From an uncultured virus (IMG/VR IMGVR_UViG_3300036860_000214) (Duplodnaviria > Heunggongvirae > Uroviricota > Caudoviricetes), in IMG/VR virus record IMGVR_UViG_3300036860_000214: a DNA stretch of 20,000 nt; one strand, given 5' to 3'. A program made the translations under genes and the position numbers. The notes under the pieces are model-generated. The model saw only the letters and a list, made by a program, of their open reading frames with translations, did not search any database and was not told the DNA's origin. Of this stretch, positions 1-20,000 are shown one piece after another. The stretch's first letter is position 1. Each line of letters opens with the position of its first letter.

Positions 1-7
1 TTAGCGC

Positions 8-1933
8 CTAGCGCTGCGACGCCTCGCCGCTTGAGGCCAGTTGCAACACGGCCTCCCCGGTCGTCTGCGGCTGGACGGTCGCCTCCCCGGTGGAGGCGGG
101 CTGGGTGGTGGCGACCCCGACCGCCCAGAACACCGGCACGACCGTCGCCACGACCAGGGTGTCGGCGCCGGCGGATTGGTCCGCCAGGGCCACCAGGACG
201 GCCGCTGCGGCGGTTTCAGCAGCCGTCGCGAGGTCCGACAGGGTGACGGCGGCAGCGACCCGGAGAACGTCTCCAGCGGTCCCCGAGTCGGCGAGGGTCT
301 TGGCCTGGGTGACCGCCAGGGCGTCGGCGCCGGTACCCGTGTCGGCGAGGGTGCGGGTCTGGGCGACCGCGAGGCTGTCAGCGGTGGCCCCGGACTCGGC
401 GAGCGGGACCGCCGCGGCGACCTGGAGGGTGTCGGCGGCGGCGCCCTGGTCGGTGAGGTTCTTGGGGATGACGAGCTGGTCGCTGGCGGTGCCGCTGTCG
501 CCAAGGGTGACCGCGGCGGCGACCTGGAGGGTCTCCTGCGACCCGTAGACATCGGTGTAGAGGTCGCTGTAGGGGTCGCCCCAGGCGGTGCCCTGCTCCG
601 TCAGGGTGACCGCCGCGGCGACGGTGAGCGTCTGGGTGGCGGTGCCGCTGTCGGCGAGGGTCTTCTGGACGCTCTGGTCGACCGAGATGGCGTCGGTGGC
701 GCTGCCGGCCTGGGTCAGCGTGACCGCAGCGGCGACGCTCAGGGTCTCGGTGCCGCTGCTCTGCTCGCCGAGGGGAACCGCAGCGGCCACCTGGAGCGCG
801 TCGCCGGCGACCCCGGCGTCGGTGAGGGTCTTGGGGACCGCGACCTGGAGGGCGTCGGTTCCAGCGCCGCTGTCGGTCAGGGTGACGGCGGCCGTGACGG
901 TGAGCTGGTCGGCGCCCACCCCGGCCTCGCCGAGCGTGACCGTGGCCGCGACCTGGAGGGCATCCGCGCCAACGCCCTGGTCGGTGAGGGTGTGGGCCTG
1001 GGTGACCTGGAACGTGTCAGCGCCGGCACCGCTGTCGGCGAGTGCGACGGCGGCGGCGACGCTGAGGCTGTCGGTGCCGCTGCCGGATTCGGTCAGGGCG
1101 ACGGCGGCGCTGACCTGGAGCGCGTCGGCGGTCGAGCCGGCATCGGGGAGGGTCTTGGACTCCGCGCCGCCGGTGAGCAGCCCCCGAACCAGGACCGACA
1201 TCCCCGACGCGCTGACCGCGTTGTCGGCAGTCGCGGTCTGCACCCCGGTCGCATTGGTGTCGTTGACGGCCAGCGAGCACACCGAGACGCTGGCGTTGGA
1301 GGAGCCGACGACGGCGCTGGAGACGTCGACCTCTTCGGTCGTCATCCCCGCCGGCTTGGTGTAGGTGACCGCGACCGAGGCGGTGGGGTTGCGGCCGGTG
1401 TGGCCGGTCAGCAGCAGCGTCCCGGCGTTGGCGGGTGTCAGCGACGGCGCATCGACCGAGGTGGTGGTGGCCGCCGGGCCGTTGTCGCTGGCGCCGGCGA
1501 CGTCCTCGAACGCGGCGGTGTCGACCCCGGCGATCGCCAGGGACGCGGCGGCGAACCGGCCCGACGAGAAGCTGATGGTGACGCTGCCGCCGCCACCCGA
1601 CAGCGTGGTGTCCTTGCGGAAGCACGCACTCTCGGCGCTGGTGCTGTTCTCGCTGTCAAATTGGCCGACCACCGCGGTGTAGCCCGTCGGGGTGGTGATC
1701 GCGCCGGCGGAGGCGGTGAGCTCGCAGAAGATGTAGTGGACGTCGCCGGCCTGCGCGCCCGAGGGGATCGGCACCGCCCCGCTGGTCTCGGTGATCGAGG
1801 AGGCGTAGCTGGTCTTGTCGCGGACGCTCGGGGGGGTCCGCGCGCCACCGGCGACCGGTGCGCGCAGCAGCCGCGACCCGAGCCGGCCGCGGAGCGGCCG
1901 CGGCCTGGTGGGCACTCGGCGGGGCGCAGGCAT
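8..1933 (-). CDS. Putative virion fibre/decoration protein, 641 aa: beta-rich N-terminal domain plus about 18 tandem 18-aa repeats
   Basis: Long ORF with high GC3; GGGAG SD before ATG; Ala/Thr/Ser/Val/Asp-rich; repeats like VTLxDSGxGxDxLxVAAA; lies in the structural region. Confidence 0.75.
   Translation of the reverse strand: MPAPRRVPTRPRPLRGRLGSRLLRAPVAGGARTPPSVRDKTSYASSITETSGAVPIPSGAQAGDVHYIFCELTASAGAITTPTGYTAVVGQFDSENSTSAESACFRKDTTLSGGGGSVTISFSSGRFAAASLAIAGVDTAAFEDVAGASDNGPAATTTSVDAPSLTPANAGTLLLTGHTGRNPTASVAVTYTKPAGMTTEEVDVSSAVVGSSNASVSVCSLAVNDTNATGVQTATADNAVSASGMSVLVRGLLTGGAESKTLPDAGSTADALQVSAAVALTESGSGTDSLSVAAAVALADSGAGADTFQVTQAHTLTDQGVGADALQVAATVTLGEAGVGADQLTVTAAVTLTDSGAGTDALQVAVPKTLTDAGVAGDALQVAAAVPLGEQSSGTETLSVAAAVTLTQAGSATDAISVDQSVQKTLADSGTATQTLTVAAAVTLTEQGTAWGDPYSDLYTDVYGSQETLQVAAAVTLGDSGTASDQLVIPKNLTDQGAAADTLQVAAAVPLAESGATADSLAVAQTRTLADTGTGADALAVTQAKTLADSGTAGDVLRVAAAVTLSDLATAAETAAAAVLVALADQSAGADTLVVATVVPVFWAVGVATTQPASTGEATVQPQTTGEAVLQLASSGEASQR
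140..1156 (-). repeat. Intragenic degenerate tandem repeat, about 54-nt period, about 18 units
   Basis: Units counted by eye from KTLPDAGSTADALQVSAA to VALADQSAGADTLVVATV; one unit is 20 aa, one is 16 aa, one has a 15-aa insertion. Confidence 0.9.
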
Positions 1934-1959
1934 CGGCGGCTCCCGTTGAGGCTAGGCGG

Positions 1960-2406
1960 CTAGTTCGAGTCCCATGACCAGTACACGTCGGCGATCTGGC
2001 CGGTGCCGGTGATCGGCATGAGCACGAACCCGTTGGCGACCCCCGACGGGAGCCACAACCCGCGACCGCCGAACGTCCAGATGATCCCCGACCCGATCGA
2101 CGCACCGATCGCGGCGCGGCGGATCTCCCCACCCACCAGCGTCGGCGCCACGGTGTGGGTGTCGCGCGGGTCGCCCTTGGCGGTGAAGTTGCCGTCGTTC
2201 TCCTCGTAGACGACGGTCTGCGCGGCGCCCTGGGTGCCGGTGGAGGTGACCCGCTTGAGGGAACACTCGAACGCGGTGACAGTGGTGTTGGTCACCCCGA
2301 CCTCCACCAGCCACAGCCCACCGGTCGAGGAGGCGTAGAGGCTGGCCATCGGCAGGGTCGCCGACCCGGCTCCGGCGGTGCGCCATGCGGCGGCTTGTCG
2401 ACCCAC
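1960..2406 (-). CDS. Hypothetical protein, probable virion structural protein (148 aa)
   Basis: GTG start with GGAGG SD; high GC3; Thr/Gly-rich, beta-strand-like; 3 nt from the upstream gene. Confidence 0.75.
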   Translation of the reverse strand: MGRQAAAWRTAGAGSATLPMASLYASSTGGLWLVEVGVTNTTVTAFECSLKRVTSTGTQGAAQTVVYEENDGNFTAKGDPRDTHTVAPTLVGGEIRRAAIGASIGSGIIWTFGGRGLWLPSGVANGFVLMPITGTGQIADVYWSWDSN

Positions 2407-2409
2407 GAT

Positions 2410-3180
2410 CTAGCCTCCCGGGAGGATCAAGGACGGGTTGGTCGGGGCGTAGCCGCCGACGATGACGTGCTGCTCGGACGGCCGCGGGGAGCGGTGCAAC
2501 TGGGCGACCGGGCCCCCAGTCGGCGGGTCGGTCTCCCAGAACGCCACCGACGCCCCGACGAAATCGTCGGCGGTCGATGCCGTCCACCCCGCCCCCAGCG
2601 ACCCCGCCGTGGCGAGGGTGCGGCGGGCCCAGCCGCGGCCCTGCGCGCCGTAGTCCTCGAACCCCGGGGTGGGCGCCAGCGTCCAGCTCGCCGCCGGGGT
2701 GTTGGTCATCGAGGTGAGGCCGGAGTGGATGCCGAGGTAGGCGACCACGCCCGAGTTCAAACTGGCGTGGGTCCAGGACGGGTTGGCGACGCTCGCGGAC
2801 AGGCCGCTGCCGTCGCTGTCGACCGCGACGACCTTGCCGGCGGCGACGGTCATGGTGGAGATCGCCGCGCGGAGGCTGGTGGTGCCAGTGCGGGTCACCC
2901 GGACGGTCTGCGCGCCGGACGGGAACACGTTGGAGTCGCCGGCCCAGTAGATGTAGACGCCGCCGGCCTCGGTCGACTCGGTGTCGAACCGGCGGCGGGT
3001 GAGCGCCACCGCGCCGCCGGAGATGCCGTAGACGACGCTGGTGACCAGGTCGCTGGCGGAGTTCCCGACGATGATGACGCAGACGCCGTTGGGGGTGCTG
3101 GCCGGGGTGATCGAGGTGTCGTAGCTCCCCGCGACCGTGTTGGCGATGCCGAGGATCTCGGAGTCGTGCGCGATCGCCAT
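2410..3180 (-). CDS. Hypothetical protein, probable minor virion protein (256 aa)
   Basis: High GC3; MAIAHD start and VTSVVYG...ALT pattern recall beta-sandwich phage virion proteins; Ser/Thr-rich. Confidence 0.75.
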   Translation of the reverse strand: MAIAHDSEILGIANTVAGSYDTSITPASTPNGVCVIIVGNSASDLVTSVVYGISGGAVALTRRRFDTESTEAGGVYIYWAGDSNVFPSGAQTVRVTRTGTTSLRAAISTMTVAAGKVVAVDSDGSGLSASVANPSWTHASLNSGVVAYLGIHSGLTSMTNTPAASWTLAPTPGFEDYGAQGRGWARRTLATAGSLGAGWTASTADDFVGASVAFWETDPPTGGPVAQLHRSPRPSEQHVIVGGYAPTNPSLILPGG

Positions 3181-3183
3181 CGC

Positions 3184-3891
3184 TTAGATGACCTCAGGGG
3201 GTGAGACCGGCTGGCTGGCGGCGTACACGCCCAGCAGCGCGTAGTAGCTGTCACCGGCGGCTGGGGCGCTGGTGTTGACCGTGGCGGTGCATTCGTAGGT
3301 CGCCCCGGCGCTGGTGCCGAACGCCCACGACCAGGACACGTCCAGCTCCTGGTTGGTCAGGCTCAGCCGGGCCTCGTCCCGCTCGACGAACCCGCCCGTG
3401 TGGCCGGAGAAGTTGAGGGTCATGCCGGGTGCGGACGCCTGGTGGGTGGTGAGGTGGGTGGCGAGCGCGACGATCTCGCCGCGGTTGGTCGCCGGGGTGG
3501 TCCCGGTCGACAGGGTGGCCACCGACGCGCCGCTGGCGCTGTTCTGACTGTAGGTCTCGAACGGGCCGACCGGCTCCAGGCCGAGGTCCCATTCGGTCAC
3601 CCGCCATGCCCACACCCGCGCGCCGATCGGGTCGGTCCACTGCCACGTCGACTCCCCCGCAGGGATCGGGGAGCAGCGGAACACCCACAGGACCGCTGCG
3701 GCGGGGATGGCGGAGCAGTCGAATTCCCACCCGTCCGGCATCCCCGGCCACACGATCGGGCCGTACATCTCCACGATCACGGACCCGCCGCCCTGGGTCG
3801 GGGTGTCCAGGGTGACGTCCACGGTCTGCTGGCCGGCACCACCGACGGTGCCGGTCTTGGCCTGGATCGCGTTGGCGGCGGAGAGGGTCAT
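3184..3891 (-). CDS. Hypothetical protein, probable minor virion protein (235 aa)
   Basis: High GC3; abuts upstream stop (TAGATG); Thr/Trp-rich beta-type sequence. Confidence 0.75.
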   Translation of the reverse strand: MTLSAANAIQAKTGTVGGAGQQTVDVTLDTPTQGGGSVIVEMYGPIVWPGMPDGWEFDCSAIPAAAVLWVFRCSPIPAGESTWQWTDPIGARVWAWRVTEWDLGLEPVGPFETYSQNSASGASVATLSTGTTPATNRGEIVALATHLTTHQASAPGMTLNFSGHTGGFVERDEARLSLTNQELDVSWSWAFGTSAGATYECTATVNTSAPAAGDSYYALLGVYAASQPVSPPEVI

Positions 3892-4410
3892 CTACGGCGC
3901 AGTGCCGCACCAGGGCGCCACGAACGACCCGGCGAACGACCCACCCGACGGGAAGCTCAGGCTGGCGCTGCCCTCGTACTGGGTCGAGTCCATGCGGGTG
4001 AAGCTGACGGTGCCCGAGGTGGCCGCGATGTCGTTGCCGAGCCCGCCGCCCGCCTTGGCCTTCATGAAGTAGGCGCGGACGGTGCGGGTGACGCCGTCGC
4101 TGGTGGTCTGCTGGACGTCCGGGACCGTGAAGGTGAGCGGCAGGTCGCCGGCGGGTGGGTAGACGGGCGCGCAGTCCGGCAGCGGCGCCCAGCCGAGCAG
4201 CACCAGCCGGATCGTCAGCTCGTTGGCGACATACGGGCTGCCGGTGGCGCAGGCGTTGGCGCAGTCCGACAGCAGCACGACGTGGTTCCACTGTGCCTGC
4301 ACCCCACCCGCCGGGCACAGCAGGCCACCGAAGTTGCCGGCGTAGGCGTCCTGGAGGCCGGTGAGGCTGTTGCCGCTGACCGTGCCAGTCGGGTTGGTCA
4401 CGCTACCCAT
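3892..4410 (-). CDS. Hypothetical protein (172 aa, 5 Cys)
   Basis: Start moved to ATG 4410 (MGSVTNP); GGGAGG upstream; high GC3 from that point. Confidence 0.7.
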   Translation of the reverse strand: MGSVTNPTGTVSGNSLTGLQDAYAGNFGGLLCPAGGVQAQWNHVVLLSDCANACATGSPYVANELTIRLVLLGWAPLPDCAPVYPPAGDLPLTFTVPDVQQTTSDGVTRTVRAYFMKAKAGGGLGNDIAATSGTVSFTRMDSTQYEGSASLSFPSGGSFAGSFVAPWCGTAP

Positions 4411-4541
4411 CAGGTGGAGGTTCCTCCCAGGTCGGGGGTGGGTAGAGATGCGGGCGGGTCGGGTGCCGGCAGCAGGACCGCCACCGGACGGCATCGGACG
4501 TTCGGTGGCGACCCGCGTCGGCGCCCGGCCACTGGCATGCC

Positions 4542-4590
4542 GGCCGGGGCGGGCAGCCAGGCGGGCTCGACCTGACCGCCGCCCCGGGCC
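4542..4590 (-). terminator. Long GC-rich stem-loop just after the GT2 stop; possible U-tract-less terminator or processing site
   Basis: mRNA GGCCCGGGGCGGCGGUCAGG pairs with CCUGGCUGCCCGCCCCGGCC (about 19 bp with bulges and GU pairs); no U-tract. Confidence 0.45.
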
Positions 4591-4600
4591 AGTTCGGGGG

Positions 4601-5350
4601 CTACTGGCCGATTCTCGTCAGGCCCTCATACTCGATCGCCTGCACCGGCGTGTACGCCGACAGCGGCGTGAACCGGTGCACCACCAGCACCTCGGGAATC
4701 GGCGGGACGACCCCGCAGACCGCGCCGAGCTTGTCGAGGAAGATCCCGTCGGAGTGGTAGCAGGTGCTGGGCTCCTCGGGGAGCCACGGGTCGCCGATCT
4801 GGTCGAGCAGGCTGGTCCGCCAGGCCACCTGCGCGCCGTCGACCTGGCAGTCGAACGACGCGCCGAACTTCTGCTCGGTCGCTGGCCGGGCTGCGACCAT
4901 CGTCTCGACCCCGTCGGCGTCCAGGGTGGCGACGAGCTGGGAGCACCATACCGCCCCGACTTGCGGGAACCGGTCGAGGTAGCCGGCCATCACCTCGACG
5001 AACTGCGGCAGGTAGCGGTCGTCGTCGTAGAAGGTCGCCATGTACCGCCCGCGGACCAGGCCCCGACGGATCGCCTGGTTGGTCGCCCACCCGACCGGGC
5101 ATTTCGTTGCCTTCAGGTCGGGGCCTTCGCCGGTGAACGTCCACTCCACCAGCGGATGGGTGCGGTAGGTGCGCCAGATCCGCGCCATCGCCGCCGCCGC
5201 TTCGCCGGGTTCACCGCGCCACTGGCCCGAGTCGACGACCAGGAGCTGGAGGTCCTGGCTGGTCTGGGCCAGGACGCTGTTGATCGCCTCGCGGAGGTAC
5301 GGCCCCTTCATGTGGCTACAGAGCAGGATCGTCATCGCCGGAGCGGTCAT
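4601..5350 (-). CDS. Glycosyltransferase family 2 (GT-A fold), 249 aa
   Basis: YLREAINSVLAQT...LLVVDSG N-terminal GT2 signature; GRYMATFYDDD DxD-type motif; ATGA overlap with gmd. Confidence 0.9.
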   Translation of the reverse strand: MTAPAMTILLCSHMKGPYLREAINSVLAQTSQDLQLLVVDSGQWRGEPGEAAAAMARIWRTYRTHPLVEWTFTGEGPDLKATKCPVGWATNQAIRRGLVRGRYMATFYDDDRYLPQFVEVMAGYLDRFPQVGAVWCSQLVATLDADGVETMVAARPATEQKFGASFDCQVDGAQVAWRTSLLDQIGDPWLPEEPSTCYHSDGIFLDKLGAVCGVVPPIPEVLVVHRFTPLSAYTPVQAIEYEGLTRIGQ

Positions 5351-6300
5351 GCCGCCAGGGCCTCCAGGTCGTGGGCGACCAGCCGCCGGACGATCTCGGC
5401 GAACTTGACCGACGGCACCCACCCGAGCCGTTCCCGGGCCCGGGCCGCATCGCCCTGGAGATGGTCGACATCGGCGGGACGGTACAGGGCTGGGTCGCGG
5501 CGCAGATGCCGCGGCCAGTCCAGCCCGGCCTCGTCGAACGCGCGGCGGGCGAGCTCACCGACGGTGTGCGCCTGCCCCGTCGCCAGGACGTAGTCACCGG
5601 GAATCTCCTGAGCGGCGATCAGCGGCAGCGCTGCCACGTACTCCGGTGCCCAGCCCCAGTCGCGGCGGGCATTCAGGTTCCCGAGCACCAGATGCTGCTG
5701 CTGGCCGCGGGCGATCCTGGCGGCCGCCATGGTGACCTTGCGGGTGACGAACTCCTCACCGCGCCGCGGCGACTCGTGGTTGAACATGATCGCCGTCGAG
5801 GCGTGCAGGCCGTAGGACTCGCGGTAGTTCACCGTCGTGTGGTGCGCGAACGCCTTGGCGACCCCATAGGGCGACCTGGGCCGGAACGGTGTCCCCTCAT
5901 GCTGGGGCGCGGGCGCGGCGCCGAACATCTCCGACGAGCTGGCCTGCACCAGCCGGATGTGCGGGTCCATCTGCCGGATCGCCTCCAGCAGCCGCAGCAC
6001 TCCCAGCCCGGTGACCTCGGTCATCAGGGTCGGCTGCTGCCAACTCATGCCGACGAAGGTGACCGCGCCGAGGTTGAACACCACCTCCGGCTTGGACTCC
6101 TCCAGTGCGTGGCGAAGGCTCGAGGCGTCCAGCAGATCCCCGTCGACCAGCCGCAGACCCGGCACCAGGCCCTGGATCCAGGCGCGCTTGGGGTTGGCCT
6201 GCCCGCGGATTATACCCCACACCTCGTGGCCGTCGGCGGCGAGCTGCTCAGCGAGGTAACTCCCATCCTGGCCGGTCACCCCGATGACGAGGGCTCTCAC
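5347..6300 (-). CDS. gmd: GDP-mannose 4,6-dehydratase
   Basis: GVTGQDGSYLAE, QASSSEMFG, PRSPYGVAK (YxxxK), FNHESPRRGEEFVTRK and LGNLNARRDWG are hallmark Gmd motifs. Confidence 0.96.
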   Translation of the reverse strand: MRALVIGVTGQDGSYLAEQLAADGHEVWGIIRGQANPKRAWIQGLVPGLRLVDGDLLDASSLRHALEESKPEVVFNLGAVTFVGMSWQQPTLMTEVTGLGVLRLLEAIRQMDPHIRLVQASSSEMFGAAPAPQHEGTPFRPRSPYGVAKAFAHHTTVNYRESYGLHASTAIMFNHESPRRGEEFVTRKVTMAAARIARGQQQHLVLGNLNARRDWGWAPEYVAALPLIAAQEIPGDYVLATGQAHTVGELARRAFDEAGLDWPRHLRRDPALYRPADVDHLQGDAARARERLGWVPSVKFAEIVRRLVAHDLEALAA

Positions 6301-6569
6301 CGGGCTGCCCCGTCCTGGATCAACCGGGCGCCCTCAGCGCCGGCGCGGAGCTCGACCGACAGCCCGAGCAGCGTCAGCCCGTCGCCTCGGGGGGTCGGCA
6401 GGGCGAACGGCGGGACCTCGGGGGCGAACAGATCACGCAACATCTGCCACATCTCGCCGTCCATGACCCAGTGTCGCCGCTGCCGCTCCGCCAGCGGCAC
6501 CGAGTACATCTCCTCGAACAGCACCCGCAGGATCATTTCCCGGTCGACCTGCTCACCAGTGGTGCTCAC
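6297..6569 (-). CDS. Hypothetical protein (90 aa) resembling an isolated segment of an HK97-type capsid protein
   Basis: GTGA overlaps at both ends; start moved to GTG 6569; W...R...F...G...LLG spacing matches the capsid protein in this window. Confidence 0.7.
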   Translation of the reverse strand: MSTTGEQVDREMILRVLFEEMYSVPLAERQRRHWVMDGEMWQMLRDLFAPEVPPFALPTPRGDGLTLLGLSVELRAGAEGARLIQDGAAR

Positions 6570-7774
6570 AGCAGCACCGGGACCGGGATCGGAACCAGGA
6601 ACCGGCCACCGCGCTCCAGGAACGCCCGCTCCCGGTGGATGACGCCGGGCAGGTAGTTCCACGCCAGCAGCAGGTAGACATCGGGCGGCTCCCGGTCGCC
6701 GGGCGCGACGACGGGGATGTGGGTGCCGGGGGCGTAGCGGCCGATCTTGGCGGGGGTCAGATCCTCGATGTACTCCAGCAGGCTGGCACCGATGCTGCAG
6801 GCGTTCAGGAGCGTGGTCGACTTGGCGGTGGCGCCATACCCGGCCAGCCGGCGCCCTGCCCGCCGTTCAGCCATGACGAGGCTGGCCAGCCGGCCGCGAA
6901 GGTACTCGACCCGCCCGGCGAAGCTCTTGTAGGCACTCATACCGACCAGGCCGAGACGTTCCCGCTCGTACCAGACGCCCTCGGGTTCCTTGAGGTCGTG
7001 GCCGCGTAGCAGCGCCACCCGGATGCTCCCGCCCTGCTGCTCGGTCCAGTCGACCTTGGCGATCCGCAGCCCAGCCCTCGCGCACACCTGCCACAGCGAC
7101 CATAGCGAGAAGTAGAACCGGTGCTCGTGGTAGACGTGGTCGAACTGGTTGCCGGCCAGCAGGTCCGCCAGGTACTGCACCTCCACCACTGCCACGCCGT
7201 CGGGCGCGAGCAGGTCGACGATGCCGCCGAAGAAGTCGTCGAGGTCGGCGACGTGGGCGGCGACGTTGCGGGCGATGACGAGCCCGGCCGGGCCGACCTC
7301 CTCACGGATCTTCGCGGCGGCAGCCCGGCCGAACGGTTCGACGTAGCGGTCCAGCAGCCAGGCGAACGTCTGCAGCATCGGCCCTTCCGCCGGGTCGATC
7401 CCGACCACCGGACAGCCGGCCGCGTGGAAATGGCGCAGCAGGTCGCCGTCGTTGCAGGCGATCTCAACCGTCAGCCGCTTGGCCTGCTCCGGGTAGGTGG
7501 CCAGCAGCTCGGCGGCCAGCGCCTGATGCTCGGCGACCTTCGACGGCGACGCCCCCGAGTAGAACCCATAGCTCACATCCCAGAGCAGCTCATCGGGGAC
7601 GACCTCCAGGAGCTGCACCAGCCAGCAGGCGCGGCACACCGCGACCTCGAGCGGCCAGGTGTCCTCGGGTTCGTCGGGGGTGGCGGGGAACCGGTCGGCC
7701 AGCGGCGTGGAGCCGAGGTCGAGGAACACCTCGAGCTGATCGCTGCCGCAGCCGCCGCATCGGTCGCGTTGCAT
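6566..7774 (-). CDS. SAM-dependent NDP-hexose C-methyltransferase (TcaB9/NovU/EryBIII-like; Zn-binding, SAM and C-terminal domains)
   Basis: CGGC and CRAC zinc ligands, FLDLGSTPLAD, VEIACNDG, FDHVYHEH.FYFS, GGSIR, YGATAK, PGTHIPVV, LLLAWNY, GGRFLVPIP. Confidence 0.92.
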   Translation of the reverse strand: MQRDRCGGCGSDQLEVFLDLGSTPLADRFPATPDEPEDTWPLEVAVCRACWLVQLLEVVPDELLWDVSYGFYSGASPSKVAEHQALAAELLATYPEQAKRLTVEIACNDGDLLRHFHAAGCPVVGIDPAEGPMLQTFAWLLDRYVEPFGRAAAAKIREEVGPAGLVIARNVAAHVADLDDFFGGIVDLLAPDGVAVVEVQYLADLLAGNQFDHVYHEHRFYFSLWSLWQVCARAGLRIAKVDWTEQQGGSIRVALLRGHDLKEPEGVWYERERLGLVGMSAYKSFAGRVEYLRGRLASLVMAERRAGRRLAGYGATAKSTTLLNACSIGASLLEYIEDLTPAKIGRYAPGTHIPVVAPGDREPPDVYLLLAWNYLPGVIHRERAFLERGGRFLVPIPVPVLL

Positions 7775-7778
7775 GCAT

Positions 7779-7846
7779 GCCTCCGCAGGCTGTGGGGAGG
7801 GCTGGGCCGGACAGCTTGCGGAGGCGCCGAACCGGCCCGCCCTCCC
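7779..7846 (-). promoter_or_regulatory. Two interleaved inverted repeats (A-B-A'-B') over the methyltransferase RBS; candidate translational switch
   Basis: 7832-7846 pairs with 7795-7810 (15 bp, 1 bulge); 7811-7825 pairs with 7779-7793 (14 of 15 bp), which contains the GGAGG SD at 7780-7784. Confidence 0.65.
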
Positions 7847-7858
7847 ATCCTTGTCGTG

Positions 7859-8035
7859 CTACTCCTTCGGCTTGCCTTTCGCCTTCGGTTCCGGCGTCGC
7901 TGGTGCCTCCGGGACCTTGAACTCCTCGACGTAGCCCTCGACGATCTTGGGGTCGCCCTCGGCTAGCACCGATCCCTCCTGCACGAACTGGTTGCCAGCC
8001 CAATAGGACTGGTTGGCGCGTACTAGCCCTGCCAT
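7859..8035 (-). CDS. Small protein (58 aa), not in the ORF track; resembles the short gene that often follows actinophage capsid genes
   Basis: MAGLVRANQSYWAGNQFVQEGSVLAEGDPKIVEGYVEEFKVPEAPATPEPKAKGKPKE*; GAGGAGG SD 7 nt upstream; Lys/Pro/Glu tail. Confidence 0.8.
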   Translation of the reverse strand: MAGLVRANQSYWAGNQFVQEGSVLAEGDPKIVEGYVEEFKVPEAPATPEPKAKGKPKE

Positions 8036-9039
8036 CCTGCGACCTCCTCATAGGCGTCCCGCCAGAGCTTCCAGCCGCTCTGGATCGTCCAGCCGTGGGC
8101 GACCTCTCGGCCCTTGGCGCCAAGTTCCGTCCGGGCGGCCTCATCGTTGATGAGCTCCCGCAGCCGCGCCGCCCACTGCTCCGACGTCGAGACGAGGTAG
8201 CCGGTGACGCCGTCGACGACCAGGTCGCGGTAGGCGGGGCAGTCCGACGCGATCACCGGCACCCCCAGCGCCATGTACTCCAGCGCCCGGATATGGGACT
8301 TCGAGGCGTTGAACGGGGTGTCGGCCAGCGGCGCCAGGCCGATGTCGAAGTCGTTGGCCTTGAAGTACCCCCACACATCCGGCTTCCACGGCGTGAACCG
8401 GGTCGGGCGGTCCAGCTTCAGCACCGGGGAGTAGTCGATCCCCAGGAAGTGCACATCCACATCCGGGTGCGCGTGCAGGACCTCGCGGACAGGGTCGGCG
8501 ATCTCGGTCCAGTCGCGCAGGTGCGACATGCCACCCGACCAGCCGACCGTCAGCCGCTCCCGGCGGGGCCGGGTCACATACAGCGCGTCGGCGTCGAAGT
8601 GGTTGGGGAGGACCACCACGTTGGGGTTGAGCTTGCGCATCTGGGTGGCCAGCGGCTCGGTCGATACCGTTACCAGGTCCGAGATGCGGATGCAGGTCTT
8701 GAACGACTCCCGGACCAGCGGCTCGAACCAGTGGTGCAGCCCCGACCACGTGTCGGGCTGGAGCACGTCGTCGTCGATCTCGTAGACGAGCAGCACCTTG
8801 CCCTTCCACCGCTGCCACAGCGCCATGCCGTCGGGGCCGCAGAACCGCTGCCCGACGATCATGTCGATCTCTTCGACCTGCTCGTCGTCGGGGGTGAACT
8901 TCACCCCCGGCTCCGGCAGCAGGATGCGATGCTCGGTCCCGCGGGCGAGATGCTGGTAGGGCAGGTAGTACCGGTAGTAGCCGGACCCGTCGGCCTGGTG
9001 GGGGTAGCCGAGGATCGTGAGCTGGTCGGATTGGGTCAC
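8023..9039 (-). CDS. Glycosyltransferase family 4 (GT-B fold), 338 aa
   Basis: GSGYYRY, LVYEIDD, DLVTVST, VVLPN, DIGLAPLADTPFNASKS..ALEYMALGVPVIASD...DGVTGYLV. Confidence 0.92.
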   Translation of the reverse strand: MTQSDQLTILGYPHQADGSGYYRYYLPYQHLARGTEHRILLPEPGVKFTPDDEQVEEIDMIVGQRFCGPDGMALWQRWKGKVLLVYEIDDDVLQPDTWSGLHHWFEPLVRESFKTCIRISDLVTVSTEPLATQMRKLNPNVVVLPNHFDADALYVTRPRRERLTVGWSGGMSHLRDWTEIADPVREVLHAHPDVDVHFLGIDYSPVLKLDRPTRFTPWKPDVWGYFKANDFDIGLAPLADTPFNASKSHIRALEYMALGVPVIASDCPAYRDLVVDGVTGYLVSTSEQWAARLRELINDEAARTELGAKGREVAHGWTIQSGWKLWRDAYEEVAGWQG

Positions 9040-9326
9040 GAGGTCGCCCCGGGGTCGGCCTCGAAGGTGCGGCCCGGGTTGGCGGTCGCCAGCCGCACCG
9101 CCTCATCGATGGTGTCGACTCTGCGGACGACCTCGACGGTGGTCGTCCCGGCCATGACGAGCACGCGGGCGCCAAGCGGCTCAACTACCGACCGCACCGC
9201 ATCGGCGAGGTCCTCGGCATCGCGCCGCCGCGTATCGGCGGGGAGGCGGATGACGAGGACGTCCCCCGGTTCGAGGGTGTGGACGCTGGCGAGGAGCTGC
9301 TCGCGGGTGACTTCGGTTTCGGGCAT
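9036..9326 (-). CDS. Hypothetical protein (96 aa)
   Basis: GGGAG SD 5 nt before ATG 9326 (alternative start 9338); GTGA overlap with GT4; LEPGDVLVIRLP. Confidence 0.7.
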   Translation of the reverse strand: MPETEVTREQLLASVHTLEPGDVLVIRLPADTRRRDAEDLADAVRSVVEPLGARVLVMAGTTTVEVVRRVDTIDEAVRLATANPGRTFEADPGATS

Positions 9327-9332
9327 GCGGTC

Positions 9333-9377
9333 TCCCATGACACCGGAGGCGGGTCAGCATGGGATCTGACCCGCCTC
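9333..9377 (-). promoter_or_regulatory. 12-bp hairpin whose loop is complementary to the downstream RBS (H-type pseudoknot candidate)
   Basis: Perfect stem 9346-9357/9366-9377; loop UCCCAUG pairs with CAUGGGA at 9333-9339, which overlaps the GGGAG SD. Confidence 0.65.
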
Positions 9378-9402
9378 ACGGCGGCCTTGTTGAAGGGGGT
9401 GG

Positions 9403-9981
9403 TTACGCGCCGCGCGCTACATACCGCGCTGCGGCGGCGATGATCTCCGGGTCGTCCTTGAGCAGACCGATGGCCCGGTTGCAGTGCTCGCACAGCAGCC
9501 CACGAACCCGGCCGGTCACATGATCGTGGTCGACAGGCCAATGCCAGCTTGACCGGTTGGGTTTCCCAGCATGCTTGCCGCCAGGCTCGGTGGTCTTGCA
9601 GATGGCGCAACAGCGCCCCTGCGCCTCGAACAGCTCCGCATACTGCTCGGGCGTGAGGTCGTAGAGCTTCTTGAGCACGTGGCGGCGCTTGTAATCCGGC
9701 TTGTCCCAGATGGCCTCGCCGAACGGCATCCTCCGCCGTGCCGGTTCTCCCGGCGAGCCTGTCTTGAGGAGACGCGCCCGGTGCATTGGGCAGTAGGTCG
9801 CGTCATGCTCGCGGAGCTGGTCGCAGCCCAGCAGCTTGCAGCGGCGCTCGCCGGTCTCGTACTGGCGGATCGGTGCAGTCAGATCCAAGCCGTTCTCAGC
9901 CCGGTACTTATGCGTCGAGCAGAAGCCCTTGGCCTTGTACCGACGGTTACAGCCATCGGCGGAGCAGGTACGCTCGCTCAT
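9403..9981 (-). CDS. Endonuclease VII-family His-Me nuclease with N-terminal Cys/His repeats; probable free-standing homing endonuclease
   Basis: YDLTPEQYAELFEAQGRCCAIC...VDHDHVTGRVRGLLCEHCNRAIGLLKDD; two CxxxxC...CxxH units; SD spacing favours ATG 9981 over 9987. Confidence 0.9.
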   Translation of the reverse strand: MSERTCSADGCNRRYKAKGFCSTHKYRAENGLDLTAPIRQYETGERRCKLLGCDQLREHDATYCPMHRARLLKTGSPGEPARRRMPFGEAIWDKPDYKRRHVLKKLYDLTPEQYAELFEAQGRCCAICKTTEPGGKHAGKPNRSSWHWPVDHDHVTGRVRGLLCEHCNRAIGLLKDDPEIIAAAARYVARGA

Positions 9982-9990
9982 GGTCATTGC

Positions 9991-10045
9991 CCTCCTCGAC
10001 AGGGTGGTGGCCCGAGGCCGGGAGGGCTGTCACTCTCCCGGCCTC
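9991..10045 (-). promoter_or_regulatory. 11-bp hairpin whose loop pairs with the bases abutting the endonuclease SD
   Basis: Perfect stem 10014-10024/10035-10045; loop GACAG pairs with CUGUC (9998-10002) directly 5' of GAGGAGG (9991-9997). Confidence 0.5.
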
Positions 10046-10079
10046 ACCATCTTACTCCATCTTTTGGCGCCCCGCCTCC

Positions 10080-11474
10080 TTACTGGATGAGCAGCGCTTG
10101 CAGGGCGTTTGCCGTTGAGGCATCTGCGCCTACGCGCCAGAAGGCGAACCAGCCGGCTTCTGCAGTTGGCAAGTTAGCTGTGGCGGCGGCGGTCACCATC
10201 GGGTTATAGAGGACCCGCATCCCGATCCGGTCCACGATGATGTACTGCTCGAAGTCGCCGTACAGCAGGACCTTGGACGCCGACGCGGTGCCGGCCGACA
10301 GCGAGCTGGACTCGTAGACCGGCTGGCCGAGGAGCTGCTCGGGGGTGCCCTGGCCGAGGTTGGCCCAGAACGAGCTGCCCCCGGCGGTGTCGAACTGCCT
10401 TGTCTTGTTGATGTAGAAGAGGTTGGCGAGCCACGCCGCGCGGCGGCTGTTGCGGAACCGCGGCCCCAGGCGGCCCTGGAGGGTGTAGACGTCGCCGACG
10501 GCGTAGGCGGTCGCGGCGGCGGTGTTGCCGGTCGTCGCGGCCGTCATGGCGCCCTTGGGGATGTTGCCGGTGCCGACCCCGGTGGCGAACGCCGACTCCT
10601 CCAGGCGGTCCTTGGCGTCGGCGAACAGCCGCGGGAGCTGCAGGCCGAGGTCGGAGTCCTCCAGGGACTCGTAGGAGCCGAACACCCACGCCTGCGCGCG
10701 CTTGGGGGTGATCTGGATCTGCCCGACGCTCGGCGACTGGTCAGAGGCGGCGGTTGCCTCACCGACGAACGCGGCGTTGACGCCGGCGGAGGAGACGCCG
10801 TTCCAGGTGTTGGAGGTGGTCTGCTCGACCCGGGAGATCCGCCGGTAGGGGTTCATGCTGCCGGCATTGGTGAGGATGATGGTGGGGTCCAGCACGAACG
10901 GGAGCATGAACCCCAGGGAGCCGGTGCCGAGGGTGGTGGACCGCTGGCCCATCCCCTCGGGGTCCTGCAGGTAGGCGCGGAACTGCTCGTAGTACTCCTG
11001 CGATCCGGTGAGCAGGATGTGCTTGGCGACGCCGGGGACGGTGGTGGCGAGCTGGCTGGCGCGCTCGGCGTGCTCGTCGGGGAAGTCGACGAATCCGGCG
11101 CGGCTCACCCACTCGATCGCGTCGTGGGCGCGGGAGCGGATCTCCGAGGCGCGCATCCGCCCCGTCGGCCCGCTGGACCGCACCGACTCCATGTCGTCGA
11201 ACGGGTCGCGCTTGTTGCGGTAGACCTGCTCGGGTGCCTGCCGGTCGGAGCCGGGCTCGGTGGCGTCGTCGTCCTTGGCGGCGGCGGCGATCAGGTTGAG
11301 CTTCTCGGCGCGGGTCGCCAGCGGGACGCGCCGCTCCTCCAGCCGGTCATACTCGTCGACGAGGGTGTCGACGTAGTCGCCGGAGTGCTCCTCGACCTCG
11401 GCGGGGTTGTCCTCGATCTTCTTCAGTTCGGCGCGGATCGCCTCCTGCCGATCGAGGATCTCTCTGAGATTCAC
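10080..11474 (-). CDS. Major capsid protein, HK97 fold with N-terminal coiled-coil scaffold (delta-like) domain, 464 aa
   Basis: GTG 11474 with AAGGAGG SD; GFMLPFVLDPTIILT, AAFVGEA, FATGVGTGNIPKG, LLGQPVYESS, LLYGDFEQYIIVDRIG; follows the protease. Confidence 0.95.
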   Translation of the reverse strand: MNLREILDRQEAIRAELKKIEDNPAEVEEHSGDYVDTLVDEYDRLEERRVPLATRAEKLNLIAAAAKDDDATEPGSDRQAPEQVYRNKRDPFDDMESVRSSGPTGRMRASEIRSRAHDAIEWVSRAGFVDFPDEHAERASQLATTVPGVAKHILLTGSQEYYEQFRAYLQDPEGMGQRSTTLGTGSLGFMLPFVLDPTIILTNAGSMNPYRRISRVEQTTSNTWNGVSSAGVNAAFVGEATAASDQSPSVGQIQITPKRAQAWVFGSYESLEDSDLGLQLPRLFADAKDRLEESAFATGVGTGNIPKGAMTAATTGNTAAATAYAVGDVYTLQGRLGPRFRNSRRAAWLANLFYINKTRQFDTAGGSSFWANLGQGTPEQLLGQPVYESSSLSAGTASASKVLLYGDFEQYIIVDRIGMRVLYNPMVTAAATANLPTAEAGWFAFWRVGADASTANALQALLIQ

Positions 11475-11707
11475 TTCGAGCCTCCTTGCCCGGCCGGACC
11501 GTCGTGGCCCGGCCGGAGCGCTTTCGTGACCCGCATCTGCCGAAGCCGCCGCAGCAGCTTCCGTCTGGCCTCCAGCCGTTCGTACTCGTCCAGGAGCTCG
11601 TCGGCGAGGTCGCCGCGTGGCCCGTCGGTGACGGGTCCGTCGGCGGCGAGCCCGCGCAGCTCGGCGCGGATCGCCTCCTGCCGATCTGCGATCTCCCGGG
11701 GGTTCAT
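11471..11707 (-). CDS. 78-aa paralogue of the capsid N-terminus
   Basis: MNPREIADRQEAIRAEL...DEYERLEARR versus capsid VNLREILDRQEAIRAEL...DEYDRLEERR; 4-nt overlaps on both sides. Confidence 0.75.
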   Translation of the reverse strand: MNPREIADRQEAIRAELRGLAADGPVTDGPRGDLADELLDEYERLEARRKLLRRLRQMRVTKALRPGHDGPAGQGGSK

Positions 11708-13155
11708 CCGGGCTGGTCGCCCGAGGCGCTGCCACGGCGGGTCGCCAGCGCCTCGGCGGCGCGGGTGACGACCGGTGGCGGCAGCAGACCGGGACGGTCG
11801 GCCTTGAGCGCGCGGATGCGCGTCACAAGCTGGTCATGCCGGCTCGAGTGCTCCTCCTCCTCAGAGGGGGGCGAGTCGTCGGCGACGAGTCCCGAATCGT
11901 CGGGAGCGTCGGGGGATGGCTGGTCGTCCGACGAGTCCGCGTCCTGCGGAGCGTCGGGGGGAGCGTCATCCCGGAGCAGGGTGGCGAGTTGCGCACGCTC
12001 GCCGGGGGCCAGGCTGGAGAGCAGCTGCGCGGCCAGGCCAGCGCGCATCCCGACCACTGCCGCCTCGGCGTAGGCGGGGAACGGGGTCGGGCCGTACTCC
12101 CGCAGCGTCGATTCCATCCGCCGGACCGTGACCAGCTCCCCGCCCGGGCCGGGACGGAACCCGCCGCGGGGTATCCGGGTGATGGGGCGGCCGGTGTGGT
12201 CGGTCGCCGACGACCGCAGGTACATGCCCTGGAAGCTGTAGCCATCGATGGCGCCCTCGCGGATCAGCTCAAGGACCTCGTCGGCCAGCGCGGTGCGGTG
12301 GTAGCGGGTCAGCGTCCACAGCCCGCGGGCATCGGCCTTGACCTCCATCGGCGACCCGATCGGGACCGACCCCCGCTCCGAGGGGGTCCGGTAGATCGTC
12401 ATGCCGTGGTTGTAGAAGACCCCGACGCGCCAGCCGGTGCGGCCGCCCGCAGGGGCGGCATCGCTGATGGCGCGGTTGAACATGACGCGGTCGTTGACCT
12501 CGAGGTAGTGGCCGTCCTGGTCGTGGATCTCGGCGGGGGTATCGAACACCGCCGCGTAGGCCTCCACGGTGCGGCCGTCACCGCCGGCGCGGATGCGGAT
12601 GTCCTCCAGCGGGAACGAGCGGACATAGGGGTGCAGGCCGTCGAGCAGCTGGTCGGTGCGGCTGCCCGTCGCGCTCATCCCTGCTGCGGTCATGAGGCCC
12701 TCCGGGGGGTCTTCGTTGAGGTCGTTGCGGTAGAGGCTGACGAGCTTGCGGGCGGCGGCGCGCTTCTTGTCCGGGGAGACACCCGTCACCGCCCCGACAC
12801 CGTGGCCGCCGCCGGCGGCATGCACCGCGTTGCGGTTCAGCGCGCCGCTGGGTTCGCGGACGGGGAGCTTGTAGCGCTGCTTGCCCGCGCCTTCGCCGGT
12901 GTCGATCAGGCACGCGCGGGCCCACTGCTCGTCGGTGTAGTCCGCTTGGGTGAAGTCCGACCAGGGCCGGTTGGACACGGCCACGGCTGCCCTCCTGGAT
13001 GCTTGCGGCTCGGCCGCGTACAGGGCGGCCATCTGGCGTTCTGCGGCCTCACGGGTGGCGTGGCAGCGGCCGTCCACCGACCCGTCGGCGTCCTTGATGA
13101 CCCCGAACGGCTTGGACGCCGGACACTGGGATGTCTCATCGACGTGGTAGGGCAT
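11704..13155 (-). CDS. HK97-type prohead protease with two extra N-terminal domains and an acidic tail, 483 aa
   Basis: TVEAYAAVFD, VFYNHG, PIG, DARGL, LIREGAIDGYSF, LREYGPTPFPAYAEAAV; between portal and capsid. Confidence 0.92.
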   Translation of the reverse strand: MPYHVDETSQCPASKPFGVIKDADGSVDGRCHATREAAERQMAALYAAEPQASRRAAVAVSNRPWSDFTQADYTDEQWARACLIDTGEGAGKQRYKLPVREPSGALNRNAVHAAGGGHGVGAVTGVSPDKKRAAARKLVSLYRNDLNEDPPEGLMTAAGMSATGSRTDQLLDGLHPYVRSFPLEDIRIRAGGDGRTVEAYAAVFDTPAEIHDQDGHYLEVNDRVMFNRAISDAAPAGGRTGWRVGVFYNHGMTIYRTPSERGSVPIGSPMEVKADARGLWTLTRYHRTALADEVLELIREGAIDGYSFQGMYLRSSATDHTGRPITRIPRGGFRPGPGGELVTVRRMESTLREYGPTPFPAYAEAAVVGMRAGLAAQLLSSLAPGERAQLATLLRDDAPPDAPQDADSSDDQPSPDAPDDSGLVADDSPPSEEEEHSSRHDQLVTRIRALKADRPGLLPPPVVTRAAEALATRRGSASGDQPG

Positions 13156-13158
13156 CGC

Positions 13159-14670
13159 TCAGCCCACCCCGGCCGGGACCGGGGGCTTGCCGTTGCTCGC
13201 GGCGATGGCGCGGAGCCCACCGGGGCTCAGGTTGGCGCCGGCCTGGTTCAGCAGCGCCCTGGCTTCCTCAGCCGACAGCACCACGCCGACCCCGAGGTAG
13301 ACCTTCTGGACCATCTCGACGAGGTTGCGGGCCTGCTCGGCGGGGGTCGCCGGGGTCTGTCCGTCGCCCTCACCCGGCCGGATGAGCTGCACGCTGGTCA
13401 ATCCGGTGTGCCGCAGCAGGGTCTCGTCCTCGGTGTTAGCGGCCTCCACCGCCGACGCGGGCTCGAACCCGGCCTCCACGTACTGGCGGATCGTCTGGGC
13501 CTTGACGAACTGGACCTGGGCGCGGTCGGCGGCGTCCTCGCGGAGGAACGCGATCTGGCTCTCGTCGAACCACAGCCTGGCGCCCCGGTTGGGTGGCGGC
13601 ACGATCGCCTGAAGCGACCCGCAGACGTTGCGCCACAGCGGCCGTAGGGTCGTGTCGGCGGTGACCCGCCGGGCAGCGCCGAAGTTCCCCGCGTTCAGCG
13701 AGCTGCCCTGGAGGCCCTCCGACAGCCCAGCGATCACGGGATGGATGCCGGCGGCGGCGGCGATCCTCGTCTCGCCCTTGCCCTGGGTGTTGGAGAAGTC
13801 CAGTTGGGCGAGGTCCTTGCCGGCCACCGTCACATCCGCGCCGCCGCCGAGGTAGAGGGTGCGGTAGGCGTTGCGCCACCCGACGTTCTCCCGGTCCATC
13901 TTGGACACGAACTTCTCGAACGCCTCCTGTGACACCGAGGCGTCAAATGACACGACGAGCTGGGGGGTGGCGCCGTTGCGGAAGAACCCGAGCTTGTGTT
14001 CGGTGGTGGCCTGGTCGCCCTCGATCTCCCGGATCACCGGCGTCAACCACGACATCCCCCGGAACCGTGCCATGGGGTCGGGCTTGGGCGCGAAGTGGGC
14101 GAACTCCGACCGCGTCAGCGCCTCCGGCTCGGTCGAGCCATCCTTGGGGTCGTAGATGAGGCCGATCAGGTTGGCGTCGAGCTGGCTGGCGCTCTGCACC
14201 GGCCGGCCGTTGCGGTCCCCCATGACCAGCGTCACCCAGTCGGGACGCAGCAGACGAATCTGGTCGGAGTCGTCGGCGGTGCGGGCCGGGTAGGCGTTGC
14301 CACCCAGGTCGGCGTGCAGTAGCGCCTTAGCGAGCAGGTCCCCGGTCGTGGCATGCGGCCACGGCTGTTCGAGGATGTCCAGGTCGGGGGTGGAGAACAG
14401 GCGGCCCGGCTTGCCGGCGTTGAACGCCTGCCAGATGAACCACGCCTCCGAGAAGATGTCGACGCGCTTGGACTCCACCGCGAACACCACCGCGTTGGCC
14501 TTCAGCGCCCCCTCGACCAGACCCGCGAAGTTGGCCTCGATGCCCTCCTGGTCGACCTGCCCCGAGGTGCCGACCGCGAAGTAGCCGCCCATGCCGAGCT
14601 GGAACGGGTCGGGGTCGGTCGGGAACGGCCAGGAGAACCCGCGGCGGGCGTGCTGCAGCAGGTTCGTCAC
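13159..14670 (-). CDS. Portal protein (HK97/lambda-like), 503 aa
   Basis: LDILEQPWP, DLGGNAY, LLRPDWV, RGMSWL, FFRNGATP, RIAAAAGIHP; between terL and protease. Confidence 0.92.
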   Translation of the reverse strand: MTNLLQHARRGFSWPFPTDPDPFQLGMGGYFAVGTSGQVDQEGIEANFAGLVEGALKANAVVFAVESKRVDIFSEAWFIWQAFNAGKPGRLFSTPDLDILEQPWPHATTGDLLAKALLHADLGGNAYPARTADDSDQIRLLRPDWVTLVMGDRNGRPVQSASQLDANLIGLIYDPKDGSTEPEALTRSEFAHFAPKPDPMARFRGMSWLTPVIREIEGDQATTEHKLGFFRNGATPQLVVSFDASVSQEAFEKFVSKMDRENVGWRNAYRTLYLGGGADVTVAGKDLAQLDFSNTQGKGETRIAAAAGIHPVIAGLSEGLQGSSLNAGNFGAARRVTADTTLRPLWRNVCGSLQAIVPPPNRGARLWFDESQIAFLREDAADRAQVQFVKAQTIRQYVEAGFEPASAVEAANTEDETLLRHTGLTSVQLIRPGEGDGQTPATPAEQARNLVEMVQKVYLGVGVVLSAEEARALLNQAGANLSPGGLRAIAASNGKPPVPAGVG

Positions 14671-14936
14671 GGGCTACCGTCCACCGGATACAGCAACAGG
14701 AATGACACCGCCATGACGAGACCGCCGAGCATCAGCGCCCAGCCGAGGCCGAACTGCACCCCGACACCCCACGCGGCCACCGCGACGCCGCCCGAATAGC
14801 CGACGCGGGCGCGCACCAGATGGGACGCCCGGCGGGCGCGGTCCCACAGCCGCCGGCCCACACGCGCGGGGCGTTCCAGCATGGCTCGGGGGTCCAGCAA
14901 CAGCGGACGGCGAAGCGGGAGCTGGCGCACTGCCAT
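14667..14936 (-). CDS. Small membrane protein between terL and portal (89 aa)
   Basis: AGGAGG SD before ATG 14936; two hydrophobic segments; GTGA overlap with portal. Confidence 0.75.
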   Translation of the reverse strand: MAVRQLPLRRPLLLDPRAMLERPARVGRRLWDRARRASHLVRARVGYSGGVAVAAWGVGVQFGLGWALMLGGLVMAVSFLLLYPVDGSP

Positions 14937-14947
14937 CGGTTCGCCTC

Positions 14948-16571
14948 CTACCGGTACGCCGCCCATGGGGCAGCCGCTGCTGGTTCCGCCTCGAACAGCC
15001 CGGCCGCTAGCGCGTCGATGCGGGCCGCGTCTGCGAGCACCCCGGCCACCGCACCGTCGATCTTGCGGGGGGAATGCGGGCGGTCCTTCTGCAACACGAA
15101 CGGGCGCGCCTCGCCGTCGTCGACCCGCAGCCGCACGTACAGCTTGTGCGCGTTGGCGACATGGCGGGCCAGCCGCGGGTCGCCGTCGTGGGTCAGCTCA
15201 CCGGAACGGATGCCGGCGTCGGCGGCCAGCACCGCCGGCGCGAACCGGCCCGCCGAGTTGGTCGGGAACTCCGCGACCACGTCCTTGCCGTACCGCTCCG
15301 CCCAGGTCGCTAGCCACGCCCGGTACTCCCGCGGGTCGCCGTAGAACCGCGGCACCCGCCACCTGGCGAAGGTGTCGGCGACGGCTTGGTCGACCTCGGC
15401 CTGCGGCACCACCCAACCATCGCCGGTCCGCCCGGGTGTCCGCTCCCACATGGCGATCACGAACCAGTGGCGGTCGCGGGTGCAGCCCAGCAGCGTGGTC
15501 GAGTCCCGACTGATCGACCCGTCGAACCCGACCGTGATCGGCTCGCCATCGGCCACTGTCACCGTTGGGTCGGCCCGGGCCGCCCACACCTGCGGGTCGA
15601 CCCAACGCGCCGCGCCGGCGCGGCGCTGGTTCAGGAAGTAGCGGCGCTGCTCGTTCTCATCAAACCGCGGATCTCGGATCTCGGCCATCAGCCGCGGCAG
15701 GTCCATGACCCCGGCGAACGGGCCGTAGCCGTGATGGAGCTCGGCCAGCAGCGCCCGGTCGTCGCCAAGATCGGGGACCGCGTCGTCGGCGGCACCCTTG
15801 TGGTCCAGCAGTAGCCGCGGCAGGGCGCCCTTGGCGTGCTCGACGTGGGTGTCCTCAGCGACCGACACCTCGCCGGGCGCGTACATGGTGGAGGTCTGGA
15901 GCATCCAGCCTTGGCTGTCGCGGCGCTTGGCGGTGTTGCGCCGCACCATCCGGTACATGCTCCGCAGCTCCGGCAGCACGTACAGGTGGGTCTCGTCGGC
16001 TTCCCCTCGATCTAGCCACCGCGAAGGTCTCCTTGCCGCCGTCCTTGGCGGCCGAGCTCGCGGTGCTAGGTCGAATCTCACCTCCCCCGGGCAGATACAC
16101 CCGCGTGGAAGTCTGCCAGTCTCGCCCGAGGTCGACGCCGCCAAACATCTCGGGGTGAGTGTCGCGGGCGACCTCCAGCATGTAGGCCACGTTGGCGTAG
16201 GTGTTCCCGGCCTGCCCTTCCTCAGTAGCGAGGGCCCGCACAAACGGATACCGCACCGAGCGGCCGACCGGCTCCCCGGCCGCGTCCCAGCCGTCGAACC
16301 GGACCGGGCCCCTGGCCTCCGCGCAGACCAGCATCCCGGCCAGCTCCGACTTCGCCCGCCCCTTCGGCCGACTCAGCAGCGCCTCGTCGTAGACCCGCCT
16401 CCCGGTCACCGGGTCTAGGGCATAGGCGCGCAGCAGGAACGCGGTCAGCTCGTCATCTAGGCGGATCGGGGTACCCTGCACGTCGCCCGGGCCATGCACC
16501 AGGTAGGCTTCAATCCACGCCAGGACCTGCCAGCCGAGGGTCGGGCGGCCCTCGGGGTCGACGTCACGCAC
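14948..16571 (-). CDS. terL: Terminase large subunit split across two frames by a 16-nt insert in Walker B; 535 aa if the insert is skipped (recoded gene or pseudogene)
   Basis: First frame: Walker A SRPKGRAKS and KDGGKETFAVA. Second frame: ADETHLY, LQTST, nuclease motifs VGFDGS...DST and KIDGAVA. Removing 16001-16016 gives FAVADETH and one 1608-nt ORF. Confidence 0.92.
16001..16016 (-). other. 16-nt frame-disrupting insert GCTAGATCGAGGGGAA in terL (equally placeable at 15998-16013)
   Basis: Read directly: TTC GCG GTG [GCT AGA TCG AGG GGA A] GCC GAC GAG ACC CAC. Confidence 0.9.
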
Positions 16572-16992
16572 CGCCGGCCAGCCGCTGGCGGCGGTCCTCC
16601 AGCGACGAGACGTTCCCCTCGCCACCCTGGGCCACCGGTTCAGCAGTCGGCTGGCCGACCGTCCACAGCAGCAGCCGCATCGCCTTCGGCGTCAGCCCAA
16701 GCTCCGTCTCCAGCTTGCTCGCCTGCGCCTGGATCGCTGCCGCCGATCCGGGCCGCTCAGCACGGAGCATGATCCGGCAGTAGCGCGCCACCGTTCGCGT
16801 CCAGCCGAGCTTCACCCACGCGAATGCCTGTGGGGTCCGCCAGAGCTGCGGCCAGGCCTCCTGCTCGGCCTTGGTCCACCGACCGGGCAGCGGCCAGGCC
16901 GGGACCTCGCCCTGGTAGCCCTCGGCAGGAAGCTCGAGCGGGCCGACCCGCGGCTTGTGGCCATGCGGCTCGAAGCTCGGAACCTGGGGCAT
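16564..16992 (-). CDS. terS: Terminase small subunit (actinophage type), 142 aa
   Basis: GGAGG SD; W..LWRTPQA.AW, VARYCR, LGLTPKAMR; overlaps the terL start. Confidence 0.85.
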   Translation of the reverse strand: MPQVPSFEPHGHKPRVGPLELPAEGYQGEVPAWPLPGRWTKAEQEAWPQLWRTPQAFAWVKLGWTRTVARYCRIMLRAERPGSAAAIQAQASKLETELGLTPKAMRLLLWTVGQPTAEPVAQGGEGNVSSLEDRRQRLAGGA

Positions 16993-17109
16993 GACCCTTC
17001 ACCTCCGCAGCCCGAGACGTCTGATGGGTCGGCACAGCGAGATCGATTGGGCGGGGGCGCGAGAGTCGGACAAGACGGACGTGCCGGCCCCGCCCCCCTA
17101 CCCTCCCGC
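16993..17109. other. Candidate cos/packaging-initiation region
   Basis: Only sizeable non-coding gap between HNH and terS; contains a G-tract (17088-17107, minus strand). Positional inference only. Confidence 0.45.
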
Positions 17110-17259
17110 TCAGGCTCCGCGTTTGCTGGCCGTCCATGCGGCGGCCCAGAACCCCAGGCCGAGGCTGAACAGGACCACGTCGCCGCCCTTGACGCCGATG
17201 GCGTCTGCGAAGAACGACAGCGCGGCGAGCACACCGAGGATGACGGTGAGAATCGGCAC
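17110..17259 (-). CDS. Small two-helix membrane protein (about 49 aa)
   Basis: PILTVILGVLAALSFFADAIGVKGGDVVLFSLGLGFWAAAW; high GC3; GTG start uncertain, no clear SD. Confidence 0.6.
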   Translation of the reverse strand: MPILTVILGVLAALSFFADAIGVKGGDVVLFSLGLGFWAAAWTASKRGA

Positions 17260-17270
17260 GGGTGCCGTGG

Positions 17271-17447
17271 CTACTTGTCGGTGCCGAACGGCGGGCAGTG
17301 GTCCTGGCCGCTGGCCTGGCACTGGGTGGAGCCGTTGTTGGAGTGGCCGCTGTTGCCGGCCGGGGGGTCGGCGAGGGCGGCGGACAGGCCGATGGCGGAC
17401 AGGGCGAACAGGGCGACGCCGACGACGGCGATGCGCGCCTTGGTCAT
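17271..17447 (-). CDS. Small secreted peptide with signal sequence (58 aa)
   Basis: AGGAG SD; MTKARIAVVGVALFALSAIGLSAALA then DPPAGNSG...; two Cys; ATGA overlap. Confidence 0.75.
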   Translation of the reverse strand: MTKARIAVVGVALFALSAIGLSAALADPPAGNSGHSNNGSTQCQASGQDHCPPFGTDK

Positions 17448-17626
17448 GGTGATCTCCTGAGGTGCTTGCGACCGAGAAGTACCCGGCCGAGGACGACGAT
17501 GATGAGGGGTCGCCAGTAGATGTGGCCGTAGGTTCGGTAGCCGATGTGGGTGCCGTAGGTGCCGCCGTACCACTTGCGGCGGAACTCGATGTCCGGCTTG
17601 CGGTAGGCCCGCTGCGCCTCGCTCAC
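17444..17626 (-). CDS. Small hypothetical protein (60 aa, aromatic/basic)
   Basis: AGGAGG SD; GTGA overlap with the HNH gene and ATGA overlap downstream. Confidence 0.7.
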   Translation of the reverse strand: MSEAQRAYRKPDIEFRRKWYGGTYGTHIGYRTYGHIYWRPLIIVVLGRVLLGRKHLRRSP

Positions 17627-17964
17627 GGGTTCCTCCTGACGGTGGCACCACTGCTTGAATTGTGACGCCTACAGAGGGTGACCAGCGGGCCAGCCTCAGC
17701 CTCAGCGATGGGGACACCTGCTGCCTCCGCTGCCGCCACGTCGATGAGGTGCCCTGCGGTTAGGTCCTCGGTGGCGCCGCACCCCGGCCACTGGCAGAAG
17801 GGCACGGCTTGCACCTGCTGGCGGCGGCGCTGCTGCTCGATATGGCTGCGGCGGGTGGGGCGCTTGGCGTCCTTGGCCTGCTGCTTGGCGCGCTCATGGA
17901 TGGCGCAGCGAGGCCTGCCGGGAAGGGCCCAGCGGAAGCACTCCAAGCACCTGCGTAAGGCCAT
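17623..17964 (-). CDS. Packaging-associated HNH endonuclease (HK97 gp74-like), divergent active-site region
   Basis: CLEC...CAIH, CQWPGC..TEDLTAGH, LVTLCRRHNSS.G; upstream of terS; GGAG SD 7 nt before ATG. Confidence 0.8.
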   Translation of the reverse strand: MALRRCLECFRWALPGRPRCAIHERAKQQAKDAKRPTRRSHIEQQRRRQQVQAVPFCQWPGCGATEDLTAGHLIDVAAAEAAGVPIAEAEAGPLVTLCRRHNSSSGATVRRNP

Positions 17965-17977
17965 GGGCACACTCCGC

Positions 17978-18005
17978 TGAGTACGAAATCTAGCGTGATT
18001 GTCAA
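17978..18005 (-). promoter_or_regulatory. Possible late-operon promoter
   Basis: Perfect TTGACA (18000-18005) in an AT-enriched gap; the -10 candidate TACTCA at 16 nt is weak. Confidence 0.35.
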
Positions 18006-18049
18006 GTTGCGGGGCGCTGACCAGGGACCGTGTTCCCAAACTCGGACAT

Positions 18050-18517
18050 TCACGTCCCGGTCTCTTGGGTGCGGGCCGGCCAGTTCGCCGCCTCATGGGA
18101 CCGCCTCGCCCACCGGTCGACTAACTGCGCCAACTCGGTGTGCCACCCGGCACGGAGCTTCTGGAGGTCACGGACCAGCGGGTCGGCGAGCTCGGGTCGC
18201 AGCCGGGGGCGGTTGTTGCGGCGGTCCTCCTCGTCGGTGCCCCAGTCCAAGCGCTCTTCGACGGGGCGACCCAGGCCGTGGCGGCCGATGGTGTGGCGGC
18301 CGATGGTGCCGCCGCCTTCGGGACTGCGTTCGCCGCCGGGGCCGAACATGGCGGCGTGCTTGGCGTGCTCCAGCTCGGTGTCCAGCCACAGCAGCAGGTC
18401 CAGCAGGGTCGCCACGTCGGGGAACCCGTTGGGGTTGTTGCGGCTGTGGTGCCGCATGGCGAGCTCTTCCAGGTGGCCCTGGGCGTTGGCGAGCTGGTCG
18501 GTGGTGGGTCGGGTCAG
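18050..18517 (-). CDS. Hypothetical protein (155 aa from CTG 18517, or shorter from ATG 18457)
   Basis: High GC3 from about 18517; GGAGG-N7-CTG overlapping the upstream TGA. Confidence 0.7.
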   Translation of the reverse strand: MTRPTTDQLANAQGHLEELAMRHHSRNNPNGFPDVATLLDLLLWLDTELEHAKHAAMFGPGGERSPEGGGTIGRHTIGRHGLGRPVEERLDWGTDEEDRRNNRPRLRPELADPLVRDLQKLRAGWHTELAQLVDRWARRSHEAANWPARTQETGT

Positions 18518-18768
18518 GGTTGGGCCTCCGCTTCCTTGACATCGCGCTCGATCTGGTCGGCGGCGCGCTGGAGCGCCCTGGCGAACCGCCGTGCCACCCT
18601 CGGCGGCAGGTACTTGTAGTCGGTGCCGTGGCGCCACATGACGGCGGGGGGCTTGGGGCCACCGGCCCGGGTCGGCATGCCGGGCCAGCGGGACACGAAC
18701 ACGGCCAGATGCCCCTGGGCGGGGCCGAGGATGGTGGCGACCTCGGTGTCGCGCTGCCAGCCACTCAC
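18514..18768 (-). CDS. Hypothetical protein (84 aa)
   Basis: GGAGG SD; GTGA overlap; high GC3. Confidence 0.7.
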   Translation of the reverse strand: MSGWQRDTEVATILGPAQGHLAVFVSRWPGMPTRAGGPKPPAVMWRHGTDYKYLPPRVARRFARALQRAADQIERDVKEAEAQP

Positions 18769-18971
18769 GACCCGCCTCCGTCCTCGGCCAGGTGCGCCGC
18801 GTGCAGCTCCAGCACCAGGTGCGGATCGGGGCCGGCGAGCGCGCCGTGGGCGCCATTCAGGTCCCAGTCGAACGTGCCCAGGAACGGCCCGAGCTGCACC
18901 CGGACCGGGAGGGTGTCCGGCAGGTCGGGGTCGTTGATGATCTCCCGCAGGTCGGCGACGGTGGCGGTCAT
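18765..18971 (-). CDS. Hypothetical protein (68 aa)
   Basis: ATGA overlap; MTATVADLREIINDPDLPD. Confidence 0.7.
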   Translation of the reverse strand: MTATVADLREIINDPDLPDTLPVRVQLGPFLGTFDWDLNGAHGALAGPDPHLVLELHAAHLAEDGGGS

Positions 18972-19225
18972 GGCGCCACCTGCGACCCGTAGCGGGCGAC
19001 CAGCGCCCGCACGGTGGTTTCCAGCGCGGCCAGGGACGACTCGGCGACCGCGACCTTCCCGGATGGCAGCTCCAGGCGGATGGCGATGGATGGCGCGCCG
19101 GAGCGCATGCCGCCCTCCAACGCGGCCATGCCGATGCGGGTGCCGCAGTAGACGACGCCGCTTTGGCGAAGGTCCTCCCAGGCGTTGTCGCCTTCGATCT
19201 TCAGGTCGATCACGGGGTTGCTCAT
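18968..19225 (-). CDS. Phage hypothetical protein (85 aa)
   Basis: GGAGG SD before ATG 19225; GGMRSGAPSIAIRLELPSGKVAVAESS; high GC3. Confidence 0.75.
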   Translation of the reverse strand: MSNPVIDLKIEGDNAWEDLRQSGVVYCGTRIGMAALEGGMRSGAPSIAIRLELPSGKVAVAESSLAALETTVRALVARYGSQVAP

Positions 19226-19444
19226 CAGAGCGGGTCCTCCGGGTCGTCGTCGTCCAGGTCCTCGTCGGGTGGGGCGAGGGCGAGCTGCGGCGTAGGCCAT
19301 GAACCGCGACAGGTCGGCGTTGACCCAGGCGAGCTGCCGCTGGTGGTCGGCGCAGTCGGTACGGGTGCATTCCTGGAGGCGGTCGAACTCCGGCCGGTCG
19401 CCGAACTCGGCCACGAACACGGCGCCGCACCGGGTGGGGTTCAT
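19225..19444 (-). CDS. Small hypothetical gene with an apparent frameshift near 19288 that fuses it to the next gene
   Basis: MNPTRCGAVF...FMAYA is in one frame; the GC3-rich tail QLALAPPDEDLDDDDPEDPL* ending in TGATG is in the +1 frame. Confidence 0.55.
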
Positions 19445-19758
19445 CCGCCGCACCGCCCCTGCTCGCTCAGCGCCTGGATGCGCCGCAGGATGTGCCGCAT
19501 CAGCTCGAGCTGCGGCTCGACCTCGGCGTCGTGGCCGTCGCGAACCCCGCCCTTCCAGACGCTATGCTCAACCGTGTAGCGAAGCCGCAGGTCGCCGCAG
19601 CCGGTGGCGCGCGCCACCTGCACCACCTCGGCCTCCATGTCGACCGCGGGGTCGGGCAGCAGCGGGGCACGGGCGTAGTCGGTGGCCTGGGCGATGCCGA
19701 ACGCGGCCAGCAGCAGCACCGCCGACACGGCCAGGACGAGGCGGGTCGGGCGGGTCAC
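19441..19758 (-). CDS. Secreted or membrane-anchored hypothetical protein (105 aa)
   Basis: GTG start with AGGAG SD; N-terminal hydrophobic LVLAVSAVLLLAAFGIAQA; 4-nt overlaps. Confidence 0.7.
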   Translation of the reverse strand: MTRPTRLVLAVSAVLLLAAFGIAQATDYARAPLLPDPAVDMEAEVVQVARATGCGDLRLRYTVEHSVWKGGVRDGHDAEVEPQLELMRHILRRIQALSEQGRCGG

Positions 19759-20000
19759 CGGTCCAGCTCCTGCGGCGGCGGCGGGGCCAGCGAATCCAGC
19801 TCCCGCCATGGCCGCTCGGCGACCTCATGGGCCTCCTTGCGGGCGACTCGTCGCATGACCTCCAGTAGCTCGACGGACCGGCGGTCGGTGGCCTCCAGGT
19901 GCCGAAGGCGCCACCAGATCGCGCGGCGTAGCCGATGGTCGGGGTTGGGCGGCAGCCGCTCCAGCAGCCAGTACCAGCGGGCACGGGTGCGGGTGATCCG
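19755..20000 (-). CDS. 3' part of a hypothetical protein starting beyond the window
   Basis: Open frame RITRTRARWYWLLERLPPNPDHRLRRAIWWRLRHLE...QELDR*, ending in a GTGA overlap. Confidence 0.65.
   Translation of the reverse strand, partial: RITRTRARWYWLLERLPPNPDHRLRRAIWWRLRHLEATDRRSVELLEVMRRVARKEAHEVAERPWRELDSLAPPPPQELDR

Follow-up and report, generated by a model that had tools for sequence, protein, structure and literature searches.

Introduction

To our knowledge, programmed bypassing of mRNA by the translating ribosome is established in very few systems: gene 60 of phage T4, the mitochondria of Magnusiomyces and, in part, the terminase of phage Hau3. The closest to the locus described here is the Hau3 terminase bypass (PMC10732093, PMC5009743, both available in part). 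The accessible text of the first report counts three interrupted genes among 100 ter genes, which are the large terminases of Streptomyces phage phiHau3, of prophage StrepC.1 and of an S. catenulae prophage; all involve UUA and gaps of 7-10 nt, located either at Walker A or a short way ahead of Walker B. The same text describes the confirmation by mass spectrometry of the Hau3 g6/g7 bypass in E. coli, with UAA replacing UUA, and proposes an internal Shine-Dalgarno sequence (SD) and a hairpin for this type of bypass (PMC10732093). In the case of T4 gene 60, pairing of the exiting mRNA is proposed as the driver and an SD as the arrest signal (available part of bioRxiv 2024.12.09.627546), and T4-type variants of clade 5 present an out-of-frame UAG and a rare AGG Arg codon after take-off (available part of bioRxiv 2022.08.31.505936). 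For T4 genes 25 and 38, the accessible text of PMC3014915 describes how an intervening hairpin reduces the spacing of SD and P-site codon from 22-27 nt to 5-11 nt.

The locus studied here lies in a 20,000-nt stretch of DNA from an uncultured Caudoviricetes virus (IMG/VR IMGVR_UViG_3300036860_000214), hereafter the window, a phage segment of 71% GC in which terS, terL, portal, protease and capsid genes all occupy the minus strand. Its terL is interrupted by 16 nt, and from the sequence comparisons reported below we consider it quite likely that programmed translational bypassing makes the full-length large terminase (TerL). The best reading is a bypass of the phiHau3 kind with a new site, a new trigger and a new geometry. 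As far as the accessible Hau3 text goes, the likeness lies in a short frame-breaking insert in a conserved ATPase motif of TerL with a slow codon after take-off, in pairs of synonymous NNU/NNC codons (GGC/GGU and UCU/UCC in Hau3, GCU/GCC in the window), and in the internal SD and stem-loop 5' of the gap, Hau3 g7/g8 likewise having, 5' of its take-off site, a stem and an SD-like GGCGGUGA. The window differs by its site, which is 5 codons 3' of the g7/g8 junction, directly before Asp-Glu, and is not that of g6/g7 (Walker A); by its trigger, which is AGA, with stops or UUA in its relatives (UUA in 4 of the 10 others), and not UUA only; by a gap of 16 nt (1-16 in the family) versus 7-10; by a TerL of a different clade; and by a perfect SD about 70 nt upstream whose folded spacing is conserved at 9-14 nt in its family, compared with about 20 nt in our own fold of Hau3 g7/g8. 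The window thus appears to work like the Hau3 bypass but, with neither its UUA nor its site, is a variant rather than a member.

Results

Two halves of one terL gene

The features of the locus, in coordinates of the window, are the following.

16564..16992, minus strand: terS (context); open, full-length match to relatives
16014..16571, minus strand: 5' part of terL, codons 1-186, which cover Walker A and the ATPase as far as F-A-V-A, the strand of Walker B (PHROG 9, E 2e-21 for its ORF)
16078..16085, minus strand: internal SD GGAGGUGA, a perfect SD formed by rare Gly codons GGA GGT; main conserved signal
16057..16075, minus strand: 5' arm of the predicted long stem; its rare codons ATT CGA CCT pair with the gap
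16035..16052, minus strand: inner GC hairpin closing the long stem
16006..16025, minus strand: 3' arm of the long stem, spanning the take-off codon and continuing 8 nt into the gap
16014..16016, minus strand: putative take-off codon GCU (Ala186), in alignment opposite the residue that ends the Walker B strand of intact relatives
15998..16013, minus strand: 16-nt coding gap (from the sequence, alignment to intact relatives, and contigs)
16011..16013, minus strand: putative A-site codon AGA, a rare Arg codon by codon counts
16003..16008, minus strand: GAGGGG mini-SD, its GAG 5 nt before landing and inside the stem; possible extra signal
15998..16000, minus strand: putative landing codon GCC (Ala), the first GCU/GCC triplet 3' of take-off, 5 nt 3' of the stem
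14948..15997, minus strand: 3' part of terL, 349 aa, catalytic Asp-Glu through the nuclease domain (PHROG 9, E 1e-38 for its ORF)
15855..15857, minus strand: zero-frame stop ending the non-bypassed 238-aa product (by translation)
10080..14670, minus strand: genes for portal, prohead protease and major capsid protein (context), each of them open

From its GTG start at 16571, the zero frame of terL encodes 186 TerL residues and then 52 unrelated ones, and this non-bypassed product of 238 aa is present in the protein database (P0001). The +1 frame picks up at Asp-Glu-Thr-His and continues for 349 aa down to 14948. A previous reading of the sequence alone, whose quoted gap region matches the window DNA, had claimed that a skip of 16 nt restores a TerL of 535 aa. 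This is confirmed by the reading frames: leaving out 16013-15998 joins both halves into 535 aa, each half matches the PHROG 9 TerL, and L001, L003 and L004, which are intact relatives, pass the junction in one continuous frame, so that these 16 nt are extra. AGA, which it called rare in high-GC hosts, is rare here too: across 17 ORFs of the window, not all of them verified genes, it makes up 4 of 389 Arg codons, and within terL none of 55. In Micrococcus luteus this codon is unassigned. An out-of-frame UAG at 16014-16012, which the earlier reading did not mention, overlaps the A-site AGA.

The insert is real. Single contigs of two soil runs, each of which may be where the window DNA comes from, carry it at depths of 90 and 11 with zero differing letters, and no 16-nt deletion appears among the indel rows listed for these contigs, which were compared in place of raw reads. 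Their agreement argues against an assembly error, and a rare gap-free minority could still exist. Over 14500-17500 there is also full identity with the nearest virus record (G001; 22.8 kb, 25% complete), which however probably has the same source and is therefore not independent.

Position of the gap in the Walker B motif

In an alignment of 67 of the 111 full-length intact relatives, D190, E191, H193 and L194 are invariant, and residues 186-190 form a strand in the structure model of the nearest intact protein (pLDDT 93). The HK97 large terminase is the best solved-structure match by profile search and by fold search; phmmer with one intact TerL gave no PDB match. On the pattern of terminase ATPases, we take the strand and the invariant acids at the gap to be Walker B, so that the gap would separate the Walker B strand from its catalytic acids.

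Relatives broken at the same codon

Collections of viruses, metagenomes and genomes, searched by homology and with patterns aimed at the gap, yielded 168 distinct junctions, the window included, of which 157 are intact and 11 are broken at the same codon; this proportion is not a frequency, because the pattern searches enriched both classes, and the intact set was partly collected with a fixed-spacing pattern. The broken junctions, given as take-off, A-site and landing codons, have gaps of 1, 1, 1, 8, 8, 8, 8, 9, 10, 10 and 16 nt.

GCU-AGA-GCC: 16 nt, the window
UUC-UAG-GUC: 10 nt
UUC-UUA-CUC: 10 nt
UUC-UGA-GUC: 9 nt with an in-frame stop, L131
UUC-UAG-UCC: 8 nt
UUC-UUA-GUC: 8 nt, two cases
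UUC-UUA-UUC: 8 nt
UUU-UGA: 1-nt insert, three cases (L028/L122, L120 and L124, the last being a locus in Plantactinospora alkalitolerans)

Both gene halves are open in all 11, with a 3' part of 349-367 aa; that of 121 intact genes measures 332-367 aa (5th-95th percentile). On a tree of 128 of the 168 rows, the 40 others being too short, the broken state requires 10 changes, at least 7 of which are forced by strongly supported branches, and most broken genes adjoin intact ones. The recent transfer of a cassette between distant lineages was considered and found unsupported, cassette identity (0.76-0.78) being like that of the flanks. Inside the L008 group it is 0.92-0.99. Between the non-window broken genes and their intact neighbours it falls to 0.64-0.77, a dip that the window cassette does not show (0.82 to L002).

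The yield of the individual gap-directed pattern searches was 4 terL genes in 21 matches, 7 true gaps in 11 matches, and 5 true gaps, 3 of them already known, in 12 matches. A further pattern search gave 33 matches, comprising 28 intact genes, 4 long gaps and one unclear case. In L289, terL departs right after Thr-Phe into sequence unlike TerL, with no resume motif within 120 nt, and perhaps contains an intron or a larger element. In one actinomycete family the motif was found in 5 of 301 genomes, corresponding to 3 intact terL, the broken L124 and one unrelated locus. As regards the homing endonucleases known to accompany T4 gene 60, the 26 selected ORFs of 10 broken loci that this count covers include one HNH gene, near terS in 1 of the 10.

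These relatives bear on the idea that a +1 frameshift takes place in the gap, for instance at its G-run, giving a TerL with about 5 extra residues, or that the two frames yield two complementing chains. The +1 frame is indeed open upstream as far as 16243, and a +1 shift is plausible for the three relatives with a 1-nt insert, two of which have the distant SD described below. Stimulation of +1 frameshifting by an SD is the prfB mechanism, which UUU followed by UGA with a 1-nt insert in L028, L120 and L124 recalls; unlike prfB, however, the SD of these genes stands about 70 nt upstream and not a few nt, L124 has none, and the window gap is 16 nt. A plain +1 shift in the latter would insert about five residues at the end of strand 186-190, directly before the invariant D190-E191, and the gap scans of relatives found no open in-frame insertion at this junction. 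Moreover, the in-frame stop within the 9-nt gap of L131 is not explicable by a frameshift, this gene and the 8-nt (+2) gaps requiring another event, and a division into complementing chains would part the strand from its catalytic residues. Frameshifting or complementation in the window is for these reasons very improbable.

A distant Shine-Dalgarno sequence and its geometry

The main signal of the broken genes, which the sequence-only reading did not mention, is GGAGGUG about 65-70 nt 5' of take-off, present in 9 of the 11 broken and in none of the 157 intact junctions (10 of 11 and 1 of 157 when GGGGGUG is counted too). The exceptions are the broken L124, which has no SD, and the intact L209, which has GGGGGUG; the SD energy of one intact gene reaches -16.1. 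By chance, GGAGGUG arises in 17 of 2000 synonymous recodings. It is found in two codon registers, for which 0 of 109 and 0 of 14 intact genes with permissive residues possess it, and in 8 of the 10 pairs of broken and intact neighbours on the tree only the broken member has the SD.

When the RNA is folded from the SD to just before the landing codon, all eight gaps of 8-16 nt give one closed stem, with 4-7 nt from SD to stem and 5-7 nt from stem to landing codon, the summed folded spacing from SD to landing being 9-14 nt in every case. In the seven gaps of 8-10 nt the stem ends at or adjoins the take-off codon; in the window the rare codons ATT CGA CCT let it extend 8 nt into the gap, whose length is greater to match, a longer stem going with a longer gap. 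The landing codon has one mismatch at position 1 or 2 in 6 of the 8 longer gaps, which suggests that position matters more than codon match.

Two details of the sequence-only reading are modified by these data. The match on which it relied, between the take-off codon and the landing codon, is present in the window (GCU/GCC) but is not the rule among the longer gaps. The GAGGGG that it called SD-like does exist, with GAG 5 nt before landing, but the SD that is conserved lies farther off, 5' of the stem, and reads GGAGGUG; the other 10 broken junctions have no GAGGGG in their gaps, and the 10-nt gap of the sibling P0005 is too short for all of it.

An event at the RNA level, by micro-intron excision or polymerase skipping, could also remove the gap before translation, and would make the imperfect landing codons irrelevant; the junction is surrounded by strong structure and a GC direct repeat flanks the gap. 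Sixteen nucleotides are far too few for self-splicing, however, the gaps of 1 to 16 nt have no common end sequences, and the stop or rare codon that follows take-off in 11 of 11 junctions points, together with the conserved SD, to the ribosome. We regard such a removal as very improbable.

The stem and the codons that form it

The pairing of 16057-16075 with 16006-16025 over about 18 pairs, already noticed in the sequence-only reading, is upheld by folding: with its 6-nt loop, the stem has an energy of -47.7 kcal/mol (z -4.4) that none of 200 shuffles equals, and of 2000 synonymous recodings not one reaches the -41.0 of the actual sequence. Among 1993 70-nt windows, 17 fold as well as the junction stem, which does not rank first in the window: on the minus strand, local hairpins are strongest at 4530-4680, near the end of a glycosyltransferase gene, with energies down to -47 kcal/mol per 70 nt. 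The codons ATT CGA CCT, said to be atypical, do not occur together in any of the 157 intact junctions, nor in any of the 29 of these that encode I-R-P. More generally, the 78 nt before take-off contain rarer codons in broken genes (p 1e-6; 11 vs 114).

Inserts at this site, which the sequence-only reading asked to look for together with covarying stems, occur in 11 of 168 junctions; core-stem covariation is within the range of shuffles (165 of 500 as high), with changes on both sides in 1 of 11 pairs. The arm-pairing energies of broken and intact genes overlap, intact ones reaching -16.8. In UUA-type gaps, UUACC can pair with GGUGA of the SD, as seen in the folds of L116, L118 and L121 and by inspection in L140, and the free mRNA may in this way hide the SD.

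The stem also lends itself to a quite different explanation, that of a dead gene, in which upstream sequence was copied into Walker B by template switching at a quasi-palindrome and terL was inactivated in a phage or prophage that is defective. Within the insert, the first 10 nt nearly repeat 16057-16075 in inverted form, a partial stem pre-exists in the intact L001, and the 16-nt form is known from one genotype only. This accident would nevertheless require that the rare upstream codons and the perfect SD pre-existed by chance (0 of 157 intact junctions) and that the same codon was struck in at least 7 lineages with the halves remaining open, as are terS, portal, protease and capsid genes. 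An exact-pattern scan of 185,579 prokaryote genomes returned 7 matches, a single one of them a true broken terL. Inactivation is further weakened by the low dN/dS (below 0.15) of four broken siblings, which is 0.03-0.13 in both halves for dS of 0.4-0.95; since the broken siblings are mosaic with intact genes, these values partly reflect time spent intact and are supportive, not conclusive. The dead prophage, which the sequence-only reading kept as its alternative, is thus unlikely in view of recurrence, SD and open halves, and we give it a very small probability. The terL gap is probably functional.

Interchangeable trigger codons

Size-limited protein searches (the best 120 of 167 matches and 105 more) provided 199 distinct proteins, among which 14 end exactly after the Walker B strand, 16 diverge right after it, 63 pass Asp-Glu and end at scattered places, and 79 stop short of the motif; some of the 14 and 16 are products of loci already counted among the broken junctions. 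A stop follows the strand in 14 of these 30, and Arg follows take-off in 5, the window's own product included. P0005 (82% identical) reads Ala-Arg-Ser-Gly and then the frameshifted signature, which implies a 10-nt gap with Ala landing, and P0003 (84% identical) likewise has Arg next after the Ala take-off. As judged from these two proteins, which are known from protein sequence alone, the Ala-Arg form is probably a lineage. Some protein tails might correspond to group II introns.

These codons bear on the purpose of the hop. The sequence-only reading suggested a hop triggered by hungry AGA that limits TerL or ties packaging to host tRNA status; in the second form the hop would sense host Arg-tRNA(UCU), as had been proposed with UUA for Hau3. 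Such a purpose is compatible with the bypass itself, AGA is very rare in the window, UUA occupies 4 junctions, and and the Arg after take-off in the proteins mentioned above fits it. But AGA occupies the A site in only 1 of the 11 junctions and a stop, the commonest trigger there and among the proteins, in 6; near-identical cassettes exchange UUA for UGA (L008 group vs L131), and no tRNA gene was found within the window. Trigger codons that can replace one another argue against the sensing of one tRNA, and this purpose appears doubtful.

A second class of inserts and the neighbourhood of terL

Streptomyces phage Ponzi carries a 50-nt hairpin insert, similar in length to the gap of T4 gene 60, in terL Walker B (PQ723756.1 23302-23351; L112:1129-1178). 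The insert sits between repeated UUU GUC, the terL is annotated as two genes, and skipping gives about 520 aa; no DNA-level match to it was found in other phage records. Four viral loci (L279, L285, L293 and L301) contain perfect-hairpin inserts from the Walker B Phe codon, two of them distinct (56 and 57 nt), and upstream GGAGGU is absent from all four; in the 57-nt form a stop lies in frame and the landing codon is imperfect. Eighteen listed database proteins with Pro-rich then Gly-rich tails fit this 50-57-nt hairpin class. In the literature searched, which covered few subscription journals, we found no report of gaps at this terL codon, of stop or Arg triggers in terminase bypass, or of the gap in the Ponzi terL.

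The surroundings deserve a brief description. A sugar-modification cluster (4601-9039) occupies the late region directly after capsid and endonuclease VII, with two glycosyltransferases, a GDP-mannose dehydratase-like enzyme and a C-methyltransferase, and possibly serves virion glycosylation. The endonuclease VII gene (9403-9987) is free-standing and follows the capsid gene, 6 kb downstream of the gap. An HNH nuclease gene stands about 4.5 kb upstream of the gap (L303:2230-3477), and L303 also holds a DNA methyltransferase gene.

Discussion

Same-spot gaps of varied size, a distant SD and a stem in the relatives make it most likely that ribosomes hop on purpose at this codon. The proposal of a programmed bypass made from the window alone is therefore strongly supported, by the recurrence (11 of 168 junctions), the recurring signals and the purifying selection, with three of its details corrected.

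The model that we propose begins with a ribosome that has stalled while GCU occupies its P site and the A site presents a slow codon, AGA in the window and UAG, UGA or UUA in its relatives. The mRNA leaving the ribosome would fold from the inner hairpin outward, and the zipping of the long stem would take in the take-off codon, thereby blocking re-pairing and pushing the ribosome forward. The finished stem would loop out between the distant SD and the P site, and the pairing of the SD with 16S rRNA would halt the slide 5-7 nt past the stem, where the peptidyl-tRNA-Ala would re-pair on GCC and decoding would restart at Asp-Glu. We infer every one of these steps, be it the stall, the take-off driven by refolding or the arrest by the SD. 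As to its role, the hop likely tolerates an insert in a conserved motif and lowers the output of TerL.

Such a mechanism borrows from the T4 systems, as far as the accessible texts describe them. As in gene 60, the take-off and landing codons of the window can be read by one tRNA, and its AGA with an out-of-frame UAG after take-off recalls the clade 5 variants. The gene 60 mini-SD lies 5-7 nt before landing, and the GAG of the window 5 nt before it, but inside the stem and not in the relatives' gaps. Gene 60 differs by a gap of about 50 nt versus 16, by a tetraloop take-off hairpin where the window has its take-off codon in the 3' arm of a mostly upstream-coding stem, by an SD in the gap, where the one conserved in the window family is upstream of take-off, and by its context, a topoisomerase gene with an adjacent MobA homing endonuclease compared with a terL without a MobA cassette. 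Genes 25 and 38 offer the other half of the analogy, since there too a hairpin brings the SD close to the P-site codon; their hairpins, however, are small and act at initiation, whereas the window stem, of about 60-70 nt, would act during elongation, and the 60-nt structure looped out between SD and P site would be larger than in those genes.

Could these elements form a general recoding device, distinct from that of T4 gene 60? We put this forward tentatively, as a possibility that falls somewhat short of being probable: an SD about 70 nt upstream would be docked at the P site by an extruded coding-sequence stem of 60-70 nt, landing would be set by distance and not by codon match, and one cassette would drive anything from a +1 shift to a 16-nt hop with any slow codon. 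This device would have originated, or been passed on, no fewer than 7 times at the catalytic Walker B codon in a single terminase family, and a second class of 50-57-nt hairpins, which includes Ponzi, would occupy the same motif.

In conclusion, where there were three cases, all with UUA, the locus and its relatives provide a natural series in which gap length, trigger codon, landing match and stem length vary while the SD geometry stays fixed. This series makes it possible to test what determines where the ribosome lands and whether frameshifts and hops form a single continuum, and it weakens the idea that terminase bypassing exists for UUA sensing. Ponzi, which grows on S. lividans and is thus culturable, shows that a propagated phage can carry a break in Walker B, and many terL genes annotated as split or truncated are probably working genes.
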